Shown here: in pieces, positions 1-64,000 of the stretch
How the letters are laid out: every line of letters begins with the position of its first letter
Position numbering within the stretch: position 1 is the first letter of the stretch
Assembly (NCBI GenBank): GCA_038040485.1
Contig: JBBPIE010000006.1
Coordinates: forward strand, 142,435-206,434
Source: Candidatus Onstottus arcticum
GTDB lineage: Bacteria > Acidobacteriota > Blastocatellia > UBA7656
Direction: 5' to 3'
DNA: 64,000 nt
Translations under genes and position numbers: made by a program
Notes under the pieces: generated by a model
What the model was told of the DNA's origin: nothing
What the model saw: only the letters and a program-made list of their open reading frames with translations
Databases searched by the model: none

Positions 1-1260
1 AAGCCAGAACGTCGAGTGTTTCCACTCCGTCCAGAACACCGCGATCTGGGTGAGCTTGTTGCCAAGTCCCGTTGCCACGAACCAGCCGCCCATCATCACT
101 CCTCGGAACCGCGTGGGCGCTACTTTGGAAACAAGTGACAACCCCATCGGCGAAAGCATCAACTCGCCAAGCGTCAACACTCCATAAGCCCCCAACAACC
201 AGGCGGGCGACATCTTGAATGCGTAAATGTTGTCTCCAGTGACTGTAGCTTCGCCCATTCTTGCCGCGATGAAGAAAACAAGAAACGCGACCGAGGTCAT
301 CACCATTCCAAACACCATCTTGGTCGGCGTCGAGGGTTCGAGGCCTTTGCTGTCCAGCCACTTCCAAAACGTGATCAGCGGGACGGTCAGGATTATCACC
401 CACGCTGGATTGATCGCGTTCGAGATGATCCCCCTCACGTTCCAGTCCGTGTTTTCGTCCGCCCAATAAGTGATCGTGGTGCCGTTCTGATGAAAGACCA
501 TCCAGAAGACGACTACGACTGCGAACACGACTATCAGCGCCCCGATTCGCTTCCACTCGGAGACTGCGTCCATCACGCCTTGCTTGCCGGCGGCTCTTGA
601 TTCTGAGGCGGCGCTCGGCTTTGGCGCCCGATGCTTCTCGTCCTCGAGGTAGTGCTTGAACCGCCAGAGGATCGTCACCGAGATGACCATCCCAAATGCC
701 GCCACTGCGAACGCCGGGTGGAATCCGTACTTCCATTGAACAAATGTAGCGACAAGCGGTGCGAGAAACGCTCCGACGTTGATGCCCATGTAGAACAGGT
801 TGTAAGCGCGGTCCTTGAGGTGACTTCCGTCCGGGTAGAGGTTCCCGACCATCGTCGAGACATTCGGTTTGAAGAAGCCGTTGCCGATCACCAGACAGGT
901 CAACGCAGCATAAACAAATGCAAGCGAGCGCACCGACAGCAGCAGGTGGCCGGCCATGAAAAAGAAGCCGCCGAGCATCACTGCTTTTCGATAGCCGAGC
1001 TTCTTGTCTGCGATCCATCCTCCTATCAGCGGACTGCAGTAGACGAACATCATGTAGTTCGCGTAAAGCGTCGAGGCTTGCGCTGCGGTCCACGCGAAGC
1101 CTTCATTTGGATCGCGCAAATAAAGCGTGAACATCGACACCATCGTGTAGAAGCTGAACCGCTCCCACATCTCGGTGGCGAACAGGACGTACAGCCCTTT
1201 CGGGTGCTTGTCCAAATCGGCTCTGTTTTCGGTTTCCGGGGAGAGAGTCCTGATACCCAT
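1..1260 (-). CDS. POT/PTR2 family di-/tripeptide:proton symporter (DtpT-like); N-terminal 420 codons, 3' end runs off the window
   Basis: Minus-strand reading from ATG (complement of 1258-1260) gives MGIRTLSPETENRADLDKHPKGLYVLFATEMWERFSFYTMVSMFTLYL...GGWIADKKLGYRKAVMLGGFFFMAGH...GFFKPNVSTMVGNLY...FYMGINVGAFLAPLV. This carries the PTR2 signature motifs. It is absent from the ORF track only because no stop codon lies inside the window. Confidence 0.85.
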   Translation of the reverse strand, partial: MGIRTLSPETENRADLDKHPKGLYVLFATEMWERFSFYTMVSMFTLYLRDPNEGFAWTAAQASTLYANYMMFVYCSPLIGGWIADKKLGYRKAVMLGGFFFMAGHLLLSVRSLAFVYAALTCLVIGNGFFKPNVSTMVGNLYPDGSHLKDRAYNLFYMGINVGAFLAPLVATFVQWKYGFHPAFAVAAFGMVISVTILWRFKHYLEDEKHRAPKPSAASESRAAGKQGVMDAVSEWKRIGALIVVFAVVVVFWMVFHQNGTTITYWADENTDWNVRGIISNAINPAWVIILTVPLITFWKWLDSKGLEPSTPTKMVFGMVMTSVAFLVFFIAARMGEATVTGDNIYAFKMSPAWLLGAYGVLTLGELMLSPMGLSLVSKVAPTRFRGVMMGGWFVATGLGNKLTQIAVFWTEWKHSTFWL

Positions 1261-1633
1261 AGCCTGTCTTGTCGTCTCCTTTTGAGAACTGACCGCTGGG
1301 ATCGGAATGTTTGAGCCCGCTGATCGCGGGGGCTCGCCGCTCAAACTCAGAGTTGAAGCTTCGAGGCAGTGCGAGCCGCCCAGATTCTATACGAGCGTCA
1401 AAACGGCAGCAACCGGATTGGTACGAACTGCACGTGGGAGTCTACGAGCAGCGAGTTTGCGGCTTGAACGGCGGTGCTCGACTTTGCTGGGGCGAGCTTT
1501 GCTAGACCCCGCTTGGCAGCGCCGAGGGCACGGACTAGACTGACCGGGTCAGTTAGATCGGTTTGGCAGAGTCTATCGGGATTCAGAACTCTTTTTCCTG
1601 CAGACTCTGCGCTTCGATTCGGAGAAGGCCGTT

Positions 1634-2500
1634 ATGTTCGAGTGGAAAATCGGCGGCAGAAGCTTCTGCGTCCGCGACATCGAGAGCGACGCCGAGTTTC
1701 ACGCCATCGAAGAGATACAGAAAGAAGCCTGGGGCTTCAATGATCTCGACACGGTTCCTGCCGCCACGTTGATGGCTACCCAACACGCGGGCGGCGTCAC
1801 GCTCGGAGCTTTCGATGGCAGCACGATGATCGGGTTCGCATACGGCTTTGCGGCTTACGAAGAAGGGCAAGCGTCGATCCATTCCCATATGCTTGCGGTC
1901 CGGCCGGCGTACAGAAACTTCCAAGCCGGGTTCTATCTAAAGCTTGCCCAGCGCGAACGCGTGTTGGAAAAGAGGCTGGATGAAATCTCGTGGACCTACG
2001 ATCCGCTTCAAAGCCTGAACGCGCATTTGAACTTCGGAAAGCTCGGAGTCGTCTCGCAGCGCTACCTCGTAAACTTCTACGGCGAAGCCACTTCGAGCCC
2101 CTTGCATCAAGGCTTTGGCACGGACCGCCTTTGGGTGAGATGGCTTCTGAACTCCGAGCGAGTTAAGCGACTTGTCTCAGCCGATCCGCTCTCGCCTGCC
2201 GTTCGCGACCGTGGTCTTGATTTGCAGAGCACCGAGTTGATTGACGCGGCGCTGGTAAGACTGGAAGCTGGTCGTCCTCGGCGCGGGGATTTCGGCGTTC
2301 TGTCATCCGGTCGTTGCACGATCGAGATTCCTCACAACATCAACGCGCTCAAGGAGCGGGACCCGCAAGCGGGAGTTCTGTGGCGCGAGGCAACTCGAGA
2401 AGCGTTTCTTGCCGCGCTCGAAGCAGGCTTCGAGGTCGCGAACTTCCATCGCATCGATTCAACATCCAATCCCCGCTGGTTCTACCTGCTGACGCGCTAA
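1634..2500 (+). CDS. GNAT-superfamily acetyltransferase-like protein (predicted)
   Basis: 288-aa ORF with ATG start and SD GGAGAAGG upstream. Central block HMLAVRPAYRNFQAGFYLKLAQRE...ISWTYDPLQSLNAHLNFGKLG resembles the GNAT acetyl-CoA binding core. Family assignment is from memory only. Confidence 0.5.
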   Translation: MFEWKIGGRSFCVRDIESDAEFHAIEEIQKEAWGFNDLDTVPAATLMATQHAGGVTLGAFDGSTMIGFAYGFAAYEEGQASIHSHMLAVRPAYRNFQAGFYLKLAQRERVLEKRLDEISWTYDPLQSLNAHLNFGKLGVVSQRYLVNFYGEATSSPLHQGFGTDRLWVRWLLNSERVKRLVSADPLSPAVRDRGLDLQSTELIDAALVRLEAGRPRRGDFGVLSSGRCTIEIPHNINALKERDPQAGVLWREATREAFLAALEAGFEVANFHRIDSTSNPRWFYLLTR

Positions 2501-2546
2501 GCTGACCACAACCAACGCAAGACGCCGATTGATTCGATCGTCATCT

Positions 2547-2576
2547 TTGACTGACTTCTTTCCCCTCGGATAGAAT
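2547..2576 (+). promoter_or_regulatory. sigma70-like promoter (TTGACT - 17 nt - TAGAAT) upstream of the PQQ-repeat gene
   Basis: -35 TTGACT at 2547-2552, 17-nt spacer, -10 TAGAAT at 2571-2576, start codon at 2587. Confidence 0.4.
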
Positions 2577-2586
2577 TTCATTGCTG

Positions 2587-3822
2587 ATGACAAATCTCTT
2601 GGTTACGCGGTTGCTGTCGGTTCTTTTGTTTACCCCGCTCTTTGGTTTCGGACAGAAGCCGCTGCCGTCGACACAGCAAGTCCCAACCCAACCTACGGCT
2701 ACGAATCAATCCAAAAAAACCGGCGGCCAGCCAAGGGCGCGGGAATCATTAGCGGAAGCCGGAGCGACGTCAACGTCGAAGCTCGCTTTGCCATTCAAAC
2801 GAGCCTGGCAGCATCTCACGGGCGGCGCGACCCCGATCGCGCCCACGGTCGACGACGCGCGCATCTACCTGCCGCTCACCGGCGGCCGCGTGTCTTGCCT
2901 AGACCGGCAGACCGGCTCTTTGCTCTGGTCGAGCGAGCCGGGCGGACAGATCACCGCGCCCGCCGCAGCCGGCGACAACTCGATCTATATCGCGACTCGC
3001 AACGTCGGAGAAGACGGCACGGAAGCAGGCGGCTCGTTGCGCGCGGTGGACAAGGCTACTGGACTCACCGTGTGGGTGCGCGACTACCCGCGCGCGTTCT
3101 CGTCGACCCTCGAGCTTGCCGCAGGCCGGGTCTACGCCGGAAGCTCGGACGGCTCGTTCTATGCGCTCGAATCGAAGAACGGCGAGATCATTTGGAAGGT
3201 CGAATCCCAGGACGTCGTTCGAGGCCGCGCGCTTGTGACCGAGCAAGCCATCTATTTCGGAAGCGACGACGGAGTCTTGCGAGTCGTCGAGCACCAACGC
3301 GGCCAGCTCATCTGGAAGTATCAAACGGGTGGGAGAATCATCGGGCAGCCGGTCGCCGGCGAACGAGAACTGTATTTCGGATCGGGAGATGGGTACGTCT
3401 ATTCGCTGGAGCTCGCAACCGGCAAGCTTCGTTGGCGATCGCGCACAGGCGCCGCGGTGGAAGCGTCGCCTGTCATTGTCGGCGACCGCCTGCTTGTAGC
3501 GTCTTACGATAACTTTGTGTACGCGCTGTCGCGCGCAAGCGGCGACCGAATCTGGAAACGCCGTCTCGAAAACCGCATCACCGCCGCGCCCATAGTCGAA
3601 GGCGACGCAAACCTCGTAGCTCCCTTGCACGGTGATTATGTCGCGGTCTTCTTGAACGCCGATGGCCGTCGAGTAAACCTCTTTCAACTGGATCCCGACT
3701 TCGAGATCGTGGCTGAGCCGGTCTTTTCGCGCGACACTCTGGTGATTCCTACAAATCAGGGGTTGGTCGTTGCGACCGCCGCCAAACCGGCCGAGCCGCA
3801 AACCAGCGCGATCAAGAAATGA
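2587..3822 (+). CDS. PQQ-like beta-propeller repeat protein (BamB/YVTN-like), secreted
   Basis: ATG at 2587 gives the signal peptide MTNLLVTRLLSVLLFTPLFGFG. Repeated PQQ-type blades follow (GGRVSCLDRQTGSLLWS, GSFYALESKNGEIIWK, GVLRVVEHQRGQLIWKYQTGG, YVYSLELATGKLRWRS, FVYALSRASGDRIWKRRL). The track start at 2581 is a TTG. Confidence 0.8.
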   Translation: MTNLLVTRLLSVLLFTPLFGFGQKPLPSTQQVPTQPTATNQSKKTGGQPRARESLAEAGATSTSKLALPFKRAWQHLTGGATPIAPTVDDARIYLPLTGGRVSCLDRQTGSLLWSSEPGGQITAPAAAGDNSIYIATRNVGEDGTEAGGSLRAVDKATGLTVWVRDYPRAFSSTLELAAGRVYAGSSDGSFYALESKNGEIIWKVESQDVVRGRALVTEQAIYFGSDDGVLRVVEHQRGQLIWKYQTGGRIIGQPVAGERELYFGSGDGYVYSLELATGKLRWRSRTGAAVEASPVIVGDRLLVASYDNFVYALSRASGDRIWKRRLENRITAAPIVEGDANLVAPLHGDYVAVFLNADGRRVNLFQLDPDFEIVAEPVFSRDTLVIPTNQGLVVATAAKPAEPQTSAIKK

Positions 3823-4247
3823 TCGAGGTAAGAAATCGCCGCAGTGCCAACTTCAAATTATGCGGACGCTCAACGGTCTCGTCGGCACTGCGGCGAGGGG
3901 GGATCGAAACTAGGGAGCGGTAGGTTCGATTTGGGGCGGGGCGACAGACAACTACAAGCCAATCTCGTATTAGGTCATCGCCGTTTTGAGGGAGCTGTTG
4001 TTACTGATATCAACTCGCATACCACAGCCGGCTGCGCCTGCCTTGAACCTCAACTCTTTGTGAATGCTCGCAATAAGCGGCGTCGATGGGTTAGGTCGGC
4101 TGACTGATTCAGCCAGAATGAAAGAAGCCGTTCAACGGTGTAAGCGATATTGACCGAGCGCTATCAGTGAGATGAACGATCGCGCAAAGAAGCGCGTCAC
4201 CCGATGACAAGGGCTGTCATCGCCGGGTCCCATCACGCGTCACTCCC

Positions 4248-4320
4248 TGGGAGCGCAGGCATCCCGCCTGCTGCTTGGTGGCGTGTGAGAAGAGGCAGGC
4301 AGGGATGCCTGCGCTCCCAG
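4248..4320. repeat. MITE/REP-like palindromic element, family A (termini TGGGAGCGCAGGCATCCC...GGGATGCCTGCGCTCCCA), copy 1
   Basis: A 24-nt left arm (4248-4271) and the right arm (4295-4320) are reverse complements, flanking a 23-nt loop. The element lies 6 nt downstream of the aminotransferase stop (4326-4328) and could act as its terminator hairpin. Confidence 0.65.
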
Positions 4321-4325
4321 AGGAC

Positions 4326-5540
4326 TCAACTCGTTATTGCCCGGCACATTCGCTCGACGCCTTCAGAGATCGCTTCCGGCGACTCCTTCGAGTAAGCCAG
4401 CCTCATCGTGTTTGCTCCGCTGCCGTCAACAAAAAAGGGCTGACCCGGTACGTAAGCAACACCGCCGGCGATGGCGCGGGGAAGAACTTCAGTGGCATCG
4501 ATCCGGTTTGCGAGCTCCAACAGAATGAAGAACCCGCCGATGGGCTTTGTCCACCGCGAGCCCGCCGGCGCGAAGCGCTCCAGCGCTTCGAGCATCGCGC
4601 GGCAGCGGACTTCGTAGAAACGGCGAAGCTCGGGCAGCCGCCGCTCAATCAAGCCCGAGAGAATTGCTTCAGCGACGATCGTCTGATCCAGGACACTCGA
4701 GGAGAGATCGGCCCCTTCCTTGGCTAGCTCGATCTTCTTCGCTATCGGCTCTGGCGCGCGCAGATACGCGGTTCGAATGCCGGGCGCGAGCACTTTGGAG
4801 AAAGTACCCAAATAGACGACTCGCTCCGGCCGAAGCGCCGCAAGCGGAACCAGCCGCGCCCCTTCAGATTCGAAATACAGATCGAAGTAAGCGTCGTCCT
4901 CGATGATCAACAAATCGTGCTCGTCGGCTATCTCGACAAGCTGATGCCGCCGCTCGGTCGCAAGCGTCACCCCCGAAGGGTTCTGAAAATTCGGAATCGT
5001 GTAGATGCACTTGATGCGGCGGCCTTCTCTCGAGACCTGATCGAGCTTCTCGCGGAGGTCGCCGATGACGATGCCGCCGTCATCCTGCCGCACACCGATC
5101 ATCTCAGCTTGCGAGTTGTGCAATGCAATGATTCCGCCGATGTAACTCGGAAGTTCTACTAGCGCTATGTCACCCGGATCGATGATCACCCGCGAGATCA
5201 GGTCGAGACCCTGTTGAGAGCCGCTGGTCATAATGACTTCGGCGGACGAGACATGAGTCAACCCTCGTTCACGCAGAAGTCCGACGACCGCATCAACCAG
5301 GGCGGGCTGGCCCTTGGTCGGCCCATACTGAAGGGCGACGGGTCCTCGCTCGCGGATGACTCGCGAAGCGATCTCGGCAAGCTCCTCGATCGGAAACGTT
5401 TCGGCGCTGGGAGCGCCCGCCGCCAACGAGATCACTTCCTTGTTGCCCAGCAACGCAGTGAGCTTTCGGATCGCGTTCGGACGGATCCGGCGACCCAGCT
5501 CGGAAAGCATCTCGTCGTATTGGATTTCGGTTTTAAGCAT
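4326..5540 (-). CDS. PLP-dependent aminotransferase, class I/II fold (AAT-like / 2-aminoadipate transaminase-like)
   Basis: 404 aa with ATG start. Typical aminotransferase I/II blocks are present (LAAGAPS, NPSG, LIIEDDAYFDL, TFSKVLAPGIRTAYL with the Schiff-base Lys). Confidence 0.85.
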   Translation of the reverse strand: MLKTEIQYDEMLSELGRRIRPNAIRKLTALLGNKEVISLAAGAPSAETFPIEELAEIASRVIRERGPVALQYGPTKGQPALVDAVVGLLRERGLTHVSSAEVIMTSGSQQGLDLISRVIIDPGDIALVELPSYIGGIIALHNSQAEMIGVRQDDGGIVIGDLREKLDQVSREGRRIKCIYTIPNFQNPSGVTLATERRHQLVEIADEHDLLIIEDDAYFDLYFESEGARLVPLAALRPERVVYLGTFSKVLAPGIRTAYLRAPEPIAKKIELAKEGADLSSSVLDQTIVAEAILSGLIERRLPELRRFYEVRCRAMLEALERFAPAGSRWTKPIGGFFILLELANRIDATEVLPRAIAGGVAYVPGQPFFVDGSGANTMRLAYSKESPEAISEGVERMCRAITS

Positions 5541-5554
5541 TTGATCGGCGCCTG

Positions 5555-6163
5555 TCAGCTTTTGACGAGCAGCGTGATGTGCACAATTTTACTCGGCTCT
5601 GCCGGATCGTTGGACTTGATCGTTATCGTCTTTGACTTCGGACCCGCGACGTTTCCGGTTTCCACTTTCACCTTGATGACGCCGGCCTTACCAGGCCGGA
5701 GGACTTTCGGGAAGTCCACAGCCGTGCATCCTCAACTGGGTGCGACCGACTCGATGTTCAAGTCGCCCCTTCCAGTGTTTTTGACCACGAGGTTGCGAAC
5801 GAGCGACTTACCCTGTCTGACACTGCCGAAGTCGATGTTGCTCACCGGCAGGCTGAGCCTGGGCGCCGTTGCGCTCGAAACAGGCTGGATCGCAATCGCT
5901 GGTTTCGTCTTTGCACCCGATTTTGTTTGCGGTTGCGCTTCCTGTTTGAGCTCCGGCAGACCGGGCGGCGACTGCGGCAGGAGCGCAAGCGGGTTTGGCG
6001 CAGCCGGCGACGCGTTTGGAGCGGCCGAAGCCGTCGCGTTGGCGTTTGGGCTGCTCGGCGCGCTCGGAGGCGTGCTCGCCTCGTTAGCTCCGGAGGAGCA
6101 GCCGGTCATCAACGCTGTCAAGAAAATGGGAACAAGAAAGCGTGTCTTCATGCGGTCAGTCAT
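5555..6163 (-). CDS. DUF1573-domain lipoprotein with an in-frame TGA (complement of 5732-5734) at the conserved CxC cysteine: selenoprotein candidate or nonsense pseudogene
   Basis: Lipoprotein signal with lipobox (MTDRMKTRFLVPIFLTALMTGC), then a Pro/Ala/Ser-rich linker, then the DUF1573 domain VSNIDFGSVRQGKSLVRNLVVKNTGRGDLNIESVAPS-[TGA]-GCTAVDFPKVLRPGKAGVIKVKVETGNVAGPKSKTITIKSNDPAEPSKIVHITLLVKS. The same frame continues for 58 codons after the TGA to a TGA at 5555-5557 and matches the C-terminal half of the domain. The ORF track stops at 5732. Confidence 0.55.
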
Positions 6164-6234
6164 ATGCGGATAAATTTAGCACAACAGAGCGGCTCGTGGG
6201 CAACGCGAGGCTGAGGGAATCGCGTGCCACGAAT

Positions 6235-6675
6235 TCAAGCCGGACTGTGCCCGGCTTCAGAATCGAACGGCGCACCGCCAACCGGATCGCTTTTTCCCAG
6301 CGTGACCACAGTCGCGCCCCAGCCGCCGGCGTCCGCCGGTGCGTCCCCGTACTCGCTGACGTATGGCAAGCTTAAGAGAATCGAGCGAACGATCTCGCGC
6401 TGAACACCGACGCCTTTGCCGTGAATGATTCGCAGGCCTGTCACGCCGCGACTGTGAGCTTCGGTGATGTAGTCTTCGACCACGGCGCGAACCTGTCTGG
6501 GCGGGATTGAATGAAGGTCGAGAACGTCTGTGAACTCGAGCACGACGAGGTCGGGAAACGGGTTCTCGGGGTCCCACGGCTGGTCGTCCTCGACGCCTTC
6601 ACCGCGAGCAATCGGGGATTGGTCCTTCTTAGGAAGCAGCCGCCTGGCTGCCCTGAGCAGGAAGTCGAAGCTCAT
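6235..6675 (-). CDS. Smr (small MutS-related) domain protein
   Basis: 146 aa, ATG start. C-terminal Smr nuclease domain VLDLHSIPPRQVRAVVEDYITEAHSRGVTGLRIIHGKGVGVQREIVRSIL. Confidence 0.8.
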   Translation of the reverse strand: MSFDFLLRAARRLLPKKDQSPIARGEGVEDDQPWDPENPFPDLVVLEFTDVLDLHSIPPRQVRAVVEDYITEAHSRGVTGLRIIHGKGVGVQREIVRSILLSLPYVSEYGDAPADAGGWGATVVTLGKSDPVGGAPFDSEAGHSPA

Positions 6676-6921
6676 TCCGAGATGATATGCGCCGCCGAGC
6701 GAGCGCTCATCTGTTTTCCGTAGTTAGTTGGAGCAGCGAGTTGCTTAGTCATAGGCGGCGTTTCCTCAGTTTGGCGATGCTAGATAGCAGACTTTGTCTT
6801 GCATAGAGATGCTTGGAGCATATACTCTCCCTCCGGGCTGTCAACGGCAAGAGTTCCTATGCTGCCTTGAGTGAAGGTCGGCAACAGCGATACTATTCGA
6901 TTTCCTTGGGAAGCGTTGCGA

Positions 6922-7146
6922 ATGTCATACCGAACCATTAAAGAGCCGGAGCAGATCCGAAGCGTCAGCGTTTCCGACGTTATCGCCGCGGTCGAGGCGC
7001 TGGGCCCTTCCAAAACAGGTGCGATACGTCCCCGAGTCGCACGTGGTGGTGGTGGTTCGTGGTCCCATAGTTTCGGTCGGCGACATCGGCACTTCCGCGG
7101 GGCCGCCGCCAAGAAATCGTTTGCCCGAGCCGCCACGAAGAGATAA
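6922..7146 (+). CDS. hypothetical small basic Gly/Arg-rich protein (74 aa)
   Basis: ATG at 6922 (MSYRTIKEPEQIRSVSVSDVIAAVEALGPSK...RVARGGGGSWSHSFGRRHRHFRG). It ends 11 nt before the next gene. It sits in a lower-GC islet. No recognizable family. It may be non-coding. Confidence 0.2.
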   Translation: MSYRTIKEPEQIRSVSVSDVIAAVEALGPSKTGAIRPRVARGGGGSWSHSFGRRHRHFRGAAAKKSFARAATKR

Positions 7147-7157
7147 GCAACTCGCGC

Positions 7158-7763
7158 ATGGCCAAGCCTACCTACTCTGAACGCATATTCATTAACGTAC
7201 CCTTCGATCCTCGTTACCAAAGACTCTTCCGCGCACTCGTTTTCGTGATTCACGATTGTGGCTTCGTGGCACGCTGCGCCACTGAGGACGACAATAGTCT
7301 GCAGGTTCGCGTTGACAAGCTTTACGAGATAATTCGGACAAGCAAGTACAGCGTCCACGACATTTCGCGGCTGCACGCAAGGTACAACATGCCCCTAGAA
7401 CTGGGAATTGTCCTTGGAGCGAAACGGTTCGGCAATGCCCGACACAAGCAGAAACGTGCGCTGATTCTTGATACTGAGGCGTATCGCTACCAACGATTCT
7501 GTTCAGATATCGCGGGGCAAGATATCCGGGCGCACGAAAACGGGGTAGAAGGCTTGATCCGTAGCGTCAGGAATTGGCTTCGTGCGAGCCCGGATACCCA
7601 GGGAATCATCTTGCCGAGTGCTGACTTCATCTATCGTCGCTACCGTGCATTCTCCCGGCGTCTGCGAGGACTCTGCGCGGCTGTTAACCTAGATCCCGAA
7701 GACCTGCATTTCCTTGATCTCAGGGTCCTTGTCACTGGCTGGCTCTCGGTTAATCCGCGCTAG
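7158..7763 (+). CDS. hypothetical protein with TIR-like (DUF1863/ThsB-like) sequence pattern
   Basis: 201 aa, ATG start, GC roughly 52% against a background of about 62%. The pattern IFINVPFD (beta-A) ... TSKYSVHDIS ... YNMPLELGIVLG (possible catalytic Glu) ... KRALILD matches the order of the TIR/SLOG core blocks by eye. No HMM was run. Confidence 0.35.
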   Translation: MAKPTYSERIFINVPFDPRYQRLFRALVFVIHDCGFVARCATEDDNSLQVRVDKLYEIIRTSKYSVHDISRLHARYNMPLELGIVLGAKRFGNARHKQKRALILDTEAYRYQRFCSDIAGQDIRAHENGVEGLIRSVRNWLRASPDTQGIILPSADFIYRRYRAFSRRLRGLCAAVNLDPEDLHFLDLRVLVTGWLSVNPR

Positions 7764-8206
7764 CGTTGCTTTGGGAGCACGGCGGTTCGCGATACTCGGG
7801 CACGCTGTCAGGCCGGCATTTCCATAAAGCTGGCGGGCTCTGGTCGCGCTCAATGTCTTGTTATCAACCGCGATGAAGGGTTTGCTCCCTTACGCTGAAT
7901 TGTACATGGGCCGGGTTCGGCACCGTGATTGGGAACCGAAGCCCTGCGACCGGGGCCGCCACGTACTTCTAAAAGCTCGACAGCGACGAGATCCGGCGGT
8001 TCAGAGTCTTCAGGCGTCGCGCCTTTTAATGGTTGTGCCTCGAACGATGAAAACACGCCTGGCAGGGGCCTCAAGATCGAACAGCTCTCCCATGAAATGG
8101 CCCTAGCTTGCCTGTCCTTTTGAAACCATGAATAATTGAGGTCCGACTTGCTCTCGCGCGCCAGGACGCCTCGCACAGAGGCGCGCGGTTGTGCTTCTGT
8201 GCCAGT

Positions 8207-9013
8207 ATGATCTTACTTCGCCTCACGCTTCTTCATGCCCTGATCTTCGTGGTTGTCTGCGACCTTTTAGCTCAGACTCCGAGCCAGACAAAGCAGAATT
8301 ACCCGGCGGTGATTAAGGACTCAACCGAGCGCCGCGCTCGGGCGGAACGCGAGTGGCGGCGAATGCTCGATTCTTACGGCATTCCTCAGACACCTCCCGA
8401 TCTTTATCCGATTACTTACACGCCCCGTTCGCTGTTGGGAGTAACCGGCGGGATCAAACTGATATCGTTCAAGCCCGAGCCGGGGTCGGAGAATCTGGCG
8501 TTACGCGAAGCACTTCGGCGTTTCCTCGATCGTTGGCGCGAGATGCTGGGCGCCGAGCCGGCAGCGGTCTCGCTGCTCAGCAACGACGAATCGGGCGACA
8601 CCCAGCGCTTGACCTACAAGCAAGCCAACTACGCGTTTCCCATCGCGGGCAACGCGGGCGAGATGGTGGCGGTCTTGAGCCGCGATGGAAGGCTCCTCCA
8701 ACTCGATTCGCGTTTTATACCCGTCGTCGAGCTCCCCTCGCGGCCCTCGATCGATCGAGACACGGTAGCCAAGAAGGTAGTTGGCCGGACCTTTACCTAT
8801 TCGGACATCGCCGGCCGCGAGCAGCGAACTCAGATCGGCGGGCTCGCGGAAGTCACCGTCAAACGGCTGGTCATCCTTCCCATCGAGAAGGCCGATTCGA
8901 CCGAAGTGCATCTGGCCTGGGAGATCGTCGCGGGCAAACAGCTCTCGTGGACGATCTACATCGACGCGATCAGCGGGCAGGAGCTCAAGGTGGCTCAGAA
9001 CTTTCAAACATAG
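8207..9013 (+). CDS. hypothetical secreted protein
   Basis: ATG at 8207 gives the signal peptide MILLRLTLLHALIFVVVCDLLAQTP (track start 8189 is TTG). No recognizable domain. Confidence 0.6.
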   Translation: MILLRLTLLHALIFVVVCDLLAQTPSQTKQNYPAVIKDSTERRARAEREWRRMLDSYGIPQTPPDLYPITYTPRSLLGVTGGIKLISFKPEPGSENLALREALRRFLDRWREMLGAEPAAVSLLSNDESGDTQRLTYKQANYAFPIAGNAGEMVAVLSRDGRLLQLDSRFIPVVELPSRPSIDRDTVAKKVVGRTFTYSDIAGREQRTQIGGLAEVTVKRLVILPIEKADSTEVHLAWEIVAGKQLSWTIYIDAISGQELKVAQNFQT

Positions 9014-9062
9014 ATAAGAGGGGTTAGCGCTGGGGCCCAATCCCTAACCCCCAACTCCAATT

Positions 9063-11345
9063 ATGGAAACAGTGATAACGCGAGATACGGATGTTTTGAG
9101 GGAGTACGTTGCCGCGCTCGACGCCCGAGAGCGTGGGTTTTCGCCGTTCGGGAGGCTTGCTGCAACTGTAAAGCTTGCGGCGTTAAGGCGTGAGCTGGAC
9201 GCAGCGCAGATCGACGGCACCGATGAAGATCTCGCCGCGCTGCGCCGCGAGATCGATGAGCGAATCAATCGCAGCTTCGCGCGCCGTTTCCTGGCCAGGC
9301 CGTGGGGTGCGCGGCTGTGTGTGTTCCTGTCGATAGTGCTGGCTCAGCAGCTCGCTTTGGCGTTTGTGTGGCTGCTGGCAAAGCTGTTTGTTCGCTTCGC
9401 ACCGTTGCCCAAGCGGTGGAACCCGGTGCTTCCGCACGAGCAGCCGGCTTTCCTGTGGGCGTTCATCTTCTTCTTTTTCTTCGCAGCGCCGATGACCGCG
9501 CTGTTGATTCTGTTTGGCGGGCGATTCATTCGCGCCTGGCGCAAGACCCTCGCGGCGACGCTCCTTATCTTCGCGACTTCAGCGGCGTTCACCTTTCTGG
9601 TTGTGAGAGGAAAAGAACAAACCAACCCGGTTCGGCATAACACGTCGCTCGAGCAATTCGCGAAAGAGCGCGAGTTGAGCATCGCGAACTACCGCGAATG
9701 GATGGAAGCCAACTGGCTGATGAAGGATGCGAAGCTGAAGCGTGACTACGAAGGCTACTTGCGTAACGGGCCCGGCCGATGGATTACGTCGCGATTCGAC
9801 GCCGGCAACGACGCGGCGTGGGGTGACTCGCTTGAAGTGATGAAGACCTACCTCGACGCGGGCGAAGACGAGAACGGGTTTCGAGAATGGCTGAGGTACT
9901 ATCTCGATCGCAACCGGATCTACTCGGAAGACCGCATCGATCACGAAGTGGGAACGATCACCGGCAGCGCCAGCCAACGCTTTCTTGGGGTGTGGCAGCT
10001 TGAACCGCTATTGAACGAACGCGACCGGCGGCTCTACAGCGGTTACCTTGGTTCGATCAATCACGCGATGTGGAAGTGGGGAATCGCGTCGCTGACCTTG
10101 ATGTCGCTAGCGTTCTTGATTGCTTATCTTACTGAGCCGGTGCTCCGATTGCGGGAACGCGTTTCTGGAAATGCCCGCGGCCGCGCCAGCCGAAAGGCCG
10201 CACTGGATTCCGATCAGCCAGCGACAAGCGACGGGCGACTTCCCGAGCGCCCCGATTCGTTCCCGGAGCTAAGCGAGATAACTTCCATGCCGTTCTTCGA
10301 TGCGCCGTTCAAACTGCTGGCCGGCATCCACCGCTCTTTTGTTCGGCTGGTGGTTCTCACAAGCGTCTTCGTCTTCGCGTTGTGGGCGCTCGTCTACGCG
10401 TTCGATCTTTCCGGCGCGCGGCCGAACCCGCACTCACAAGTCGCACTGATGCGTTCGCACTTGTTGTTTGGCGGCTCGGCCAATGATGCCGTGGCGCGAG
10501 CGAGTGACTCACCGGGACGGGCCTTCGCCGACCACGGACAAAGAACCGGAGACGAGACTGGTTCATCAGCCGGTGGCGGCCGCGAAGCCTTGCGCGGCGC
10601 GCGGCCCGCAAGGATTGCCGAGCTGGAGCAAGCGCTCGACGAGGCGGACTATCAAACCGAAAAACGATTCAAGGAACAATACAAGCTCAACGCCGCCGCG
10701 CGCTCGGATGTGAGCCATCTCAAGAACCTCATTTCGCAGCTTCAGCAGACGACAACAGCCCTGCCCGAACAAATCAGCGAGGTCGGCTCGCGAGCCAACG
10801 CCGCCGAAGCGCGAGCGGGTCAGATCATCAACGAAGCCACCGCCGCCAAAATGACCGCCGAGGGAGTCGCGAAACAGATCACCGCCAAGCTCGGCGAAGT
10901 CGAGAGCCGAACCGCCCGGGCATCCGAACAGATCGGCAAAGTAGAAGACCAGGCTTCGGTGCTCGCGACTCGAACCGAAGCGCTCGAGAGAGAACTCGAC
11001 CGGCGCGCGCGCCAAATCGAAGCGCGAACGGAAGAGCTCGGCGAGCGCACGGCTGGGCTCAAAGAGCGCGAAGAGCGGTTTGATCGCCTGCAACGCGCGG
11101 CGCTCACGGCGATACTCTCAGAGCTGAAAGCAAGCGTCGATGATCTGGAAAGCCGAGTCGGGTCGGGCTTCTATCGCTTCTTCAACAAGAGCGAAGCGCG
11201 CCGCGACGCAGACTCGCTTCGCCAGCGCATCACCGCGCTCGCCGCCGAGCTTCGAGATATGAACACCGAGCAGGCGAAGAAGATGGGCGAACAGCTCGAC
11301 GCGTTGAGCAAGAAGGTCGATGACATCGTGTCGCGCATCAGGTAG
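9063..11345 (+). CDS. hypothetical membrane protein with a long C-terminal coiled-coil
   Basis: 760 aa, ATG start. Several hydrophobic segments (LCVFLSIVLAQQLALAFVWLLAKLFV, FLWAFIFFFFFAAPMTALLILFGG, VVLTSVFVFALWALVYAF). The C-terminal roughly 230 aa has heptad-like Ala/Glu/Arg/Leu coiled-coil repeats. Confidence 0.7.
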   Translation: METVITRDTDVLREYVAALDARERGFSPFGRLAATVKLAALRRELDAAQIDGTDEDLAALRREIDERINRSFARRFLARPWGARLCVFLSIVLAQQLALAFVWLLAKLFVRFAPLPKRWNPVLPHEQPAFLWAFIFFFFFAAPMTALLILFGGRFIRAWRKTLAATLLIFATSAAFTFLVVRGKEQTNPVRHNTSLEQFAKERELSIANYREWMEANWLMKDAKLKRDYEGYLRNGPGRWITSRFDAGNDAAWGDSLEVMKTYLDAGEDENGFREWLRYYLDRNRIYSEDRIDHEVGTITGSASQRFLGVWQLEPLLNERDRRLYSGYLGSINHAMWKWGIASLTLMSLAFLIAYLTEPVLRLRERVSGNARGRASRKAALDSDQPATSDGRLPERPDSFPELSEITSMPFFDAPFKLLAGIHRSFVRLVVLTSVFVFALWALVYAFDLSGARPNPHSQVALMRSHLLFGGSANDAVARASDSPGRAFADHGQRTGDETGSSAGGGREALRGARPARIAELEQALDEADYQTEKRFKEQYKLNAAARSDVSHLKNLISQLQQTTTALPEQISEVGSRANAAEARAGQIINEATAAKMTAEGVAKQITAKLGEVESRTARASEQIGKVEDQASVLATRTEALERELDRRARQIEARTEELGERTAGLKEREERFDRLQRAALTAILSELKASVDDLESRVGSGFYRFFNKSEARRDADSLRQRITALAAELRDMNTEQAKKMGEQLDALSKKVDDIVSRIR

Positions 11346-11366
11346 AGGCGAGGAGCAGGCAACGAC

Positions 11367-11546
11367 AGGGCGAAAGGGCGAGGGGGCGAAGGGCGAGGGG
11401 CGAAGGGCGAAGGGGTGAGGGGCGAAGGGCGAGGGGCGAAGGGCGAGGGGCGAAGGGGCGAAGGGCGAGGGGCGAAGGGCGAGGGGCGAAGGGGCGAGGG
11501 GCGAGGGGCGAAGGGGCGAGGGCGAAGGGGCGAGGGGCGAGGGGCG
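11367..11546 (+). repeat. G-rich tandem heptad repeat (GGGCGAR)n, about 25 units; canonical G-quadruplex motif on the + strand
   Basis: Directly visible: gggcgaa/gggcgag/ggggcgaa units without interruption from 11367 to 11546. It sits between the stop of the 9063-11345 gene and the next gene. ORFs read through it give Gly/Arg- or Pro-rich low-complexity artifacts. Confidence 0.9.
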
Positions 11547-11568
11547 AGTGCTTGGTGGACAGCAATTG

Positions 11569-13272
11569 ATGACGCGGACGGAAGGAGAGCCAGAAACGGA
11601 GACGCGGCGACCCGGCGACGAAGCGCGCTCAGCCGAGGTAGCCTATGAAGGCGCTGTTAACGACGCAGCCGCTGATCGCCCCCTCCCCCCTTCGCCCCCT
11701 CTCCCCGTCGCCCCCTCACCCCCTCGACCTGTCGCGCCAAGCCGCCGGCTCCGCGCTCCTCTTGAGATCACAGCCGCGTTCCTGCTGATCCTCCTCGTGA
11801 TGGGTTGGATCGAGTTCGCCGGCCCTGCAATTCTCGACAACGACGGCTACTATCACATTCGCTGGGCGAAGATGGTCCGCGAAAGCTTTCCTCACTTGCC
11901 GCCTTTCAAAGCGCTGCCGCTGACGACGCTCGATGAGCAACACTACGTAGATCACCACTACCTTTTTCATGTCCTGCTCATCCCCTTCACGTTCGGCGAT
12001 CTACGAGTCGGCGCGAAGCTCGCAGCCGTTGTCTTCTCGAGCCTCGGGATCCTGTCGGTGTTCGCGCTGCTTGTAAGCTACCGCGTGCGATATCGGTGGT
12101 TGTGGCTCGCGCCGATGATCGCAAGCTCTGAACCGTTCCTCTATCGAATGTCGATGACGCGGGCGCCTGCGTTGTCGCTTGCTCTGTTGGGCCTCGGCGC
12201 GTACCTGGTCCTCAAGCGCAAGCCGCTCCTGCTCGCGGTGCTCTCGTTTGTGTTTGTCTGGTCGTACAGCCTGTTCCCGCTGACTATGGCTTTCGCAGTC
12301 GCGCACGCGATTGCGATTTATCTTTCCCAGCGCCGCTTAGAGTTTCGTTCAATCCTCGCAACAGGGATCGGGATCGTCGCGGGCCTGATAATCAATCCTT
12401 ATTTCCCGAAGAACCTCACGTTGTTTCGCGAGCACCTGTTGATGAAGACCGGTGGGACTTACTCGGTAGACGTCGGAGTCGAGTGGTACCCGTACGATAC
12501 GTGGGTGATCATCGGCTCGAGCGCGCTCGCATTCGGGATCTTCTTTGCGGGGCTTCTGGCGTTCGACTATCGAAGCCGCACGCGCGACCCGAAGCCGCTG
12601 TTCTTACTGCTGGTATCGACGATGTTTCTGTTGATGGCTTTCAAGTCGCGGCGCTTTATCGAGTACTGGCCGCCGTTCGCTGTCGCGTTTGCCGCGTTCA
12701 CGATCAGCCCGAAGCTCCAGACGATGAGCTTCTCGTGGATGACTCGCACGCGAGACCGCGCAATCGCGGCACTAGCGGCGGCTACCATCACTGTAGTCGC
12801 GGTTGTGAATGTTTGCTCGGCCGTGCTCCTGGCTCGCGCCGACGTTCGCTCCGAAGCCGACCCGTTCGCTTACAAGGGCGCAAGCGAATGGCTCGCCGCG
12901 AACACGCCTCCGGGTTCGATGGTGTTCAACACGGACTGGGACGACTTTCCGATGCTGTTCTACTACAACCCGAACAACACATACATAGTCGGACTTGACC
13001 CCACGTATCTATACGATCGCGACCGGCAGTTGTGGAAGCTGTACGCGGACATCACGCTCGGCAACGAAGACAACCCCGCCCCGTTGATCAGGGATCGCTT
13101 CGGCGCGGAGTACGTGTTCACAGACAACGAGCACTCGGACTTCATGCAGAATGTAGAAGAAAGCGGCGACTTCGAGAAGGTGTATGAGGATAAGTTCACG
13201 ACGGTGTTGAGGGTCCGCAAGCCTGATGATCCAAGGGCTAATGTGTCGGAAGGACAGGGAACCGCGCGATAG
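11569..13272 (+). CDS. polytopic membrane protein, putative GT-C-fold glycosyltransferase (about 10 TM + periplasmic C-terminal domain)
   Basis: ATG at 11569 (track GTG at 11548). Many TM helices. Loop motif DNDGYYHIRW after TM1 resembles the periplasmic acidic loop of GT-C enzymes. The N-terminal codons (PLPPSPPLPVAPSPP) overlap a C-rich inverted copy of the upstream G-repeat (11677-11729). Confidence 0.55.
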   Translation: MTRTEGEPETETRRPGDEARSAEVAYEGAVNDAAADRPLPPSPPLPVAPSPPRPVAPSRRLRAPLEITAAFLLILLVMGWIEFAGPAILDNDGYYHIRWAKMVRESFPHLPPFKALPLTTLDEQHYVDHHYLFHVLLIPFTFGDLRVGAKLAAVVFSSLGILSVFALLVSYRVRYRWLWLAPMIASSEPFLYRMSMTRAPALSLALLGLGAYLVLKRKPLLLAVLSFVFVWSYSLFPLTMAFAVAHAIAIYLSQRRLEFRSILATGIGIVAGLIINPYFPKNLTLFREHLLMKTGGTYSVDVGVEWYPYDTWVIIGSSALAFGIFFAGLLAFDYRSRTRDPKPLFLLLVSTMFLLMAFKSRRFIEYWPPFAVAFAAFTISPKLQTMSFSWMTRTRDRAIAALAAATITVVAVVNVCSAVLLARADVRSEADPFAYKGASEWLAANTPPGSMVFNTDWDDFPMLFYYNPNNTYIVGLDPTYLYDRDRQLWKLYADITLGNEDNPAPLIRDRFGAEYVFTDNEHSDFMQNVEESGDFEKVYEDKFTTVLRVRKPDDPRANVSEGQGTAR

Positions 13273-13321
13273 GGCTTTGGTCCGTTGACGCTCTAAATTT
13301 CAACCACTATTGTCCTCAGGA

Positions 13322-13583
13322 ATGAAAGTACGTGATGTCCTCAAGTTGCTACCTGAAGCTGGATGGTATCCTGGTTGCAACTGAGGGTAGTTACGACAAG
13401 ATCAAGCATCCGACAAAAGTGGGGTGGGTGACCGTTCCTGGTAAACCCAAAGATGATCTGGCGATTGGCGCGTTGAACAGCGCTTTGCGACAAGCGAGAA
13501 TGAAGAAAAAAGGGGAGCGAGACTATGCGATATGCAATCGTGATCGAAAAAGCGGAGAACAACTACGGAGCTTATGTTCCTGA
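13322..13583 (+). pseudogene. hicA: hicA toxin (mRNA interferase HicA), disrupted by a +1 frameshift near 13370
   Basis: ATG at 13322 reads MKVRDVLKLLPEAGWY (HicA N-terminal helix consensus), then hits TGA at 13382. The +1 frame (track ORF 13332-13583) continues LVATEGSYDKIKHPTKVGWVTVPGKPKDDLAIGALNSALRQARM, which is the rest of HicA. Deleting one C at about 13370 restores a canonical HicA. Confidence 0.55.
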
Positions 13584-13737
13584 TTTGCCTGGATGCATAG
13601 CGACTGGAAAAACAATCGAAGCAACAGAAAAGGAAATCCGTGAAGCCATCGAGTTTCATTTGCGGGGACTTCGCGAAGATGGATTACCCATTCCAGAACC
13701 GTCAAGCCGTGTCGATTATGTGGAAGTCGCCGCTTAA
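13525..13737 (+). CDS. hicB: HicB family antitoxin (UPF0150, RNase H-like fold)
   Basis: 70 aa MRYAIVIEKAENNYGAYVPDLPGCIATGKTIEATEKEIREAIEFHLRGL matches the HicB N-domain consensus. It overlaps the hicA 3' end. Confidence 0.85.
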   Translation: MRYAIVIEKAENNYGAYVPDLPGCIATGKTIEATEKEIREAIEFHLRGLREDGLPIPEPSSRVDYVEVAA

Positions 13738-13822
13738 CCTTCTATTCAAATCGAAACCAATCACACCTATAAGACGAGCTGAGCAATTGTGCTCGGATTG
13801 CGATACGGAGTAAGCTCTCGCT

Positions 13823-14023
13823 ATGAGTACAGTACAAGCCATCCAGGATGCGGTGCGCGAACTCTCTGGAGACGACTTGGCAGCATTTCGCGAGTGGTTT
13901 GCTGAGTTCGATGCCGTTTTGTGGGACGGGCAGTTGGGAGCGGACATCGCTGCCGGCCGTCTGGACAAACTCGGTGACGAGGCCCTTCGGGATTTACAAG
14001 AAGGGCGTTGCAGCGACCTGTGA
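13823..14023 (+). CDS. type II antitoxin (partner of the RelE/ParE-like toxin)
   Basis: 66-aa acidic protein ending ...AAGRLDKLGDEALRDLQEGRCSDL, typical of small antitoxins. Its stop overlaps the toxin GTG start (GTGA). Confidence 0.6.
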   Translation: MSTVQAIQDAVRELSGDDLAAFREWFAEFDAVLWDGQLGADIAAGRLDKLGDEALRDLQEGRCSDL

Positions 14024-14280
14024 GACATCGAGCGAGTCCACGCTTCTGGGCTTGCTATCGCCAACTCTCCGAGGATGTGCGGCGTCTGGCGGACAAGTCT
14101 TTTGCTCTCCTGCGAGAGAACTCACAACATCCATCGCTACACTTCAAAAAGATCGGCCGGTTCTGGTCGGCTCGAGTGGGTTTACACTACCGGGCACTTG
14201 CCGTTGAACATGAGGCCGACCTGGTTTGGTTCTGGATCGGCTCGCATGCGGAGTACGACAAGCTCGTAGACCGGCAATAG
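14020..14280 (+). CDS. RelE/ParE superfamily toxin
   Basis: GTG at 14020 overlapping the antitoxin stop. Sequence FWACYRQLSEDVRRLADKSFALLRENSQHPSLHFKKIGRFWSARVGLHYRALAVEHEADLVWFWIGSHAEYDKL carries the RelE/ParE/YafQ-type C-terminal G(T/S)HxEY motif. Confidence 0.7.
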   Translation: MRHRASPRFWACYRQLSEDVRRLADKSFALLRENSQHPSLHFKKIGRFWSARVGLHYRALAVEHEADLVWFWIGSHAEYDKLVDRQ

Positions 14281-14404
14281 CACCTAATCCCGATTCGAGC
14301 CGAGCTTGCCTTGCAGTTGCTCTGGCGCGCCGGTTTGGCTTACTCATTTCGAACCAACGAATGCCGGGTCAATCAGAAAATCATCCAATACCTAAAACCA
14401 CTCG

Positions 14405-15253
14405 ATGAACTCACCAACATCAAAGTTCCTCACTGCTGAATGGCGGCACCTTGCGATGCTCAACTTCGAGGTCGATCCGAAGGTAATGCAGCCGCTCGTG
14501 CCCGTAGGGACCGAGTTGGATCAATGGCAGGGCCGGACTTTCATTAGCGTAGTTGGGTTCTTGTTCCTCAACACACGCGTCTTCGGCGTAGCGATCCCCT
14601 GGCATCGCGACTTCGAAGAGGTGAATCTGCGCTTCTATGTAAGAAGGAAGGCGAGCGACGGATGGCGGCGAGGAGTGGTCTTCGTAAAGGAAATCGTGCC
14701 TCGCATTGCGATCGCGCTGACGGCGAGAGTCGTTTACGGAGAGAACTACGTTGCCGTCCCGATGAGTCATCGGATCGAGGGGGATAACGGCTCCGGTGCC
14801 GAGCCGCGAGCCGAATCAGATCCAAGAGCCGTGTTTGAGCCGCGAGCTGAGCCAGATCCAAGAGCCTTGCCAAAGCCGAGAGCCGAGTCAGATCCGAGAA
14901 TCGTGTCTCAGCCGCGAGCCGTGTCGTACTCCTGGCAGTTTCGCGGCCGAGAGAACCGATTGGCGCTAACCGTTGGCGGCGACTCTGATCAAGCACCCGA
15001 GGGAAGTGAGGCGGAGTTCATAACCGAACACTACTGGGGCTACGCTGGACGGCGAGGCGGGCGCACGATGGAATACCGAGTCGAGCACCCTCGCTGGAGG
15101 ATTGCCCGCGCTACCTCAGCCGAACTCGATTGCGACGTAGCCGGACTCTACGGAAGCCAGTTCGTCGAGTCCTTGAAGACGCCTCCGGCCTCAGCGTTTC
15201 TCGCCGCCGGATCGGAAGTGACAGTGTTCCGTGGAAGCGTGCTGCCTTCATGA
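14405..15253 (+). CDS. DUF2071 (YqjF-like) family protein with an internal tandem-repeat insertion
   Basis: ATG start. N-terminus LTAEWRHLAMLNFEVDPKVMQPLVPVGTELDQWQGRTFISVVGFLF...LRFYVRR is the DUF2071 consensus. In-frame repeats AEPRAESDPRAVF/EPRAEPDPRALPK/PRAESDPRIVSQ lie in the middle. Confidence 0.75.
   Translation: MNSPTSKFLTAEWRHLAMLNFEVDPKVMQPLVPVGTELDQWQGRTFISVVGFLFLNTRVFGVAIPWHRDFEEVNLRFYVRRKASDGWRRGVVFVKEIVPRIAIALTARVVYGENYVAVPMSHRIEGDNGSGAEPRAESDPRAVFEPRAEPDPRALPKPRAESDPRIVSQPRAVSYSWQFRGRENRLALTVGGDSDQAPEGSEAEFITEHYWGYAGRRGGRTMEYRVEHPRWRIARATSAELDCDVAGLYGSQFVESLKTPPASAFLAAGSEVTVFRGSVLPS
14801..14923 (+). repeat. 36-39-nt in-frame tandem repeat (about 3.3 copies) inside the DUF2071 gene
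   Basis: gagccgcgagccgaatcagatccaagagccgtgttt / gagccgcgagctgagccagatccaagagccttgccaaag / ccgagagccgagtcagatccgagaatcgtgtctca / gccgcgagccgtg. Confidence 0.75.
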
Positions 15254-15286
15254 GCAAACCGATAATCATTCCATTCCGCGTATTCC

Positions 15287-15347
15287 GTTCGCATAAACCC
15301 TGGAAGGGTGAAGGCATCAAGCCACGGGTGAGTCCGCGAACCCGTGG
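15287..15347. repeat. hairpin repeat unit (GTTCGCATAAACCC ... CCACGGGT-N10-ACCCGTGG), copy 1
   Basis: Stem CCACGGGT/ACCCGTGG (15322-15347) with loop GAGTCCGCGA, preceded by GTTCGCATAAACCC at 15287. Confidence 0.6.
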
Positions 15348-15510
15348 ACATAGGCGGCAACGGGAATCGCTAACCCGCGAAGCGGGTGGCGGCCCTTGGT
15401 TAACGAGCACTGGTGGGTCTCACAACTGAACTCATCGGTTGGTGCCGGTTGGGATTGGAACCCTTCGCGATCCCGCGTACCCGAGGGCCTGACCGTCACC
15501 CTCTTCGAGG

Positions 15511-15562
15511 GTTCGCATACCCCGGTATCGACCGATCCACGGGTTCGCGGACTCACCCGTGG
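15511..15562. repeat. hairpin repeat unit, copy 2 (same stem, loop reverse-complemented)
   Basis: GTTCGCATACCCC at 15511, then CCACGGGTTCGCGGACTCACCCGTGG at 15537-15562, the exact reverse complement of copy 1's hairpin. Confidence 0.6.
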
Positions 15563-15665
15563 CTTTACTCCGGCATCCCGTTCCGGGATTGCCAATCACG
15601 ACATCCACTCGAAGTCTTCCAGGATTTGCCAGTTCGCGACATCGATTGTTTTTGATGGCCGAGAG

Positions 15666-17207
15666 TTAGAGCGTCTTCAAAAACGCGATCAACGCGCGTT
15701 TGTCTTCAGCCGAAAGCTCCAAACCGAACTCGTGGCCCTTCACTGCGCGAGTCTTAACACCCGGGCCCTTCCAGCCGCTCGGCACGTAATCATCCTTGAG
15801 CCGCTGCACATCAAACCACTCCTCAAGCGAAGCCACCGACCCCGAGTGCTCGACCAAGGCGCGATACCAAAGTCCCTTCAACGTGGGCACCTTGTAGTAG
15901 CCGGTTCCTTTCCGCGTCTTCAATGCCAATGACGAGTCAGTCCCGACTCGCATGCCTTTCATTACGTGAAGCCGCGCCGTTAGCGGATCATCTTTCGGCG
16001 GAGTGAACCCGTCAGCCGGAATCAGCATGTTGTTGGTGTACAGCGGAGGCGTGTGGCACGTAGCGCAGCCTTCGCTCTTGAAGACTTGCTCACCGCGTCG
16101 CGCAACGTCATCCATCTTGTGCGGGCTGGGAGGCGATTCGAGCGAGTAGACGAACTTTCCAAGCGCATACAACGCTTCGTCGGGAAACCGCGAAGTCAGC
16201 TTGCGCTGCTGGTCGTTGAAGAACTTGTACGGCCCGATCGAACCGTCGTCCGCGGTGTTCACAAGAATTGCGTATCGGGCGATGTCTTCGGGTCCACGGT
16301 TGGCGTGAGTGCCTGTGTGATCGATGTAGCGGCGATCTTTTATTCCGTTGAGGTCCGCGATCTTGGTGACGTAGTACGGGCTGCCGTTGAACCGCGCGAA
16401 CGTCCCGTTGATAGGGAAGCCGTCCACCGCGCCAATCTCCTGGCGGCTCATCGTCTTGAAGCCCGCGTGAATGTCGTCCTTGACCCAGGGCGTGCCGTAC
16501 GATGCGTACTCGGCCTCGTTGATCGTGATCTTGCGGGCTTCGAGGTCGCGTCCAAACCCCTCAATCAGAATACCGAGCCCGCCGCCGGTGAAGGTTCTGG
16601 TTGCTGCCCCGAGCAGCACGCTGTGGTCGTCCATCAGCCGAGTGTGACAGCCCGCGCAGTCCGCGAGGCCGACTTTCAGCTTGCCGTCTTTAGTGACGAC
16701 ATAACGCATTTGCAGGATCACTCCGTCCTTAGTCACTTCACCGTCGGCTTTCTTGATTGCGTCGCGGTCGCCGATGAACTTGAAGATGCCGGGATCGTCG
16801 GTTCGAGTGACGGGGAAGTCGAGTCCTTCGAAGACGCGGCGGCCCGCTTCGATCCAGTCGCGTTCGGTCTTGAGCGTCGCAGGTTCGATCATCGGCTGAG
16901 CGCCCTGCTTGATCATCCACTCGCGATAGCCTTTGGGCTCGAAGTCGGGATGGTAGACCGGGTATGTGCGCAGATTGTCGACCGGCGCGGCGTAGTACTC
17001 TTCTTCGCTGTAGAAGTTTGGCGTCGCGTTCAGCCCGGCCACCGGGGTAGCCCACGTAGCGAGTTGCTTCGTGTCCCAGATCTTCGGAACGACGATCTTC
17101 CCGGAAGTCGCGGCCGGTTTCGTCTGAGCGATCGAGCCCGGCATCATAAGAAACAGAGTGCCGGCAGCCCAAAGAAGCGCCAGTAGGAAACGATCGAGTC
17201 TTCGCAT
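15666..17207 (-). CDS. di-heme c-type cytochrome (cytochrome-c peroxidase/MauG/DUF1111-like oxidoreductase), secreted
   Basis: 513 aa, ATG start, signal peptide MRRLDRFLLALLWAAGTLFLMMPGSIAQT. Two CxxCH heme-binding motifs (CAGCH and CATCH) about 200 aa apart. Confidence 0.8.
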   Translation of the reverse strand: MRRLDRFLLALLWAAGTLFLMMPGSIAQTKPAATSGKIVVPKIWDTKQLATWATPVAGLNATPNFYSEEEYYAAPVDNLRTYPVYHPDFEPKGYREWMIKQGAQPMIEPATLKTERDWIEAGRRVFEGLDFPVTRTDDPGIFKFIGDRDAIKKADGEVTKDGVILQMRYVVTKDGKLKVGLADCAGCHTRLMDDHSVLLGAATRTFTGGGLGILIEGFGRDLEARKITINEAEYASYGTPWVKDDIHAGFKTMSRQEIGAVDGFPINGTFARFNGSPYYVTKIADLNGIKDRRYIDHTGTHANRGPEDIARYAILVNTADDGSIGPYKFFNDQQRKLTSRFPDEALYALGKFVYSLESPPSPHKMDDVARRGEQVFKSEGCATCHTPPLYTNNMLIPADGFTPPKDDPLTARLHVMKGMRVGTDSSLALKTRKGTGYYKVPTLKGLWYRALVEHSGSVASLEEWFDVQRLKDDYVPSGWKGPGVKTRAVKGHEFGLELSAEDKRALIAFLKTL

Positions 17208-17245
17208 CTTTCACCTCGCAATCAAGTCGGACATATCATTCGCCG

Positions 17246-17342
17246 GGAGCGCGGAAGTAGCATAGACTTTAGTCTGTGTCTGCGACCCACGAAAAGAGCT
17301 CCACGGACACAGACTAAAGTCTATGCTACTTCTGCGCTCCCA
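17246..17342. repeat. 97-nt near-perfect hairpin (36-bp arms, 25-nt loop) with family-A-like termini GGGAGCGCGG...CTGCGCTCCC
   Basis: Left arm gggagcgcggaagtagcatagactttagtctgtgtc (17246-17281) and right arm gacacagactaaagtctatgctacttctgcgctccc (17307-17342) are reverse complements with 1 mismatch. It lies between the cytochrome gene start (17207) and tRNA-Ser. Confidence 0.8.
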
Positions 17343-17432
17343 GGAGACTCTGAACTCAAACTAAACGCCATCGATTGGGCCTCAGCTTGATAGCCATCGG
17401 AAGCGTCCGGTATACTCCGACGAGTCTTTGAT

Positions 17433-17525
17433 GGAGAAGTCGCCTAGTGGCTGAGGGCGGCGGTTTGCTAAACCGCTATAGGCTGTAAAGGCCTATCGAG
17501 GGTTCGAATCCCTCCTTCTCCGCCA
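17433..17525 (+). tRNA. tRNA-Ser (anticodon GCU), CCA encoded
   Basis: Acceptor GGAGAAG/CTTCTCC, D-arm GCC..GGC, anticodon stem GCGGT/ACCGC with loop TTGCTAA, long variable arm, T-arm GAGGG TTCGAAT CCCTC, discriminator G, CCA. Confidence 0.9.
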
Positions 17526-17540
17526 TTTTCATCAAAGGGA

Positions 17541-17565
17541 GAAGCCGGCCACGCGCCGGCTTTTT
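17541..17565 (+). terminator. rho-independent terminator after tRNA-Ser
   Basis: GCCGGC-cacgc-GCCGGC stem-loop followed by TTTTT. Confidence 0.7.
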
Positions 17566-17701
17566 CCAATTCAGCGGAGAGATTAGTCCGCGCCTCGTTC
17601 TCTTGGCAACCCGAAGCGGACGCTCTTCCTCCCCGCGAGTAGTTGGGATTGAGGGAAGGACTAACCGCAGAGACGTCGAGACGCAGAGCCGGCGCCGAGG
17701 A

Positions 17702-18472
17702 TCAAAGCGCAAGTTCAACGACGACCGGCGCGTGGTCTGACGGACGCTCCCAGCTTCGAGGTGCTTTGTCGATTACGACTGAGGTAGCTTGCGCGGCCAA
17801 CGGGTTCGATACCCAAACGTGATCGATCCTCAGCCCGAGGTTTCGGCGAAAAGCTCCAGCGCGATAGTCCCACCACGAGAACTCTTTGTCGGAAGCGTTG
17901 TGAAGGCGAAACGCGTCGACAAAGCCCCACTGCTTGACGTGCTCGAGCGCGTTGCGCTCGCCCTCGCTGCACAAGATCTTCCCACGCCAGAGGTTTGGAT
18001 CGTGAATGTCGCGGTCTTCGGGAGCTACGTTGAAGTCGCCGCACAGCAGAACACGCCCGGCAGTGTCGCAATGCGAATCGAAGAACTCTCGCAGGCGGTG
18101 CATCCAGTCGAGCTTGAAGCTGTACTTTTCAGTGCCAACAGCTTGTCCGTTCGGGATGTAGACGTTGACGACTCGAACTCCGCCTACGGTCGCGGCCAGC
18201 AAGCGAGATTGAGCGCCGGGCTCGGCGTCAGTATAGCCGCGCTGTGTGTCTTCGCACTTCGCCCGCGAAACGATGGCGACTCCGTTATAGGTAGCCTGGC
18301 CGAACGACTCGGAGAGGTAGCCGATTTCGCCGAACGCTTCGACGGGAAACTTCTCGTCGATGCATTTGGTCTCTTGCATGCAGAGCACATCGGGTTTTGC
18401 GGCTTCCAGCCACTTCAACACGAGCGGCAATCTCGCGGCGATTGAATTGACGTTCCAGGTGGCTAGCTTCAC
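17702..18472 (-). CDS. xth: exodeoxyribonuclease III (AP endonuclease, Xth family)
   Basis: 256 aa MKLATWNVNSIAARLP...CMQETK...LCGDFNVAPEDRDIH...RIDHVWVS: full-length ExoIII/EEP signature motifs. GTG start. Confidence 0.9.
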   Translation of the reverse strand: MKLATWNVNSIAARLPLVLKWLEAAKPDVLCMQETKCIDEKFPVEAFGEIGYLSESFGQATYNGVAIVSRAKCEDTQRGYTDAEPGAQSRLLAATVGGVRVVNVYIPNGQAVGTEKYSFKLDWMHRLREFFDSHCDTAGRVLLCGDFNVAPEDRDIHDPNLWRGKILCSEGERNALEHVKQWGFVDAFRLHNASDKEFSWWDYRAGAFRRNLGLRIDHVWVSNPLAAQATSVVIDKAPRSWERPSDHAPVVVELAL

Positions 18473-18740
18473 TTGAGATCTCCGTCAAGTCGTGGAGCAA
18501 GCACAATCTGCAAAGGAGTTTCTGAACAAACCGCCTGCTCGGAGCTAAGAGAATATTCGACGGCTTCGGACGTGTCCACCGGCCCGCGACCCCGCGCGAA
18601 CCCCGCGCCTTTCCGGCTCCGCGGTTGGTCGGTGATGCGGTCGACTTCTAACCGCGGAGGCGCCGAGACGCGGAGGCTTGCGCAGAGACTACCGCGGCCC
18701 TTAATAATGAAGGCCGCCAACGGCGGCGGCCTTGAGTGAG

Positions 18741-18813
18741 TACCCGCGGCGGGATTCGAACCTGCGGCCTCTTGCTCCGGAGGCAAGCGCTCTATCCACT
18801 GAGCTACGCGGGC
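18741..18813 (-). tRNA. tRNA-Arg (anticodon CCG), CCA not encoded
   Basis: Reverse complement GCCCGCGTAGCTCAGTGGATAGAGCGCTTGCCTCCGGAGCAAGAGGCCGCAGGTTCGAATCCTGCCGCGGGTA. Cloverleaf with anticodon loop CUCCGGA. Confidence 0.85.
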
Positions 18814-19023
18814 AAGCTCGAAAAGGATAGCGGCTTGCCGGGACAGTGTCAAAGTTTGATGCCGGCAGGTGCGTGACAGATTCTCGCGTACGCAATTCGG
18901 GTGGGCATCAAGTGAAAGATCCTAATTGCTGATCCGCGCGGCAACTCCGGCCGCGCGAAAGCGTGACGCGCACCGCAACCCCTCCGGGGAGCTCTGCGAG
19001 TCTCTGTAGAGTGACCCTCGTGC

Positions 19024-20568
19024 GTGATCGGTTTGAATTCTCATGAGAGTAAGTGGTTTAGTGTTGCGGTGCTTTCGCTCCCTGTGACTGCCGCGAGCCG
19101 ACGCCTCGAGCCCGGCAGCTTGTTTGTCTGGATGGCCGCCGCGGCTTTGGCCGGCGCCGCGTGCTACCGCTACTTCCAACAGCCGACGTTTTGGCTGGAC
19201 GAAGCTTTCATTGCGGTCTCGCTGCGCACGCCGTCGCTTCACGTCATCTTTGGCCGGCTCGAGTACGGCCAGCTCTTTCCCCGGCTCTACCTCGGCGCGA
19301 TCGCGATAGTCCGAGAAGCGCTCGGGTATCAAATCTGGTCGTTGAGGCTGCTCCCGTTTTTGAGCTTCGTCGCCGCGACTCTGCTCTGGGCGCGGCTACT
19401 TGTCCTGAGAGCACGATGGCACGCGGCACTGGGGTTTCTAGCCGGCGCGCTGTTGATCGGAGCGACGTCCTGGCTCGAACAAGCGATTCAACTCAAGCAG
19501 TACACGTTTGACGTCGTGCTGGCTCTCGCGCCGTTTCTTATCGACGACTCGCTTTTCGATGAAGCTTTGATTGTTGGCAAACGCCGCGCGAGGCTTATAG
19601 CATTCGCGCTGCCGTGTGCGCTGTCGTACACGTATCCGTTTGCGATGGGCGCTCGCGTTGCGGGCTGGTACTTGCAGCGAGCCCGAGGGGCCGGATGGCG
19701 TCTCAACAAGACCTCCGTGCTTGTGCTGGCAGGCGCGATTGTTGCGGCGCTGGCGGGAGTTTGGTTCGCGGATCATCGTTTCAATATCTATGATCGCGAA
19801 TCCTATTCGGCTTACTGGAGCGACTGCATCCTCGGCGAGTGCCTGAAGGAACACGCGTCCGAGGCGCCGCGACTGCTCGCGAAGTTCCTGTGGGGCTGGC
19901 AGGGACGTCAGCCGTTTGTGCTCGCGTTGCTCGCGCCGCTGCAAGCGCTCGGAGTTTATTCGGTGATAAGGAGACTGAAGCGCCGAGAGCCCGAGGAAGG
20001 CACCGGCGGATGGGGTTCGCGGTCTCTCGGCTCATTGATCTTGCTCATCGGGGTGATCCTCGCGAGCCTGCTCGTCAAGTACCCTATCTGCTCGGGACGA
20101 GTCGTCCTGTTCACTCAAATTCACACGCAACTAATGGCAATCGAAGGAGCGCTGCTGCTTCTCGCTTCGCTCAGACAGCGACGAGCCGCAATGGTGCTCG
20201 CCTGGCTTTGTGTCGCCGTTGTCGCGTTTCATTCAGTTCGAGCTTATGCGCGTTTGGCTTCGAGTGAACCCGCGGAGAATCTGCGACCGGTGCTTTCGAT
20301 GATCAAACCCGAAGAAGCGGACGCGGTGCTTGTGCATTCGTGTTCCACGGCCCAGGTGCGCAGTTTGCCCGAGCCGTTGCCGTTAAGGCGAGTCGTATTT
20401 GCAAACGTGCGTACCCGGCCGCAGCAGGGTGAGAAGACGTGGGTGTTGTGGACTCACCTTGGAAACGCCGATTGTGTGAAGGAGCTTGAGCAACTTCGGG
20501 GCTGGTCGCGTAGCTGGCAAATCGTCCACGAAGGCCCAGGCCGCGGATTGGCGCTTGCGGAGTTTTAG
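19024..20568 (+). CDS. polytopic membrane protein, putative GT-C-fold glycosyltransferase (ArnT/PMT-like)
   Basis: 514 aa. GTG at 19024 or ATG at 19132. More than 10 TM segments. First loop FWLDEAFIAVSL...LEYGQLFPRLYLG resembles the ArnT/GT39 DE loop. Directly upstream of a clear GT39 gene. Confidence 0.55.
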   Translation: MIGLNSHESKWFSVAVLSLPVTAASRRLEPGSLFVWMAAAALAGAACYRYFQQPTFWLDEAFIAVSLRTPSLHVIFGRLEYGQLFPRLYLGAIAIVREALGYQIWSLRLLPFLSFVAATLLWARLLVLRARWHAALGFLAGALLIGATSWLEQAIQLKQYTFDVVLALAPFLIDDSLFDEALIVGKRRARLIAFALPCALSYTYPFAMGARVAGWYLQRARGAGWRLNKTSVLVLAGAIVAALAGVWFADHRFNIYDRESYSAYWSDCILGECLKEHASEAPRLLAKFLWGWQGRQPFVLALLAPLQALGVYSVIRRLKRREPEEGTGGWGSRSLGSLILLIGVILASLLVKYPICSGRVVLFTQIHTQLMAIEGALLLLASLRQRRAAMVLAWLCVAVVAFHSVRAYARLASSEPAENLRPVLSMIKPEEADAVLVHSCSTAQVRSLPEPLPLRRVVFANVRTRPQQGEKTWVLWTHLGNADCVKELEQLRGWSRSWQIVHEGPGRGLALAEF

Positions 20569-20581
20569 CATTCAAGTTCCT

Positions 20582-20620
20582 GGTCCTTGGTCATTAGTCC
20601 TTGGTACTTAGTCCTTAGCC
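20582..20620 (+). repeat. three 13-nt direct repeats (GTCCTTGG core) immediately upstream of the GT39 start codon
   Basis: ggtccttggtcat / tagtccttggtac / ttagtccttagcc, then ATG at 20621. Confidence 0.5.
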
Positions 20621-22480
20621 ATGAGCGACAAACAGATCGAGCGTGCGAAGCTAATCGGTTTTTTTGCGGGCGTTGCCGCTCTCAGCTTAATCCTGCGGAT
20701 CTCCTACTCAGGCCATCTCTTTCAAGATGATGGGTTGTGGTTCACGGCTGCCGAGCAAATTCTGCGCGGCAAGGCGCTCTACTCTGAAATCTATTTCGAC
20801 AAGCCGCCGGCCCTCCCGCTCGTTTATGCGGCGCTGTTCAAGCTCTTTGGCGCCCACATCATAATCATCCGGCTGTTTACCGTATGCTACTCAGTCGCGA
20901 TCTCAGCCGTGCTCTATTTCTTCGGGTCGTGGCTGTACGACCGCCGCACGGGCATGTTGGCGGCCGGGATGTTCGCGTTTTTCAGCACAATTTCTGTGAA
21001 CAACCACGTGCAAGGACTCAACACTGATTTCCTGATGCTGCTGCCTTACACGCTTGGCGCGTATTTGCTTATTCGCGCATGCTTCGAGCAGCGCGGCTTG
21101 TTGGCGCTGGCTGGAGGCGCGCTGGCCGGTATCGCCATCCAGACCAATCCCAAAGGCTTCTTCGACCTGATGTTCTTCGTTTTGATTTTGCTCATGGGTT
21201 GGGCGTGGGGACGTCTCAACAAAGACTCTCAGTTCGTTGATTTCAAATTGAGTTTTGCGTCTGCGACGCGATTGCTCGCGCTGTCGGCCGCCGGCGTTGT
21301 TGCGGGCGCGATTCCGTTCGTCGCTTATGTTGCGATCACCCATTCGCTTTCTGACTACTGGTTGTCGGTCTGGGTCTGGGGCACCCGCTACGCAAGCTAT
21401 TCGGCGACGCCGCCTGCCCTGGGTCGAGGGACATGGCTCTCAGCGACCTACCTGGTGCGCAATAACACATTGTTGTTTGGGCTCGCGTTTGTCATAGCAG
21501 TCACGGTCCGGCAAGGGATTCATTATCGAAAGGCTCAGCGAGGGCAAGCGAGTAGTGAGGAAGACCCTGAGAGCGCGGGCATCCTGCCCGCCGACCTCGG
21601 GAGCGAGCGCTTGTTGGGGCAAGAGATGCGGGCAGGATGCCCGCGCTCCCAGGATTTCAGATCAGATGTGACGATTCTTTTATGGCTTGCTGTGTCGTAT
21701 GCAGGAGTGATGGCAGGCGGCCGATTCTACTCCAACTACTTCTTTCAAATCCTGCCGAGTCTTTGCCTGATCGGCGCTCGGGGACTGATCGGCATCACCT
21801 CCGCTTTGAAGGCGAAACCGCCAGGGTTGCGGCGCGCCACAACCATCTTGATAGCGATTTGTTTTGTTATCACGGCCGTTCGTTTTCACACGCGCACTGC
21901 TGTTCTAGCGGCCGGCTGGATGCGCGGAACGAGCGGTGGAACAAACGGCGGTTGGTATCACAACGAACTCAATCGCGAGGAGCAATTGGTCGCTGCGTTG
22001 GTGAGAGACCTGCCTGATGGCGCGGATCGGATCGAGCGCGCGGGCGTGGAGGCGTTGCGGGCCGGCCGGCCGCCGGGCACGGTCGAGGGACCTGCGGACT
22101 ATCTTTTTGTTTGGGGATCGCGAGACGAAATCTATTACTGGTCAGGCCTGCTTCCAGCGTCGCGGTACTTAAGCGCGCAGCCGCTCACCGGCGTGCCTGC
22201 GGATACCCAGCACGTGGATGACAAGAGCCGTTCTATTCTCAGCGAAGAGGGGATGGCGGCCGCGCGAGCTCAATTGGTCCGCGACCTCGATCGGGCTCGC
22301 CCGAAATACATCGTCGACGAAATTGGTTTTTTCAATGCCGCTCTATCGATCCAGTCATACCCTGAACTCAAAGCGTTCATGAGAAACTACAGAGCCATCG
22401 GTGCGGCGGGCCGCTTTCTGATTTATCGCTGGAAGGAAGAAGATGATTCAAGCGGGGCGCAAGGCGCACCAGGTAATTAA
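20621..22480 (+). CDS. glycosyltransferase family 39 / ArnT-like (PMT_2) GT-C membrane glycosyltransferase; carries an in-frame family-A repeat insertion
   Basis: ATG start. N-terminal motif YSEIYFDKPPALPLVYAALFKLFG is the GT39/GT83 (Y/F)xxKPP loop. Multiple TM helices. Large C-terminal soluble region. Confidence 0.8.
   Translation: MSDKQIERAKLIGFFAGVAALSLILRISYSGHLFQDDGLWFTAAEQILRGKALYSEIYFDKPPALPLVYAALFKLFGAHIIIIRLFTVCYSVAISAVLYFFGSWLYDRRTGMLAAGMFAFFSTISVNNHVQGLNTDFLMLLPYTLGAYLLIRACFEQRGLLALAGGALAGIAIQTNPKGFFDLMFFVLILLMGWAWGRLNKDSQFVDFKLSFASATRLLALSAAGVVAGAIPFVAYVAITHSLSDYWLSVWVWGTRYASYSATPPALGRGTWLSATYLVRNNTLLFGLAFVIAVTVRQGIHYRKAQRGQASSEEDPESAGILPADLGSERLLGQEMRAGCPRSQDFRSDVTILLWLAVSYAGVMAGGRFYSNYFFQILPSLCLIGARGLIGITSALKAKPPGLRRATTILIAICFVITAVRFHTRTAVLAAGWMRGTSGGTNGGWYHNELNREEQLVAALVRDLPDGADRIERAGVEALRAGRPPGTVEGPADYLFVWGSRDEIYYWSGLLPASRYLSAQPLTGVPADTQHVDDKSRSILSEEGMAAARAQLVRDLDRARPKYIVDEIGFFNAALSIQSYPELKAFMRNYRAIGAAGRFLIYRWKEEDDSSGAQGAPGN
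21568..21653. repeat. family-A MITE/REP-like element, copy 3, inserted in-frame inside the GT39 CDS
   Basis: Left arm tgagagcgcgggcatcctgcccgc (21568-21591) and right arm gcgggcaggatgcccgcgctcccagga (21628-21653) are reverse complements. Translated in frame as ...ESAGILPADLGSERLLGQEMRAGCPRSQ... Confidence 0.65.
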
Positions 22481-23865
22481 TGCCCGGCCCGCGTCCGGTA
22501 CTCAGTGGTTCCACTATGACGGCTCAACATCGAAACCGGACCCTTGCAGTTGCGGTTTGGTGCGCAGCATTGATCCTCTCTGGGGTTGGCCAAGCGCAAG
22601 CCGTGTTGGAACGCATTCAAGCCGCAAAGTCTGACATCAACCTCTCGCCGCGGCGGGCTCCGCTTCTGGGCGCCGATATGTCGTTCGCTTCCGACCCGTC
22701 GCAGCTAATCGAAGGATGGCTTGACCAGGAGAAGGGCGACGCGATGGCAGCCGCGTTCAACAGCGCCGGTTTGAAGAGCCTGCGTTTTCTGTTTGGCGGT
22801 CTCTACTCACCACTTGGTCCGGAAGCGTCGGCGAGAGTGAAAGCCGAGAACAAAGGAACGAATCCGTATCAGTGGTTTCCGCTCGACAGCTACGTCGAGT
22901 TTATAGCCCGGCACAACTTCACGACCATCGTCGGCGTCAACGTCGAAGAAGGCCCCGTCGTCGCGCGCGACGCGATTCAAAAGTTCATCGACCGCGGGTT
23001 GAAAGACCGGATCGTCGCAGTCGAGCTATCAAACGAACCGTGGCTGAATCACCGCCCGTGGCTGCCCGAAGACTTTGCCGCGCGCTCCGCCGACGTGATC
23101 GATGGATTGACGCCGCTTGGTGTTCGATTCGCATTGCCGCTTACGGTGGGCGGTGACAACAACACGCCGACGAAGCTGACCGACAACGAGTGGGTCACAC
23201 GAATGCTTCGCGCGCTCTCGGCGCGAATCGACCTCAAGAATCGCAATGACATCTACGGTGTTGTGCATCTGTACTCAAAAGGAATGCGAGGCAAGAGCGT
23301 CGAGTTCTTCAACAAAGTCGTCCAGCCGTTTGCTCCGCGCATGCGCTACGTGGTCACCGAGTTCAACATTCGGCTGAGCCTCGAAGGCAACCCGCACCTT
23401 ACGAACAAGTACGCGATGGAATTTGCTCTCAAGCTCGCCGACGTGATGAGCCGCCCGGAGATCGAAGCGATGTACACGCACTCGGTCCCCCATCACTCGG
23501 TTCTCTATTGGGCGAACGGCCGGAAGTACGCGACGGTTGTGGGAGGCCGCGATGACAAGCTCACCGGAGAGGCGATGTCACGCGGCTGGCATCTGACGCC
23601 GACTGGAAAAGTGTACGATCTGTACTCGCGTCTTGCGTGGAACGGAGACGTAATCTTGTATCGTGGCGGCGATAAGCTGAGCTATTGGGCTGTCAGGCAA
23701 GGGAACGGCCGCGTGGTTATGACTCTGATTAACGACAGCAATACGGCTGCTAAGAAAAAAGTGAACATCGAAGGCCGCGAGATGAGCTTGAGCGCGCCGC
23801 CGCGTTCAATCGTCTGTTTTGAGAAAGACGGAAAAGAAATCGAACGGCTTGTGCTTCGCTACTGA
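22480..23865 (+). CDS. secreted glycoside hydrolase, clan GH-A TIM-barrel (GH5/GH30/GH39-like)
   Basis: Start ATG overlaps the upstream stop (TAATG). Signal peptide MTAQHRNRTLAVAVWCAALILSGVGQAQA. VELSNEPW (acid/base Glu in NEP) and VVTEFN (nucleophile Glu) are spaced as in clan GH-A. Confidence 0.6.
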   Translation: MPGPRPVLSGSTMTAQHRNRTLAVAVWCAALILSGVGQAQAVLERIQAAKSDINLSPRRAPLLGADMSFASDPSQLIEGWLDQEKGDAMAAAFNSAGLKSLRFLFGGLYSPLGPEASARVKAENKGTNPYQWFPLDSYVEFIARHNFTTIVGVNVEEGPVVARDAIQKFIDRGLKDRIVAVELSNEPWLNHRPWLPEDFAARSADVIDGLTPLGVRFALPLTVGGDNNTPTKLTDNEWVTRMLRALSARIDLKNRNDIYGVVHLYSKGMRGKSVEFFNKVVQPFAPRMRYVVTEFNIRLSLEGNPHLTNKYAMEFALKLADVMSRPEIEAMYTHSVPHHSVLYWANGRKYATVVGGRDDKLTGEAMSRGWHLTPTGKVYDLYSRLAWNGDVILYRGGDKLSYWAVRQGNGRVVMTLINDSNTAAKKKVNIEGREMSLSAPPRSIVCFEKDGKEIERLVLRY

Positions 23866-23876
23866 GGATCAGGGGG

Positions 23877-23903
23877 CAGCAGGCAGGGATGCCTGCGCTC
23901 CCA
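23877..23903. repeat. solo family-A terminal arm (GCAGCAGGCAGGGATGCCTGCGCTCCCA) 12 nt after the GH stop
   Basis: Identical to the right arm of copy 1 (4295-4320). No partner arm nearby. Confidence 0.5.
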
Positions 23904-24252
23904 CGGCATTCATTTCGCCATTGTCGAAGGAATCGGAGGGGTGCCGGATGAATCCGCGATGCTGTCCGGTGGCGGCGCGGACTTGCCACCGGCTAAATTC
24001 CGTCGCCACTCTGTGGCGGAATGGTCAGCAACTCACTAACACCACAAAACCGAAGACTCGCGGTGGAACGAATCCATAAGGCTCAGCGCGTCTCCCCTTG
24101 TCACCTTCGGCGAACGTCTGCAAAAATGCATCGAGGCCGCTGGAACGCTTTGCCCGCGCGTTGCGTTCAAGCGTTTGGCCCGTCAGCCTCAAACAGGCAA
24201 GCTCAACTGGTCGAGCCCCGAACACTCCCGATAGCACCGAAGTCAAAGCCGG

Positions 24253-27200
24253 ATGCAGAAGCAGAAAGCAGCCAAGAACGCGGAGGGAAGAAACGCTGCG
24301 CGGGTCATCCTGCTCTGTTTCTTCCTGTCCGGCGCAAGCGGACTGATCTATCAGGTGGTGTGGGTGCGCGAGCTGGTGCTCGTGTTTGGCGCCACGACGT
24401 TCGCGGTGAGCACGGTGCTGACAGCCTTCATGGGCGGGCTCGCGCTTGGAAGCTATTTGTTAGGCCGCCGCGCCGAAGGGCTAACCCGTCCGCTGCGGCT
24501 CTACGGCTTGCTCGAGATCGGAATTGGACTGTACGGACTTGCTGTCCCGTTGATCTTCGCCACGCTCACCTCGGTTTATCATTCCTTCTGGCAATGGCTT
24601 CATCTGTCATTCCTCGCTCTGAGCATAGTCAGATTCCTGTTTGCTTCTGCGGTGTTGATACTGCCGACCGCGTTGATGGGCGCAACACTGCCGGTGCTGT
24701 CCAGCTACTATGCGCGCGACTCGAGGCGGATTGGGTTGCGAGTTGGGCTGCTGTACGCGGTGAACACGTTTGGGGCGGTGGTCGGAGCGGCGGCTACAGG
24801 GTTTGTGTTGATTCCCTCACTCGGAATGCGAGCCACTACCGGAGTTGCCGCCGCGATCAACATTCTTCTGGGAGTGGTTGCAATAAGGCTGGCACGCGTG
24901 GACCGATCGGTGCCGGCGGCCAGACCAGAGCTGCAAGACGACGACAGCAGCCGAAGCGCCGGTGAGCCTCGCGGTGAAAAGCCGAGTGTGCGCGCCCGCG
25001 CGCGGTCTACTGCTTCGTTGATCAGGTCCGCCGCAGGCCAGGTGTTGAGGGTTCACAAGGCCGCCGCACTTGTTGCGTTCGCCGTCAGCGGTTTTGTCGC
25101 GTTGTCTTACGAAGTGATTTGGAGCCGCGTGCTGGCGCTGATCATCGGGTCTTCGGTCTACGCGTTCAGCATCATGCTGACGACGTTTCTGATAGGGCTC
25201 GCCGTCGGGGCAAGCATCGCTTCGCGGTTTGTCGACCGAATTCGAAAACCGATGCTGACCTTTGCCGGGATCGAGCTTGGAGTCGGCGTGACCTGTCTGG
25301 CCGGCGCTTACTTGTTCAACGATCTACCTTACGTCTTTGTCCAGCTCTATCGCTGGGTGGACAGCACGAGCTGGAGCGTGTTGCTGTTCGCGCGATTCTT
25401 GATCTCTTCGCTGGTGATGATCGTGCCGACACTGCTTCTCGGGAGCCTGTTCCCGCTTGTCGTGCGAATCGTATCGAGCGATGAGACTGCGCAAACAGGC
25501 GGAAGAAGCGCGGGTGAGGCATACGCGGCCAACACTATTGGAGCGATCGCCGGCTCGTTTGCCAGCGGGTTCGTGTTGATACCGTGGCTCGGTTTGCTGG
25601 GGAGCCTTAGGCTGTGTGCGGCGCTCAACTTTGTAGTCTCGGCGGGGCTGTTCATATCGATGAGGACGAGCGCCGCACCGAATAAGCCGGGCGTCTCGCT
25701 CTCTCCGCGTCGCGCGCTCGCTTCCTGGACCGGTGTCGGGGTTTCAGCGGCGCTGATCATCGCGGCCTCGGTATTCGAGCCGCCGTGGGACTCGGAGGTG
25801 ATGTCCAGCGCGGTCTATCGATACGCGCCGTCGCTCGCCAACAAAAGCCGCAAGGAGCTGTTCGACTTCCTGAAACGCGGCCAGGGTGAGACCGTCTTCT
25901 ACAAGGAAGGAATCACCGCAACCGTCGCCGTTCAGCGGCAAGGCGGCGGCCGCGTGCTCAAGGTAAACGGCAAACCCGAAGCTTCGACCGCCGGCGATAT
26001 GCCGACACAAATCCTGATCGGCTCGCTGCCGCTGCTTGTCCGCGAGCGAACCGACGACGTGCTGTTGATCGGGCTCGGAAGCGGAGTGACGCTCGGATCG
26101 ATCGAGCAGTTTCCGGTCAGGCAGATCACCTGCGTCGAACTCGAGCCCGCGATTTTGGAAGCGACTCGATTCTTTGAAGACGTCAATAACCGCCCGCTCG
26201 AAGATCCGCGCTTGCGAATGGTTTCAAACGACGGCCGGAATTTCATCTACACCACAAACGAAAAGTTCGACGTGATCGTCTCGGAGCCGTCGAACCCGTG
26301 GATAAGCGGCGTTGCGAACCTGTTCACGCTCGAGTACTTCAAGCGGGGCGCCGAGCGGTTGAAAGACGACGGGTTGTTCAGCCAGTGGCTGCAGATGTAC
26401 GAGATGTCACCCGAAGATGTGCGGACGCTGATCGCGACTTTCCGCGCCGCCTTTCCCCAGGTGTATGTCTTTCGGGGCTCGGAAGGCGACTTGATGCTGC
26501 TCGGCAGCAAGAGCGCGCGGCGCCTCGATCTCGCGGCGCTCGAATCACATTTCATCCAGCCAAGAGTCGCCGCCGACTTGAAGCGCATCAACACAACCCT
26601 CGCAACCGATCTTCTGTCGCGGTTCTATCTGGGGCCCGATGAAGTGACCGCGCTCGTCCGGGGCGCGCTGCTCAACACCGACGACAACGCGCTGATCGAG
26701 TTCAACGCGCCGCGCCGCGTCGGGACTGCCGAGGAAACAGTTCAGCTCAACGTCAAGCAGTTGCTCGCGCACGCGGCGTCGCCGCTGCCGTATCTTGATG
26801 CAGACTTGGCCGGCGCTCACGGCGAGAGCGATTTGCTGGTAAAAGCGGCGCTCGGAGCGGTGAAGCGGGACGATCATTTGCGGGCGGAACAGTTCGCAGG
26901 CTATTCGCTTGAAAGGGAGGAGAGCGCCGAAGCTAACGGGATTCTCGGCGAGTTGCGCAACGCTCGTGGCGATGAATCCTCCGCCATCCAGTCATGGCAG
27001 GCGGCGCTCCAGCTCAACCCCGATCACTTCTATTCGCTGATCAATCTCGGCAAGCTCTACCTGACGAAACAGGACACGCCTCGCGCTGCTGGTTACCTGG
27101 ACCACGCGCTCCGAATCGATCCGGCAAGCGCGCGGGCTCACCACCTGCGCGGGCTCGCCTATCAAGCTTCGGGGGACAGCACGCGAGCCGCGCTCGAATA

Positions 27201-27564
27201 TCGCAAAGCGCTGCCGGACGCTCAGTACACCCGCAGCGTTCAGACTTTTTATTTGAACTTCGGGACCGCGTTGATTCAGATCGGGCTGTACGACGAAGCT
27301 TCGCAGATGTTGGAAGAGTACGCGCGGCTGGCGCCGAATGATTTCGACGGGCACTACCAACTGGGGATGGCGCTTGAGATAGAGGCTGAGCGATCGCTTG
27401 ACGATGCGAAGAGCCGGCGCGCGGTCGAGCAGTTGAAGCTGGCGCTGGGGCTGAACTCGAGCCACGCGATGGCGCACTATTATTTGAGCAAGGCTTATCG
27501 AAGGCTCGAAGAGTTCGAGCTTGCTGAGGCTGAGTTCGAGTTATACGAGCGGCTCTCCCCGTAA
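24253..27564 (+). CDS. fused membrane protein: N-terminal multi-TM domain + spermidine synthase-like (PABS) domain + C-terminal TPR repeats
   Basis: 1103 aa. About 12 TM helices. PABS core (VLLIGLGSGVTLGS...ITCVELEPAILEATRFF...MVSNDGRNFI...FDVIVSEPSNPW). C-terminal TPR repeats. Confidence 0.8.
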   Translation: MQKQKAAKNAEGRNAARVILLCFFLSGASGLIYQVVWVRELVLVFGATTFAVSTVLTAFMGGLALGSYLLGRRAEGLTRPLRLYGLLEIGIGLYGLAVPLIFATLTSVYHSFWQWLHLSFLALSIVRFLFASAVLILPTALMGATLPVLSSYYARDSRRIGLRVGLLYAVNTFGAVVGAAATGFVLIPSLGMRATTGVAAAINILLGVVAIRLARVDRSVPAARPELQDDDSSRSAGEPRGEKPSVRARARSTASLIRSAAGQVLRVHKAAALVAFAVSGFVALSYEVIWSRVLALIIGSSVYAFSIMLTTFLIGLAVGASIASRFVDRIRKPMLTFAGIELGVGVTCLAGAYLFNDLPYVFVQLYRWVDSTSWSVLLFARFLISSLVMIVPTLLLGSLFPLVVRIVSSDETAQTGGRSAGEAYAANTIGAIAGSFASGFVLIPWLGLLGSLRLCAALNFVVSAGLFISMRTSAAPNKPGVSLSPRRALASWTGVGVSAALIIAASVFEPPWDSEVMSSAVYRYAPSLANKSRKELFDFLKRGQGETVFYKEGITATVAVQRQGGGRVLKVNGKPEASTAGDMPTQILIGSLPLLVRERTDDVLLIGLGSGVTLGSIEQFPVRQITCVELEPAILEATRFFEDVNNRPLEDPRLRMVSNDGRNFIYTTNEKFDVIVSEPSNPWISGVANLFTLEYFKRGAERLKDDGLFSQWLQMYEMSPEDVRTLIATFRAAFPQVYVFRGSEGDLMLLGSKSARRLDLAALESHFIQPRVAADLKRINTTLATDLLSRFYLGPDEVTALVRGALLNTDDNALIEFNAPRRVGTAEETVQLNVKQLLAHAASPLPYLDADLAGAHGESDLLVKAALGAVKRDDHLRAEQFAGYSLEREESAEANGILGELRNARGDESSAIQSWQAALQLNPDHFYSLINLGKLYLTKQDTPRAAGYLDHALRIDPASARAHHLRGLAYQASGDSTRAALEYRKALPDAQYTRSVQTFYLNFGTALIQIGLYDEASQMLEEYARLAPNDFDGHYQLGMALEIEAERSLDDAKSRRAVEQLKLALGLNSSHAMAHYYLSKAYRRLEEFELAEAEFELYERLSP

Positions 27565-27638
27565 GGTGTGGCACACGCTTCAGTCTGTCGGCGCTTGAGC
27601 GTCATCACCTCACGAGACTTGTTTAGACTGCGGCACAC

Positions 27639-28652
27639 CTAACCGCCCAGCGTTATCATCTCGATCTTACGGTGCTGCTTAGGCTGATACCCGCCGGGCG
27701 AATTCATCGCCTCCAGCCGTTCATCCGAGTACCTGTCCGTTCTTTCGCGCCAAACATTCGAGATCACTTCGATCAACTCGTCGTCGGTCGCGCCGCCCCG
27801 CATCAAGCCTTTCAAGTCGTGGCCGTGATCTGAAAACAAACACGTCACGAGCTTGCCGTCGGCGGTGAGTCTTGCTCGCGTGCAGCTCGAGCAGAACGGC
27901 TCGGTGACCGAAGCGATCACGCCGATGTCTCCGCCTCCGTCCGCGAATTCGTAATCCACCGAAGGCGCGCTGCCATGATCGCGGCCGACTTCTCTCAACG
28001 GGAATCGCGCGTCGATACGATCAATGATCTCCTTCTTCGAGACCATCTTCGCTGATATCCAGTTGTTCGAGTTGCCGACGTCCATGTACTCGATAAACCG
28101 CATTGCGAATCCGTTCTCTCGCGAGAACTCGACAAGCGGAATGATGTCGTCGTCGTTCAAGCCTCGCTCGATCACCGCGTTTATCTTTATCGGCCGAAGC
28201 CCCGCGCGCTTTGCGGCAAACAAACCGGCAAGCACCCGGTCAAGATCGCCTCGCTTGGTCATCTGCTTGAACTTGGGGGCGTCGAGCGTGTCGAGGCTGA
28301 CGTTGATGCGGCGAAGCCCGGCCGCTGCAAGCGACGGAGCTTGTTCCTCGAGCAATGCCCCGTTTGTTGTCAGACACATATCCTCGATGCCGGCGATCGG
28401 CGCAAGCTTGCCGATCAGTACATCGAGGTCCTTGCGCAGCAACGGCTCACCTCCGGTCAATCTGATCTTGTTGACGCCCAGCCCGGCAAACAAACTCGCC
28501 AGACGGGTGATTTCTTCGAACGTTAAGATCTCGCGCTTGTCGATCCACACGTACTCGTCGAAAGGCATGCAGTAAGTGCATCGAAAATTGCACCTGTCGG
28601 TCACAGAGATCCTCAGATCACGCACCGGACGGTTGTAGCGGTCTTGCAACAT
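27639..28652 (-). CDS. moaA: GTP 3',8-cyclase MoaA (molybdenum cofactor biosynthesis, radical SAM)
   Basis: CNFRCTYCMP radical-SAM cluster motif, GGEPLLR, C-terminal CxxC...C auxiliary cluster. Likely start is the second ATG (28650-28652, MLQDRYNRPV...) preceded by GGGAGC. The track ORF extends 4 codons further, to 28664. Confidence 0.9.
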   Translation of the reverse strand: MLQDRYNRPVRDLRISVTDRCNFRCTYCMPFDEYVWIDKREILTFEEITRLASLFAGLGVNKIRLTGGEPLLRKDLDVLIGKLAPIAGIEDMCLTTNGALLEEQAPSLAAAGLRRINVSLDTLDAPKFKQMTKRGDLDRVLAGLFAAKRAGLRPIKINAVIERGLNDDDIIPLVEFSRENGFAMRFIEYMDVGNSNNWISAKMVSKKEIIDRIDARFPLREVGRDHGSAPSVDYEFADGGGDIGVIASVTEPFCSSCTRARLTADGKLVTCLFSDHGHDLKGLMRGGATDDELIEVISNVWRERTDRYSDERLEAMNSPGGYQPKQHRKIEMITLGG

Positions 28653-28679
28653 CAAAGCTCCCATCAGCTAAGCATAGCG

Positions 28680-28708
28680 ATTCTACAGCAGAGGATGGTG
28701 TCTGGCAA
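28680..28708 (-). promoter_or_regulatory. sigma70-like promoter for moaA (TTGCCA - 17 nt - TAGAAT on the minus strand)
   Basis: -35 is the complement of 28703-28708. -10 is the complement of 28680-28685. Same architecture as the promoter at 2547-2576. Confidence 0.45.
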
Positions 28709-28714
28709 AAACTC

Positions 28715-28870
28715 CTAGTGTCCTAAAGTTGTGTTGCTCGTTCTGTCGGCGAATCGAGCAACCGCCAAGACGCCAAGAGCGCCAAGATTCTCAACGGATT
28801 CTTGGTTTAACCTTGGCGTTCTTTGCGTCTTGGCGGTTTTCCAATCGAGCAACACACTAATAGGACACTA
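28715..28870. repeat. about 155-nt nested inverted-repeat element upstream of the moaA promoter
   Basis: Outer arms ctagtgtcctaaagttgtgttgctcg / cgagcaacacactaataggacactac. Inner imperfect arms ccgccaagacgccaagagcgccaag / cttggcgttctttgcgtcttggcgg. AATCGAGCAAC occurs as a direct repeat. Confidence 0.6.
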
Positions 28871-28887
28871 CCCAAAAACTCGGTGCT

Positions 28888-28946
28888 CGTGTCGGTAGCT
28901 CGACCGTCAGGGAGAGCTCTCCCTCACGGTCGAGCTAGCTGACACG
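28888..28946. repeat. family-B 56-59-nt palindrome (TGTC(G/A)GTAGCTCGACCGTCAGGGAGAGCTCTCCCT(C/A)ACGGTCGAGCTA..GACA), copy 1
   Basis: Near-perfect self-complementary sequence between the mobB-like stop (28959) and the nested IR. Confidence 0.7.
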
Positions 28947-28958
28947 GGTTGACCCACC

Positions 28959-29633
28959 TCATCGCGCCGGGGAGGTTAGCGGCGGCGCGCTTGCCCGGTC
29001 GTAGGGCAGGATGCGTGCGTGATGAATCCGCATTACCTCTCTGGCAACAAGCGCAAGATCCCGCTCGAAGTAGATCGGTTTGCCGGTGAGGTTACCCCCG
29101 CGCTTCGACAGACGTTCTCTAAGCTCTTCGGCAATCAAGACGTCGGGCTCGCTCCTGTTCACATAGATCGCGTTCATCTTCGGCATCACTCGAACTGCGG
29201 ATGATTTGATGTCGCGAACGGGCGGGCTCGCGACCATGATCGAGTAGTCGGCATCGATGTGTTTCAGGAAGCTGCCGCCTTCGATTATCACTCCTTCGCG
29301 TTCGACTCGTGAGAGGGCGATCTTGATCCCCTCCTCGACTTGTTCATCCGTTGCGACGACCCAATGAACCATCGCCGCTCCCGCCTCCCAAAACCGGGCG
29401 GTGTCTTTACCCGGCTCGCAGGTTTCGGCTTGGCCGCTCAGCACGAGCGGACGCGCGCCCAGCAGCGGGCTCACACAGCAAGCATCCGGGTTCTTGCCGC
29501 ACGAGCGATAATGTCCGCGCGTCACCTTGATCGCTTCCCAGCCTGGGAGCATGCCCAGCAGTTTGCACACGACCGTTGTTTTACCCACATCGGACGAGAA
29601 GCCTGAGACGGAAACTATGGTTGGCCTTATCAA
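28959..29633 (-). CDS. P-loop NTPase, possibly MobB-like molybdopterin-guanine dinucleotide biosynthesis adapter
   Basis: Walker A SVSGFSSDVGKTTVV. Adjacent to and co-oriented with moaA. TTG start. Family call is tentative. Confidence 0.45.
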   Translation of the reverse strand: MIRPTIVSVSGFSSDVGKTTVVCKLLGMLPGWEAIKVTRGHYRSCGKNPDACCVSPLLGARPLVLSGQAETCEPGKDTARFWEAGAAMVHWVVATDEQVEEGIKIALSRVEREGVIIEGGSFLKHIDADYSIMVASPPVRDIKSSAVRVMPKMNAIYVNRSEPDVLIAEELRERLSKRGGNLTGKPIYFERDLALVAREVMRIHHARILPYDRASAPPLTSPAR

Positions 29634-30056
29634 AAGATCCTCAGCCGCGCTTGAACCGGCGAAGCGACGGTCAGGCTAGAGTAGCCCGTCGCGCCGGTCG
29701 ATCACAAGGTAAACAGAATTGCTGTTTTCGAGCCGCGTCCGACCGGCGATCGCGAGCCCACACACGGGCGTGTTTTGTCGCGTTCTATTGTTCAGCCGGG
29801 AGAAATGGTGCCCGCCGAGTGAAGCAAGGTTTCCGCTTCCGCAATTGACCCACAAAACGGGAGTTTGCTAATGTCCTGTCTCAATTTCGATTCCGCTTGA
29901 TTTCGATTTGCCGGGCTGGAGTTGTCGGAGGCGGGAACTATCCGGGCTTGCGGTATCAAGTCAACGCGGATTGTCCCGACTCCTAACGCTGCGATTAGTG
30001 ATGTGGAAGTTTAATCGCCAGCGGCCCTCCCGTCCGTCCGATGAGGAGCCCGACGT

Positions 30057-31340
30057 TTGAAAGTAACACTGGCTCAGCGCCTCCGCCGCTTCCCACTCTG
30101 GCGCCCTCTCGCCCAGCGTGACTTCCGGCTGCTGTTCGTGGGACAAAGCGTCTCGCTGTTTGGCGACCAGTTCTATCTGGTGGCGCTGACCTGGCTGACC
30201 TTACAACTGACCGGGTCGGGGCTGGCGCTCGGAACCGTGTTGATGGTTGGGGGCGGCGCGCGGGGAGTTTTTCAACTGGTCGGCGGCGCGCTCAGCGATC
30301 GGATGTCGCAACGAACGATCCTTCTCATCTCGAATATCGTGCGTGCGCTTGTGAGCGCGCTGCTCACCGCTGTTGTGTTTCTTGGGATCACGCGACTCTG
30401 GCATTTGATTGTGCTTTCGCTGCTGTTCGGAATTGTCGACGCATTTTTTCAGCCGGCCTTCCTGGCGTTCGTCCCGAGGCTCATCGACAGGAACCAACTC
30501 ACCGCGGGCAGTGCGCTAATGCGCGGGTCTAGCCGGCTGATGGGAATGGTCGGACCTGCGGCAGCGGGGTTGGTCCTCTACAGGGTCGGCATGGCATCCG
30601 CTTTTGCGCTCGACACGGCGACCTTCGTATTCGCGGCGTCCACCGTCTGGTTGATGAGAAAACCCAGGTTGCCTGCTTCGTCAGATCGAGAGTTGAAGGA
30701 GGAAGAAACCTCTACTCTGAAAGGATTGCTCGGATCAATCAGAGAGGGGCTCAAGTATGCGTGGAGCGATCCGCTCCTTCGAACGCTGCTGATCTTCATT
30801 ACCGCGGTTGAATTCTCATTCGTCGGCGCGTCAGGCGTCGGACTGGCGGTGCTGGCAAAGGACAGGTTCGGCGGCGGAGACGCGGCCTCGGAGGGCGGCG
30901 CTGCATTCGCGACGATCCTCGCAGCCATGGGAGCGGGGGCCTGGATTGGGATGATTGTGGCTGGCTCAATCGAGGCACCGAAGAGAAAAGGCCGGCTTGT
31001 CGTTGGGCTCTCATTCATGATGGGCGCCGGGCTCGCAGTGGTTGGAGTTGCGCCGAACGTCGTCACCGCTTCGATCGTGTTCGGCTTTGTTGGCCTGGGC
31101 GGCGGGATGGCCAACATCATCATACTGGCATGGATGCAGGCGCGCACGGATCCGCAGATGCTGGGCCGGGTAATGGCGCTGGCGATGTTCATGGTCTCGG
31201 TGATAGAACCGCTTTCGCTTGCGCTTGCGGGGCTGATCGCCGACTACAACGTAACTCTGATGTTTGCCGCAGCCGGCGGAGTCTTGCTGGCCACCAGTGC
31301 CCTTTCACTCGCAAGCAGAACTCTGCTAACCAGCGACTGA
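30057..31340 (+). CDS. MFS transporter (12 TM; EntS/DHA3-like)
   Basis: 427 aa. TTG start with SD GAGGAG upstream. N-terminus FRLLFVGQSVSLFGDQFYLVALTWL and two 6-TM halves typical of MFS. Confidence 0.85.
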   Translation: MKVTLAQRLRRFPLWRPLAQRDFRLLFVGQSVSLFGDQFYLVALTWLTLQLTGSGLALGTVLMVGGGARGVFQLVGGALSDRMSQRTILLISNIVRALVSALLTAVVFLGITRLWHLIVLSLLFGIVDAFFQPAFLAFVPRLIDRNQLTAGSALMRGSSRLMGMVGPAAAGLVLYRVGMASAFALDTATFVFAASTVWLMRKPRLPASSDRELKEEETSTLKGLLGSIREGLKYAWSDPLLRTLLIFITAVEFSFVGASGVGLAVLAKDRFGGGDAASEGGAAFATILAAMGAGAWIGMIVAGSIEAPKRKGRLVVGLSFMMGAGLAVVGVAPNVVTASIVFGFVGLGGGMANIIILAWMQARTDPQMLGRVMALAMFMVSVIEPLSLALAGLIADYNVTLMFAAAGGVLLATSALSLASRTLLTSD

Positions 31341-31518
31341 TGATTCAAGACCGAGACTAAATCGAGACTCTCAGATAGAGGCGGGCGGCGAAGCAAACGT
31401 CGGCGGGCCTGTCCTCTGCGTCGGGTCGAGGTCGTCGTGAGTTGGAAACGCTCCGACGGCCTTCGCCATCCCTTGCCATTCATCATTGCACCCCATGACC
31501 TGCTACCGGCAAGCGGAG

Positions 31519-31554
31519 TGTGTAGCTGCTTCACAAGTGTGAAGCAGCTACACA
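31519..31554. promoter_or_regulatory. perfect 36-bp palindrome TGTGTAGCTGCTTCACA-AG-TGTGAAGCAGCTACACA (operator-like)
   Basis: Exact 17-nt inverted arms. A third direct copy of the 17-mer lies at 31606-31622 and a degenerate copy at about 31569-31587. Confidence 0.8.
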
Positions 31555-31605
31555 TAGCCCGTAACCTGTTACACACCCGTAGCTTGAGCGCAGAACCGAG
31601 AGTCG

Positions 31606-31622
31606 TGTGTAGCTGCTTCACA
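31606..31622. repeat. third copy of the TGTGTAGCTGCTTCACA half-site
   Basis: Exact match to the left arm of the 36-bp palindrome, 52 nt downstream. Confidence 0.8.
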
Positions 31623-32109
31623 CTTTCGCCATTCTAAGTCTCGCGCGGCCGAACCACGTAAGTCACTGAATTCACAAACCTGCTGGTCGGGCCACGGCTT
31701 GATCCCGCAGCGGCACGCGCATTGCCCTACAGATCGGCGTAACGAGCGGAAAAAGCTGAGGCCAATCGTGGAGGCCAAAGCCAAACCACAAGAACGACAA
31801 AGGAGACTGCCATGTTGTGTGACGCAAGAGTACTGATGGACGACTAATTAGCTTAGCCTGAACAACCTTGCGAAGGCCCAGCGATTCATTGAGGGCCTAG
31901 CCACAGACCACCTTCGTCTATGCGTTAAGGACGGAGGGCGCGGAAAGCCAAAAAGGGAGATCCGTATGGCTCGCGTAGAAACCTCTTCAAGTATGGGCGT
32001 GATCTTTGACGAAATCGGAATCGAAGAAGTGATCGCCCCTCGTCTCTGAACTGCTAAACCGCCGGGCAACCGCGGTAAGTTCAACCGAAGCGCGCACTAG
32101 GTTGCGAGC

Positions 32110-32244
32110 TTAAACGGGCCGACCGTCCGAGGCCTCTTCGAGGGTCTCGCGGTTGGCCGTATTTCCGAAGCCCATTCTTTCCAACAGACTCACAAACCGC
32201 GGATCGTCACGCAGACGATCCACCAACGGATCGACCTTGAGCAT
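32110..32244 (-). pseudogene. possible remnant: C-terminal 44 codons of a TPR-type protein (…DPRFVSLLERMGF…)
   Basis: Minus-strand frame reads MLKVDPLVDRLRDDPRFVSLLERMGFGNTANRETLEEASDGRPV*. This resembles C-terminal tails of TPR-containing kinases/cyclases. A stop lies immediately upstream in frame. No full gene. Confidence 0.25.
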
Positions 32245-32431
32245 CGCGACCGCTTACCTTGACCAGACACAATATCTGAACCACTTCTACCTGATCAGCC
32301 TGCTACTTCGACGACGCGGCCGGCATCGTCTTTTGTCGAGCGCGTGGCGCCGAATGCTCGCGGACTCACTACTTGCGACTCGTGCGACGGCGATCAATGC
32401 ACCGCCCATACTCCAACGCACTCCTCTTTAA

Positions 32432-33640
32432 TCACTTCTTCTTACTTGCTGTCAGATATGCCTTGGATTGCTGGCCTACGATCTCAATCAGGTTGCCAAT
32501 CGCCAGGTGAACATCGATCAGGTGCAGTCCCCAATCCGCTTGAACCTGTCCGTTCACCACAATATCTCCCACGATGTCGTCGGCCCGAGGGTCGGCAGGG
32601 TCGGCATGAACAGTGATCGCGAGATAGGAGCCTTTTTCGTTCGAGATGCATTCGGCGGTAAGCAGACCGGGAACGCTCACAAAAGGCGTGCTGACCGGCT
32701 GCGCAGGGGTGACCCATGGAAGGGGCTCGGCGGAAGAGCCGAGCGATCGTCCCGCGGATGCCAGATACGCATGCAACTTCCCGCTACCGCCGCCCAGCGC
32801 CGCCGGGTTTGTGCAACCGGATTCCATGTTCTCGCCGGATACACGTCCGAACCGGGTGTTGGATGGCGGCGGCACATTAGACCGGAACGAAGCGTAGGTG
32901 ATTACGCATCCGGTTTGGGACGCGGAGCGGCATAGCGGCATTTGCTTAAAAGCGCCGCCAACGTCCTTTCCTCGCGGCACCGGAAGACTGGTCCCCAACA
33001 ACAACGCGGAGACAATGCGCGACTGCACGGCTTTGCCATCGATCTCGTTACGGATCAGTTGAGTAAGCACTAACGAGCCTTGTGAGTGGCCGATCAGAAC
33101 TACGCCGCGGCCCTGATTGTCATGTTCTAGGTAGTAGTTCCAAGCATCGACGACATCGTTGTAGCCGAGCGCCAGATTGGCGGTCATAGGCTTGCCCGCG
33201 ATCAACGCCCGAAGCGCGGTCAGCGTGACCTGCCGGTAGAGCGGCGCGTAGGTACGGCACTCCGAGCCGAAGCGCGCGAACTGCGCGGGGATCACCGCGA
33301 GTTCTTCCGGGCCGGCGCTCATGTCGCTGTTGGGCGTTGCGTCGTTAGAGACGGTGGGGTAGACATAGAAGCAGTCGATTGCCGCCTTGGGATTTGCCTT
33401 CCAGATTTCGCGCGTCAGCTTGCCGTTGGCTCCGACAACGGTTGTAGTCAGATCAACGGCGCAGGCATCTTGCCGGCCGGGTCTGCAGAGCCAGCTCTTG
33501 CCGTCGCCGTAATCGTTCTTCCCCGAAGCGGCGGCAGGCTCCGGTTTGTCCGTCGTCTGCGCCGCCGCCGTTCCGGCGCCTGCAAGGCACGTTATCAATC
33601 CCGCCATCAGCGCTAAAGCAAAAACAGATCGTCGTAGCAT
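32432..33640 (-). CDS. secreted alpha/beta hydrolase, DUF3089-like (GHSQGS lipase-type nucleophile)
   Basis: ATG (complement of 33638-33640) gives the signal peptide MLRRSVFALALMAGLITCLAGAGTAAAQ. GxSxG motif VVLIGHSQGSLVL. The track ORF extends 84 codons further upstream without support. Confidence 0.7.
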   Translation of the reverse strand: MLRRSVFALALMAGLITCLAGAGTAAAQTTDKPEPAAASGKNDYGDGKSWLCRPGRQDACAVDLTTTVVGANGKLTREIWKANPKAAIDCFYVYPTVSNDATPNSDMSAGPEELAVIPAQFARFGSECRTYAPLYRQVTLTALRALIAGKPMTANLALGYNDVVDAWNYYLEHDNQGRGVVLIGHSQGSLVLTQLIRNEIDGKAVQSRIVSALLLGTSLPVPRGKDVGGAFKQMPLCRSASQTGCVITYASFRSNVPPPSNTRFGRVSGENMESGCTNPAALGGGSGKLHAYLASAGRSLGSSAEPLPWVTPAQPVSTPFVSVPGLLTAECISNEKGSYLAITVHADPADPRADDIVGDIVVNGQVQADWGLHLIDVHLAIGNLIEIVGQQSKAYLTASKKK

Positions 33641-33908
33641 GAGTTCTCCTGTCGGGTTTTTTGAGCGGCAAATATACAACATCGGAGCCGAGTGCACGAG
33701 CGGTCTGGTTTCTTCAATGCAAGAACAGGTTGCTGTTGACAACAGTCGAGGCGGTATAGGATAACCGCGCTGTCGGTTCCGAGATTGCCGTCGAGCAGCC
33801 GTGACGAGGCGAGGACCCCCTTTGGCCCAAGAAATTGTCCCGACCCTCACCGTCCGTTGCTCAACTAGTCTTTGAGCCTCGTGGGCAATCAATTCTTCAA
33901 GAGGAAGT

Positions 33909-36356
33909 ATGGAAAGCCTGAGACAGGATTTAGCTTACGGCCTTCGAGCGCTGGTCAAGAGCCCGGGATTCACAATCGTGGCGGTACTGACGCTTGGGCT
34001 TGGGACGGGCGCCAACACCGCAATCTTCAGCGTATTGAACGGAGTTCTGCTGAGACCGCTCCCGTTTCGGGAGCCCGAACGGCTGGTGATGGTGTGGAAC
34101 AATAACACCAAAGCAAATCAGCCACAGGCAGCACTATCGGTGCCGGATCTTCTCGACTACCGCGAGAACAACGTGTTCGAGCAGATCGCCAGTCTTGCAT
34201 ACGACGACTTCAATCTGACGGGCGGCGACCAACCCGAGCGCCTTCAAGGAACGATGGTATCAGCCAACTTCTTTTCAGTGCTTGGCGTGACCGCTCAAGT
34301 CGGTCGAGTGTTTCTACCCGACGAAGGTCAATCCGGCGCGGACCGCGTAGTGGTCATCAGCAGCGGCTTGTGGAAGCGGCGTTTCGGCGGGGATCCCGCG
34401 GTTGTCAGCCAGACGATTCCGCTCAACGGTGCCAGCTTCACGGTGGTGGGAGTTGCGCCAGCGGAGTTTCAATCGCCGGAGAAGGGCGATGAGCTTTGGG
34501 TTCCGATGTCGTTTGATGCCGCTGACCGGCTGCGGATTCCTTCGATCAGCGCGCCGGAAGATTTCAAGAGGCGCTCCTTTCGTTTTCTCAAGAGCTTTGC
34601 GCGGCTGAGGCCAGGCGCCGCACTCGATCAAGCTCAAGCCGAGATGGCGACGATCGCGGGCCGCCTCGAACAACAGTACCCGGACTCAAACACCGGTCTG
34701 GGAATCAGCCTTGTTCCCTTGCACCGCCAGATCGTGGGCGACGTCAAGCCTGCGTTGCTTCTGCTCCTAGCGGCGGTCGGGCTCGTGCTATTGATCGCGT
34801 GCGCCAACGTGGCCAACCTTCTGCTTGCGCGGGCCGCCTCCCGTCAAAAGGAAATCGCGATTCGGGTTGCGCTTGGCGCGGGCCGCGCGAGGTTGATTCG
34901 CCAGTTACTGACCGAAAGTGTGATGCTCGCGCTCGCTGGCGGCGGTCTTGGACTAGGGGTGGCGTGGGTGGGCCTGAGGGCGCTGATCGGAATCAATCCG
35001 CCGAACGTCCCACGATTGGAGACCATCGGAATCGATGCGCGGGTGCTTGGCTTTACGCTGCTGGTGTCGTTGTTGACCGGGTTGGTGTTCGGGCTTGTGC
35101 CGGCGCTCCAGGCTTCGCGGCCGGATTTGAATGAGGCTTTGAAAGAAGGCGGACGTGGCTCAACTGGCGGGATTGGCCGGCGGCGTGTCCGCAGCATTCT
35201 GGTCGTCACCGAAGTTGCGCTGACCCAGATGCTGTTGATCGGGGCTGGCTTGATGCTCAAGAGCTTCTACTCGTTGCAACAAGTAAATCCCGGCTTCACT
35301 CCCGACAGCGTCTTGACGATGCAGGTGACGCTGCCTCCCGTGAAGTACGCGGAACCCAGCCAGATCGCGGCTTTCTACGAACAAGCTCTGAAGCGCATCG
35401 AAACGCTTCCCGGCGTGCAGTCGGTGGGCGCCGCGACCTCTCTTCCTCTCACCGCCAACAGCCTTGCGCGCCGGTTTACGATTGACGGACGCGCGCCGGG
35501 TTCGCCAAATGAACGGCTGGTGGCAGGTTACGGCGCGGTCAGTCCGGACTACTTTCTCGCGATGGGCATTCGATTGATAAACGGGCGAGCGTTTACCAAT
35601 CAGGATCGTGACAAGTCGCCGCAGGTCATCGTCATCAACGAGACGATGCGCCGGCGATTCTGGCCGAATGAAGATCCGATTGGCAGACGCATCAGCATCA
35701 CTGCGGAACGCGGAGTCTCACGTGAAATCGTCGGAGTCGTCGCGGACGTCAAGAACTCGAGCCTCGACTCCGAGTCCGGACTCCAGATGTACGAGCCATA
35801 CTTGCAGGTGCCGTGGAACTTCATGGCGATAGCCGTGCGCACTGGGGCTAGTCCGCTTAGCCTGGCACAGCCTGTGAGAGACGAGATTCTCGGTGTCGAC
35901 AAGGCCCAACCTGTCTACGACGTAAAAACGATGGCTCAGATCGTTGACGACTCGGTGTCCCAGCCGCGGCTCTACATGCTGTTGCTCGCGGTGTTCGCCG
36001 GGGTCGCGCTGTCCCTCGCGGCTGTCGGAATCTACGGTGTGATGAACTATTCTGTGAACCAGCGAAAGCACGAGATCGGGATTCGGATGGCGATTGGCGC
36101 TCAGCCCTTGGACATAATGAAGCTGATCCTGGGGCAAGGGATGCTTCTGGCAATCATCGGCGTTGCAGTGGGAGCCGCCGCCGCGTTTTTCCTCGGCAGG
36201 TTTATCGAGATGCTCTTGTTTGGCGTAAGCGGGAGAGACTTAACTACGTTCATCGGGATTCCAATTGTACTCCTTCTGGTTTCGCTGCTGGCCAGCTATG
36301 TTCCTGCGCGCCGGGCTACCCGTGTAGATCCGATGATCGCGCTTCGAGCCGAATAA
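33909..36356 (+). CDS. ADOP-family duplicated orphan permease (FtsX/MacB-like ABC transporter permease, two FtsX domains)
   Basis: 815 aa, ATG with SD GAGGAAG. N-terminus MESLRQDLAYGLRALVKSPGFTIVAVLTLGLGTGANTAIFSVLNGVLLRPLPF is the ADOP/MacB-permease signature. Two 4-TM FtsX modules. Confidence 0.9.
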   Translation: MESLRQDLAYGLRALVKSPGFTIVAVLTLGLGTGANTAIFSVLNGVLLRPLPFREPERLVMVWNNNTKANQPQAALSVPDLLDYRENNVFEQIASLAYDDFNLTGGDQPERLQGTMVSANFFSVLGVTAQVGRVFLPDEGQSGADRVVVISSGLWKRRFGGDPAVVSQTIPLNGASFTVVGVAPAEFQSPEKGDELWVPMSFDAADRLRIPSISAPEDFKRRSFRFLKSFARLRPGAALDQAQAEMATIAGRLEQQYPDSNTGLGISLVPLHRQIVGDVKPALLLLLAAVGLVLLIACANVANLLLARAASRQKEIAIRVALGAGRARLIRQLLTESVMLALAGGGLGLGVAWVGLRALIGINPPNVPRLETIGIDARVLGFTLLVSLLTGLVFGLVPALQASRPDLNEALKEGGRGSTGGIGRRRVRSILVVTEVALTQMLLIGAGLMLKSFYSLQQVNPGFTPDSVLTMQVTLPPVKYAEPSQIAAFYEQALKRIETLPGVQSVGAATSLPLTANSLARRFTIDGRAPGSPNERLVAGYGAVSPDYFLAMGIRLINGRAFTNQDRDKSPQVIVINETMRRRFWPNEDPIGRRISITAERGVSREIVGVVADVKNSSLDSESGLQMYEPYLQVPWNFMAIAVRTGASPLSLAQPVRDEILGVDKAQPVYDVKTMAQIVDDSVSQPRLYMLLLAVFAGVALSLAAVGIYGVMNYSVNQRKHEIGIRMAIGAQPLDIMKLILGQGMLLAIIGVAVGAAAAFFLGRFIEMLLFGVSGRDLTTFIGIPIVLLLVSLLASYVPARRATRVDPMIALRAE

Positions 36357-36365
36357 CAGGCAACT

Positions 36366-36953
36366 ATGCCAACACGAAGTGAAGCCTGGGAACTGCTCTG
36401 CGAGTACACCAAGGGTGATTCGCTCCGCAAGCACGCGCGCGCAGTCGAAGCGGTGATGCGAGCTTACGCGCGGCGGCTCGGCGAAGACGAACGAAAGTGG
36501 GGCGTCACCGGGATGCTGCACGACTTCGATTATGAGATGTATCCGAACCCGCCGGACCATCCGGTCAAAGGCTCTGAGGTCCTTCTCGAGCGCGGCTACG
36601 ACGAAGAGATACGGCGAGCGATTCTGGGACACGCCAACTACACGGGTGTGCCGCGCGATACTGTGCTAGCGCGTGGGCTTTATGCGTGCGACGAGCTGGC
36701 AGGCTTCGTGGTGGCCTGCGCGCTGGTAAGGCCCAACGGCATCTGGGATCTCGAATCCCGGTCGGTCAGGAAGAAGCTCAAGGACAAAGCGTTCGCTCGA
36801 ACCGTGAATCGTGAGGAAGTGTACGAAGGCGCGGAGGAGCTCGGCGTCGAGCTAGGGGAGCACATAGACTTTATTATCGCCGCGCTACGCGAGGTAGCCG
36901 GAGAAGTTGGTCTCGAACGCAGGATCGATGCACCCCATCAACAAAGTTTGTGA
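36366..36953 (+). CDS. HD-domain (HDIG-like) metal-dependent phosphohydrolase
   Basis: 195 aa. H...HD motif (MLHDFDYEMY) and downstream His residues. Typical YfbR/HD-superfamily size. Confidence 0.75.
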   Translation: MPTRSEAWELLCEYTKGDSLRKHARAVEAVMRAYARRLGEDERKWGVTGMLHDFDYEMYPNPPDHPVKGSEVLLERGYDEEIRRAILGHANYTGVPRDTVLARGLYACDELAGFVVACALVRPNGIWDLESRSVRKKLKDKAFARTVNREEVYEGAEELGVELGEHIDFIIAALREVAGEVGLERRIDAPHQQSL

Positions 36954-36980
36954 GTCACAAACACGAAGGAACGCCGCTAA

Positions 36981-38744
36981 ATGAAAGGCCTGCTGGTAAG
37001 TTTGGTTTGCGCTGTGCTGGCAGCGGCAGGTCCGACTGTCGCTCACCCGACCGGCCGCGCGCTCACCCAAGAGCGATCCAGCAAGGCGCCAACTCCGATC
37101 AAGAAAGTGCTCGAACTTGCCCGGGCCGCGCGAGCGAGGTTCGACTTCGCCGGTTCGCTTCGGTTGCTTGACGAGGCCTCGCGAGAGGATCGGGACTCCG
37201 CTGTCGTGCGTGTAGAACGCGGTTTGATTTTCCTCGACGCCGAAGATGTGTCGCGCGCGGGTGAACTTTTGGAAGCAGCTCTTCGCGAGGAACCTTCCAA
37301 CACCGAGGTGATGATCGGGCTCGCCGGAGTCGAGCTGCTCGAGGGGAACTACAAAAGCGCTGAGAAGCTGCTACGGCTGGTCCTCGCCGGCACGCCACAG
37401 AGCGGCTCGGCGCACTCTCTGCTTTCGCGATTGTTTCTCGAGAATGACAATCCGAACGAAGCGGCAGCCGAAGCACAGCGAGCGATCGCGCTTGAGCCGA
37501 GCAATGTTGAAGCACTGACGACTCTGGCGTTTGTGCGAGCCAGGCAGATGAGACCCGCGGAGGTGCGCGCGTTGGCGCGGCGCGTGGTTTCGCTCGACGA
37601 GTTCAACGCGGTGGCTCGACGGCTGCTCTCGCAATACCTGGATGGAAAGGCCGGCTACGACCAGCAGGTTTCCCAGGCCGCCCGCAAGCGTTACGAGTTA
37701 GGCCGCGCCCTCAAACAACAGGGACAGTTTAGTGAGGCGCTCACTGAGTTCGAAGCGGCGCTCGCGGCCGAGCCTCGTTACTACCGGGCGCTGCTTTCGA
37801 TTGGGGACATCTGGCTCAAGAGGGGTGACTACGAGCGGGCGGCTGGGACTGCGCGGCTGGCCGAGTCGGTTGACCCTGACGGCGCGCTTGTGCAGCTTCA
37901 ATTGAGCTACGCTTATCGTGGAATGAAGGAGCGGGCGCGGATCGAAATCGGCGCACCCAACTTTGCAGCGAATCTTGATCGGCGGCCTGCGCCGACTGCG
38001 TTTGCGCTGACGAGCGAGATATTTCCGGAATATGCGTTGCTGTCCCGGCGCGGGCAGACCGTGATCGATTCCGTTGTCGCGCCGCTCGCTCAGTATCTGC
38101 CGAGGCTCGCGCGAGCCGGTGCGCGCCATTACCTGCTCGCTTATGATCAGCGTCCGGGCGAAGTGCGCGATTTGCGCGGTTCGGCTGAAGAGAAGACTCT
38201 CGATGGCCGTTACTACGACAGCATTCGCGGGGTTGGCGGGCGAGTCTCGGTGTCCGGCTTCGAGTATCTCGAGATTGCGGCGGCGGGTGGGGCAAACACC
38301 CTCGCTCACGAGTTCGCCCACCAGGTTCACCTGACTGCGATGAGCAAAGCCGAAATGAAGACTATTCACAACCTCTACGAGCGGGCTCGCAGGGAAGGGA
38401 GGGCGCTCGACTATTACGCGGCAGCAAACGAGATGGAGTATTTCGCTCAGGGTTACGAAGCGTTCGTCTCGCACTACAAGCGCCCGTCTTCTGGGATCAC
38501 GGCACGGCACACGAATCGAGAGCTGTTTAAACGCGACCCGGAGCTGTACGAGTTTCTGGTAAAGACGTGCGGAATGCATCAGGTTTCGTCGTTAAGAAAG
38601 GGCGTTTTTCTTGCTGGGAGTAGTTGCTTGACAAGAAACTTGGTGCGTGCGACTATCCAGCCTTGGAGCGTTCCGGTCCGTGATGGTCAGCAACTCCGAC
38701 TGCTCCACTGGCATCCCAGAGTTGCACCAACTCAGTACAACTAA
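36981..38744 (+). CDS. secreted TPR-repeat protein with a C-terminal HExxH zinc-metallopeptidase-like motif
   Basis: Signal peptide MKGLLVSLVCAVLAAAGPTVA. Several TPR units. HEFAHQVH (HExxH) in the C-terminal domain. Confidence 0.7.
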   Translation: MKGLLVSLVCAVLAAAGPTVAHPTGRALTQERSSKAPTPIKKVLELARAARARFDFAGSLRLLDEASREDRDSAVVRVERGLIFLDAEDVSRAGELLEAALREEPSNTEVMIGLAGVELLEGNYKSAEKLLRLVLAGTPQSGSAHSLLSRLFLENDNPNEAAAEAQRAIALEPSNVEALTTLAFVRARQMRPAEVRALARRVVSLDEFNAVARRLLSQYLDGKAGYDQQVSQAARKRYELGRALKQQGQFSEALTEFEAALAAEPRYYRALLSIGDIWLKRGDYERAAGTARLAESVDPDGALVQLQLSYAYRGMKERARIEIGAPNFAANLDRRPAPTAFALTSEIFPEYALLSRRGQTVIDSVVAPLAQYLPRLARAGARHYLLAYDQRPGEVRDLRGSAEEKTLDGRYYDSIRGVGGRVSVSGFEYLEIAAAGGANTLAHEFAHQVHLTAMSKAEMKTIHNLYERARREGRALDYYAAANEMEYFAQGYEAFVSHYKRPSSGITARHTNRELFKRDPELYEFLVKTCGMHQVSSLRKGVFLAGSSCLTRNLVRATIQPWSVPVRDGQQLRLLHWHPRVAPTQYN

Positions 38745-38805
38745 AGGTTGAAAGAGTTTCTCAAAGAGGACGCTCGCACTTACAGCTCAGGAGGAGTATC
38801 TGCTC

Positions 38806-39870
38806 ATGAAAAGATTGTTGGTATTGATCGCGGCTCTCTTGTTTACGCCGGCGACGGTGACGTCTTTTGCTGTTGCGAAAACGGCCGAGGATCAGGCCGC
38901 CGCTGCGCAGGATCCGAAAGCGGAAGAGGCTGCGGCATATGCAAAATGGTACGAAGCGAATGCCGCAAAGGACAATCCGAAGGCAATGGAACTGGCAAAG
39001 GCTTATGTAGAGAAGTATCCGGGCGGACAGAACGTCGAGTACCTCAAGACAAAATGGATCCCCGCGACCAGGACCACTCTGTTCAATCAAGCGATCGCGC
39101 AGAAAAACATGGCCGACATTATCCGCATTGGCAGAGACGCGCTCGCCGACAATCCCGACAATCTGGACTACCTGAGCGCGTTGTGGTTTCAGATACGTAC
39201 CAATGAGTTGTTTGCTTCACCGCCCAACTTCGCACACGCCGCCGAGGCAGCCGAGTTTACCGAACGGGCGATGAAGCTGGTCGAGGGCGGCAAGACGCCG
39301 ACACCCAACCCGAACAATCCTTTTGACAAGAACAAGACACTCGCGTTCTTCCATCAGACGCTGGCGGTTATCGAGGACCATAACAAGAACCTCGACAAGG
39401 CGCTCGAGCATTACCAACACACTGCTAGTCTCGATCCCATGAACCCGCTGTATTTCTTCCAGATTGGCCGGCTAAACCAGGAGAAGTACCTCGCCGCCGC
39501 AAAGAAGTATCAGGAGATGCCCGAGGCTGATCGCGATGCTAGCCCTCCAAAGCCGGAGGCGAAAGCCGCGCTTGACGAGGTGAACAAGTATGCGGATGGC
39601 GTGATCAACGCGTGGGTGCGCTATCTCGGGCTGACTGCGGACAAGCCGACAACGGGTGACACCCGCTCGAAGGTCGAAGGAGTGGTCACCGAACTATATA
39701 AGTTCCGTAACAACAACTCGACCGACGGCCTTGCAAAACTAATAGAGCAGAATAAAACAAGCGCGGCTCCGGTCAGTATGCCTCCTCCGGCCGACCCGCC
39801 AAAAGCGACAGCAGAGCAGAAGCCTGCTGAGAGCGCCGTGACTGTGAAGCCCGCAGTCAAGAAACCTTGA
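38806..39870 (+). CDS. hypothetical secreted protein (Ala/Lys/Asp-rich)
   Basis: ATG with SD CAGGAGGAG. Signal peptide MKRLLVLIAALLFTPATVTSFA. Confidence 0.6.
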   Translation: MKRLLVLIAALLFTPATVTSFAVAKTAEDQAAAAQDPKAEEAAAYAKWYEANAAKDNPKAMELAKAYVEKYPGGQNVEYLKTKWIPATRTTLFNQAIAQKNMADIIRIGRDALADNPDNLDYLSALWFQIRTNELFASPPNFAHAAEAAEFTERAMKLVEGGKTPTPNPNNPFDKNKTLAFFHQTLAVIEDHNKNLDKALEHYQHTASLDPMNPLYFFQIGRLNQEKYLAAAKKYQEMPEADRDASPPKPEAKAALDEVNKYADGVINAWVRYLGLTADKPTTGDTRSKVEGVVTELYKFRNNNSTDGLAKLIEQNKTSAAPVSMPPPADPPKATAEQKPAESAVTVKPAVKKP

Positions 39871-39895
39871 GCTTCGGTAACAGTCAATCTCAAGA

Positions 39896-39924
39896 AGCCA
39901 GTCCACGAGCGGCTGGCTTTTTGA
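39896..39924 (+). terminator. rho-independent terminator
   Basis: AGCCAG-tccacgagcgg-CTGGCT followed by TTTTTGATTT. Confidence 0.6.
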
Positions 39925-40017
39925 TTTCAATATCTCCCCGTTTGTAACGCCTGACGGCTGCAATCGCTTGTGTGTTATATTGAGAGCGTCCGCGAGGTTC
40001 AATCTGTTACAGGCTGT

Positions 40018-41016
40018 ATGATCCTACTGGAACGCGAAAGACTTCTCTCCGAACTCGAGCAAAAGATCGGTTACTCTTTCCGGTCGCGAGCGCTGCTTGA
40101 TCGCGCGCTGACCCATCGTTCATTCGCAAACGAGCGCACAGACGAACATTGCCAGCACAATGAGGCGATGGAATTTCTCGGCGACTCGGTTCTGGGGTTT
40201 GTAGTCAGCGCGTGGCTGCTCGAGCGCTTTCCTGATCTGTCCGAAGGCAAACTGTCCAAGATGAAAGCCTTCATGGTCAGCGAGTCGAGCCTTGTCGAGC
40301 TTGCCGAGGAGATCGACCTCGGGCGCTACATCCTACTGAATCGAGGCGAAGAAAAGACCGGGGGCCGGCGCAAGCACGCGCTTCTGGCAGACGCCTATGA
40401 AGCGTTGATCGGTGTGCTTTACGTCGACGGCGGGACAGGCGTCGCCGAACGCTTCCTGCGCCGCGAGCTTGGCGAGAAGCTCACCAGCATCGATCCGGCT
40501 TCGATGATCGGCGCGGACTACAAATCGGCGTTGCAGGAAAGACTTCAGGCGGCCGGCGGCACCGTTCCGGAGTACGCGGTTGTCGAAGTGACCGGCCCGG
40601 ACCATCGCAGGACTTTTCGAGTCGAGCTTCGAGTTGCGGGCCAGACTCTGGCGGCGGGCGAAGGGCACACGATCAAAATCGCACAACAGGAGGCCGCCCG
40701 CGCCGGGCTTGAAAGCGATGCGCTCCCCGGTGTTGTCGAGGCTCTCAAGCAAAATCAAAAACGTGACGTTGAAGCCGATGGCCAACGCGCAGCCAATGGA
40801 ACCAACTCAGGGTCGCGGGAAGACGCGCTGACGCTCGAAGGCGAGACCCAATTGCCGACAGCCTCGGCGGGAACGCAATCTCAAGGCGACACAGGAACCC
40901 ACTCCCAGGCGCGGGTTGCCGCGTCGGCTTCGGCGGTCGATGCTTCAATAGAAGCCGGTGACGACGGGCGTCTCTCTGCCGACGCGGATAGCGAGATTGT
41001 TGTCACCGAGTTTTGA
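40018..41016 (+). CDS. rnc: ribonuclease III
   Basis: ATG at 40018 (MILLERERLLSELEQKIGYSFRSRALLDRALTHRSF). RNase III signature ERLEFLGDSVLG and a dsRBD. Low-complexity C-terminal extension. Track start 39970 is GTG. Confidence 0.9.
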   Translation: MILLERERLLSELEQKIGYSFRSRALLDRALTHRSFANERTDEHCQHNEAMEFLGDSVLGFVVSAWLLERFPDLSEGKLSKMKAFMVSESSLVELAEEIDLGRYILLNRGEEKTGGRRKHALLADAYEALIGVLYVDGGTGVAERFLRRELGEKLTSIDPASMIGADYKSALQERLQAAGGTVPEYAVVEVTGPDHRRTFRVELRVAGQTLAAGEGHTIKIAQQEAARAGLESDALPGVVEALKQNQKRDVEADGQRAANGTNSGSREDALTLEGETQLPTASAGTQSQGDTGTHSQARVAASASAVDASIEAGDDGRLSADADSEIVVTEF

Positions 41017-41028
41017 TCACCGAGTTTG

Positions 41029-42018
41029 ATGGGAGCTGACGGTTTTATGAGTGATGAACTGGATCTGCGAACGGAAGAAGAGACAGCCCGGCGAGCGGAG
41101 ACCGGCGAGCGTGAAACGCTGAGTGCGTTGCCGCCGCCCGAGGTGAGAACCGTAGACTCGAGTTATGTGCCGCTGGGTCATCGAGCTTCAAAGAAGGGCG
41201 TGCTGCGAGAGTATTTCGAGTCGGCGGTCGTGACTTTGATAATGGCGCTGTTCGGGATGACCTTCATCGTGCAAGCGGTCAAGGTGCCGACCGGTTCGAT
41301 GAAGAATACGATTTGGATTCAGGACCATCTCCTGGTCAACAAGTTTATCTTCGGGCCTCACGAGCAGCTCGATCTGCCGATTCTTCCTTCGCGCAGCATC
41401 AAACGCGGAGACATAGTGGTCTTCAAATACCCGGAGGACCCGCAAACGAACTTTGTGAAACGCGTAATCGCGCTGCCGGGCGAAACCGTTGAGTACCGCG
41501 CGAACCACGTCTACATCAATGGCGAGGAACTCCCCGAACATCGCGTCTACGTTGAGCCCGACGACAATAGTGCGCGCGAGCTTCAGACGGTTGAAGACGA
41601 ACCCACCCCTCCGGGAGCTAAATGGACGGTTTACTACTACGAGAGCGACCGAGAGCTGGTTTCGGCGAGGTTCAACGACGAGGCTGGAGAATACGCGGTC
41701 AGACAGCCGTTCAAACTACCGCTAAAAGGCGATCCGATACCCGACCGGATCAAAAGCGATCCCAGACTCCGCCGAATCTACGACGCGGATCAGGACGAGT
41801 TGTACGACAGCGACCAGTACTTCTGCATGGGAGACAACCGCGACAACAGCCAGGACAGCCGCTACTGGGGAACCGTGCCTCGGGCCAGCATCGTTGGCCG
41901 TGCGATGTTCGTCTACTGGTCAATCGAGCGAACCGATAAGGGCGATGGAAACTCGAATCCAGTAGTTGATTTCACCACGAAGTCGCGCTGGTCGCGAACG
42001 GGCAAGTTCATAAAGTAG
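41029..42018 (+). CDS. lepB: signal peptidase I
   Basis: PTGSMKNTI (Ser nucleophile), RGDIVVFKYP, KRVIALPGE (Lys general base), YFCMGDNRDNSQDSRYWG: canonical SPase I boxes B-E. Confidence 0.9.
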   Translation: MGADGFMSDELDLRTEEETARRAETGERETLSALPPPEVRTVDSSYVPLGHRASKKGVLREYFESAVVTLIMALFGMTFIVQAVKVPTGSMKNTIWIQDHLLVNKFIFGPHEQLDLPILPSRSIKRGDIVVFKYPEDPQTNFVKRVIALPGETVEYRANHVYINGEELPEHRVYVEPDDNSARELQTVEDEPTPPGAKWTVYYYESDRELVSARFNDEAGEYAVRQPFKLPLKGDPIPDRIKSDPRLRRIYDADQDELYDSDQYFCMGDNRDNSQDSRYWGTVPRASIVGRAMFVYWSIERTDKGDGNSNPVVDFTTKSRWSRTGKFIK

Positions 42019-42129
42019 ATTTTGGGTTTTGAGTTGGACCGAGAAGCAAACCACGTTTCCACGACTTCATCCGCGCACGAAGACCCCTGCCGATCAGAGG
42101 CGCTCGCGATCGATCAGCATTTGAACGCG

Positions 42130-42450
42130 ATGCGATCGAGAATCGGCGACCTCGGACATGAAATCGACTCAAGCAAGGCTGCGGTCGCTCGATCGATGGG
42201 CGGCGCAGTGTTCCTGCTGATGCTTGCAGCGGGCGCTGCCTACGACCTGCTCACGGGCAACACGGCGCTGTCGGTTGCCCTTGGCGTAGCGCGCGAGACG
42301 CTTACTGGAATAGCTCTCGGTTGCGGACTTGCGGGACTTGCGCTGCTGGCACACGCGGTTGTGCAATCTAGACGCAGCGATCAATCTCGCGACACTGAAC
42401 TCGCCGGGCTCGAACAGGAATATGCCGATCTGCTCGAACGCAAGGATTGA
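42130..42450 (+). CDS. hypothetical small membrane protein
   Basis: First ATG at 42130 of the track ORF 42022-42450. Two hydrophobic helices (GGAVFLLMLAAGAAYDLL, GIALGCGLAGLALLAHAVV). No family recognized. Confidence 0.3.
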   Translation: MRSRIGDLGHEIDSSKAAVARSMGGAVFLLMLAAGAAYDLLTGNTALSVALGVARETLTGIALGCGLAGLALLAHAVVQSRRSDQSRDTELAGLEQEYADLLERKD

Positions 42451-42503
42451 GACTCGCAACCGGATTCGTGCTCGCCCGTCGATCTGCTCCGGTTTCGTGG
42501 CGC

Positions 42504-42767
42504 TTACGGAGTGAGCTTGTCCTTGAGTATCTTGTCGGCTGCTTCCTTGCCGGCCGCTCTGTGGGTGCTGACGATGTCTCGGCAAGCATCGGCCGTTGCG
42601 TCGTAGACCACGGCGTTGATCTGGTAAGGACTAAAGCCTCGCTCCATGAACTCGGCAAACAGCGGAGTCAGCGCCTCTTCCGCCTTCTGTCTCAGTTCCA
42701 ATCCCTGTTGAGTGTAACGATACGGTGATACGCGCTCTATGAGCACGTTCTCGTCAGGACTATTCAT
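42504..42767 (-). CDS. hypothetical protein (87 aa)
   Basis: ATG (complement of 42765-42767) preceded by AGGAAG. MNSPDENVLIERVSPYRYTQQGLELRQKAEEALTPLFAEFMERGFSPYQINAVVYD... The 114 codons upstream in the track ORF are unsupported. Confidence 0.4.
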   Translation of the reverse strand: MNSPDENVLIERVSPYRYTQQGLELRQKAEEALTPLFAEFMERGFSPYQINAVVYDATADACRDIVSTHRAAGKEAADKILKDKLTP

Positions 42768-43010
42768 TGGCGGCTTCCTTTCCCTGTTGTGTTTCGTTAG
42801 AGTCTCGCCTGCTCGGCGGGATATCGCAAGAATGGGCGCGGATTTGACCAGGCTGGCCAAAGCGTGGGCGATGACGCGAGTGGCAGGAAGTCCGACGCTC
42901 ATCCGCGAAGGCGGTGTTGAACCCGGGCCAGCGCAGGACGTAGAATCTCGAACACTTCTCAAATTGAGCCTCGCTGAAGTCGCGGCGGGGAAGTGGCGGG
43001 CGGAAAGCAT

Positions 43011-44960
43011 ATGCTGCGTCTCTTGATTCTCTCTATTTTGATTTTCGGATTTGCGTACGCTGCCGGTAACCATGTCGCGGCGGCCAACTGGAAGCCTGTC
43101 ACTCCCCAAGAACTAAGGATGACGGCAGCGGCGCTTGGTGACCCTGACGCGGACGCGGCCGAGTTGTTTCGCGAGGGCGAGTTGAACGACACCTATCTGG
43201 ACGGCACCAGCCTGAAGGTCTACATCCGGATCAAGATCTTCAACGACCGCGGGCGCCGGTTCGCCGAAGTGGAGCTTCCATACCGAGTCGAGTTGGGCCG
43301 GGTAAGTGACGTCCACGCTCGAACGATTCGCCCCGACGGATCGGCGATCGAAGTCGAACCCCGGGATATCTTCGACAAGATCATTCTCAAGACCAATCAC
43401 GGCGTCTGGCGCGCAAAAGTTTTTACGATGCCTGCGGTCGAGGCCGGCGCTATCATTGAATATCGTTATCGTCGGACCTACCCGATGGGCTTTCGCTACT
43501 TCGCGCTCGACCTTCAGTCGAATCTGTTCATCAAGGAGCTTCACTACAGCATAACGCCGCCGACAGCCTCGAAGCTCGACGTTCGCTGGGTGACATTCAA
43601 CGCTCCGGACCCGCAGCGGTTCGCGCCGGTCTGGGACGGATCGTTCGACATACGGGCGGACAACATTCCGCCGTTTCGGCGCGAGATGCTGATGCCTCCC
43701 GAGCTGGGCGTGAAGATGTGGGGCTGGCTTTATTACTCGCGCGACATAGACCCCTCGCCGGAGCGGTACTGGCGCGAATACGCACAGATGCGGCATAACC
43801 GGATACTCTCCTACACGAAGCCGACGCGCGCTATCCGCCGCGTCGTCGAGACAATAACGCTCGCGCGCGACGGACCTCGCGAAAAGACCGCGCGCATTTA
43901 CGACTATGTAAAGGGCGAGATTCACAACCTGGGATTCAATGCCGATCGGGACACGGAGGCGCCGGCAGCCGATGCTGATCTCAAGAAAAACAACTCCGTA
44001 GAGGACACGATACGCCGGCGGTACGGAACGCCGAGCGACATAAACCTGCTTTTCATCTCGATGCTTCGCGCAGCTGGACTCGATGCGAGACTCGCTGAGG
44101 TGACCACTCGCGACGAAAACATCTTTCACCGGTCTTTTCCGGATGCGTTTCAGCTTAACAGCGAGTTGACCGCGGTGCCTGGCCGCGACGGCTCGGTTCA
44201 GTTCTACGACCCTGGCACGCCGTATTGCCCGGCCGGGATGCTGTCTTGGGAGAAGGAAGGGACTACCGCGCTCGTGTATGGAGCGGCGGACTGGCGCTTC
44301 GTCGAAACCCCGATGAGCGAAGCTTCGCTGAATGCCCAAGAGCGCGTGGTAAGAGCAACGGTCGCGGAGGACGGCGGTGTTCAGGCTCGCGTCGACCTGA
44401 AGATCACAGGCCAGCTTGCGATCCAGCTTCGAGGTCAGCCACCCGGTGAACGAATCAAGAACCTAATCCGCGAGTTGCGCGTCCTGCTTCAGGCAGCTCA
44501 GGTAGAGGAGTCTTCGGTAGTGGTCTCGAATCCGAAGAACTTCGCCGCGCCGGTGGCCGCCTCGTTCGAGTTCACAGTCCCGCAGCTTGCCGAGCGAACG
44601 GGAACCCGGCTGCTCGTGCGGCCAGCCTTGCTGAGTCATCGCGACGACAGTATCACCGCTGCGCCTACTCGCTCGAACAGCATTTGTTTTCCCTATCCCT
44701 GGTCCGAGATTGACCGAGCTGTAATTTCAGCGCCGGGTGGATACAAGATCGAGCAAGTGCCTGGCGCCGTCGAGCTCGACATCGGCGCAGCCCGATATCA
44801 TTCGAGCTTCGAGCGTCAGGGCGAATGTGTAGTGTACCAACGCCAGCTGGTCGTAAATGCGATAAGTATGTCGGTCGATCAGTACCCGGCCGTCAAAGCG
44901 TTTTTTGACCGGGTGCTCCAGGCGGATCGCGCGGCCGTATCGTTCAAGCAGCTACCCTGA
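43011..44960 (+). CDS. secreted DUF3857/transglutaminase-like domain protein
   Basis: ATG at 43011 gives the signal peptide MLRLLILSILIFGFAYAAG. Domain order matches DUF3857 + transglutaminase-like + DUF3858 proteins. Call is from memory. Confidence 0.55.
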   Translation: MLRLLILSILIFGFAYAAGNHVAAANWKPVTPQELRMTAAALGDPDADAAELFREGELNDTYLDGTSLKVYIRIKIFNDRGRRFAEVELPYRVELGRVSDVHARTIRPDGSAIEVEPRDIFDKIILKTNHGVWRAKVFTMPAVEAGAIIEYRYRRTYPMGFRYFALDLQSNLFIKELHYSITPPTASKLDVRWVTFNAPDPQRFAPVWDGSFDIRADNIPPFRREMLMPPELGVKMWGWLYYSRDIDPSPERYWREYAQMRHNRILSYTKPTRAIRRVVETITLARDGPREKTARIYDYVKGEIHNLGFNADRDTEAPAADADLKKNNSVEDTIRRRYGTPSDINLLFISMLRAAGLDARLAEVTTRDENIFHRSFPDAFQLNSELTAVPGRDGSVQFYDPGTPYCPAGMLSWEKEGTTALVYGAADWRFVETPMSEASLNAQERVVRATVAEDGGVQARVDLKITGQLAIQLRGQPPGERIKNLIRELRVLLQAAQVEESSVVVSNPKNFAAPVAASFEFTVPQLAERTGTRLLVRPALLSHRDDSITAAPTRSNSICFPYPWSEIDRAVISAPGGYKIEQVPGAVELDIGAARYHSSFERQGECVVYQRQLVVNAISMSVDQYPAVKAFFDRVLQADRAAVSFKQLP

Positions 44961-45404
44961 CTGGTTGAGCCGGGGATCGGCTGCGGCTTCCGAGGGTGTG
45001 GTCCATTGAGCGGCGCCGCACAAGCTTCCCCATCGCATCTCAGCAAACGCACACCCTACTTGAAAACAAACCGGCGCAAGCTCCGAAGCCCCCTGGCCAT
45101 AGTCAATCCAACAATCATTGAGGCAGACCGCCAAAGGCGCTCCGGTTGCTTCCACTGCGCGCTGGTTAGTCATGCTCGCATCTCCCCTATCTTCCTTAGA
45201 CGCAAACACCCTCGCGTTCGATTCACTTCAACCAAACTTTCTTCGCCCGGTCCGGAATAGTGAACGCCTCCGCTGCCCCCGGAATGGGACCCGGCGTTGG
45301 TCTCCGTTAGGAGGCCGGCGCTAAGATACAACCTTGAGCAACACTCGGCGGTTCTTCTACAATGTTCCCTTGCGTTCGCTCGCCTGAGCGAATCAAGCCT
45401 CATC

Positions 45405-46493
45405 ATGCTCAGACGAGTGATTCATTCATGGGAACGCAAGCTCGCTCGCCGCGACAACAACCGAGTCGTCAGACCGTTCGAGTGGGGCATTGAATTTCTC
45501 GATCGAAACGTGTCGGCGCCGAACGGCGATAGCGTCCGTTCAAACGGCAACGGCGAGAACGCTCGAGAAGCGATCTTTGATTTCAACAAGACTGCAATCG
45601 AAACGAGTCGATGCTTCTTTGAGTCCCAACCGTCCCCGGAGTTTTCGCTCGAACGCGAGTGGCTCAGTTTTCAGAGCCGGGTCCGCACTCCCTTCACCGA
45701 AAACAACACTGTTCATGCCCGGTACTTTCCAGTACCAAAGCGGGCTGGCGTTCAGAACGGCTCGCGCTCCGACGAAGTCGGCCGTGCGAACGGGCGCGCC
45801 GTGGTCGTGCTTCCTCACTGGAACGCAAAGGCCGGCGAACACGTCGCTGTTTGCGAGTTGCTGAATCGCGCGGGGTTAGCCGCAGTGCGCTTGAGCTTGC
45901 CGTATCACGATCGGCGAATGCTCCCGGGGTTCGAGCGTGCGGATTACATGGTGAGCGCCAATGTCGGGCGCACGCTTCAGGCGAATCGCCAGGCGGTGCT
46001 TGACACTCGATCGGTCGTCGACTGGCTCATCGGTCAGGGCTACGAGCGGATAGGCATCCTGGGAACAAGTCTCGGCTCTTGCATCGCTTTCTTGACGTTC
46101 ATTCACGACGAGAGGTTGCGGGTCGGCGTATACAATCACGTGTCGAGCTACTTCGGCGACGTGGTTTGGGACGGGTTGACCACGACTCACGTCAGACAAA
46201 GCCTGGAGTCGCACCTGACTCGTGAAGAAGTCCGGCAGGCCTGGCTAGCCATCAGCCCAAACTCCTACATCGACCTGTTGAGCGGCGATAAGCGGCGAGG
46301 GCTGCTCATCTCGGCCAGCTATGATTTGTCGTTCACGCCCGCGCTCTCCCGGCTTCTGTTCGCCGAATGCGACCGGCGGGAGGTCAAGCTTGATCGAAAG
46401 ATAGTCCGTTGCGGACACTACTCGCTGGGCCGCGCCCCGTACAAATACTACGCGGGTTACCTGATTGTGAACTATTTCCGCAAGCACCTCTGA
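45405..46493 (+). CDS. alpha/beta hydrolase fold protein
   Basis: ATG at 45405 downstream of a TTGAGC-18-TACAAT promoter-like pair (45338-45367). GxSxG nucleophile elbow GILGTSLGSCIAF. Confidence 0.7.
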   Translation: MLRRVIHSWERKLARRDNNRVVRPFEWGIEFLDRNVSAPNGDSVRSNGNGENAREAIFDFNKTAIETSRCFFESQPSPEFSLEREWLSFQSRVRTPFTENNTVHARYFPVPKRAGVQNGSRSDEVGRANGRAVVVLPHWNAKAGEHVAVCELLNRAGLAAVRLSLPYHDRRMLPGFERADYMVSANVGRTLQANRQAVLDTRSVVDWLIGQGYERIGILGTSLGSCIAFLTFIHDERLRVGVYNHVSSYFGDVVWDGLTTTHVRQSLESHLTREEVRQAWLAISPNSYIDLLSGDKRRGLLISASYDLSFTPALSRLLFAECDRREVKLDRKIVRCGHYSLGRAPYKYYAGYLIVNYFRKHL

Positions 46494-46664
46494 ATCTCGG
46501 CGAGCGGCGCTCGCCCCTGGAATCCGAAGCTCCAGCGATCGACCCCTGAGCGGCGCAGTCTCATGTTTGGTGGGTGTCCGAGTTACCGGGGACTACATTT
46601 CATGAGGCATACTCTTTTCCCTCGTGCTATGATTCAGGTGATTGAGTTGTCAGCAGGATTAGAT

Positions 46665-46949
46665 ATGCCAATCTACCGGTACGTATGCGAGAAGTGCGGC
46701 TCACAGACCGAGGTGATGCAAAAGCTCAGCGACGCACCGCTGAAGCGATGCAAGAAGTGCCGGGGAAAACTCGAGAAAGCGGTTTCGCGAACAAGCTTCC
46801 AGTTGAAAGGCTCTGGCTGGTATGTGACCGATTACCCGAACAAACCCGCCGCCGCGAAGAGCAAGACCGAAGGAAGCAGCGACACCAAATCCGAGAGCAC
46901 TCCCGCGCCGGCGAAAAAGGATACAGCGGCCATCGGTTCAGGCGATTGA
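46665..46949 (+). CDS. FmdB-family zinc-ribbon regulatory protein
   Basis: MPIYRYVCEKCGSQTEVMQKLSDAPLKRCKKCRGKLEKAVS: CxxC...CxxC zinc ribbon with the FmdB N-terminal consensus. Ser/Thr/Lys-rich tail. Confidence 0.8.
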   Translation: MPIYRYVCEKCGSQTEVMQKLSDAPLKRCKKCRGKLEKAVSRTSFQLKGSGWYVTDYPNKPAAAKSKTEGSSDTKSESTPAPAKKDTAAIGSGD

Positions 46950-46977
46950 CATTAGTATCTGTCGACTTCTTTAAGGA

Positions 46978-47010
46978 GAGGCCGGTTGCACACGCCGGCC
47001 TTTTGTATTT
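46978..47010 (+). terminator. rho-independent terminator
   Basis: AGGCCGG-ttgcacacg-CCGGCCT followed by TTTTGTATTT. Confidence 0.7.
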
Positions 47011-47216
47011 GGAGGTGAGGCGGGCCGAGGAGCGATGAGGATGGTGTTTTCGGTCTGGCCGCAAGTTTTCTACGTCGGGACGTTCCTTAAATCGTGAAGA
47101 TCGATCGCCACAAGCGTGATGTAGATGGAAAGAAAGAGCCAACTTCGCCTTGCAGCGCGGCATCTTAAGGGCTGAAAACTAATTGAGACTTGACGGCGTA
47201 ATAGTAATGAAAGGAG

Positions 47217-47483
47217 ATGAAGATGGCTAGCTTCCGGGATCCGGCCAGGACGTTCGAACCGATCGAAGTCATTGAGCGGCTCCTAGAGATCATAGACTAC
47301 TTCGGGCACGAACCGGTCTTGTATCTGTCGTCGAGCGACGATCTGGCTACCTACCTGGATTCGTTCGGGTTCGACGTCTACAGCCTCACTGCAAATACTA
47401 ACGAGGCGTTCGATACAACGACGCGCAGTGTTTCAATCTTGCCCAACGGCAGCCGCTCCCACAACAGTCTCACCGCGCACTGA
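47217..47483 (+). CDS. hypothetical small acidic protein (88 aa)
   Basis: SD AAAGGAG 5 nt upstream of the ATG. A promoter-like TTGAGA-16-TAATGA lies upstream. A strong terminator follows. Confidence 0.5.
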   Translation: MKMASFRDPARTFEPIEVIERLLEIIDYFGHEPVLYLSSSDDLATYLDSFGFDVYSLTANTNEAFDTTTRSVSILPNGSRSHNSLTAH

Positions 47484-47505
47484 TATTTACCGATCAACGA
47501 ACAAA

Positions 47506-47539
47506 GGCAAGGGGAGCGAAGCCGCTCCCCTTGCCTTTT
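47506..47539. terminator. bidirectional rho-independent terminator between convergent genes
   Basis: GGCAAGGGGAGCG-aagc-CGCTCCCCTTGCC, T-run on the + strand (TTTTGC) and A-run before it. Confidence 0.75.
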
Positions 47540-47561
47540 GCAATCAAACCGAAATGTTCGA

Positions 47562-48809
47562 TCAGTTTCGCTTCTGGCTCTTTCGGAGGTCCGCTGACGC
47601 CGACTGTGATTCGAGCAGATCGCTGCGAAGAAGCTCCGCCAGCCTGACATCGCCGCTGGTTACAACCTTGCGACTCGATACTGCGGCCCGGCCGAACACC
47701 GGAAGCGGTGCGAGATGCCCCGCCTTGCGAGCCCGAAGCGCAGTCCGATAGCGTGACTCGCGCGGGTTTATCTCGTGAGCAGCTCGGAAGTGTTCCCGAG
47801 CAAGCACCACTTTTTCCTGTCCTAAATAGATCAGCCCGAGGTGATAAAGTGCGGCGTCGAACCTGGGATCGATTTCGACGCATCGACGCAAGTGCCGGAC
47901 AGCAATCTCGATTCGCCCGGCTTCAAGATAAGCGCGGCCGACCAGGTAATACATCTCGGCGGTTGGCTTCAGCCTAAGCGCCCGCCTCAGGTGCGTCAGC
48001 GCTTCACGAACGCGACCTTCACTGACCAGTATCCGCCCCAGTCCATAATGCCCGGTGAACGAGTTCTTCTTAATCTTAAGGGCGCGGCCCAAGTGCCCCT
48101 TGGCTGAAGCCAGGTCTCCAGCGTCGCCGCAGATAACTCCGAGCATCAAGAGGGCGAGGTAGTTGTCCGTTTCTCGAACGACCACCCGCTCGAGGTAAGC
48201 CCGAGACAGCACTGGTTTGTTCACCCGAAAGAAATGCTCACCTATGAAGAACGCCAACGCCGGATTCATCGGGTCCAGGACAAGCGCTTTTTCAAAGTAG
48301 CGAATGCCGCGCTTCGAGTTGCCCTCTATGAACAAATCCGCGCCAGTGTCCAGGAGACGAGCGAACAAGTCGAAGTTCTCACCCGCGAAGCCACTCAGCA
48401 TCCGCTCGACCTGCTTCTCGAACTGCTCGTGCTCGCTTGTCTCTTCGTAGTGTTCGGCAATGCGGTCGCGCCAGAGCGTTTCGAGCTTGCCGCCTTCGAC
48501 CGCTCCCCTCTCGGACAAATGCTCGACCAGCGCGTCAAGCATCGCATGATCATAGAGTCCGCTCGTCGCCTGACGATGAACCAGCTCGAGCATCAACTCG
48601 AGTCTCTCGTGCGCGCGATCAAGCTGTGTCTCGAGGGCGCTGATCCGCTCGAGCAGGTGCTCTTCAATGGTAGGGCGGGTGAGGCTTTCGACTCCCCCGT
48701 TGGCTGCCGCCGCCGCCGTGCTGGTGATCAGCATCAGCCGCATTCCACACGCCGAGCACGTCTCGCGGTTGTAAGGATTCGGATGAGTGCACTGCTGACA
48801 AAGGATCAT
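47562..48809 (-). CDS. zinc-ribbon + TPR-repeat protein
   Basis: N-terminal CxxC...CxxC (MILCQQCTHPNPYNRETCSACG), coiled-coil region, C-terminal TPR repeats. Confidence 0.7.
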   Translation of the reverse strand: MILCQQCTHPNPYNRETCSACGMRLMLITSTAAAAANGGVESLTRPTIEEHLLERISALETQLDRAHERLELMLELVHRQATSGLYDHAMLDALVEHLSERGAVEGGKLETLWRDRIAEHYEETSEHEQFEKQVERMLSGFAGENFDLFARLLDTGADLFIEGNSKRGIRYFEKALVLDPMNPALAFFIGEHFFRVNKPVLSRAYLERVVVRETDNYLALLMLGVICGDAGDLASAKGHLGRALKIKKNSFTGHYGLGRILVSEGRVREALTHLRRALRLKPTAEMYYLVGRAYLEAGRIEIAVRHLRRCVEIDPRFDAALYHLGLIYLGQEKVVLAREHFRAAHEINPRESRYRTALRARKAGHLAPLPVFGRAAVSSRKVVTSGDVRLAELLRSDLLESQSASADLRKSQKRN

Positions 48810-48914
48810 TGCTATCCAAGCCGCCTGGAAACTAGTTCGTTTGGGCCTCTACCCTCAAACTGGCCCCGGCAGCCGCTTTCATTCCGGCGAGACGGACCAA
48901 ACTTGCCGAGCCAC

Positions 48915-49802
48915 TTAGTACTGATAGAATCCTCTCCCGCTCTTACGGCCCAGCCAGCCCGCATCAACATATTTCTTGAGCATCTGACAAGGCCGGTACT
49001 TTGAATCATTGAAGCCATCATATAGCACATTCATTATCGAGAGGCAAACATCGAGCCCGATAAAATCCGCCAACTGTAGAGGGCCCATCGGATGATTCAT
49101 GCCGAGCCTCATTACTTCGTCGATCGCTTCGGGCGTCCCGACTCCTTCGTACAGAGCAAAGACGGCTTCGTTGATCATCGGCATCAGCACTCGGTTCGAC
49201 ACAAACCCCGGGGAATCGTTGACTTCGACCGGGACTTTCCCCATCAATTCGGCAAGTCGCCGGGTCGCATCATAAGTGTCATCCGATGTTGCAGCACCGC
49301 GAATTATCTCGATTAGCTTCATCACCGGCACTGGATTCATGAAGTGCATGCCAATGAAGTGGTCGGGCCGGGAAGTCACCGAGGCGAGCTTCGTGATTGA
49401 AATCGAACTGGTGTTGCTTGCAAGTACCACCTCGGGCCGCGTGACCCTGTCGAGTTGCCGGAAGATATCGGACTTTACCGAGAAGTCTTCGTTAACCGCC
49501 TCGATTGCGAAGTCGGATTCGCCAAGATCGTCTATCGAGGTCGTCGGGTTTATCCGCGCGACGATCTCGAGCTTTTCCGCGGCGGTCAGGCGGCCCTTGT
49601 CGAAATCGCGCTGCAAGCTCTTCTCGATGATTGCCATGCCGCGCTCCAAGACCTCGCCGCTGACGTCGCGCATCACGACGTTCAGCCCCGCGCGCGCCGC
49701 GACCTGCGCGATACCGCTTCCCATCGTTCCCGCGCCCACAACCCCGATCGTCGTGATCAAATTCGTGCCCTCATTTCTTAGTGGCCGGATTATATCCGAC
49801 AC
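48915..49802 (-). CDS. hbd: 3-hydroxybutyryl-CoA / 3-hydroxyacyl-CoA dehydrogenase
   Basis: IGVVGAGTMGSGIAQV Rossmann motif plus the full 3HCDH N- and C-domains. True start probably TTG at 49760 rather than GTG at 49802. Confidence 0.85.
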   Translation of the reverse strand: MSDIIRPLRNEGTNLITTIGVVGAGTMGSGIAQVAARAGLNVVMRDVSGEVLERGMAIIEKSLQRDFDKGRLTAAEKLEIVARINPTTSIDDLGESDFAIEAVNEDFSVKSDIFRQLDRVTRPEVVLASNTSSISITKLASVTSRPDHFIGMHFMNPVPVMKLIEIIRGAATSDDTYDATRRLAELMGKVPVEVNDSPGFVSNRVLMPMINEAVFALYEGVGTPEAIDEVMRLGMNHPMGPLQLADFIGLDVCLSIMNVLYDGFNDSKYRPCQMLKKYVDAGWLGRKSGRGFYQY

Positions 49803-49865
49803 TCGGCAAAGTGAGCAGAGTTTTTCCGAGACTCGCCGCTTGCTCTCCCAAACACGCGCAGCAGT

Positions 49866-51806
49866 CTACTTTTCGCGGCTGTCGCCACACAGCACGGAGA
49901 GACGCTGTTGCACGTTTGTTCGATCCGGGGCGTTCGGAAGAGCCAGCTCAAGGTACCTGGAGTACTCCGCGCAAGCTCGGCTGATATCTCCAAGATGCTC
50001 GTAAACAGCTCCCAGCGACGCGCGAATTGGCGCGTATCTGGGAGGGGCTTGTCCCGCAGCTTGTTCGAGAGCGTCCCTTGCTGCTTCGTAGCGTCCTCTC
50101 GCGATGTAGAACATACCCAGGTTGTATGTCCCAACGGCCCGCGGCCATAGCTCGACAGACCGAAGCAAGTTCTTCTCGGCTCGAGCCATGTCCTTGCGTT
50201 CCGAATACAGAAGCCCGAGGTTTACATGAACGGTGGCCAGACCGTTTCGGGTCGCCGGAGATAGTTCAATTGCGGCCCTGGCCTGCTCCAGGTAGTCGAT
50301 TGCCTGATCTAGTTTGCCGTTGTGCTTCGAGAAGTAACTCAGGTTCATATAGCCGCCGGCAAACTGCGGGTCGAGTTCGATCGCCTTGCGGGCGGACGCT
50401 TCGGCGTCTCGAGTGCTCCCCGCGACGAAGTAGTTCTGGGAAATCGCTGAATATGCCCGGCCAGAGAAGGGCTCAACGGCAATGCAATTGCGAAGCACCG
50501 AGATCGTGTTCTTCCATACCCGATTCTGCGCAAAGCAGACGCCGCCCCAGATCGTGACTAACAAGCCGAGCACAGCGGCGGCCACCTTCTCCTCCCCAGG
50601 CGAAAAGCAGGTTCGCGTTGTCAGCCATTGAATCCCCAGACCGGCAGCCAGACAGAAACCGACTGACGGCAAATACAGATAACGCTCTTGAACCATGTAC
50701 TCGGGGTCAAACTGACGAAGCGCCGCAAGCGATGGCGCGAGCCAAACGATAAACCACACAGCGGAAAACAGAAGCAGTTTCGATCTGGTGAGTGCGATGC
50801 AAATGGCCAGCGCGACTAGCATCGCTATCGGGGCCAGAAACCGCGCGCTCGCCACACCTTCAACAAAGTAAGTGAGATGCTGGTAGCTGTATCCCCAGGG
50901 CAACACCATCAGCTTTAGATACTTTGCCACCGCCATCGGAATGGTCATCAGCGCCGGCCAAAGAGGATAGCGCGGGCCGGTCCCGAACAACGCCGAGCCA
51001 ATTGCCCCGTAGCGCATCAGGAAATACAAGACCGTCGGCAGCGAAAACCCCAGGCCAAGGATGACGGCTTGCCGGAGCCTTCGCTTGAGGTTTGTCTGCT
51101 CGCTGAAATGAATCAACTCGCAGTACGTTACTATCAAGGGGAAAGCCAGCGCCGTTTCCTTGCATAGCAGCGCAAGGAAATAAGCAACCAGGGTCAAAGC
51201 GAGAAAGTTTTTTCGGCCGGTCTTCCGGTAGCGCAGATAGAAATAGAAGCCCGGCAGAACCATCAGCGCCATTAGCGGGTCGGTTACCCCGGAGATCCAC
51301 GCAACTGATTCGGCATGTGCGGGATGAACCGCAAACAAGCAGGCGCTTGCAACGCTGACCCAGCGCTGCTCGGTCAATTCGAGGAGGACCTTGAACACCA
51401 GCGCCGTCACGCCGGCATGAATGAACACGTTCGCCAGATGCCATCCCCAGGCCTTCGTCCCAAAGATCGAATAGTTGATCGACAGCAGGACGTTGAACAG
51501 CGGCCGATAGTAGGAGTCAACCGAGAAGACGATGTCGCTGGTTGCAAACGACCAAACCGAGTTGGTGAAGGCGAACGGGATGTTTCGCAGTTCCTTGATG
51601 AGCTGGTTGTTTAGAATCTGCTGCGAGTCGTCGAGGGCGAAATCGTCCCAGAGCGAGTTAAGGGATCCCAATACTGCCAGCAGCGCCGGGACAAGCGGAT
51701 TGGCAAACCACCCGGCGGCGTGCAGCGCCGCCGGTCCGCCAGGTTTTCGGGCTTCGCCTTCCGCTTCCGCCGGGGAAGAAGTCCTTGGTTTCTTTCTCTT
51801 GGGCAT
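49866..51806 (-). CDS. TMTC-like TPR-repeat membrane protein (DUF1736; putative GT-C O-mannosyltransferase-like)
   Basis: N-terminal multi-TM domain with the DDxxxIxxN ... YYRP ... GWHLxNVxxHA signature (LWDDFALDDSQQILNNQ, SYYRPLFNVLL, GWHLANVFIHAG). C-terminal TPR repeats. Confidence 0.75.
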   Translation of the reverse strand: MPKRKKPRTSSPAEAEGEARKPGGPAALHAAGWFANPLVPALLAVLGSLNSLWDDFALDDSQQILNNQLIKELRNIPFAFTNSVWSFATSDIVFSVDSYYRPLFNVLLSINYSIFGTKAWGWHLANVFIHAGVTALVFKVLLELTEQRWVSVASACLFAVHPAHAESVAWISGVTDPLMALMVLPGFYFYLRYRKTGRKNFLALTLVAYFLALLCKETALAFPLIVTYCELIHFSEQTNLKRRLRQAVILGLGFSLPTVLYFLMRYGAIGSALFGTGPRYPLWPALMTIPMAVAKYLKLMVLPWGYSYQHLTYFVEGVASARFLAPIAMLVALAICIALTRSKLLLFSAVWFIVWLAPSLAALRQFDPEYMVQERYLYLPSVGFCLAAGLGIQWLTTRTCFSPGEEKVAAAVLGLLVTIWGGVCFAQNRVWKNTISVLRNCIAVEPFSGRAYSAISQNYFVAGSTRDAEASARKAIELDPQFAGGYMNLSYFSKHNGKLDQAIDYLEQARAAIELSPATRNGLATVHVNLGLLYSERKDMARAEKNLLRSVELWPRAVGTYNLGMFYIARGRYEAARDALEQAAGQAPPRYAPIRASLGAVYEHLGDISRACAEYSRYLELALPNAPDRTNVQQRLSVLCGDSREK

Positions 51807-52048
51807 TCAGGAAAGCAAACTGGAGTGCACTCGATTCGGCCGCGGCCGCGTATTATTGAAAGTGAGGCTGCGCATTACCGATGGGATTCTAAGCATGCAC
51901 GCTACGGCGACGCAAGTATTGCCCGCTCAATAGACGGTCGCTTGTGCAGTTACCCTCTTGATCAGCCGGCTAGGCTTAGCCGGATGGCGGTTGAGGGATA
52001 TAATGAAACCGGCTCGATGCCGGGGTAGTCTTGAAAGGAGTCGTTGTC

Positions 52049-53044
52049 ATGAAGAAGTTTGCTATCGTAGTTATGCTCGCAATGGTGCTGGTCACCGCTG
52101 GATCGAAGGTGACCACAGCGCATTCGGACGCGCAATCAAGCGGTCTGCTTCAGTTGCTTCCAGACGGTAACATCCTCGCCGTAATCGACGTTCAACGAAT
52201 GACCTCCAGCAGCTTGTGGGCGACGCTCAGCACGCAGCCAAAAGTTAAGCCGACTCTCGACAAGATGCAGTCCGATATCTCTGAGATCGGCGTTCGTTTC
52301 TCTGACATACAGACTATCGTTCTTGTCTTCTCCGGCAAAGACTTTAACGCCCCGACCGTAGCCGTGAGCGGCGGCTTCGATCAGGCCGCGGTGCTGTCGA
52401 AGCTAAGGTCAAACAGGAAAGTCAAACTCACTTTTGAGAAGTACAAGAACTACGACGTGTACAGGTCCGATGCCGTGCCGCTCCCCGCCAAAGACGACGG
52501 TGTCAAGCCGAGCGCGGGAGTACCGGCGGTCCAGACAAATGAAACGTCGTTCTGCTTCTACGATTCCAGCACGGTGGTTGTGGGCTCCGCCGCAAGCGTG
52601 CGAGCTTCAGTTGACACCAAGACCGGCGCGCGGACGAGCGTTGCTCAGAACGCCCGGCTGACCGAAGCGATCGCGCAGAACTCTTCGGCTGCCATCCGTT
52701 TCGCAATGATCATGACGCCGTCGATGGCAACAGGACTGTCTTCAAGCCAACTGCCGATTCCGGACTTTTCATCGGTGAATCTGATCTTTGGCGCGCTCGA
52801 TGTTGCGTCGGGCCTGGACCTGAATGCGACGCTGCGTAACGACACCGCCGACCACGCCAGGTCTGTAGCCGAGCGTTTAAACAGCCTGCTCACGATGGCC
52901 AGGGGATTCCTGGGCTCGGCTAGCGACGGAAAGTTCTCCTCGGTGAACGATGCGCTCAAGTCGGTGAGCATCGTCGGCAACGACATCGACGTCACGATAA
53001 CCGCCAGCCTGCCTCAGGAGTTCTTTACCCAGCTCTTTAAATAG
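52049..53044 (+). CDS. hypothetical secreted protein
   Basis: ATG at 52049 with SD AAAGGAG. Signal peptide MKKFAIVVMLAMVLVTAGSKVTTAHS. Confidence 0.6.
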   Translation: MKKFAIVVMLAMVLVTAGSKVTTAHSDAQSSGLLQLLPDGNILAVIDVQRMTSSSLWATLSTQPKVKPTLDKMQSDISEIGVRFSDIQTIVLVFSGKDFNAPTVAVSGGFDQAAVLSKLRSNRKVKLTFEKYKNYDVYRSDAVPLPAKDDGVKPSAGVPAVQTNETSFCFYDSSTVVVGSAASVRASVDTKTGARTSVAQNARLTEAIAQNSSAAIRFAMIMTPSMATGLSSSQLPIPDFSSVNLIFGALDVASGLDLNATLRNDTADHARSVAERLNSLLTMARGFLGSASDGKFSSVNDALKSVSIVGNDIDVTITASLPQEFFTQLFK

Positions 53045-53079
53045 TGTCTGGGCCGATAGTCTGCCAGCTTGAAGGAAAC

Positions 53080-53122
53080 GAGGGCCACGGAATTCGAATC
53101 GTTCCGTGGCCCTCGCTCTTTG
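53080..53122 (+). terminator. rho-independent terminator
   Basis: GAGGGCCACGGAA-ttcgaatcg-TTCCGTGGCCCTC followed by GCTCTTTGTCG. Confidence 0.7.
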
Positions 53123-53174
53123 TCGAGCTGACAACCTTCGGGTGTAGTCTGGGTATTGGTTCAGTTTGAGATTT

Positions 53175-53230
53175 GTGTCAGTAGCTCGACCGTCAGGGAG
53201 AGCTCTCCCTAACGGTCGAGCTACTGACAC
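53175..53230. repeat. family-B 56-nt palindrome, copy 2
   Basis: tgtgtcagtagctcgaccgtcagggagagctctccctaacggtcgagctactgacaca is near-identical to 28888-28946. Confidence 0.75.
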
Positions 53231-53295
53231 AAGTTTCAAAGTGAACCACCACCGTAGTCTGAGTGTCCTTGGTCTTTGGTGAAGACCATGCAGAG

Positions 53296-54153
53296 CTAGG
53301 AGCCCGGCAGCTTCAGAAGCCTTGCTGCATTGTCATGCAAGATCTTTCGCGTCACCTCGGGCGAGAATCCTCCTACCGTTTCAAAGTCCGAAAGCCACCG
53401 CGAAGGCGTGATGAACGGGTAATCGCTTCCAAACAGAATCCGGTCCTGCAGTCTACTTCGCGCTTCGTCCATTATCGTCTTCGGGATGTATTTCGGAGAC
53501 CACCCCGACAAGTCCATAAACACATTTGACTTGTGCCCAATGATCGCAAGCATCTCTTCGTGCCACGGCCATGCCGGATGCGCCCCTATTATTGTCAGCC
53601 GCGGAAAATCAGCCGCCACGTGATCCAGATAAATAGGCCGCGTGTAGTCCAACTTGACGCCCATTCCGCCCGGCGTGCCCGCACCCAAGCCATTCGTCCC
53701 GGTGTGAAACAGGGCGGGCACTCCGAGCTCCGAGATCCTCTCGTAGAGCGGATAGAACTGCTTGTCGTTTGGATAAAACGCTTGAATCCCGGGGTGAAAC
53801 TTTGCGCCAATCAGGCCAAGCTCTTTGATCGCGCGTTCCATCTCATCGACAGCGCGCTTTCCTTTCCACGGATCAACCGAAGCAAACCCCACAAAGCGCT
53901 CGGGATACTTCGCTACGACGGCGGCAACTTCATCATTGGTAAGCGGTGGCAGGCCGGTCGCTGTCTCCGCGTCCCACGCCAGCAGCACGCCAATGATATC
54001 CAAGTCGTCATAGACTTGCGCGACTTCGTCCATCTCGCGCACTGGAACCCGGCTCCGAAAAAAAGCTTCAGCGGGTTCGCGAAATGGCTTGATAGCACCG
54101 TCGAGGAAACTCGCGGTCGGTAGATGTACATGCATGTCGATCGCGTATGACAT
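53296..54153 (-). CDS. amidohydrolase-2 family metal-dependent hydrolase (ACMSD-like TIM barrel)
   Basis: ATG (complement of 54151-54153) MSYAIDMHVHLPT...FHTG...HPAWPW...FGSDYP: His/Asp metal ligands of PF04909-type amidohydrolases. The RBS AGGAAAT comes from the flanking family-A repeat. Confidence 0.8.
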   Translation of the reverse strand: MSYAIDMHVHLPTASFLDGAIKPFREPAEAFFRSRVPVREMDEVAQVYDDLDIIGVLLAWDAETATGLPPLTNDEVAAVVAKYPERFVGFASVDPWKGKRAVDEMERAIKELGLIGAKFHPGIQAFYPNDKQFYPLYERISELGVPALFHTGTNGLGAGTPGGMGVKLDYTRPIYLDHVAADFPRLTIIGAHPAWPWHEEMLAIIGHKSNVFMDLSGWSPKYIPKTIMDEARSRLQDRILFGSDYPFITPSRWLSDFETVGGFSPEVTRKILHDNAARLLKLPGS

Positions 54154-54157
54154 ATTT

Positions 54158-54376
54158 CCTGGGAGCGCAGGCGTCTCGCCAGCAGGTCTCACTACATCAA
54201 TCACTGGGCGAGATTCAGTTTCTCGCCGCAGTCTCACAACTATCAATCACGGCAGGCGAGACGCAGCTTGCCGTCCGCGGTCTCACAACTATCAATCACT
54301 GCAGGCGAGACGCAGCTTGCCGCCCGCCGGTCTCACAACTATCAATCACGGCAGGCGAGACGCCTGCGCTCCCAGG
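54158..54376. repeat. family-A MITE-like element, copy 5 (219 nt): termini CCTGGGAGCGCAGGCGTCTCGCC / GGCGAGACGCCTGCGCTCCCAGG flanking about 3.5 tandem 50-nt internal repeats
   Basis: It fills the whole gap between the M28 peptidase stop (54379) and the amidohydrolase start (54153). Internal units tctcacaactatcaatcac(g/t)gcaggcgagacgcagcttgccg(t/c)ccgc(g/c)g. Confidence 0.7.
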
Positions 54377-54378
54377 CT

Positions 54379-56055
54379 CTATTTCCCGTTATGCACGACC
54401 TCGCCTGGGAGCGGCTTGCGCGGGAGCTTCTCGGCTCGCATTGCGGTGTTGTAGACGAACGCTGCCATGATCACGGCCGCCTGCTTCATATCGCCTTCCT
54501 GAATCCGGTCGAACACATCCATGTTCGAGTGATGGGTTCGGCTCTCGTACTCAATTTCGTCCTGAATGAATTGAAAGCCCGGCAAGCCAACTCCATCGAA
54601 GGATTGGTGATCAGTCCCGCCCGTGTTCGAAACCGTAAGCGTTGTAGCGCCCATATCCTTGAACGGTGCAAGCCACGCCCGAAAGATCGGCCGCACTAAC
54701 TCATTTCCTTGCATGTAGACACCGCGAATCTTGCCCGTTCCGTTGTCCAGATTGAAGTAGCCGGCGAACCTCTCGTGCTCCGACTTCAGTGCGAGCTGCA
54801 CCGGCGGGCGAGGCGTATTGGGTTGGTCGGGAGGCTGTGGGTCTCCGAATCGCGGCTCGAGACCAAGCCGTTTGCCAAAGTGCTCGGCCACATAAGCCCG
54901 CGAGCCCAGCAAGCCTTGCTCTTCTCCGCTCCACAAACCTATGCGTATCGTTCGCCGCGGCTTCAGGCCGAGCGCTTGAAGGATCCGAACTGCTTCCATG
55001 CAGACGGCCGACCCGGCGCCGTTATCAGTCGCGCCCGTCCCCGCGTGCCACGAGTCGAAGTGTGCGCCCAACATCACCACCTCGTCCTTCAAGTCGCTGC
55101 CTGGAATCTCGGCGACTACGTTGTGACTCATCAAATCCTGGTCGTGATACCTGGCTGAGATATTTATCTCGATTTCGACAGCCGCTTTCGCGGCGATCAT
55201 CCTGATGATCCGGTTGTACTGCTCGACCCCGACGACAACCTGTGGAATGACGAACGGCGCATCCTTGTCGCGAACGTTCTTTCGCTTGTCGACGGGAGTG
55301 CCCTCCGGGTAGGAGAGAGTGGCGCCTTGCACGAAAACGGTTCCGCCGTCGCCACGGCTCGGCTCGAGCACAAGTGCCGCGCCTTCTGCGTAGATCATCT
55401 CCCACTTCTTGTTTTGAAGCGTTCGCTCCGCCAGTTGCTCGGGAGTGAAATTGCGAAACCTGCCTCGGTCTCCGGCGACGGGTGGCTCGGCGTTGGCAAG
55501 CTTCAACAAGCCTTCATCGGTTTCTCTCGTAGCCAGCGGTTCGAAGTGAGCCTTCACTTCCCGCGTTGGCGAGAGCAAAACGATCGCGCCTTTCAGCTTG
55601 CCTTTGTACTGGTCGAGATCCGCCGCCGTCTTGGCGTCGAACAGGATCGGCTTGCCTCGCAGCGCGCCGTTTGTGCTTGCTGACCACGCTTTCGGATAGG
55701 CGATCAGCGGAACGTAATAAGGCTTGATCAGCCCGGCTGAAAAGTTTTCAAGCGACCAGCCACGTCCGAACTGCCACGCCTCGAGACGCCCGTTCTGAAG
55801 TCCCCACTCTGTGAGCTTCTGTTTTGCCCACTGCTGCGCCGCGCGAATGTTCGGCGAGTTGGTGAGCCTCGCGCCTTCAACATCGGTCAAGTAGCTCAGG
55901 ATTTCCATCACCTGAGATCGCTTGAGCCCTTCTTCTTTGATCTTGTTGATTGCATCAAGGTCCACCTTTTCCTGCGGAGCCTGCCCGCGCACAGCGACGC
56001 CCGAGCCGCCCAGCGAAGCAATCACAAACAGAACAGTCAGATAACGCTTAAACAT
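54379..56055 (-). CDS. M28-family peptidase (aminopeptidase with PA domain), secreted
   Basis: ATG at 56055 with SD GAGGGAGG. Signal peptide [24 protein letters not shown]. Zinc-ligand blocks [17 protein letters not shown] and EEQGLLGS. Confidence 0.85.
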
Positions 56056-56281
56056 TTCGCCTCCCTCGTGAAATGGATTCTTATTCTTGAGTGACACCTA
56101 TCCGGGCGGCCCTCCGTGGCCGCCCCTCCACACAAACGTTTAAGTCAGTTCGCGTTTGAAGGGGCGGCCACGGAGCAACCCTGCCCGTTTTGCGGGCCAA
56201 TGCCCTTTGAGAAACCCTACCCGTAAGCTGTTGATTCCATTAAACAGCTTCCGGGTGGTTTCTAAGGAGGGCCGACCCTAA

Positions 56282-58735
56282 CTATCTTTCTTGTTTTGCG
56301 CCTCGCGGCTCGAGCACCAGCCGCTCGGCGGCATTCTTCTCAACCTTTTCCCGGCTGAACAGCATAGGGAAATACTTCCCTTCGACCCAGAGCGGCAAAA
56401 GGTCGGCGTAGTGCGGACTCGTCGGCTGACCCGACTGACCAGGCACGTTGATTGCGACCGAGTTGTCCCAATCGCTCAGATCGAGTATCTCGCGAAACGA
56501 CGCGCCGGCTCGCTGTATGAACTTGGGGCCGCTCGTAGCGTTGACTGTGTTCCCGTCGCCGCCGCGTGCAACACTCTTCAGGTCGAACACTGATCGCGTT
56601 GCGTCGTCCGTCGAGAGCGGATGCTTGAACTCCGCGACATGAAGATCGCTCCAGCGCCATTTCTTCATGTCGGGTCCGAATCGGGCGCGCAGCTCCCTCA
56701 CCGCGTCAGCGAAACTCATCGCGACCAGCAGACGCGCTTTGCCCTGTGCGTTCGCTCCGAACAACTTCGCGTCGGGATTCTTCAGCGCCCGGATCATCGT
56801 TGTGAACAGCACGCCGCTACCAACCTTCCCCCGCGCTTCGGCAGGAAGAATCCGATCCGCGAAAGTCACCCCGAGTTTCTGAATCCACATTTCGTAAATC
56901 GCGGCGCCTGCGGAGTCCTTCGCTAACACGCGGTCCCATCTGAGAAGGAGCCTGCCTGCTTGCTGGATGTGTATCGGAAACCCGGCAAGCCGGCCCTTCA
57001 AAAGCGGCACAAGTTCGCGAGCCGGAAGCGATGCTTCGTCGTGCTGCAATCGTTTGAAGTCTTCAACCGTGAACTTCGCACTCTTGCCCAGCACCTCCTC
57101 GATCCGATTGAAGCGATACGGCGCGGCCCATTCAAAGTTGATCTCGTGCTTGTATCCCTCCGGGATGACTTTGTGATTGGCTGTAGCGATGAAATTCTTC
57201 GCCGGGTTGTATGCGCGCGGCAACTCCGAAAGCGGAAGGAACCCGTCCCACTCGTAGCGGCCGGAATCGCCCGGCACCGGCAGCAAACCCGACCATCCGC
57301 GCCTAACCGGAGCCGCGCCTGCCGCTTGCCAGCCGATGTTCCCGTCCACGTCCGCGTAAACCAGATTCTCCGAAGGCACCTTCCAGCGTTCGAGCGCCTT
57401 CAAGAACTCGGGCCAGTTCTTCGCGCGATTCAGCGAGAGCGATGCCAGGTAACCCGCCGACCCGGGCTCGCTTCCAATCCACTTCAGCGCGTACGCGCGA
57501 TCGAGATCCGGATCCTCGTAGATAACCGGCCCGTGCCTTGTGAACTTCAGCTCCACGTCGATTGGTTCAGCCCTGCCTTTTACTTTGATCTTCTCATGCT
57601 CGACCCTCATACGAAGCCACTTGTCCTTGAAGCGGTACACAGTCGGGAAGTTCGGGCGGATTTGTTCGACGTAGAGGTCTTGCTGGTCGATGCCGACGAT
57701 CGTGAACCCGAATCCGATTCGCTCATTGTGCCCCGCCGCGACTCCCGGCAGAGTCGGTTCGCCCGCGCCGATTACATTCCAACCCGGTCCTACCAGATGA
57801 ACCATATACCTGAGCGAGGGCAACAGGATTGGCCGATGCGGATCGTTAGCGAGAATCGGTTTGCCGGTCGCCGAAAGCGCGCCGCTTACGACCCAGTTGT
57901 TGCTGCCTTCGGTTCGCGAACGCGCTTCGATCTGGGCGAGGGTTTCGCCATCGCCCGCCAGACTCGAGGTTGCGGACGCGCCTCCCGAAAAGCTCACCGG
58001 CGTGCTGGCGGCTTTCGCTCCCGCGAGTATCTTTTCGTCGATGCCGGTCAGGTCCAGACCCGCGGGCACTTCAACTTTCTTAAAGGGATCAGTCTCGATC
58101 CATAGATCGACCTTCTCGGGACCGAACCGTTTTACGAGTTGCGCCCGAAGGACTTCCGCCGACGCATTGCGGGTCATCACATATCCCGCCATTCTCGTCA
58201 GACAAACTTCGGGCGTCCACGGCTCCGGCTTGATGCCCGTCAACTCGAACTCGATGGGTAAACGGTCGCGGCTCGTCTCGATAAACGCGTTCACGCCTCT
58301 GACGAACGACTCGATGATCTGCTTGGCGTCGGGCGCGTAGCTCTGCCACTCGGCTTCCATGTTTCCACGGTAGCGCATGAGCCGCGCGAACTTGTCGCGC
58401 TCGACGGCCGATTCTCCCAGCACCTCCGCGAGCTTGCCCTCTCCGGTTCGACGCCAGATCTCCATTTGCCACAGCCGGTCTTGCGCGGCGACAAAACCCT
58501 GGGCAAAGAACAAATCCTCCTGGGTCTCCGCGTAGATGTGCGGGACACCCCAGCGGTCACGGATGACTTCAACCGGCTTCTGTAAGCCGTCCAACTCGAT
58601 CCGCCCCGACGTCTGAGCCAGCGCGGCTCGCGCGCGCGAACGGAGATCGGCAACCGACCGGTCCAACGAATTGCCGCTGATTCCGATCTGGATCGCGAGG
58701 CCAACGGCCAGGATGGTGAGGGCGAGCTTCTTCAT
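56282..58735 (-). CDS. penicillin acylase / N-acyl-homoserine-lactone acylase family (Ntn hydrolase)
   Basis: ATG at 58735 gives the signal peptide [21 protein letters not shown]. Autoproteolytic/nucleophile motif GSNNWVVSG and a downstream DPH block. Confidence 0.9.
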
Positions 58736-58923
58736 CGGGCTCTCGGCGGTTCCGCTTCCGCATAGCAAGGCGGCACGTCCGCTTCTACCGCGGCTCCTGA
58801 TTCAAACGTCGATGAGGTATTTGCAGGTCTAGCCTGCGTCTCCACTGTGCGGTGTCTTTCGGGAACGATATGCTATGCCGCGCAGGTGAATGCGTCAACC
58901 TGAGGCATACGGCCTCGCGCGCA

Positions 58924-59211
58924 CCGCGTAGCGGCCTCCTATCGATAGTTCGCGCGCTGGACCAATGTCGTGGACCGCGTAGCGGTGTCCTATCGATAGC
59001 ACGGTCATCAAGCGTCAACGCCTGGCCGCATAGCGGCTACCTGACCTTCGCGCTGACCGACCGGCATGCGTATGGATCCAGGTACCCGCTACGCGGCCCG
59101 CTCGCCCCGCGCACGTTCGGTCTATCGATAGGTAGCCGCTACGCGGCCCGCTCGCCCCGCGCACGTTCTGACTATCGACAGGTAGCCGCTACGCGGCCGC
59201 TTATCTCGACA
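58924..59211. repeat. composite repeat array: inverted/direct copies of CGCGTAGCGG-N5-CTATCGATAG plus 2.6 tandem 50-nt units, between the divergent acylase and radC genes
   Basis: 58924-58948 and 58975-58999 in one orientation. 59081-59130, 59131-59180 and 59181-59211 in the other. Contains the perfect 10-bp palindrome CTATCGATAG three times. Confidence 0.75.
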
Positions 59212-59227
59212 CCTCGCGCTTCCGACG

Positions 59228-59255
59228 TTGCACACCGACTGACTCGGTATATAAT
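59228..59255 (+). promoter_or_regulatory. sigma70-like promoter for radC (TTGCAC - 16 nt - TATAAT)
   Basis: -35 at 59228-59233. -10 TATAAT at 59250-59255. SD GAAGGAAGG before the ATG at 59334. Confidence 0.45.
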
Positions 59256-59333
59256 CGCCAACCGAGCGATGGCAATCGTGGGCGCATCGACCTGAGGCAA
59301 GGTCTGTGCGAGCTTCAAAAGAAGGAAGGTCGC

Positions 59334-60017
59334 ATGAGCGACAACCCAGATCACCACGAACATCGCAAACGGCTAAGAGAACGCTTTCAGCGAGGCGGCG
59401 CCGAAGGGCTTCACAACTACGAACTGCTCGAACTGCTGTTGACCTACGCAATCCCGCGAGTCGACGTCAAACCTCCAGCCAAAGCGTTACTGAAACGGTT
59501 CAAGACTCTCGGCGGTGTGCTCGACGCGAGCCAGGCTGAGCTTGAATCGGTTCGCGGACTCGGCGGGTCGTCGGCAGTTTTGATTCGACTGGTTAAGGAG
59601 CTTCTGGGCGCGTACCTCGAAGAGCAGATCCAGCACCGCGACGTTCTCTCGTCACCAGAAGCTGTGAGGGACTTCGCGCGGATGAAGCTGGCGGGGCTCC
59701 CGCACGAAGCCTTCATGGTTATCTTTCTTGATGTGAAGAACCACGTCATCGACCACGAAGTCCTGCACGAAGGAACCGTCGATCGCGCAGTTGTCTACCC
59801 GCGCCGCATCATCGAATCTGCGCTTGCTCATCACGCGGCTGGATTGATCCTGAGTCACAACCATCCAAGCGGCGACCCCGCGCCTTCACAGGAAGACAAA
59901 AGGCTAACTCGCAGCGTAGTCGAAGCTGCTCGAACCGTGGAGATCAGAGTGCTGGATCACTTGATAGTCGGAAAGGCCGGCCACTTCAGCTTTCATGAGA
60001 ATCAGTTGTTGAGTTAG
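59334..60017 (+). CDS. radC: RadC-like JAB/MPN domain protein (UPF0758)
   Basis: N-terminal HhH region (GYRERFQ-like, ELLELLLTY...PAKALLKRFKTLGGVL) and the JAMM motif HNHPSGDPAPSQED. Confidence 0.85.
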   Translation: MSDNPDHHEHRKRLRERFQRGGAEGLHNYELLELLLTYAIPRVDVKPPAKALLKRFKTLGGVLDASQAELESVRGLGGSSAVLIRLVKELLGAYLEEQIQHRDVLSSPEAVRDFARMKLAGLPHEAFMVIFLDVKNHVIDHEVLHEGTVDRAVVYPRRIIESALAHHAAGLILSHNHPSGDPAPSQEDKRLTRSVVEAARTVEIRVLDHLIVGKAGHFSFHENQLLS

Positions 60018-60075
60018 CAAGCAGAGAGGTGCAAAGCTGCCGATCAAAAGGGGAACCATGATCAGTCTGCCACGG

Positions 60076-60933
60076 CTATTCCTCGATCAAGCCGTGAGCC
60101 TTCATATAATCCCTCAGGTGCGTGGCGAAATCCTCTGCCTCATCTTCTTCGACCAATTGCTTATCGATTTTGATCTTGTGAAGAATATCCTTTGCTTTGG
60201 CGTAGGCTCGTTGATGGCTTTCTATGAGCGGACGACCTAAGAGTATGTAGAGCTTGGACAACTCGGGATGGCCTTCCACTGCAGCCGCAGTTCCGAGCAT
60301 ATTCATCGCTCTTCGTTGAATGGTCTCGGCCTTGACGTAGTCTAGTGAGACCGCTTGTAGCACTCGCCAATTGTCGTTCTTGAACGCGTGATCAAACTTC
60401 AAAGTTACCTCGTCGGTTTGAAGCGTCCAGGGACGAAGCCTCTTATGTACAAGCGTCTGTACTAACGGCCTGCTGTAAACAGCCCAAACTTCTTCGTCCG
60501 TGCGCTTCTCAGTCTCATGGGCCGCGTATTGCGATGCCACCATTCGATCGAAGATTTCACTAAGCGCTTGATCTGGATCATCCGTGATGCCCGCCAGGAC
60601 CGGGCCCGAGATAAAGCTGAGCCCCTCATCCGGCCATATCTGAGCGATGAATCCAGCGACTGTTTCGGGTGGCCGGCCCGGCGGCAACAGCGTAGGCACC
60701 AAGTCTTCCGAAAGCTTGTCGAGCGCCGATTCAAATTGTCGCAAGGACCGTTTGTAGTGTTCACCTTTAAAGTCGACAAAAGTGTTAGACAACCTCTCGA
60801 AGCGATGCTCGAATCGAGCAGCCAGATATCGCACGGATGGCGCCCAGAGAACGACACCTACATTGAGCGTCTCTCCCGTCGCCGGATCGTGAAGGTATTT
60901 GACGACACTATACGTATAGGATATGCCGTTCAT
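60076..60933 (-). CDS. DUF3037 domain protein
   Basis: N-terminus MNGISYTYSVVKYLHDPATGETLNVGVVLWAP matches the DUF3037 consensus (YSVLRYVPDxxRGEFVNIGVIL). The ATG overlaps the upstream stop (ATGA). Strong SD AAGGAGC. GC about 52%. Confidence 0.8.
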   Translation of the reverse strand: MNGISYTYSVVKYLHDPATGETLNVGVVLWAPSVRYLAARFEHRFERLSNTFVDFKGEHYKRSLRQFESALDKLSEDLVPTLLPPGRPPETVAGFIAQIWPDEGLSFISGPVLAGITDDPDQALSEIFDRMVASQYAAHETEKRTDEEVWAVYSRPLVQTLVHKRLRPWTLQTDEVTLKFDHAFKNDNWRVLQAVSLDYVKAETIQRRAMNMLGTAAAVEGHPELSKLYILLGRPLIESHQRAYAKAKDILHKIKIDKQLVEEDEAEDFATHLRDYMKAHGLIEE

Positions 60934-61760
60934 AGCAAGCTCCTTTGAAGCTCCAACTCGAATTGAGGGAGATTCATTATAACCTCAGTGATGTGCTCGC
61001 GCACTCTGGCGGCCTCGGATTGCCAAGCTCCCGGAAGAGCCGATGCTAACTGTTCAAGGCGCTCCGCGGTTAGAGCGCGCAGCCGGACAATGAGCGGCGT
61101 CCAACTTGGGGCCTTTGCTTTCAGTATCGAGTAAAACAGATGATTTGCTCCGATTCCGTGGCGTGATACCTCCCAAGGTGGAGCAAGTCCTCCAATGATC
61201 GGGAGCAAGAAACTAAAAGACCTCTCGAAGTCGAAGGCGATCAGAGATCCTGCAAGCGATGCGCAATTGGGCCTGTCCCACCGTCGATCTGGATTCTGCA
61301 CCAAGAGATCAAAGCCATAGATCAGCGTCGCCTGCTCAACTTCCTCTTGCGTCAAGAAAGCACCGGGCACGGCAGGCGTAAGTCCGCCATGCAGATATTC
61401 GCACCCGGATCCCAGACTAGGCGTCAAAGAAATACCGTATTCCGCAACAAGCGGGCTGACCGCCTGAACAAACTCGGGGCTTAAGTTGACGAGCGCCGGT
61501 GTCGGAGTAGCGACGCCGAGTTCTCTTGCCAGGAGATTCCCGAACACTTCACAAAACAAACTGGTCTCTGTGACTTCGGGGTGACCGACTGATTTGACGA
61601 CCATCAGACGATGATCCGGCGGACTTTCCGAGGTCTCCTCTTCTGAAGACGCGGACGAGTAATAGGCGCAGTCAACGACCAGCGGCCGAGTGCGGCCGAC
61701 GTCTAGCACCTTCTCAAAGCGTTGCGCTTCCCAAGTCTCAATCACTGGTGAACCTCGCAA
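60930..61760 (-). CDS. HipA-like kinase-fold protein (short, divergent catalytic loop)
   Basis: ETSLFCEVFGNLLARELGVATPTPALVNL aligns to HipA NEYYCLLLAKELGLNVPDAEIIKA. YGFDLLVQNPDRRWDRPNCA...LIAFDFERSF aligns to the HipA catalytic loop and activation-segment region (FQWLIGATDGHAKN...LTPFYDIISAF). Start TTG at 61760 or GTG at 61745, 10 nt after the hsdS stop. Confidence 0.6.
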   Translation of the reverse strand: MRGSPVIETWEAQRFEKVLDVGRTRPLVVDCAYYSSASSEEETSESPPDHRLMVVKSVGHPEVTETSLFCEVFGNLLARELGVATPTPALVNLSPEFVQAVSPLVAEYGISLTPSLGSGCEYLHGGLTPAVPGAFLTQEEVEQATLIYGFDLLVQNPDRRWDRPNCASLAGSLIAFDFERSFSFLLPIIGGLAPPWEVSRHGIGANHLFYSILKAKAPSWTPLIVRLRALTAERLEQLASALPGAWQSEAARVREHITEVIMNLPQFELELQRSLL

Positions 61761-61770
61761 ACATCAACTC

Positions 61771-63243
61771 TCACTTGCGTCGGCCCGCCCCTTTGCTGAG
61801 TCTCCGTTCTTGAAAGCGATTCGCTCTAGCGGTGGGCGGAGCCGCTGCTTCATTGCTGCGGCCTGTGCGGATGCTTTCTAGGAGAACAGATGCAGGTTCG
61901 TAGTCGCGGCCTTCGCGGCGGGCGAGTTCGGCTTCGGTCGGAACGAGTTCGCCTCGGAAGGCTTTGGCGAGGATGGATTGTGTCAGCTTATCAACGTGCG
62001 CCTGAGCCTTTCGATAACCCCCTTCAATCTGGTCGGCGAGTTTGAAGAGAGCTTCGACGCGACGGACGATTTCACTTTGTTCAGTTAGCGGTGGGAGTGA
62101 GATTCGCAGTCCTCGCACTTCTTCGCTGTTGATGTTATGCACTCCACTTGTCGAGCGTGCCGGGATTTCGATCTGGAGTCGCACATCGTAGCTGGATAGG
62201 GCAAGATTCAAATACTCCGGCAAGACCCGTGATCTGTTTGGACGAAGCCGAATCAGATAGCCCGCGTAAGCAAACCCTTTCTCCGGTTTCCTGATGAGTG
62301 CAGACTTGCCAACCAGAGATACGCTACCGTTTGACCTGATTAACAATACATCGCCTGGAACCAACCTGAGCTGCTCAAATTCCCTTTCCGGCAGCAAGGC
62401 GTACTTGACATCCGAATGGTCGATGACGCCGTCGGCGATATTGGGAATGCGCAAAACGGAAACGCCCTCTTTCTCGTAGCCACACTTCTGGGCTGTTCCA
62501 TATTTCAAAGTGTCAATAACCAAACCAACGCCAACCGACATCCAAGACTCGGGAAACTCATTCGTGGTCGATTGTCTTGCCTCGTCGAGTTGGATGAAGG
62601 CAGGTTCAGTATGCGGATTTTGCTCTCGCCAGTCAGCAGTAAGTTGGCCCGAGCAGGCCGTGGCGAGGACCGATTGACGAAAGCGTTTGAGTATCACTGG
62701 GATTCTCGCAAGTCGCTTCTGGCAGGCTTCCACTCTTGCCAATAGCTGTCTCAGCTTCGCGACGATTCGACGCTGCTCCGCGACCGACGCAAGAGGAATC
62801 TCAAGGTTGGCGAGCTTAGTGGCATTCACATTGGGGACTGCTATGCCGACAGACGACTCGGAGATGAAGGACCAATACGAATCAGACTTTAGATAGAATT
62901 CCAGATACTGGGGCAGAACGACATCCTTCAACGCCTTAAAGCGGATTAGGTAGGAGGCAAAGACGGCGTCGACCGGTGCTCGTCGAACTCGGTGACTAAT
63001 GCCGACCGAGCCTGCCCTTGAAACTAGAATGTCGTTGGGTGCTATGCGATACTTTTCTAAGTTAGCTGGTGGGGTTTGACAAAACGGGACACTGTCCCAA
63101 TCCTCAAGCCCATTTGAGATATCACTGGTCCTTAGTAGCCTGATCTTGCCAGACTTTGTCGCGCTAGATGTCCATCCGTACTGAGGCTTGGTGCACATTT
63201 CGCCTAGGGTAGCCAGAGTCCAGCCTTCCGGCAAAGTGTTCAT
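61771..63243 (-). CDS. hsdS: type I restriction-modification system specificity subunit HsdS (two target-recognition domains)
   Basis: Conserved HsdS central and C-terminal coiled regions (SVAEQRRIVAKLRQLLARVEAC, LPPLTEQSEIVRRVEALFKLADQIE) flanking two variable TRDs. The ATG overlaps the hsdM stop (ATGA). Confidence 0.9.
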   Translation of the reverse strand: MNTLPEGWTLATLGEMCTKPQYGWTSSATKSGKIRLLRTSDISNGLEDWDSVPFCQTPPANLEKYRIAPNDILVSRAGSVGISHRVRRAPVDAVFASYLIRFKALKDVVLPQYLEFYLKSDSYWSFISESSVGIAVPNVNATKLANLEIPLASVAEQRRIVAKLRQLLARVEACQKRLARIPVILKRFRQSVLATACSGQLTADWREQNPHTEPAFIQLDEARQSTTNEFPESWMSVGVGLVIDTLKYGTAQKCGYEKEGVSVLRIPNIADGVIDHSDVKYALLPEREFEQLRLVPGDVLLIRSNGSVSLVGKSALIRKPEKGFAYAGYLIRLRPNRSRVLPEYLNLALSSYDVRLQIEIPARSTSGVHNINSEEVRGLRISLPPLTEQSEIVRRVEALFKLADQIEGGYRKAQAHVDKLTQSILAKAFRGELVPTEAELARREGRDYEPASVLLESIRTGRSNEAAAPPTARANRFQERRLSKGAGRRK

Positions 63244-64000
63244 ACGGTCACGCCCTCTTCCTTGTCGATCAAGGCGATGATCTCCTTCAAGTCATCGACG
63301 ACTGCTTCAAGCTCAGTGATAGCCTCAGCGGCGAGGTCTTGAGGCTCGGGCAACTCATCGGCGTCCTCGAGCGATTCATCTTTGAGCCACGTGATGTCGA
63401 GCTTGTAGTCGCGCTCTTTGATCTTGCCGATGTGAAACTTGCGGAAGCGGCCTTCGGCACCGGTGTCGCGGCGTTTGCTCTTGCCGTTCGGGTCGTCGCC
63501 GTAACGCTTCTCGAACTCCGCGAAGTGGTCCGCTGTGAGCGGGCGTTCTTTCTTGGTTATGCCTGGCACGTTGGACCGCGCATCGAAGATCCAGACGTGT
63601 TCCGTAGGATAGCCCTTTTGAAAAAAGATCACGTTGGCTTTTACGCCTTGGCTGTACGGCGAGAACGTCCCGCGAGGCAGGCGGAGGACCGTGTGCAGAT
63701 TGCAGTCCTGCATCACGATCTCGAACACTTCACCGGCTTTGTTCTCGAACAGACAGTTGTCGGGCAGCACTACTGCGGCGCGGCCACCGGGTTTCAAGAT
63801 CGTCAGGATGTGCTGGACGAAGTTGAGCTGTTTGTTCGAAGTCTCGATGGTGAAGTCTTCGCGGTCGGGCGCCTGGTTCGCTCCTTTGGTTCCGAACGGC
63901 GGATTGGTCAAGACGACATCGAAGCGGCGGCTGTCCGGAACTTCGTAGATCGAATCGCCAAGCGCAATCTCGGGTTCAAGGCCGTGCAAGTAGAGATTCA
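63240..64000 (-). CDS. hsdM: type I restriction-modification system methyltransferase subunit HsdM; C-terminal about 250 aa, 5' end beyond the window
   Basis: N6-adenine MTase motif IV (VLTNPPFG) and the HsdM C-terminal region. The reading frame stays open to position 64000. Confidence 0.9.
   Translation of the reverse strand, partial: NLYLHGLEPEIALGDSIYEVPDSRRFDVVLTNPPFGTKGANQAPDREDFTIETSNKQLNFVQHILTILKPGGRAAVVLPDNCLFENKAGEVFEIVMQDCNLHTVLRLPRGTFSPYSQGVKANVIFFQKGYPTEHVWIFDARSNVPGITKKERPLTADHFAEFEKRYGDDPNGKSKRRDTGAEGRFRKFHIGKIKERDYKLDITWLKDESLEDADELPEPQDLAAEAITELEAVVDDLKEIIALIDKEEGVTV

Follow-up and report, generated by a model that had tools for sequence, protein, structure and literature searches.

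The in-frame TGA of a minus-strand DUF1573 gene in Candidatus Onstottus arcticum (complement of nt 5732–5734 in the 64,000-nt stretch of DNA analysed here, referred to as the window) is almost certainly a real and long-conserved selenocysteine (Sec) codon of a small predicted envelope lipoprotein of soil Acidobacteria, and a mutation at this position is excluded. The UGA is conserved, the frame downstream of it is translated, forms with Sec and with Cys at this position are orthologous, and an RNA structure linked to the UGA is under selection.

Organization of the gene

The minus-strand frame begins with an ATG at nt 6163, runs for 143 codons to the TGA, continues for 58 further sense codons and closes at a terminal TGA (nt 5555–5557). 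Around the internal TGA the protein reads ...NIESVAPS-[TGA]-GCTAVDFPKVLRPGKAG..., and the initial annotation had correctly placed the TGA at the first Cys of a CxC motif, with frame, coordinates and residues all as claimed. The layout it had proposed (lipoprotein signal, linker, DUF1573 domain) also holds, the first of these as a prediction. A putative signal peptide and a Pro/Ala/Ser-rich linker are present and, with the TGA read as Cys, PF07610 matches residues 108–193 (E = 5e-19; 68.6 bits, cut-off 26.1). PF22544 is matched as well in Pfam (E = 4.5e-13). The coding features are:

nt 5555–6163, minus strand: complete selenoprotein CDS of 201 sense codons, one of them the Sec-UGA, closed by the terminal TGA
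nt 6098–6163, minus strand: signal peptide MTDRMKTRFLVPIFLTALMTG and lipobox Cys (TGC, nt 6098–6100) of a predicted lipoprotein, assigned by eye
nt 5843–6097, minus strand: low-complexity linker rich in Pro, Ala, Ser and Asn, ~85 residues, weakly conserved among orthologs
nt 5585–5842, minus strand: DUF1573 (PF07610) domain, a PapD-like/ASH Ig-type beta-sandwich, from the Pfam match and a model of a Cys homolog
nt 5732–5734, minus strand: Sec codon UGA, in place of the first Cys of the invariant P-S-C-G-C-T motif
nt 5726–5734, minus strand: U-G-C motif (TGA GGA TGC), presumed functional centre from its invariance in alignments

The lipobox region, MTDRMKTRFLVPIFLTALMTG followed by CSS, was judged by eye rather than with a lipoprotein predictor. 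A lipobox-type ...[AG]-C-S-[SDP] sequence is kept, on inspection only, in homologs P0001, P0002, P0004, P0009, P0010 and L004.

Public gene calls split the gene into ORFs of 143 and 54 aa, the second starting at a GTG at nt 5719, 12 nt past the TGA, and the same or orthologous split calls are found in L001 and L005. All public records examined are mis-annotated in this way, either as a 'hypothetical protein' of 142–144 aa plus a fragment of 54–55 aa, or with Trp at the UGA, so that a whole clade of acidobacterial selenoproteins is invisible to standard pipelines.

Conservation of the UGA and of the downstream frame

Thirty-three independent sequences have a TGA at this very codon, and 28 of them are distinct over 60 nt. 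The 33 sequences come mostly from Blastocatellia and Chloracidobacterium metagenome-assembled genomes and from soil metagenomes. Thirteen of the 15 closest species-representative genomes carry the TGA form; their labels are Blastocatellia, Chloracidobacterium sp., Acidobacteriota and, of doubtful value, 'uncultured Clostridia'. At the same position a Cys codon, TGC, is found in orthologs L009, L020, L092, L099 and L101 and in P0001–P0005. The Cys-form orthologs and all of the more distant homologs examined codon by codon have TGC or TGT here, and a motif scan over all loci recovered one further TGA form, the distant homolog L143. The alignment of homologs that had been suggested at the outset thus gives TGA in 33 sequences, and Cys in the syntenic orthologs and, with the exception of L143, in the distant homologs. 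Four of the Cys-form orthologs (L009, L020, L092 and L099) share with the Sec forms a common Smr / DUF1573 / aminotransferase locus, and the Cys orthologs encode one continuous DUF1573 domain. The conserved neighbours of the gene (Smr, a class I/II aminotransferase and a PQQ-like beta-propeller protein) give no pointer to redox or metal chemistry.

The 58 codons past the TGA form an open frame under purifying selection, ending at a stop that is common to the orthologs; the claim that this stretch is consistent with the domain is upheld, and the divergent downstream half in relatives that would have spoken against it is not what is seen, as this half of the domain is conserved. Nucleotide identity downstream of the TGA is 63–93% among the 33 assemblies, and differences between the window and L004 in this part are distributed over the first, second and third codon positions as 13/8/36, i.e. 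with a third-position bias. Codons +1 to +4 (G-C-T-A/T), which lie ahead of any alternative start, are kept at the protein level and show synonymous variation. In each of the 18 Sec forms whose codons were analysed one by one, the Cys at +2 is encoded by TGC, and the corresponding columns 7–9 are invariant in the 28-sequence alignment A3. Since the TGA, the frame and the hairpins described below recur together in 33 independent sequences, the pattern is far beyond chance. With the UGA conservation, the syntenic Sec/Cys pairs, the downstream selection and the UGA-linked hairpin, the candidate selenoprotein proposed in the initial annotation is strongly supported.

RNA hairpins downstream of the UGA

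Two hairpins follow the UGA in the mRNA:

nt 5701–5717, minus strand: hairpin 1, GGACUU-CCCGA-AAGUCC, +15 to +31 past the UGA, 97.6% of alignment cells paired
nt 5682–5699, minus strand: hairpin 2, CCGGCC(U)-GGUA-(A)GGCCGG, +33 to +50 past the UGA, candidate SECIS core

Hairpin 1 lies where it had first been placed, while hairpin 2 is present as drawn and begins 2 nt upstream of the position given for it (about +35 to +52). The loop of hairpin 2 can be read as UGGUAA (nt 5688–5693) or as a GGUA tetraloop (nt 5689–5692), and it is UGGUAA or UGGUCA in 28 of the 28 distinct sequences, with a GGUC variant in L011, L013, L016 and L017. Its dG is -13.7 kcal/mol in the window and ranges from -7.9 to -13.7 kcal/mol over the Sec forms. 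A scan for the stem plus loop returned 27 DUF1573 matches, in every one of which the spacing from the UGA is 38 nt. In hairpin 1, G is absent from the start of the loop (CCCGA, CCU or CCC) and third codon positions within the stem are frozen.

Counted over both hairpins, 97.5% of cells are paired, against at most 61.0% when the partners are slid. Covariation is seen at two pairs, the other stem positions being invariant or changed on one side only. The pair of columns 38 and 51 in hairpin 2 occurs as all four Watson-Crick types (CG in 16 sequences, GC in 10, AU in one and UA in one) and is never unpaired; it joins the second position of a variable codon with the third, synonymous position of an Ala codon. 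In hairpin 1, pair 19–33 shows a single compensatory change, from G-C to A-U, in L091. Synonymous pair diversity is 0.17 over the hairpin codons (+5 to +17), compared with 0.51 upstream and 0.57 downstream, and is lower there than in any other 13-codon window. Pro+13 is CCT in 28/28 Sec forms and in none of five Cys forms, and Gly+14 is GGT in 28/28 Sec forms and in one of the five Cys forms. The Cys-form orthologs lack both hairpins, mean dG for hairpins 1 and 2 being -5.4 and -12.0 in Sec forms and -0.8 and -5.0 in Cys orthologs. The hairpin RNA is under selection of its own and is found only together with the TGA. Hairpin 2 is probably the SelB-binding core of a SECIS element, and hairpin 1 is probably a conserved spacer or pausing hairpin.

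For a further helix of 3 bp that would enclose the two hairpins (columns 7–9 with 53–55), proposed by RNAalifold, no claim is made: it fits the alignment, but it shows no double changes and has a U-U mismatch in several of the added sequences. The distant Sec form L143 has a two-hairpin layout resembling that of the Blastocatellia, which hints that this architecture is a property of the DUF1573 family beyond one clade.

Comparison with the bacterial SECIS consensus

In the consensus bSECIS model an apical loop of 3–9 nt is carried on an upper stem of 4–16 bp, one of the first two bases of the loop is G (usually in the pattern N1-G-[G|U]-N-N2) and the MFE is -7.5 kcal/mol or lower (PMC13188914, Fig. 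2A). Hairpin 2 conforms in loop and stem, either as a 6-nt loop on a 6-bp stem or as a 4-nt loop on a 7-bp stem, and, folded by itself, it passes the energy threshold. Its loop also has the required G, with UGGUAA fitting N1-G-[G|U]-N-N2-N in such a way that the U and A are able to pair; hairpin 1 fails this rule. Both hairpins had been offered as SECIS-like, but the loop G that SelB binding would be expected to need is present in hairpin 2 only. The consensus spacing of 16–37 nt from the UGA applies 'for most' elements, and other classes exist (PMC13188914). The loop of hairpin 2, in contrast, begins 38 nt after the UGA, 1 nt past this range, while hairpin 1, at 20 nt, lies inside it but lacks the loop G. 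Selection on the structure of hairpin 2 is evident from the four pair types at columns 38 and 51, the suppressed synonymous sites and its absence from Cys orthologs.

Like the consensus element and the SECIS of E. coli fdhF, hairpin 2 is a stem-loop within the coding sequence directly after the UGA, with G and then G or U in a small loop, and like the consensus it has a G+C-rich upper stem of 6–7 bp and an MFE far under -7.5 kcal/mol. The apical loop of the fdhF element is GGUC, the same as in the hairpin 2 variant noted above, and is situated ~18 nt after its UGA. Unlike in fdhF or the consensus, a second conserved hairpin occupies the gap between the UGA and the SelB-type hairpin. An Rfam search of nt 5500–5900 at permissive E-values gave no match; we know of no curated bacterial SECIS family that could have been matched.

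Selenocysteine machinery and other selenoprotein genes

Neither the 64-kb window nor ~1.3 Mb of flanking DNA yielded selA, selB, selD or tRNA-Sec: ARAGORN and Rfam on the window, ARAGORN on 17 related loci, and tblastn of the 1.3 Mb with approximate E. coli SelA, SelB and SelD queries all came back empty. This absence is uninformative because only 6–20 kb was covered per genome; at the level of the phylum, Acidobacteria are on record as Sec decoders. A scan of the window for ORFs split in the same frame returned only the DUF1573 gene as interrupted by an in-frame TGA, and ~400 kb of Blastocatellia sequence, scanned for any TGA with a GG[U/G]-loop hairpin behind it, gave no selenoprotein gene besides DUF1573. 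One other match of the latter scan, at nt 23863 of the window, was discarded as an ordinary stop. TGA is the normal stop of 16 of the 38 window ORFs of at least 200 aa.

Fold of the DUF1573 domain and the P-S-U-G-C-T motif

In alignments A5 and A6 (19–20 representatives) the six residues of P-S-C-G-C-T do not vary, the window protein having P-S-U-G-C-T, and the wider DUF1573 family comprises more than 6,100 matches at E ≤ 1e-5. Structure was modelled on the Cys homolog P0003, which is 59% identical to the window protein. The AlphaFold2 model (pLDDT 92.6) has seven strands and places the P-S-(U/C)-G-C-T turn between strands 3 and 4. Foldseek matched it to VesC, VesB, 2qsv and HYDIN domains, with TM-scores of 0.76–0.82 (query-normalised) and rmsd of 2.1–2.6 Å, at identities of only 10–21%. 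The modelled domain is thus a seven-strand beta-sandwich like those of the PapD-like/ASH/HYDIN-VesB group (PF22544; 6bqm VesC, 4lk4 VesB, 2qsv, 2e6j HYDIN), which are structural or interaction modules with no redox or metal chemistry implied. The HYDIN-type repeats shown residue by residue differ from DUF1573 in lacking the Cys pair at P-S-C-G-C-T. In the PDB, searches by sequence and by profile returned only HYDIN-type repeats and one marginal match, to 2qsv, and nothing from DUF1573 that carries the CGC motif. As the fold matches are structural Ig-like domains only, no function can be transferred from them, and as the fold is not known for redox or metal binding, the chemistry proposed below is drawn solely from the Sec/Cys pair and the CxC motif. 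A thiol-disulfide oxidoreductase of the thioredoxin fold was considered and rejected, since the domain is modelled as an all-beta sandwich of the Ig-like type and carries UxC rather than UxxC.

To our knowledge, no activity has been assigned to any DUF1573 protein. Redox-active CxC or Sec-Cys centres are found in yeast Erv2, with its C-G-C shuttle disulfide, and in mammalian thioredoxin reductase, with a C-terminal G-C-U-G. As in these enzymes, the two chalcogen residues of the DUF1573 turn are 0–1 residue apart, making a strained disulfide or selenenylsulfide possible, and Sec is found where the attacking nucleophile would be expected. The centres of Erv2 and thioredoxin reductase, however, are carried on flavoenzymes, whereas that of DUF1573 is part of a turn in a small Ig-like domain with no cofactor-binding fold, in a predicted exported lipoprotein.

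Alternative explanations

From one sequence alone, a Sec codon is indistinguishable from a fresh TGC-to-TGA nonsense mutation, a base-call error or a pseudogene whose 58 downstream codons are a decaying remnant, and all public gene calls do end the protein at the TGA. This alternative, which the initial annotation had left standing, is refuted by the recurrence of TGA at this codon in 33 independent assemblies with conserved downstream sequence; the retention of the open frame, the third-position bias and the common stop, and the co-occurrence of a dedicated RNA structure with the TGA, argue against it further, and its probability is negligible. A genome-wide reassignment of UGA to sense, of the code 4 or 25 type, is refuted for the window and has virtually no chance of being correct either. 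The JGI product P0006 reads ...SPSWGCT... where its locus DNA has TGA, but this Trp is an artefact of gene calling on a contig of 1.5 kb, TGA closes the many long window ORFs counted above, and no other credible gene of the window shows such an in-frame interruption.

Read-through of the UGA could also be independent of SelB, with an opal-suppressor tRNA (an allo-tRNA or a tRNA-Cys of the SelC* type) inserting Ser, Cys or another residue and the hairpins doing no more than slowing termination. Allo-tRNAs resembling tRNA-Sec have been reported on acidobacterial metagenome contigs and can act as nonsense suppressors in E. coli, the SelC* tRNA-Cys is a possible opal suppressor in other phyla, Sec machinery was not seen in the 6–20 kb covered per genome, and the hairpin spacing is slightly beyond the bSECIS consensus. 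Against this, the UGA falls exactly on a Cys of the invariant CxC motif, which is the classic Sec/Cys pair, the G-G-U loop signature of a SelB-binding SECIS is held at an invariant distance, general suppression would also affect the genes that stop at TGA, and DUF1573 has been independently catalogued as a selenoprotein family; we regard suppression as quite improbable. The case for termination being intended, either to give a 143-aa lipoprotein and a separately started 54-aa peptide or to attenuate the downstream aminotransferase gene through the UGA, is weaker again, and we consider it highly improbable. The GTG used by gene callers provides a start for the second peptide, and some truncated product is to be expected in any case, since Sec insertion in E. 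coli is only ~30–40% efficient. The split would, however, cut through one beta-sandwich at the junction of strands 3 and 4, and judging from the model neither half would fold alone; moreover, the codons ahead of the GTG are kept as protein with synonymous variation, and the Cys orthologs encode a single continuous domain.

Proposed mechanism

The explanation preferred as a whole, which we consider very probable, is of a Sec-decoding UGA, SelB recruited by hairpin 2, and an exported, lipid-anchored DUF1573 protein with a Sec-Gly-Cys centre for redox or metal(loid) chemistry. The UGA at the complement of nt 5732–5734 would be decoded as selenocysteine, with Sec-tRNA(Sec) brought by SelB, the presumed factor, after its recruitment by an mRNA element within the coding sequence. 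The recruiting element would be hairpin 2, with its G+C-rich stem of 6–7 bp and its UGGUAA loop (GGU core) 38 nt from the UGA. Hairpin 1, lying between the two, probably brings them physically closer or makes the ribosome pause at the mRNA entrance. The product would be exported and lipid-modified at Cys22, and the flexible linker of ~85 residues may tether the Ig-like DUF1573 domain to a cell-envelope membrane. There the Sec-Gly-Cys turn would most likely cycle between the selenol/thiol and selenenylsulfide states as a redox centre; alternatively, it may bind a soft metal or metalloid. A wider proposal can be made only tentatively, and we think it rather doubtful: that this is a compound class of SECIS, in which a spacer hairpin fixes a GGU-loop SelB hairpin at 38 nt, past the reach of standard finders, and that the protein represents a new type of envelope selenoenzyme of aerobic soil bacteria, with a redox or metal(loid) Sec-Gly-Cys turn on a lipid-anchored Ig-fold.

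Relationship to known DUF1573 selenoproteins

A DUF1573 selenoprotein with the motif 'UGC' was predicted in the metagenome of Olavius algarvensis symbionts (Zhang and Gladyshev 2007, PMC1976440), and DUF1573 with this motif is tabulated as a selenoprotein family in reviews of 2022 and 2026 (PMC9312934, example CAB1076174.1; PMC13188914, example MDJ0815992.1). The initial annotation did not know of DUF1573 as an established selenoprotein family; because the 'UGC' form is already listed as a predicted prokaryotic one, the novelty this implied falls away. The catalogued proteins resemble that of the window in having the PF07610 domain and Sec as the first residue of x-G-C, and in both cases the assignment of selenium comes from computational prediction. 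The catalogued examples go back to a deltaproteobacterial symbiont of a marine worm, whereas the Sec forms described here make up a large clade of orthologs in soil Blastocatellia and Chloracidobacterium, which is set apart from the catalogued entries, as these are described, by a predicted lipoprotein signal and by a recoding element with two defined hairpins. A literature search returned nothing relevant on selenoproteins in Blastocatellia or Chloracidobacterium, and no co-mention of selenocysteine and Blastocatellia. The advance is modest and consists of a large clade in the Acidobacteriota, the prediction of export as a lipoprotein, and a probable SECIS of two hairpins whose spacing lies just beyond the consensus.

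With its 28 distinct natural variants and the matched Cys orthologs that have lost it, the recoding element offers a comparative set for what a SECIS needs outside E. coli. For DUF1573 itself, with its thousands of members, the Sec/Cys pair marks the first Cys of P-S-C-G-C-T as the reactive residue, and gives the family a testable hypothesis of redox or metal-binding function.

A conserved in-frame TGA in a predicted DUF1573 lipoprotein gene

On comparative sequence grounds, the TGA that interrupts the predicted DUF1573 lipoprotein gene of the window is almost certainly a genuine, conserved selenocysteine (Sec) codon. The gene and the other features considered here are as follows.

4326-5540, minus strand: class I/II aminotransferase gene, ATG 14 nt from the selenoprotein stop
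5555-6163, minus strand: predicted DUF1573 selenoprotein gene, read from the window sequence as ATG at 6163, 143 codons, TGA (complement of 5732-5734), 58 sense codons and terminal TGA (5555-5557)
6235-6675, minus strand: Smr-domain gene, 71 nt upstream of the selenoprotein gene
17433-17525, plus strand: tRNA-Ser(GCU) gene
18740-18813, minus strand: tRNA-Arg(CCG) gene
61771-63243 (MNTLPEGWTLATLGEM...) and 63240-63989 (...VVLTNPPFG...), minus strand, in region 60076-63989: ORFs resembling, by eye, type I restriction-modification specificity and methyltransferase subunits; the second extends beyond the window end

The window protein has a putative N-terminal signal peptide with a lipobox (MTDRMKTRFLVPIFLTALMTG followed by CSS, by sequence inspection), and continues with a linker of about 85 residues, rich in Pro, Ala, Ser and Asn, and a single domain. 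With the TGA read as Cys, this domain matches PF07610 (DUF1573) in Pfam (E=5e-19, 68.6 bits, cut-off 26.1) and likewise PF22544, the HYDIN/VesB Ig-like family. The reading frame and the Pfam match bear out the initial annotation, in which the TGA was placed on the first Cys of the motif (...V-A-P-S-[C]-G-C-T...) of a DUF1573 lipoprotein. The family is large (>6,100 matches at E<=1e-5), and the motif P-S-C-G-C-T is invariant among 19-20 aligned representatives.

Three products of 142-144 aa from a protein search stop exactly at the TGA position and are 86-100% identical over the matched part; the search also gave a 55-aa product matching the C-terminal piece of the window protein. In the contigs of these products (L001-L005) TGA is present at the same codon in all, and the frame is open onward to a common stop. 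The alignment of homologs at the motif column, suggested in the initial annotation, gave TGA in 13 of the 15 closest loci (scan with one genome per species), in records labelled Blastocatellia, Chloracidobacterium sp., Acidobacteriota or 'uncultured Clostridia', and TGC or TGT in the other two and in every remoter relative inspected at codon level (Thermoanaerobaculia, Planctomycetota, Bacteroidota). Scanning metagenomes contributed 15 further TGA forms and more Cys forms; the total TGA-form set numbers 33, with 28 distinct across the 60 nt that start at the TGA.

On the 3' side of the TGA, nucleotide identity with the window drops as low as 63%, with changes concentrated at third codon positions (13/8/36 differences by codon position between the window and L004), and codons +1 to +4, which lie upstream of the GTG taken as a start by gene callers, are conserved as protein while varying synonymously. 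The sequence past the TGA is therefore translated in frame with the sequence before it, and the 58 domain-consistent codons claimed earlier are upheld by the common stop as well as by the third-position bias. A neighbour-joining tree of the domain, in which two Cys forms branch beneath the Sec clade and another three within it, suggests one gain of TGA and a few reversions, its 90 residues being too few to resolve this firmly.

Genomic context

The gene order Smr / DUF1573 / class I-II aminotransferase / beta-propeller gene is common to these loci, and the TGA forms and Cys forms L009, L020, L092 and L099 occupy the same locus. Among these genomes, the more diverged retain only 56-77% amino-acid identity in the flanking aminotransferase, which means that the TGA has persisted over a long divergence. 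The first three genes stay together in almost every related locus of sufficient length; a functional link among them is not obvious. Since the selenoprotein stop and the aminotransferase ATG are separated by only 14 nt on the same strand, these two genes are probably co-transcribed. The same tRNA-Ser occurs near the DUF1573 locus in L011, L013 and L018, with the tRNA-Arg too in L011, and synteny thus reaches at least 12 kb. Four loci titled 'uncultured Clostridia bacterium' (L009, L010, L016 and L018) carry the DUF1573 ortholog and aminotransferase (56-74% identity) as in Blastocatellia loci, with further Blastocatellia gene order in most of these MAGs; the titles are probably taxonomic mis-assignments.

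The proposed recoding element

The predicted SECIS of the window gene consists of two hairpins and is slightly non-canonical. RNA folding gives two adjacent hairpins in every TGA form. Hairpin 1 (GGACUU-loop-AAGUCC; window 5701-5717, minus strand) lies at +15 to +31, just as first described, while hairpin 2 (5682-5699, minus strand), also correctly recognized, lies at +33 to +50, 2 nt upstream of the earlier estimate. The latter has a G+C-rich stem of 6-7 bp and the loop UGGUAA, or UGGUCA in four sequences.

Across the 28-sequence alignment, standard pairs fill 97.5% of pair cells, versus at most 61.0% when the 3' partners are slid by 1-3 columns. At the third pair of hairpin 2 all 28 sequences are paired, as C-G (16), G-C (10), A-U (1) or U-A (1). 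On the 5' side this pair uses the middle base of a codon that varies among Arg, Pro, Leu, Ala, Ser and Gln, and on the 3' side the third base of an Ala codon, where changes are synonymous; this coupling is beyond what protein selection can produce. In hairpin 1 of L091, G-C is changed to A-U, an Asp-to-Asn replacement being offset by a synonymous GTC-to-GTT change. Covariation support is confined to these two base pairs. Synonymous pair diversity is 0.17 at codons +5 to +17, compared with 0.51 upstream and 0.57 downstream, the lowest among all 13-codon windows of the domain, and what variation is left affects the loops or the covarying Ala codon.

In the five Cys-form orthologs the encoded peptide (VDFPK..PGK.G) is almost the same, but neither hairpin is present, mean dG for hairpins 1 and 2 being -5.4 and -12.0 in Sec forms versus -0.8 and -5.0 in Cys forms. 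All 28 Sec forms, but none of the 5 Cys forms, have CCT for Pro+13; for Gly+14, GGT is used by all 28 Sec forms and by one of the 5 Cys forms. The RNA structure and the TGA are thus linked. The second motif Cys (codon +2; 5726-5728, minus strand) is TGC in every Sec form, and both TGC and TGT in Cys-form homologs. This UGC could pair with G-C-R at columns 53-55, closing a three-way junction round both hairpins; the helix has only 3 bp, no compensatory change, and U-U mismatches in several sequences.

In the initial annotation, either hairpin was taken as possibly SECIS-like. Compared with the consensus bSECIS model (PMC13188914, Fig. 2A), this holds for hairpin 2, which conforms in loop size, stem length, energy and a loop of G followed by G or U, but not for hairpin 1, the loop of which does not start with G although its spacing (20 nt) is within range. 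The loop of hairpin 2 starts 38 nt after the UGA in 27/27 DUF1573 sequences found by a stem-plus-loop scan, 1 nt past the 16-37 nt given as valid 'for most' elements (PMC13188914). We read hairpin 2 as the SelB-binding element, and hairpin 1 may be a conserved spacer or serve to pause the ribosome. With the UGA in the A site and about 11 nt of mRNA occluded by the ribosome, hairpin 1 would start near the mRNA entry point; once folded, it would shorten the physical path from UGA to hairpin 2.

Two other Sec forms differ in detail. The ortholog at L017:10001-10300 has U-G-C-D for U-G-C-T and VDYPR for VDFPK; in all other Sec forms Thr follows the motif. This ortholog pairs 5 bp in hairpin 1 and includes a G-U pair in hairpin 2. 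A distant DUF1573 protein (about 29% identity) on metagenome contig SDBU01000851.1 (L143:2905-3687, plus strand) has TGA at the same motif position (LKVKPG-U-GCTKAPLE), a signal peptide, an extra C-terminal region and a frame open to 3687. Its UGA is followed by two hairpins, with a GAAAA loop at about 21 nt and a GGU loop at about 41 nt, and it is a putative independent Sec form, from another lineage, of similar two-hairpin layout.

Alternative explanations

The proposal of a selenoprotein is supported by the conserved TGA, the Cys forms at the same locus and the TGA-linked RNA structure. Comparative data rule out a pseudogene, as well as the fresh mutation or base-call error first offered as the alternative, there being 33 TGA-form sequences with the frame kept open. 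Intended termination at the TGA, giving two separate products, is implausible: the break would fall within one beta-sandwich, and the stretch from the TGA to the alternative start is conserved at the protein level. A reassigned genetic code is contradicted by stop-codon usage, TGA ending 16 of the 38 long ORFs of the window, and a split-ORF scan of the window found no second credible gene interrupted by TGA; the code is therefore standard. Acidobacteria do carry tRNA-Sec-like allo-tRNAs, yet read-through of the UGA by an opal-suppressor tRNA is improbable: many genes ending in TGA would be affected, and the SelB-type loop at a fixed distance would be left unexplained. No Sec machinery was found in the 64-kb window or in the flanks of related loci (6-20 kb per genome).

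One other TGA, at 23863-23865, ends a 461-aa ORF (22480-23865, plus strand) and has a 6-bp hairpin 19 nt later, with the frame open for 57 more codons. It is most likely an ordinary stop with a hairpin nearby, given the lack of a Cys or redox context and of any sign of downstream coding.

Structure and possible function

In the confident AlphaFold2 model of a Cys homolog (P0003, 59% identical; pLDDT 92.6), seven strands form a beta-sandwich and the motif occupies the turn joining strands 3 and 4. A fold search with this model gave as closest solved structures the Ig-like domains of VesC and VesB, 2qsv (a P. gingivalis protein of unknown function) and HYDIN/ASH domains; PDB searches found no bona fide DUF1573 member with the motif. 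The fold gives no indication of the chemistry. In known selenoprotein families, a Sec/Cys pair on the first Cys of a CxC motif usually marks a catalytic redox Cys, and for this reason a selenenylsulfide/selenol-thiol redox centre is favoured, carried by a domain predicted to be exported and lipid-anchored; the motif may alternatively bind a soft metal or metalloid.

Relation to known selenoproteins

The initial annotation was not aware of DUF1573 as an established selenoprotein family, but 'DUF1573 domain-containing protein, PF07610, motif UGC' is already listed among prokaryotic selenoprotein families in two reviews (PMC9312934, PMC13188914), and the window protein is placed there by its PF07610 domain and UGC motif. 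Both reviews cite for this entry a 2007 study of the Olavius algarvensis symbiont metagenome (PMC1976440), in which the name DUF1573 is absent; its new families were defined computationally, by conservation of an in-frame TGA, homologs with Cys and SECIS prediction, and were not verified biochemically. Acidobacteria were on record in 2006 as a Sec-decoding phylum, with 3 families and 4 selenoproteins. A literature search for selenocysteine together with Blastocatellia found nothing, and Chloracidobacterium matches were irrelevant. The acidobacterial DUF1573 Sec clade and its recoding element appear to be undescribed so far; as the family is already catalogued, they represent a new, well-populated clade within a known kind.

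Public gene calls are wrong throughout (L001:2167-2772, L005:5285-5893, L002, L003 and L004; protein records P0006-P0010), giving either an N-terminal 'hypothetical protein' of 142-144 aa plus a separate 54-55-aa fragment or, in P0006 (a JGI record), a translation that has Trp for the TGA. The gene is thus subject to a systematic annotation error in public records.

Follow-up and report, generated by a model that had tools for sequence, protein, structure and literature searches.

NADases with a TIR domain play a central part in the immunity of bacteria, plants and animals, and further TIR-like branches, for example DUF4062, continue to be discovered. In the Cap12 protein SfSTING, R78 and N80 bind the ribose and phosphate of NAD, E84 is the catalytic residue and D110 is supplied in trans by the dimer mate (PMC9402430). 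Eva01 and Swarozyc, in the accessible part of their descriptions, combine a TIR-like core and an AUX region in a single protein (bioRxiv 10.64898/2026.05.01.722283, 10.64898/2026.06.25.731849). The locus addressed here, positions 6922-7763 of a window of 64,000 nucleotides from Candidatus Onstottus arcticum (the window being the whole stretch of DNA that was analysed), has about an even chance of being a two-gene cassette, similar to abortive-infection or toxin-antitoxin systems, in which a TIR-like NADase effector is under the control of a docking-peptide partner. The same reading, taken as a whole, makes the 201-aa enzyme a divergent member of the TIR superfamily whose nearest kin are the effector-type TIRs of CBASS (Cap12) and Pycsar (PycTIR). 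There is good support for the TIR-like fold and for the pairing of the two genes, and a function can be proposed for the pair.

The cassette is carried by the plus strand. The partner gene (6922..7146), recognized as an ORF, as a recorded product and by a motif HMM, begins with an ATG and encodes a 74-aa basic protein. After a spacer of 11 nt, the enzyme gene (7158..7763, stop codon included), defined as an ORF, encodes the 201-aa TIR-like protein. The original prediction had located both ORFs correctly. A GGAAG ribosome-binding-like site lies 9 nt upstream of the ATG at 6922, and a GTG at 6871 is an alternative start that would lead to a 91-aa partner; the homologues start at the equivalent of the ATG. 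The 246-bp intergenic region (6676..6921, 52% GC) that separates the cassette from the divergent Smr gene (6235-6675, minus strand) is presumed to be the promoter region of both. Its sole consensus promoter match is located on the minus strand (6844-6817), a promoter and terminator scan of the cassette gave no clear candidate for either on the plus strand, and an Rfam search of 6400-8400 detected no RNA family. The cassette is flanked by the Smr gene and by a gene whose 274-aa product matches PepSY only weakly; no cyclase lies near the enzyme gene and, as had been rightly noticed, no ThsA-like effector is adjacent.

The enzyme comprises a TIR-like catalytic core of four beta-alpha units (residues 1-127, 7158..7538, plus strand) and a C-terminal helical domain without known family, delimited by the model and by conservation (residues 128-201, 7539..7760, plus strand). 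The four blocks quoted in the original prediction, IFINVPFD (10-17), TSKYSVHDIS (61-70), YNMPLELGIVLG (76-87) and KRALILD (99-105), are all present and are the most conserved stretches of the enzyme family. On the AlphaFold model, the first, second and fourth blocks fall on strands 1 (9-13), 3 (64-68) and 4 (100-104), and the third at the start of helix 3 (78-91), which matches the proposed succession beta-A, beta-C, Glu helix, beta-D. The predicted fold is the flavodoxin-like alpha/beta fold of TIR domains, with parallel strands A-D(E) and intervening helices, and E81 lies at the start of helix 78-91, aligned with E84 of SfSTING. Structure prediction therefore agrees with a TIR-like fold bearing the blocks on the expected strands and helix, in the one confident AF2 model of five (80.6, the other four reaching 60-65); the segments of the model with a pLDDT below 50, 73-77 and 116-125, are the putative NAD-site loops.

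Across 42 sequences, fourteen of the core residues never vary (F11, N13, P15, D17, H67, D68, R75, N77, M78, P79, E81, G83, G87 and K99), and among 150 diverse representatives this is true of R51, N77, E81 and G83. The C-terminal domain is predicted to form helices 130-142, 155-175 and 185-198 (pLDDT 88-97) and carries the conserved residues R138, W140, L141, P153, R161, Y162, F165, L169, P170 and W195; a Pfam search with residues 128-201 gave no match. The 201-aa protein lacks a recognizable ligand-sensing domain such as those of Cap12 or PycTIR.

The best match of the family profile among PDB sequences is Cap12 SfSTING (7un8), with an E-value of 1.2 that is not significant alone; a phmmer search of PDB sequences with the window protein and hmmsearch with the family profiles A1 and A4 detected nothing significant. 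The alignment places P74-R75-x-N77-x3-E81-x-G83 on P-R78-x-N80-x3-E84-x-G and S116-D117-x2-G120 on T-D110-x2-G. This match, the top one of A4, served solely as a lead for mapping residues. What makes the alignment persuasive is only that four residues of defined function fall on family invariants: R75, N77, E81 and D117, which are invariant or nearly so, map onto R78, N80, E84 and D110 of SfSTING. The putative NAD-site residues are F11, R75, N77, E81, which would be catalytic, and D117, a loop Asp that would act in trans.

The enzyme belongs to a large family that is patchily distributed over many phyla. Homologues detected at E<=1e-3 number 1,616, each of about 205 aa, named 'hypothetical' and devoid of any Pfam domain, and the family amounts to 3,441 clusters at 50% identity in more than 10 phyla. 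The window 201-aa protein matches nothing in Pfam, NCBIfam, PADLOC and PHROGs, and direct searches of these databases with both window proteins were equally negative, including for known toxin or antitoxin families. Being invisible to these four resources, the family is therefore missed by current defence-system annotation. When 150 diverse members were compared with Pfam, no TIR family was matched at its curated threshold, and only PF10137 was matched recurrently, by 60 members at E<=1 (best 4e-4); the best scores, 17-19 bits, lie under its gathering threshold of 24.7 bits, and the window protein itself has no PF10137 match at E<=1. These data indicate that the enzyme is a distant relative of PF10137, outside this family as currently defined. 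TIR domains fused to certain members aside, no other family was matched by more than 5 of the 150, and the PADLOC CBASS 'Effector TIR' models were matched by 29, 10 and 9 of them.

These comparisons do not favour the assignment first proposed for the protein, a ThsB-like (DUF1863) sensor. Indeed, the Pfam search that had been suggested for it yields no match, PF08937 is touched by a single member of the 150, probably a protein with a fused canonical TIR, and hhalign against a 24-sequence ThsB_TIR alignment gives a probability of 0.5%. The weak signal that exists points instead to effector-type TIRs of the Cap12/Pycsar kind, through PF10137 and the PADLOC models.

The partner is strongly basic, with 11 R, 5 K and 3 H versus 1 D and 3 E (net charge of about +12). 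A conserved motif occupies its N-terminus, and the remainder is a tail rich in R, K, H and G that evolves fast. The putative docking motif (residues 1-30, MSYRTIKEPEQIRSVSVSDVIAAVEALGPS, 6922..7011, plus strand) fits the family consensus R-x-[IV]-K-x-P-P-K-x-G-x-[LVI]-[ST]-x3-[VIA]-x2-A-[VA]-x2-[VLI]. Because the protein is short and fast-evolving, a word-indexed search with the small ORF retrieved only two homologues, an identical 74-aa product and a 79-aa relative (L093) that resembles the window partner at its N-terminus only. Judged by the codon differences from L093 over the first 31 codons (13 synonymous, 5 non-synonymous), the partner motif is under purifying selection. Partners were detected by running a motif HMM on the loci in place of the word-indexed search. 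This HMM scores 37-39 bits at the window small ORF and, at a threshold of at least 10 bits, reveals an adjacent co-oriented motif gene at 71 of the 89 enzyme loci; of the 56 matches reaching at least 18 bits, 55 are adjacent to an enzyme gene. The pairing is thus conserved and the small basic ORF is a motif-bearing partner; therefore, the enzyme is not the standalone protein that had been envisaged.

The Arg never varies among the 52 distinct motif sequences, in which the +2 and last-helix-turn positions are always hydrophobic. At other loci, fusions join the motif to a CBASS cyclase (1.5e-131), a ThsB-TIR (2e-17), DUF2188/PDC-S16 (1e-20), TPR or GntR; DUF2188 was reportedly tied to defence by Burroughs and Aravind in 2020. 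The motif-tagged cyclase shares 68% identity with a canonical CBASS cyclase encoded at the same locus, and its GS and DxD motifs are retained. In the model of the motif-ThsB fusion, the motif is a coil and a low-confidence helix, unpacked against its own domain. No natural fusion between enzyme and motif was detected among the 392 proteins retrieved. The linkers of the TIR_2 fusions bear a vague resemblance to the motif but obtain no score.

The genomic contexts of the pair are diverse. One locus adjoins a type II CBASS and an Eco57I-like gene, another lies between hsdS and hsdR with HEPN_AbiU2, and a member fused to TIR_2 adjoins Lamassu; the cyclase partner is confined to some Poribacteria loci. 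The defence or conflict role suggested at the outset is plausible. The window copy and several others are located amid ordinary genes (Smr, aminotransferase) rather than in a defence island. The cassette had also been described as a horizontally acquired low-GC islet (about 52% GC for 6700-7800). The GC content of this segment is in fact 55.3%, for a window mean of 58.5% (SD 2.3% in 1.1-kb windows), i.e. a z of -1.35 and the 9th percentile, a dip that is unremarkable on its own. The GC3 is more telling, since it is 0.60 in both cassette genes versus 0.70-0.73 in four neighbouring genes, and in this respect the lower composition does hold. Horizontal acquisition thus keeps modest support from the GC3 and the patchy multi-phylum distribution, against an unremarkable bulk GC; the latter was too weak to be retained as a sign of recent transfer. 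A phage-borne origin was also dropped, as just 4 loci were found among 2.9 million IMG/VR contigs; the partner motif, with weak scores, is also present in at least two of them and possibly in three.

We infer for this cassette NADase chemistry, physical docking, regulation of one protein by the other in a given direction and a role in defence, along the following lines. The enzyme would be an N-glycosidase, most probably an NAD+ hydrolase, whose active site would be completed only on packing of two TIR cores, as in SfSTING, with D117 reaching into it from the neighbouring subunit. The basic peptide of about 30 residues, the only conserved part of the partner, comprises R-x-[IV]-K in extended form, then P-P-K-x-G as a turn, then an amphipathic helix; it would dock on the enzyme, in which eight acidic residues are invariant. 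Once docked, it may either keep the enzyme inactive, as an antitoxin does, or couple it to the sensing part of the partner. Beyond the peptide, the window partner consists of a basic, disordered tail, which may be a nucleic-acid binder; its place is taken in other lineages by a CBASS cyclase, a ThsB-type TIR, DUF2188, TPR repeats or a GntR HTH. Release or assembly would then lead to NAD+ depletion and growth stop, as in abortive infection or toxin-antitoxin systems. If true, this docking-peptide model would provide a simple, testable two-protein system for the off/on control of a TIR active site and would explain why CBASS cyclases, ThsB or DUF2188/PDC-S16 proteins with an odd N-terminal extension are found beside an unannotated gene.

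A more general proposal, which we put forward tentatively and consider doubtful, is that the 30-residue motif acts as a portable handle by which sensors of unrelated kinds (CD-NTase, ThsB-TIR, DUF2188/PDC-S16, TPR, HTH or simply a basic tail) are connected directly to a common TIR-like NADase. Docking between proteins would then stand in for the diffusible second messenger on which CBASS, Pycsar and Thoeris rely. In a bolder variant, the enzyme might covalently modify the invariant Arg of the motif. If the handle proposal is true, it would represent an undescribed and widespread wiring of TIR immunity (thousands of clusters, more than 10 phyla). The HMM-style signature of the enzyme and the partner motif can serve for genome mining.

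Several other explanations deserve consideration. The cassette could be a classical type II toxin-antitoxin system involved in addiction or stress, with a TIR-like growth-arresting toxin and a labile basic antitoxin but without dedicated phage sensing; the antitoxin would bind the toxin via its N-terminal motif and its basic tail may repress the operon. Although rather unlikely, this explanation accounts for many features of the locus. The two genes are small, adjacent, co-oriented, mobile and sometimes multi-copy (two cassette copies each in OZ246979.1 and OY970284.1); beyond their close spacing in the window, they overlap by 4 nt in one relative and are in the inverted order in some lineages. 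The neighbourhoods are highly variable over about 90 loci, and the search for a conserved third gene was abandoned, since the 439 neighbouring ORFs of at least 150 aa fall into 350 distinct clusters. Furthermore, a decayed locus has kept the partner but lost the TIR core through a deletion, a GntR HTH is present in one partner, and the window locus lies outside any defence island. However, the repeated fusion of the partner to a CBASS cyclase, ThsB or PDC-S16/DUF2188 goes beyond what a plain antitoxin would do, and some loci are found within defence islands. This explanation and the docking-peptide reading overlap mechanistically, and sequence alone cannot separate them.

The chemistry could also differ, the enzyme being an N-glycosidase of the deoxyribosyltransferase/DNPH1/MilB/LOG type that acts in salvage, detoxification or DNA modification on nucleotides or modified bases and not on NAD+. 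This is distinctly unlikely: NDT Pfam families are not among the 25 most frequent weak matches of the 150 members, whereas PF10137 recurs in 60 of them, the R-x-N-x3-E and D-x2-G pattern fits the NADase site of SfSTING, and an obligatory peptide partner and fusions to immune modules are unexpected for a salvage enzyme. It is highly improbable that the 201-aa protein is an accessory regulator that binds or degrades a nucleotide which the partner makes or uses, or that chaperones or represses motif-bearing proteins to prevent their auto-activation, since most partners, including that of the window, have no enzymatic domain and since residues of catalytic type are fully conserved, which speaks for catalysis. 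The least probable reading is that of a ThsB-like infection sensor making a signalling nucleotide for a separate effector, as in Thoeris. The TIR fold with its conserved Glu, the partner variant that is itself a ThsB-type TIR and the members with an extra canonical TIR_2 or SEFIR domain would agree with it, but neither ThsA, SLOG, Macro nor any other known Thoeris effector is conserved beside the gene over the roughly 90 loci, the window protein has no PF08937 match, and both the hhalign result and the affinity for effector-type TIRs argue against it.

With respect to described systems, the docking-peptide cassette is closest to Cap12/TIR-STING (SfSTING) and PycTIR (PF10137, CAP12-PCTIR_TIR), which share the TIR fold with the enzyme, constitute the only family with recurrent weak sequence matches to it and, in the case of SfSTING, align with its P-R-x-N-x3-E-x-G and D-x2-G pattern; moreover, the enzyme pairs with a CBASS-type cyclase in some Poribacteria. 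Where they have a STING, SAVED or cNMP-binding sensor, the enzyme has a helical domain of its own, about 75 residues long, and its usual partner is a tiny peptide-motif protein and not a cyclase. Activation by a cyclic nucleotide is not indicated. In the enzyme, the residues equivalent to those of the DUF4062 TIR-like NADases, Swarozyc and Evangelion Eva01, are F11 and E81, and a helical domain lies C-terminal to them. The accessible part of the Eva01 and Swarozyc descriptions mentions no partner gene, whereas the enzyme studied here has a nearly universal separate partner; DUF4062 also differs as a sequence family, PF13271 being touched by only 1 of the 150 members (E 0.065). ThsB of Thoeris shares the general TIR-like fold and the succession that runs from strand A through strand C and the Glu helix to strand D, but has no profile similarity to the enzyme, is accompanied by a ThsA-type effector that is absent here, and appears in these loci only as a module fused to the partner motif. 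Nucleoside 2-deoxyribosyltransferase, DNPH1 (Rcl) and MilB display structural similarity only, without profile signal and with a different residue set and gene context. Type II toxin-antitoxin systems resemble the cassette by their two short linked genes, variable location, multiple copies, invertible order and occasional partner HTH. However, neither protein of the cassette belongs to a known toxin or antitoxin family, and its conserved 30-residue partner peptide is also grafted onto large immune proteins.

The 201-aa TIR-like protein encoded at 7158-7763 on the forward strand (hereafter the enzyme) is not standalone, contrary to the original prediction. An ORF for a 74-aa, strongly basic protein (11 R, 5 K and 3 H vs 1 D and 3 E) lies on the same strand at 6922-7146, separated from it by an 11-nt spacer, and partners sharing a motif with this small protein adjoin the enzyme gene in 71 of the 89 loci compared. 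ORF calling recovers both genes as originally described; the small one, overlooked at the time, is the key to the system, and the two form a real and conserved cassette.

The enzyme, identical to 'hypothetical protein AABO41_07900' of an Acidobacteriota MAG, belongs to a large family. A word-indexed search returns 1,616 homologues at E<=1e-3, all of about 205 aa, unnamed and without Pfam domain, and an exhaustive profile search yields 3,441 clusters (50% identity) with a cut-off of E<=1e-3, or 831 once this is tightened to E<=1e-30. At least 584 loci for relatives, sometimes two per genome, occur in GTDB species representatives of Acidobacteriota, Gemmatimonadota, Poribacteria, Latescibacterota, Verrucomicrobiota, Planctomycetota, Desulfobacterota, Bacteroidota, Cyanobacteria and Actinobacteriota; viral contigs almost never carry the family (4 loci in IMG/VR). 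Conservation is unusually high, with 50-60% identity between phyla, 30 invariant columns in a 42-sequence alignment, and R51, N77, E81 and G83 (enzyme numbering) invariant in 150 diverse representatives. The window enzyme and its nearest relatives (P0003 and P0019) lack 7 residues in the loop from strand 3 to helix C (enzyme residues 71-75), where most members carry the consensus T-x-L-D-x3-R-L-P; this is a clade-specific deletion beside the putative active site. Four members (P0248, P0274, P0275 and P0286) share a C-terminal extension of about 110 residues (motif ...LEYQEG..DEHY.C...) without Pfam match, and four others (P0258, P0307, P0331 and P0385) have a canonical TIR_2 or SEFIR domain at the N-terminus.

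None of the curated libraries Pfam, PADLOC, NCBIfam and PHROGs recognises the enzyme, so that the Pfam search suggested in the original prediction gives no match. The TIR-like fold proposed there is nevertheless right. In the best AlphaFold2 model (pLDDT 80.6, pTM 0.82; the four other models reach only 60-65), residues 9-105 make up a TIR-type beta-alpha core with four strands, and three confident helices come after it (130-198). The four sequence blocks initially quoted, which are the conserved core of the 42-sequence alignment, fall in turn on strands 1 and 3, the N-terminal end of helix 3 and strand 4. When the 150 representatives are scanned singly against Pfam at a lenient threshold, 60 match PF10137, which covers the TIR domain of both CBASS Cap12 and the Pycsar effector, over family residues 45-128 (profile positions 34-112 of 119); every other Pfam family is matched by at most 5 members and corresponds to TIR domains fused to a few of them. 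The PADLOC CBASS 'Effector TIR' models are matched by 29, 10 and 9 of the same members. Among PDB sequences, the family profile matches Cap12 (SfSTING, 7un8) best, with an E-value of 1.2 that is not significant alone. The alignment is still of use: it places P74-R75-F-N77-M-P-L-E81-L-G83 of the family on P-R-D-N-V-V-F-E-F-G, and S116-D117-I-A-G120 on T-D-L-D-G. Once the 8-residue offset of the deposited chain is allowed for, the aligned SfSTING residues are R78, N80, E84 and D110, and all four family counterparts are invariant or nearly so. In the cryo-EM structure of SfSTING, R78 and N80 coordinate the ribose and phosphodiester of NAD+, E84 is catalytic, and D110, on a loop of the opposite TIR, completes the active site upon filament formation (PMC9402430). 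Because of these PF10137 and PADLOC matches and of this residue alignment, the enzyme core is classified as a distant branch of effector-type TIR domains with an intact NADase-type site. In the membership test, the enzyme falls outside PF10137 as currently delimited. The model segments with pLDDT below 50 (73-77 and 116-125) are the same active-site loops, which fits a site ordered only upon assembly.

The partner was delineated by comparing the window with 80 genomic loci and 8 loci looked up in metagenomes. One short segment recurs in a same-strand gene directly upstream or downstream of the enzyme gene. In a first pass of the motif HMM at >=18 bits, 55 of 56 matches were adjacent and on the same strand; the 71 adjacent, co-oriented partners were obtained at >=10 bits, with weak adjacent matches in 5 more loci, and L035, L036, L066 and L076, scored as 'none', yet carry visibly related variants. 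The pairing can be called obligatory. The consensus of 52 distinct sequences is R-x-[IV]-K-x-P-P-K-x-G-x-[LVI]-[ST]-x3-[VIA]-x2-A-[VA]-x2-[VLI], with an invariant Arg; in the window, the motif occupies small-ORF residues 1-30 (MSYRTIKEPEQIRSVSVSDVIAAVEALGPS). Over the first 31 codons, the small ORF and its closest relative differ by 13 synonymous and 5 non-synonymous changes and their basic tails are unalignable, which shows that the small ORF is translated and that selection acts on the motif only. Partners lie upstream in 42 loci (Acidobacteriota, Gemmatimonadota and most others), where the motif opens a basic protein of 60-110 aa or closes a longer one (DUF2188-motif), and downstream in 29, mainly in Poribacteria, where it is N-terminal. 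In every case the motif-coding part is the one that borders the enzyme gene.

The remainder of the partner is interchangeable between loci, and the motif is modularly fused to immune sensors. The modules include a complete CBASS oligonucleotide cyclase (PADLOC, 1.5e-131), 68% identical to the canonical cyclase of the same locus and with intact GS and DxD motifs, a ThsB-type TIR (2e-17; at least 22 clusters at 90% identity), DUF2188 (PADLOC candidate PDC-S16), TPR repeats, a GntR HTH, a weak GIY-YIG-like match (MUG113, E 0.097, below threshold), a 600-aa protein of unknown type, or nothing but a basic tail, in many cases accompanied by a second, strand-like 'TGRF[IV]' element. In the AlphaFold model of a motif-ThsB protein, residues 1-47 form a low-confidence coil and helix that stay unpacked against their own TIR domain, as would be expected for a peptide folding on another protein. 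The cyclase locus (L006:2106-7932, Poribacteria) contains a type II CBASS (cyclase-E2 fusion and SAVED effector) directly followed by the TIR-like gene and the second cyclase, whose N-terminal extension of about 50 residues contains the motif; in one copy (L006), N replaces the third catalytic Asp (FHINILP vs FHVDILP).

No third gene is conserved, the 439 neighbouring ORFs falling into 350 distinct families and the commonest Pfam or PADLOC neighbour families occurring only 2-4 times each. Some copies clearly belong to defence islands: beside a type II CBASS, an HTH-M78 regulator and an Eco57I-like gene; next to Lamassu (a TIR_2 fusion member); behind a type IIG/PglX-like methyltransferase of 970-995 aa (several Poribacteria); or, with a motif-ThsB_TIR gene and a HEPN_AbiU2-like gene, between hsdS and hsdR of a type I restriction-modification operon (L096:1-8549). 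Other copies, including that of the window, lie in ordinary-looking chromosome without defence island. The locus of the closest small-ORF relative (L093:611-953) combines an intact partner with an enzyme gene whose TIR core (residues 1 to about 130) is gone and which retains, in another frame, just the helical C-terminal part; it is a decayed cassette keeping the putative antitoxin-like gene. Another locus (L088:6001-7530) has two tandem TIR-like genes, both preceded by a weak motif-like segment; the first gene appears frameshifted in the ORF call. Overall, the cassette behaves as a mobile, multi-copy entity resembling toxin-antitoxin modules.

In the window, the cassette follows aminotransferase, DUF1573 and Smr genes and precedes a gene whose product has a weak PepSY match. 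The GC dip reported there exists but is weaker than first stated (55.3% at 6700-7800 vs 58.5 ± 2.3% in 1.1-kb windows; z = -1.35). GC3 is 0.60 in both cassette genes vs 0.70-0.73 in four flanking genes, which is a hint of foreign provenance or unusual codon usage, no more. The 425 nt 3' of the cassette (7764-8188) hold no convincing gene and no Rfam match; the GC1/2/3 values of an antisense 108-aa ORF (7850-8176) are flat (0.60/0.55/0.54), in contrast to those of real genes there. Just past the stop (11345) of a 760-aa ORF lie about 24 tandem copies of GGGCGAG (11367-11548) and, some 130 nt beyond, 6-8 copies of a near reverse-complement unit, TCGCCCC (11676-11735). This region (GC 0.69-0.72, GC skew +0.40) could form a long hairpin or G-quadruplex, or else be a repeat-rich coding segment. 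A far deeper GC dip than the cassette's, the lowest of the first 16 kb (0.48-0.50), lies at 13200-13800, and tRNA-Ser(GCT) (17433-17525, +) and tRNA-Arg(CCG) (18740-18813, -) are found about 10 kb downstream of the cassette.

The fold, the active-site residues and the gene pairing are, taken together, highly probable. The mechanism built on them is an evenly balanced proposal. The enzyme would cleave NAD+ or a related N-glycosidic substrate and, by analogy with SfSTING, TIR-TIR packing would be needed for activity, D117 completing the neighbouring site. The basic peptide of the partner would dock on the enzyme, in which eight acidic residues are invariant (D17, D33, E43, D68, E81, D105, D117 and D122). 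It could then block TIR-TIR assembly like an antitoxin or, alternatively, nucleate assembly once a cue is perceived by the partner's variable part; growth arrest would result.

Other readings deserve less credence. A plain addiction-type toxin-antitoxin module is unlikely, as the repeated fusion of the motif to immune modules goes beyond a mere antitoxin. An NDT-like nucleotide hydrolase is distinctly improbable for a core carrying the conserved NADase-type residues, and an accessory regulator or nucleotide binder very improbable. The ThsB-like signal generator initially put forward is the least probable of these readings: ThsB-type TIRs do occur as partner modules, but hhalign of the enzyme family against a ThsB_TIR alignment gives a probability of only 0.5%, and matches go to PF10137 instead; the assignment to the ThsB family is wrong.

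For the proposed NAD+-cleaving, partner-controlled cassette, no description of the enzyme family or of the motif was found in libraries or accessible literature. Its active site resembles those of Cap12 and PycTIR, and the DUF4062 systems (Swarozyc, Evangelion), as far as their accessible description goes, likewise have a short auxiliary region after a TIR-like core. The enzyme fails the sequence-membership test for each of these and, unlike them, the cassette has a separate peptide-motif partner and no fused sensor domain. It is a variant of TIR-effector conflict systems.

Follow-up and report, generated by a model that had tools for sequence, protein, structure and literature searches.

The element analysed here lies between a cytochrome c gene and a tRNA-Ser gene that diverge from each other. 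Throughout the text, the window refers to the whole 64-kb stretch of DNA that was analysed. An earlier reading of this DNA from its letters (the sequence-only reading) had placed the element between the cytochrome start (17207) and the tRNA-Ser gene (17433), and this location was confirmed. The features of the locus are listed below; REP designates the conserved repeat unit and family A a set of palindromic elements that also occurs elsewhere in the window.

15666 to 17207, minus strand: cytochrome c gene (513 aa), start codon 37 nt from the hairpin
17245 to 17256, plus strand: left outer stem GGGAGCGCGGAA, located beyond the conserved repeat; its first 10 nt are the family-A terminus GGGAGCGCRG
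17257 to 17279, plus strand: left REP unit GTAGCATAGACTTTAGTCTGTGT, with GTAG tag, imperfect 7-bp stem and TTTA loop; exact family consensus
17280 to 17306, no strand: spacer CTGCGACCCACGAAAAGAGCTCCACGG (27 nt), of a spacer family common to the copies in loci L002 and L082
17307 to 17329, minus strand: right REP unit, an exact but inverted copy of the 23-mer with GTAG outward ('HH' arrangement)
17330 to 17341, plus strand: right outer stem TTCTGCGCTCCC, with AGG next, as in family A
17387 to 17416, plus strand: sigma-70-like promoter TTGATA-18-TATACT for tRNA-Ser, 45 nt past the hairpin and conserved in all orthologous loci
17433 to 17525, plus strand: tRNA-Ser(GCT) gene

The arms of the inverted repeat (17245-17280 and 17306-17341) are 36 nt each and 97% complementary, and enclose a loop of 25 nt, giving an element of 97 nt overall. 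The near-perfect 97-nt hairpin with a 36-bp stem, one mismatch and a 25-nt loop that had been described from the letters was therefore recovered; its coordinates (17246-17342) were one base too high, the actual span being 17245-17341. The single stem mismatch is G17253 opposite T17333 (G:T) in the outer stem, and the loop measures 25 nt because C17280 and G17306 of the 27-nt spacer pair with each other. The predicted RNA fold of the hairpin reached -77.3 kcal/mol compared to -31.0 ± 3.5 kcal/mol for dinucleotide shuffles (z = -13.2), and none of the 200 shuffles folded as well. A search of Rfam 15 at the gathering score returned only the two tRNAs and left the hairpin unmatched. A relaxed scan of 17150-17450 gave only sub-threshold models of eukaryotic miRNA precursors, which are generic to long hairpins. 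No terminator-like site was detected in 16900-17900 and no T-tract follows the hairpin stem. The promoter scan found no minus-strand promoter for the cytochrome gene, and the only good promoter was that of tRNA-Ser.

A Logan short-read contig of 1.7 kb (L104, from run SRR28961256) is identical to window positions 15561-17278 and includes the junction GGGAGCGCGGAAGTAGC. As this contig repeats the junction of the family-A-type end with the interior, the junction is no assembly artefact. L104 was the only contig matching the cytochrome protein of the window exactly, and it stops one base before the left REP is complete, as could happen if the repeat had broken the assembly of that sample.

The core 20-mer of the hairpin was searched in one representative genome per species. 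Among the matches listed, it was present in more than 103 blocks of 8 kb from at least about 31 assemblies, most of which are MAGs assigned to Blastocatellia, Pyrinomonadaceae or "Acidobacteriota". The sequence-only reading had allowed for a core without any other copies; more than 100 exist elsewhere. Alignment of 211 copies defined a sharply bounded REP unit of 23 nt, GT[A/G]GCATAGACTTTAGTCTGTGT. Most of positions 0-21 carry 1.4-1.96 bits of information and the A/G position 2 carries 1.06 bits, and the value falls to about 0 outside the 23-nt unit, save for a weak GAA immediately upstream. Positions 0-3 are occupied by G (98%), T (96%), A/G (75/22%) and G (95%), which corresponds to the classic GT[A/G]G tag. 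In the DNA fold, the unit forms an imperfect stem of 7 bp (C ATAGAC / GTCTGT G) with one T.G pair and a TTTA loop. The complementary strand has a C.A mismatch in place of the T.G pair, so that the two strands are unequal, as expected for strand-specific recognition. The stem covaries: among 49 distinct tagged variants, 9 double-change cells were counted compared to 2.5 ± 1.4 after shuffling (0 of 500 shuffles as high), with GTAGAACGGAC..GTCCGTTT and GTAGTGTGGAC..GTCCACAC as examples.

The units are predominantly arranged as inverted doublets. We counted 79 doublets with GTAG outside, 3 with GTAG inside, 6 tandem pairs and 44 single units, so that 79 of the 88 adjacent pairs carry their tags on the outside. 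The doublet spacers are mainly 10-49 nt long and fall into families that span genomes: at least three acidobacterial assemblies have a 30-31-nt type in common, and doublets from Cytophagales have an AT-rich 30-nt spacer type of their own. The window element is overall 86-89% identical to the copies in L002 and L082, with which its spacer clusters. The window copy appears to be young, both of its units being identical to the consensus. Relative genomes contain numerous blocks of 8 kb with the repeat (at least 18 in CAZJQQ01, at least 12 in JBBPIH01, and at least 8 each in DATAOU01 and JBGQGO01); for the genome of the window itself, one doublet was seen within 64 kb. Target-site duplications of a consistent length were not found at the doublets, and the longest flush direct repeats were about as long as in a shuffled-partner control, with the exception of a handful of 5-6-nt flush direct repeats. 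Neither the REP sequence nor the family-A sequence was found verbatim in the searchable literature.

The identical 23-mer was also found in three low-GC MAGs of Cytophagales/Bernardetiaceae (loci L001, L010, L017, L020, L045, L062, L069, L070, L076, L079, L083, L084 and L096), with a GC content of 33-39% compared to 52-58% for the acidobacterial loci. Two other core-bearing MAGs are titled 'uncultured Clostridia bacterium', namely CAZJQQ01 (L002-L091) and CAZOOE01 (L014, L055, L097 and L098). A contig of CAZJQQ01 (L013) is syntenic with the window at 72-75% nucleotide identity and contains the cytochrome gene, tRNA-Ser, Exo_endo_phos and tRNA-Arg. CAZJQQ01 has a GC content of 57% and the same repeat families as the Blastocatellia MAGs. 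Judged by synteny, GC content and repeat families, its Clostridia label looks wrong. CAZOOE01 has the title and the GTAG repeat in common with CAZJQQ01.

A partner enzyme was identified next to the repeat. In L043, two inverted REPs bracket an ORF of 231 aa which matches the NCBIfam family REP_Tyr_transpos (E = 1.7e-18, 66.9 bits, cut-off 80), and is referred to as RAYT (REP-associated tyrosine transposase, an HUH/Y1 enzyme). Its homologues match the same model (NF047646) with E-values of 1e-14 to 5e-22 and scores of 54-78.5 bits, all 10 being below the equivalog cut-off of 80, and the match to Pfam Y1_Tnp is weak. In the PDB, the only match was TnpA_REP of E. coli (4ER8), with E = 1.5e-4 across 57 residues. 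This alignment spans the helix of the catalytic tyrosine, YIxxNPVKxG, and the HUH motif HVH is present in the RAYT. Protein length is about 225-231 aa, of which about 85 aa form an N-terminal extension. At E <= 1e-10 the family comprises 2360 proteins, and JGI has named several of these RayT. A tblastn search detected homologues in three more loci that had been selected on the repeat (L018, L067 and L080), in which only the REP located about 35-55 nt beyond the 3' end of the RAYT gene was seen.

As an independent test, six RAYT homologues (L105-L110; 56-74% identical) were chosen on protein similarity alone. Inverted REPs flank the RAYT gene in all six. The exact 23-mer lies beside RAYT in L105 and L109; L106, L107, L108 and L110, in which RAYT identity is 56-61%, have lineage-specific REP variants with compensatory stem changes, for example GTAGCGTAGAC..GTCTGCGA and GTGGCGTGGAC..GTCCGCGC. 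The stem pair A5-T20 is replaced by G5-C20 in L110, and ATAGAC/GTCTGT is replaced by GTGGAC/GTCCGC in L108. Taken over all loci, a REP adjoins the RAYT gene in 10 out of 10, with inverted flanking on both sides visible in seven (L043 and L105-L110), and a family HMM run over all collected DNA detected RAYTs in those 10 REP-adjoined loci only. The sequence comparison thus indicates that REP and RAYT co-vary between lineages. No RAYT was found in the 64-kb window using tblastn and the family HMM on six-frame ORFs, and none was found in the collected Cytophagales blocks. One homologue, P0052 (L107, from run SRR28961265, a sister of SRR28961256), lies between REPs of another variant, GTGGCGCAGACTTTAGTCTGTGG.

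Scanning metagenomes for the tRNA-Ser leader yielded 11 loci, which were compared together with L013. As the sequence-only reading had proposed to check, the presence of the element beside tRNA-Ser varies among relatives: the site is empty in L116 and decayed in the L013 clade, and an intact doublet in the cytochrome/tRNA-Ser spacer is found in the window only. Among the relatives whose spacer is complete, L116 is the closest, its cytochrome CDS being 79.5% identical. Its spacer of about 50 nt contains neither a REP nor family-A ends and holds a small unrelated palindrome. L117 shows 85% identity in the downstream gene, and its sequence stops 10 nt upstream of the -35 box. In L013, L113, L114 and L118-L121 (72-75% identity), a degraded doublet is present whose right unit abuts the -35 box, and whose right junction is different from that in the window. 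The units in this clade have up to 5 or more substitutions each as well as a 1-nt deletion, and these changes are non-compensatory; the L013 copy is the best preserved of its clade, with one substitution over both units. L112 and L115 have a different upstream gene and lack the repeat. The window copy and the L013-clade copies have similar left junctions (gcc(c)ggg..aa followed by GTAGC) but different spacers and right junctions, and the identity of the window copy to copies elsewhere (86-89%) exceeds that to the L013 copy (74%). The element is polymorphic among relatives and decays when old. The combination of presence/absence variation and non-compensatory decay is the opposite of what is expected for a locus-specific structured RNA. 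Besides a fresh insertion in the window, the copy in the more distant clade also permits another history, in which an ancient insertion disappeared from L116 and was renewed in the window.

The ends of the hairpin, GGGAGCGCGG (17245-17254) and its inverse CTGCGCTCCC (17332-17341), match family A, and the right end is followed by AGG. The sequence-only reading had noticed that the outer ends echo family A and that the interior is unrelated to the family-A copies, and both observations hold: the outer 10 nt read GGGAGCGCRG, and the interior 24-mer is found within the 64-kb window in the two hairpin arms only. GGGAGCGCRG occurs 8 times in the window compared to 0.87 times expected (0 of 100 shuffles reached 8), and every occurrence marks the end of a palindromic element: six form three inverted pairs, and those at 21641 and 23893 are single. 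The pattern of the family-A termini, CCTGGGAGCGC[A/G]G ... C[T/C]GCGCTCCCAGG, is thus present on the hairpin, whereas the inner arms of family A (GCAGGCATCCCTGCCTGC, a small hairpin per arm) are absent and the interior consists of the GTAG REP. As the ends lie outside the conserved 23-nt unit, they are flank and not REP.

Palindromic flanks are not restricted to the window copy. Copy-specific palindromic flanks of at least 5 nt were found on 12 of 80 doublets (about 15%) and on essentially none in a shifted control; among those doublets, the 12-nt flank in the window is the only one with family-A sequence. Deletion of 17257-17329 leaves GGGAGCGCGGAA joined to TTCTGCGCTCCC, a near-perfect palindrome of 24 nt, which places the doublet at the exact centre of symmetry. 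In L011 (394-501), the frame CCTGGGAGCGCA...TGCGCTCCCAGG surrounds a third palindrome type, and the breakpoint there is at most 1-2 nt away from that in the window. This third type (GTTCGTAGTTCGGCCTTCAGGCGG...) itself hosts a GTAG doublet in L002 (about 5134-5219).

Other family-A palindromes are located in the window at 4246-4320, 21566-21653, 23879-23904 and 54157-54376 and are composed of CCTGGGAGCGCAGGCATCCCTGCCTGC, a spacer and the inverse, each arm consisting of a tag and a small hairpin (GCAGGCA-TCCC-TGCCTGC). A long ORF with a PMT_2 domain (20621-22480) encloses the copy at 21566-21653, and the element at 23879-23904 is a half copy. In the element at 54157-54376, the spacer is filled by three tandem units of 49-50 nt (CCGCAGTCTCACAACTATCAATCACGGCAGGCGAGACGCAGCTTGCCGT-like; 54226-54373), the last of which runs into the right family-A arm. 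Family-A palindromes are also present in the syntenic MAG CAZJQQ01 (L015, L019 and L044).

Based on these results we identify the hairpin, with a probability of about 0.85, as a REPIN, that is a GTAG-REP 'HH dimer' of two inverted 23-nt units with tags outward and a 27-nt spacer. It represents a GTAG-REP family of Blastocatellia-type Acidobacteriota that had not been described before, and is placed in a palindromic frame of the family-A type. Judging from the relatives, the window copy probably belongs to an active REPIN population in its genome. By analogy with E. coli TnpA_REP and the IS200/IS605 enzymes, the RAYT would recognise the small REP hairpin together with the 5' GTAG 'foot' on single-stranded DNA, would cleave beside the REP hairpin, and would move or copy the doublet in trans without target-site duplication. 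In the window, the doublet would have landed mid-way in a short pre-existing palindrome with family-A-type ends, and landing at the palindrome centre would have prolonged the stem to 36 bp. The REPIN model alone does not account for the 10-nt family-A ends. In its position upstream of the tRNA-Ser promoter and 37 nt from the cytochrome start codon the element is most likely a passenger, and a side effect of the -77 kcal/mol hairpin on the 5' leader of the cytochrome gene is possible. Of the suggestion that the hairpin is a MITE variant, the small non-autonomous mobile repeat is retained, but not the variant of family A, as the element belongs to a wider REP family of its own with its own RAYT. 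A classical MITE with terminal inverted repeats (TIR) and target-site duplication was rejected, as no consistent direct duplication was found at the flanks.

The family-A ends could also be explained by a chimeric family-A element, in which GGGAGCGC...GCGCTCCC are the functional termini, the GTAG doublet is captured cargo and the 97 nt move as one. The match of the 10-nt ends and the trailing AGG to family A agrees with such a chimera, as does the frame that surrounds a different palindrome in L011 with nearly the same breakpoint. We consider it unlikely, however, since family-A ends are found on none of the other 80-87 doublets (the count depends on the script) in 0.87 Mb, the family-A inner arms (AGGCATCCCTGCCTGC) are missing, and the conserved unit that is linked to the transposase is the 23-mer and not the frame. 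A functional structured RNA or regulatory hairpin under selection at this site, acting as a stabiliser of the cytochrome 5' leader or as an element of the tRNA-Ser promoter, is less probable still. The same sequence is present at more than 100 unrelated sites, it is missing from the closest complete relative (L116), and Rfam gives no match at the gathering score; these findings outweigh the very stable fold, the site in a divergent promoter region and the doublet that a second clade also has in its cytochrome/tRNA-Ser spacer. The structured RNA proposed in the sequence-only reading would have been kept at tRNA-Ser with compensatory changes, whereas the copies in the other clade gather non-compensatory substitutions and a 1-nt deletion.

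Each arm also contains a palindrome, AGACTnnAGTCT, and the visible sub-palindrome in each unit raises the idea of an operator pair, in which a dimeric regulator could bind two sites about 47 bp apart. Copies at more than 100 unrelated loci, whatever the neighbouring genes, a stem that covaries as a hairpin and not as a fixed recognition sequence, and the association with RAYT genes and not with a regulator make this very improbable. Hardly credible is the remnant of an attachment site, or an integration scar, at tRNA-Ser, for which the nearby tRNA gene had been the argument: the hairpin is located upstream of the tRNA promoter and not at the tRNA 3' end, this 3' end occurs only once in 64 kb, and L013 has the same downstream order tRNA-Ser / Exo_endo_phos / tRNA-Arg. 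The same low probability is given to an intrinsic terminator, as both a T-tract and a terminator-like site are absent, and a terminator role makes no sense between flanking genes that point away from each other.

Within the REPIN interpretation, two linked readings are put forward tentatively, and we regard them as possible but not probable. One is structure-directed nesting, in which doublets prefer the apex of existing palindromes. The 12-nt family-A frame CCTGGGAGCGCR...YGCGCTCCCAGG would then be a reusable landing pad for different hairpin modules, with the GTAG doublet as interior in the window, a GTTCGTAGTTCGG-type palindrome as interior in L011, and a GTAG doublet inside the third palindrome type in L002. 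An empty family-A frame (GGAGCGC, 0-25 nt, GCGCTCC) was not found in 0.87 Mb, and a recombinant chimera is a candidate beside the landing pad. The other is transfer between phyla: the identical REP in Acidobacteriota and Cytophagales/Bernardetiaceae may indicate that the REP-RAYT system has moved from one phylum to another.

The system resembles the REPINs of Pseudomonas fluorescens SBW25 (Bertels and Rainey, 2011; PMC3116915), which likewise consist of two inverted REPs with a short spacer that form a hairpin of about 100 nt. These REPINs are also present as many dispersed copies in addition to singlets, with the doublet as the replicating unit (compare the spacer families found here), and the SBW25 RAYT is likewise flanked by the same REPs. 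The two systems differ in REP sequence and in host phylum (here Acidobacteriota, class Blastocatellia). In addition, the RAYT described here is longer (about 225-231 aa, extended N-terminally by about 85 aa) and scores under the NCBIfam equivalog cut-off, and its 23-mer also occurs in low-GC Cytophagales MAGs. The GTAG REP 'HH dimers' described by Di Nocera et al. (2013; PMC3733652) share the 5' GT[A/G]G tag, a stem of 5-13 bp and a short loop with the units found here. The tags-outside arrangement is dominant in those dimers as well, with spacers of 20-100 bp that are often conserved. Dimers within unrelated palindromes have been reported for GTAG-15 of A. variabilis, GTAG-23 of T. roseum and CGTC-1 of H. 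neapolitanus (PMC3733652). In that survey, GTAG repeats were reported from Proteobacteria, Cyanobacteria, Chloroflexi and the PVC superphylum, and not from Acidobacteria or Bacteroidetes (PMC3733652).

With respect to the enzyme, the E. coli REP/BIME system with TnpA_REP (4ER8) provides an HUH/Y1 enzyme that recognises a REP hairpin and GTAG foot on single-stranded DNA. The acidobacterial RAYT, which is known from its sequence alone, aligns with 4ER8 at the YIxxNPVKxG helix and shows only distant sequence similarity to it. Counterparts may also be found in subclasses 2.4 and 2.7 of TnpA_Y1 class 2 (Quentin et al., 2018; PMC6006769), whose motifs NHVH, WQ and YIxNNP-like resemble NHVH, WQ and YIExNP of the RAYT, and whose N-terminus is variable and longer, as in the RAYT described here. 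Both subclasses are associated with canonical GT[AG]G REPs and have a patchy distribution over several phyla (PMC6006769). The RAYT appears to resemble these subclasses by inspection of the motifs, not by the profiles of the authors. Palindrome-associated elements derived from IS200/IS605 and classical MITEs are likewise small, non-coding and hairpin-forming, and are mobilised in trans. In contrast to MITEs, the doublet has no terminal inverted repeats bounded by target-site duplications, and in contrast to IS200/IS605 its partner is a REP-flanked RAYT-type gene and not an IS whose left and right ends are distinct. Literature linking RAYTs to Blastocatellia was not found in the searchable literature.

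The window contains further repeats. A second family of GTAG-tagged palindromes is present at 28886-28947 and 53175-53233, with the sequence GTGTC(A/G)GTAGCTCGACCGTCAGGGAGAG|CTCTCCCT.ACGGTCGAGCTAC and tags on both feet. Beyond these two window copies no collected locus contains it, and it could represent a further kind of REP that has a RAYT of its own. A G-rich array at 11338-11562 consists of about 30 units of 7-8 nt (GGGCGAA/GGGGCGA) with a local GC content of 63%, and a C-rich stretch that is inverse-complementary to this array follows about 280 nt downstream (11681-11730). Three tandem units of 36 nt (14801-14908) are located inside a DUF2071 ORF (14405-15253), and tandem and inverted units of 50 nt are found at 58916-59200. 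In addition, a 43-nt inverted repeat (86%) has its arms at 15306-15348 and 15536-15578, separated by 187 nt, and one of 30 nt (90%) at 28760-28838 encloses a 19-nt loop.

For annotation, the hairpin can be assigned to a defined element class and is removed from the candidates for a novel structured RNA, an attachment site or a variant of family A. The identification also provides a usable signature, inverted doublets of GT[A/G]GCATAGACTTTAGTCTGTGT beside divergent RAYT genes. In Pseudomonas and enterobacteria, REPIN-RAYT systems are reported to be largely inherited vertically; movement of REP-RAYT systems between phyla, if true, would be contrary to this pattern, and is raised here as a side question together with the nesting of hairpins by structure-directed targeting. 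The finding extends REPIN-RAYT systems to Blastocatellia/Pyrinomonadaceae, abundant soil Acidobacteria which are known almost only from MAGs, and repeats of the REPIN type probably fragment the MAG assemblies of this group.
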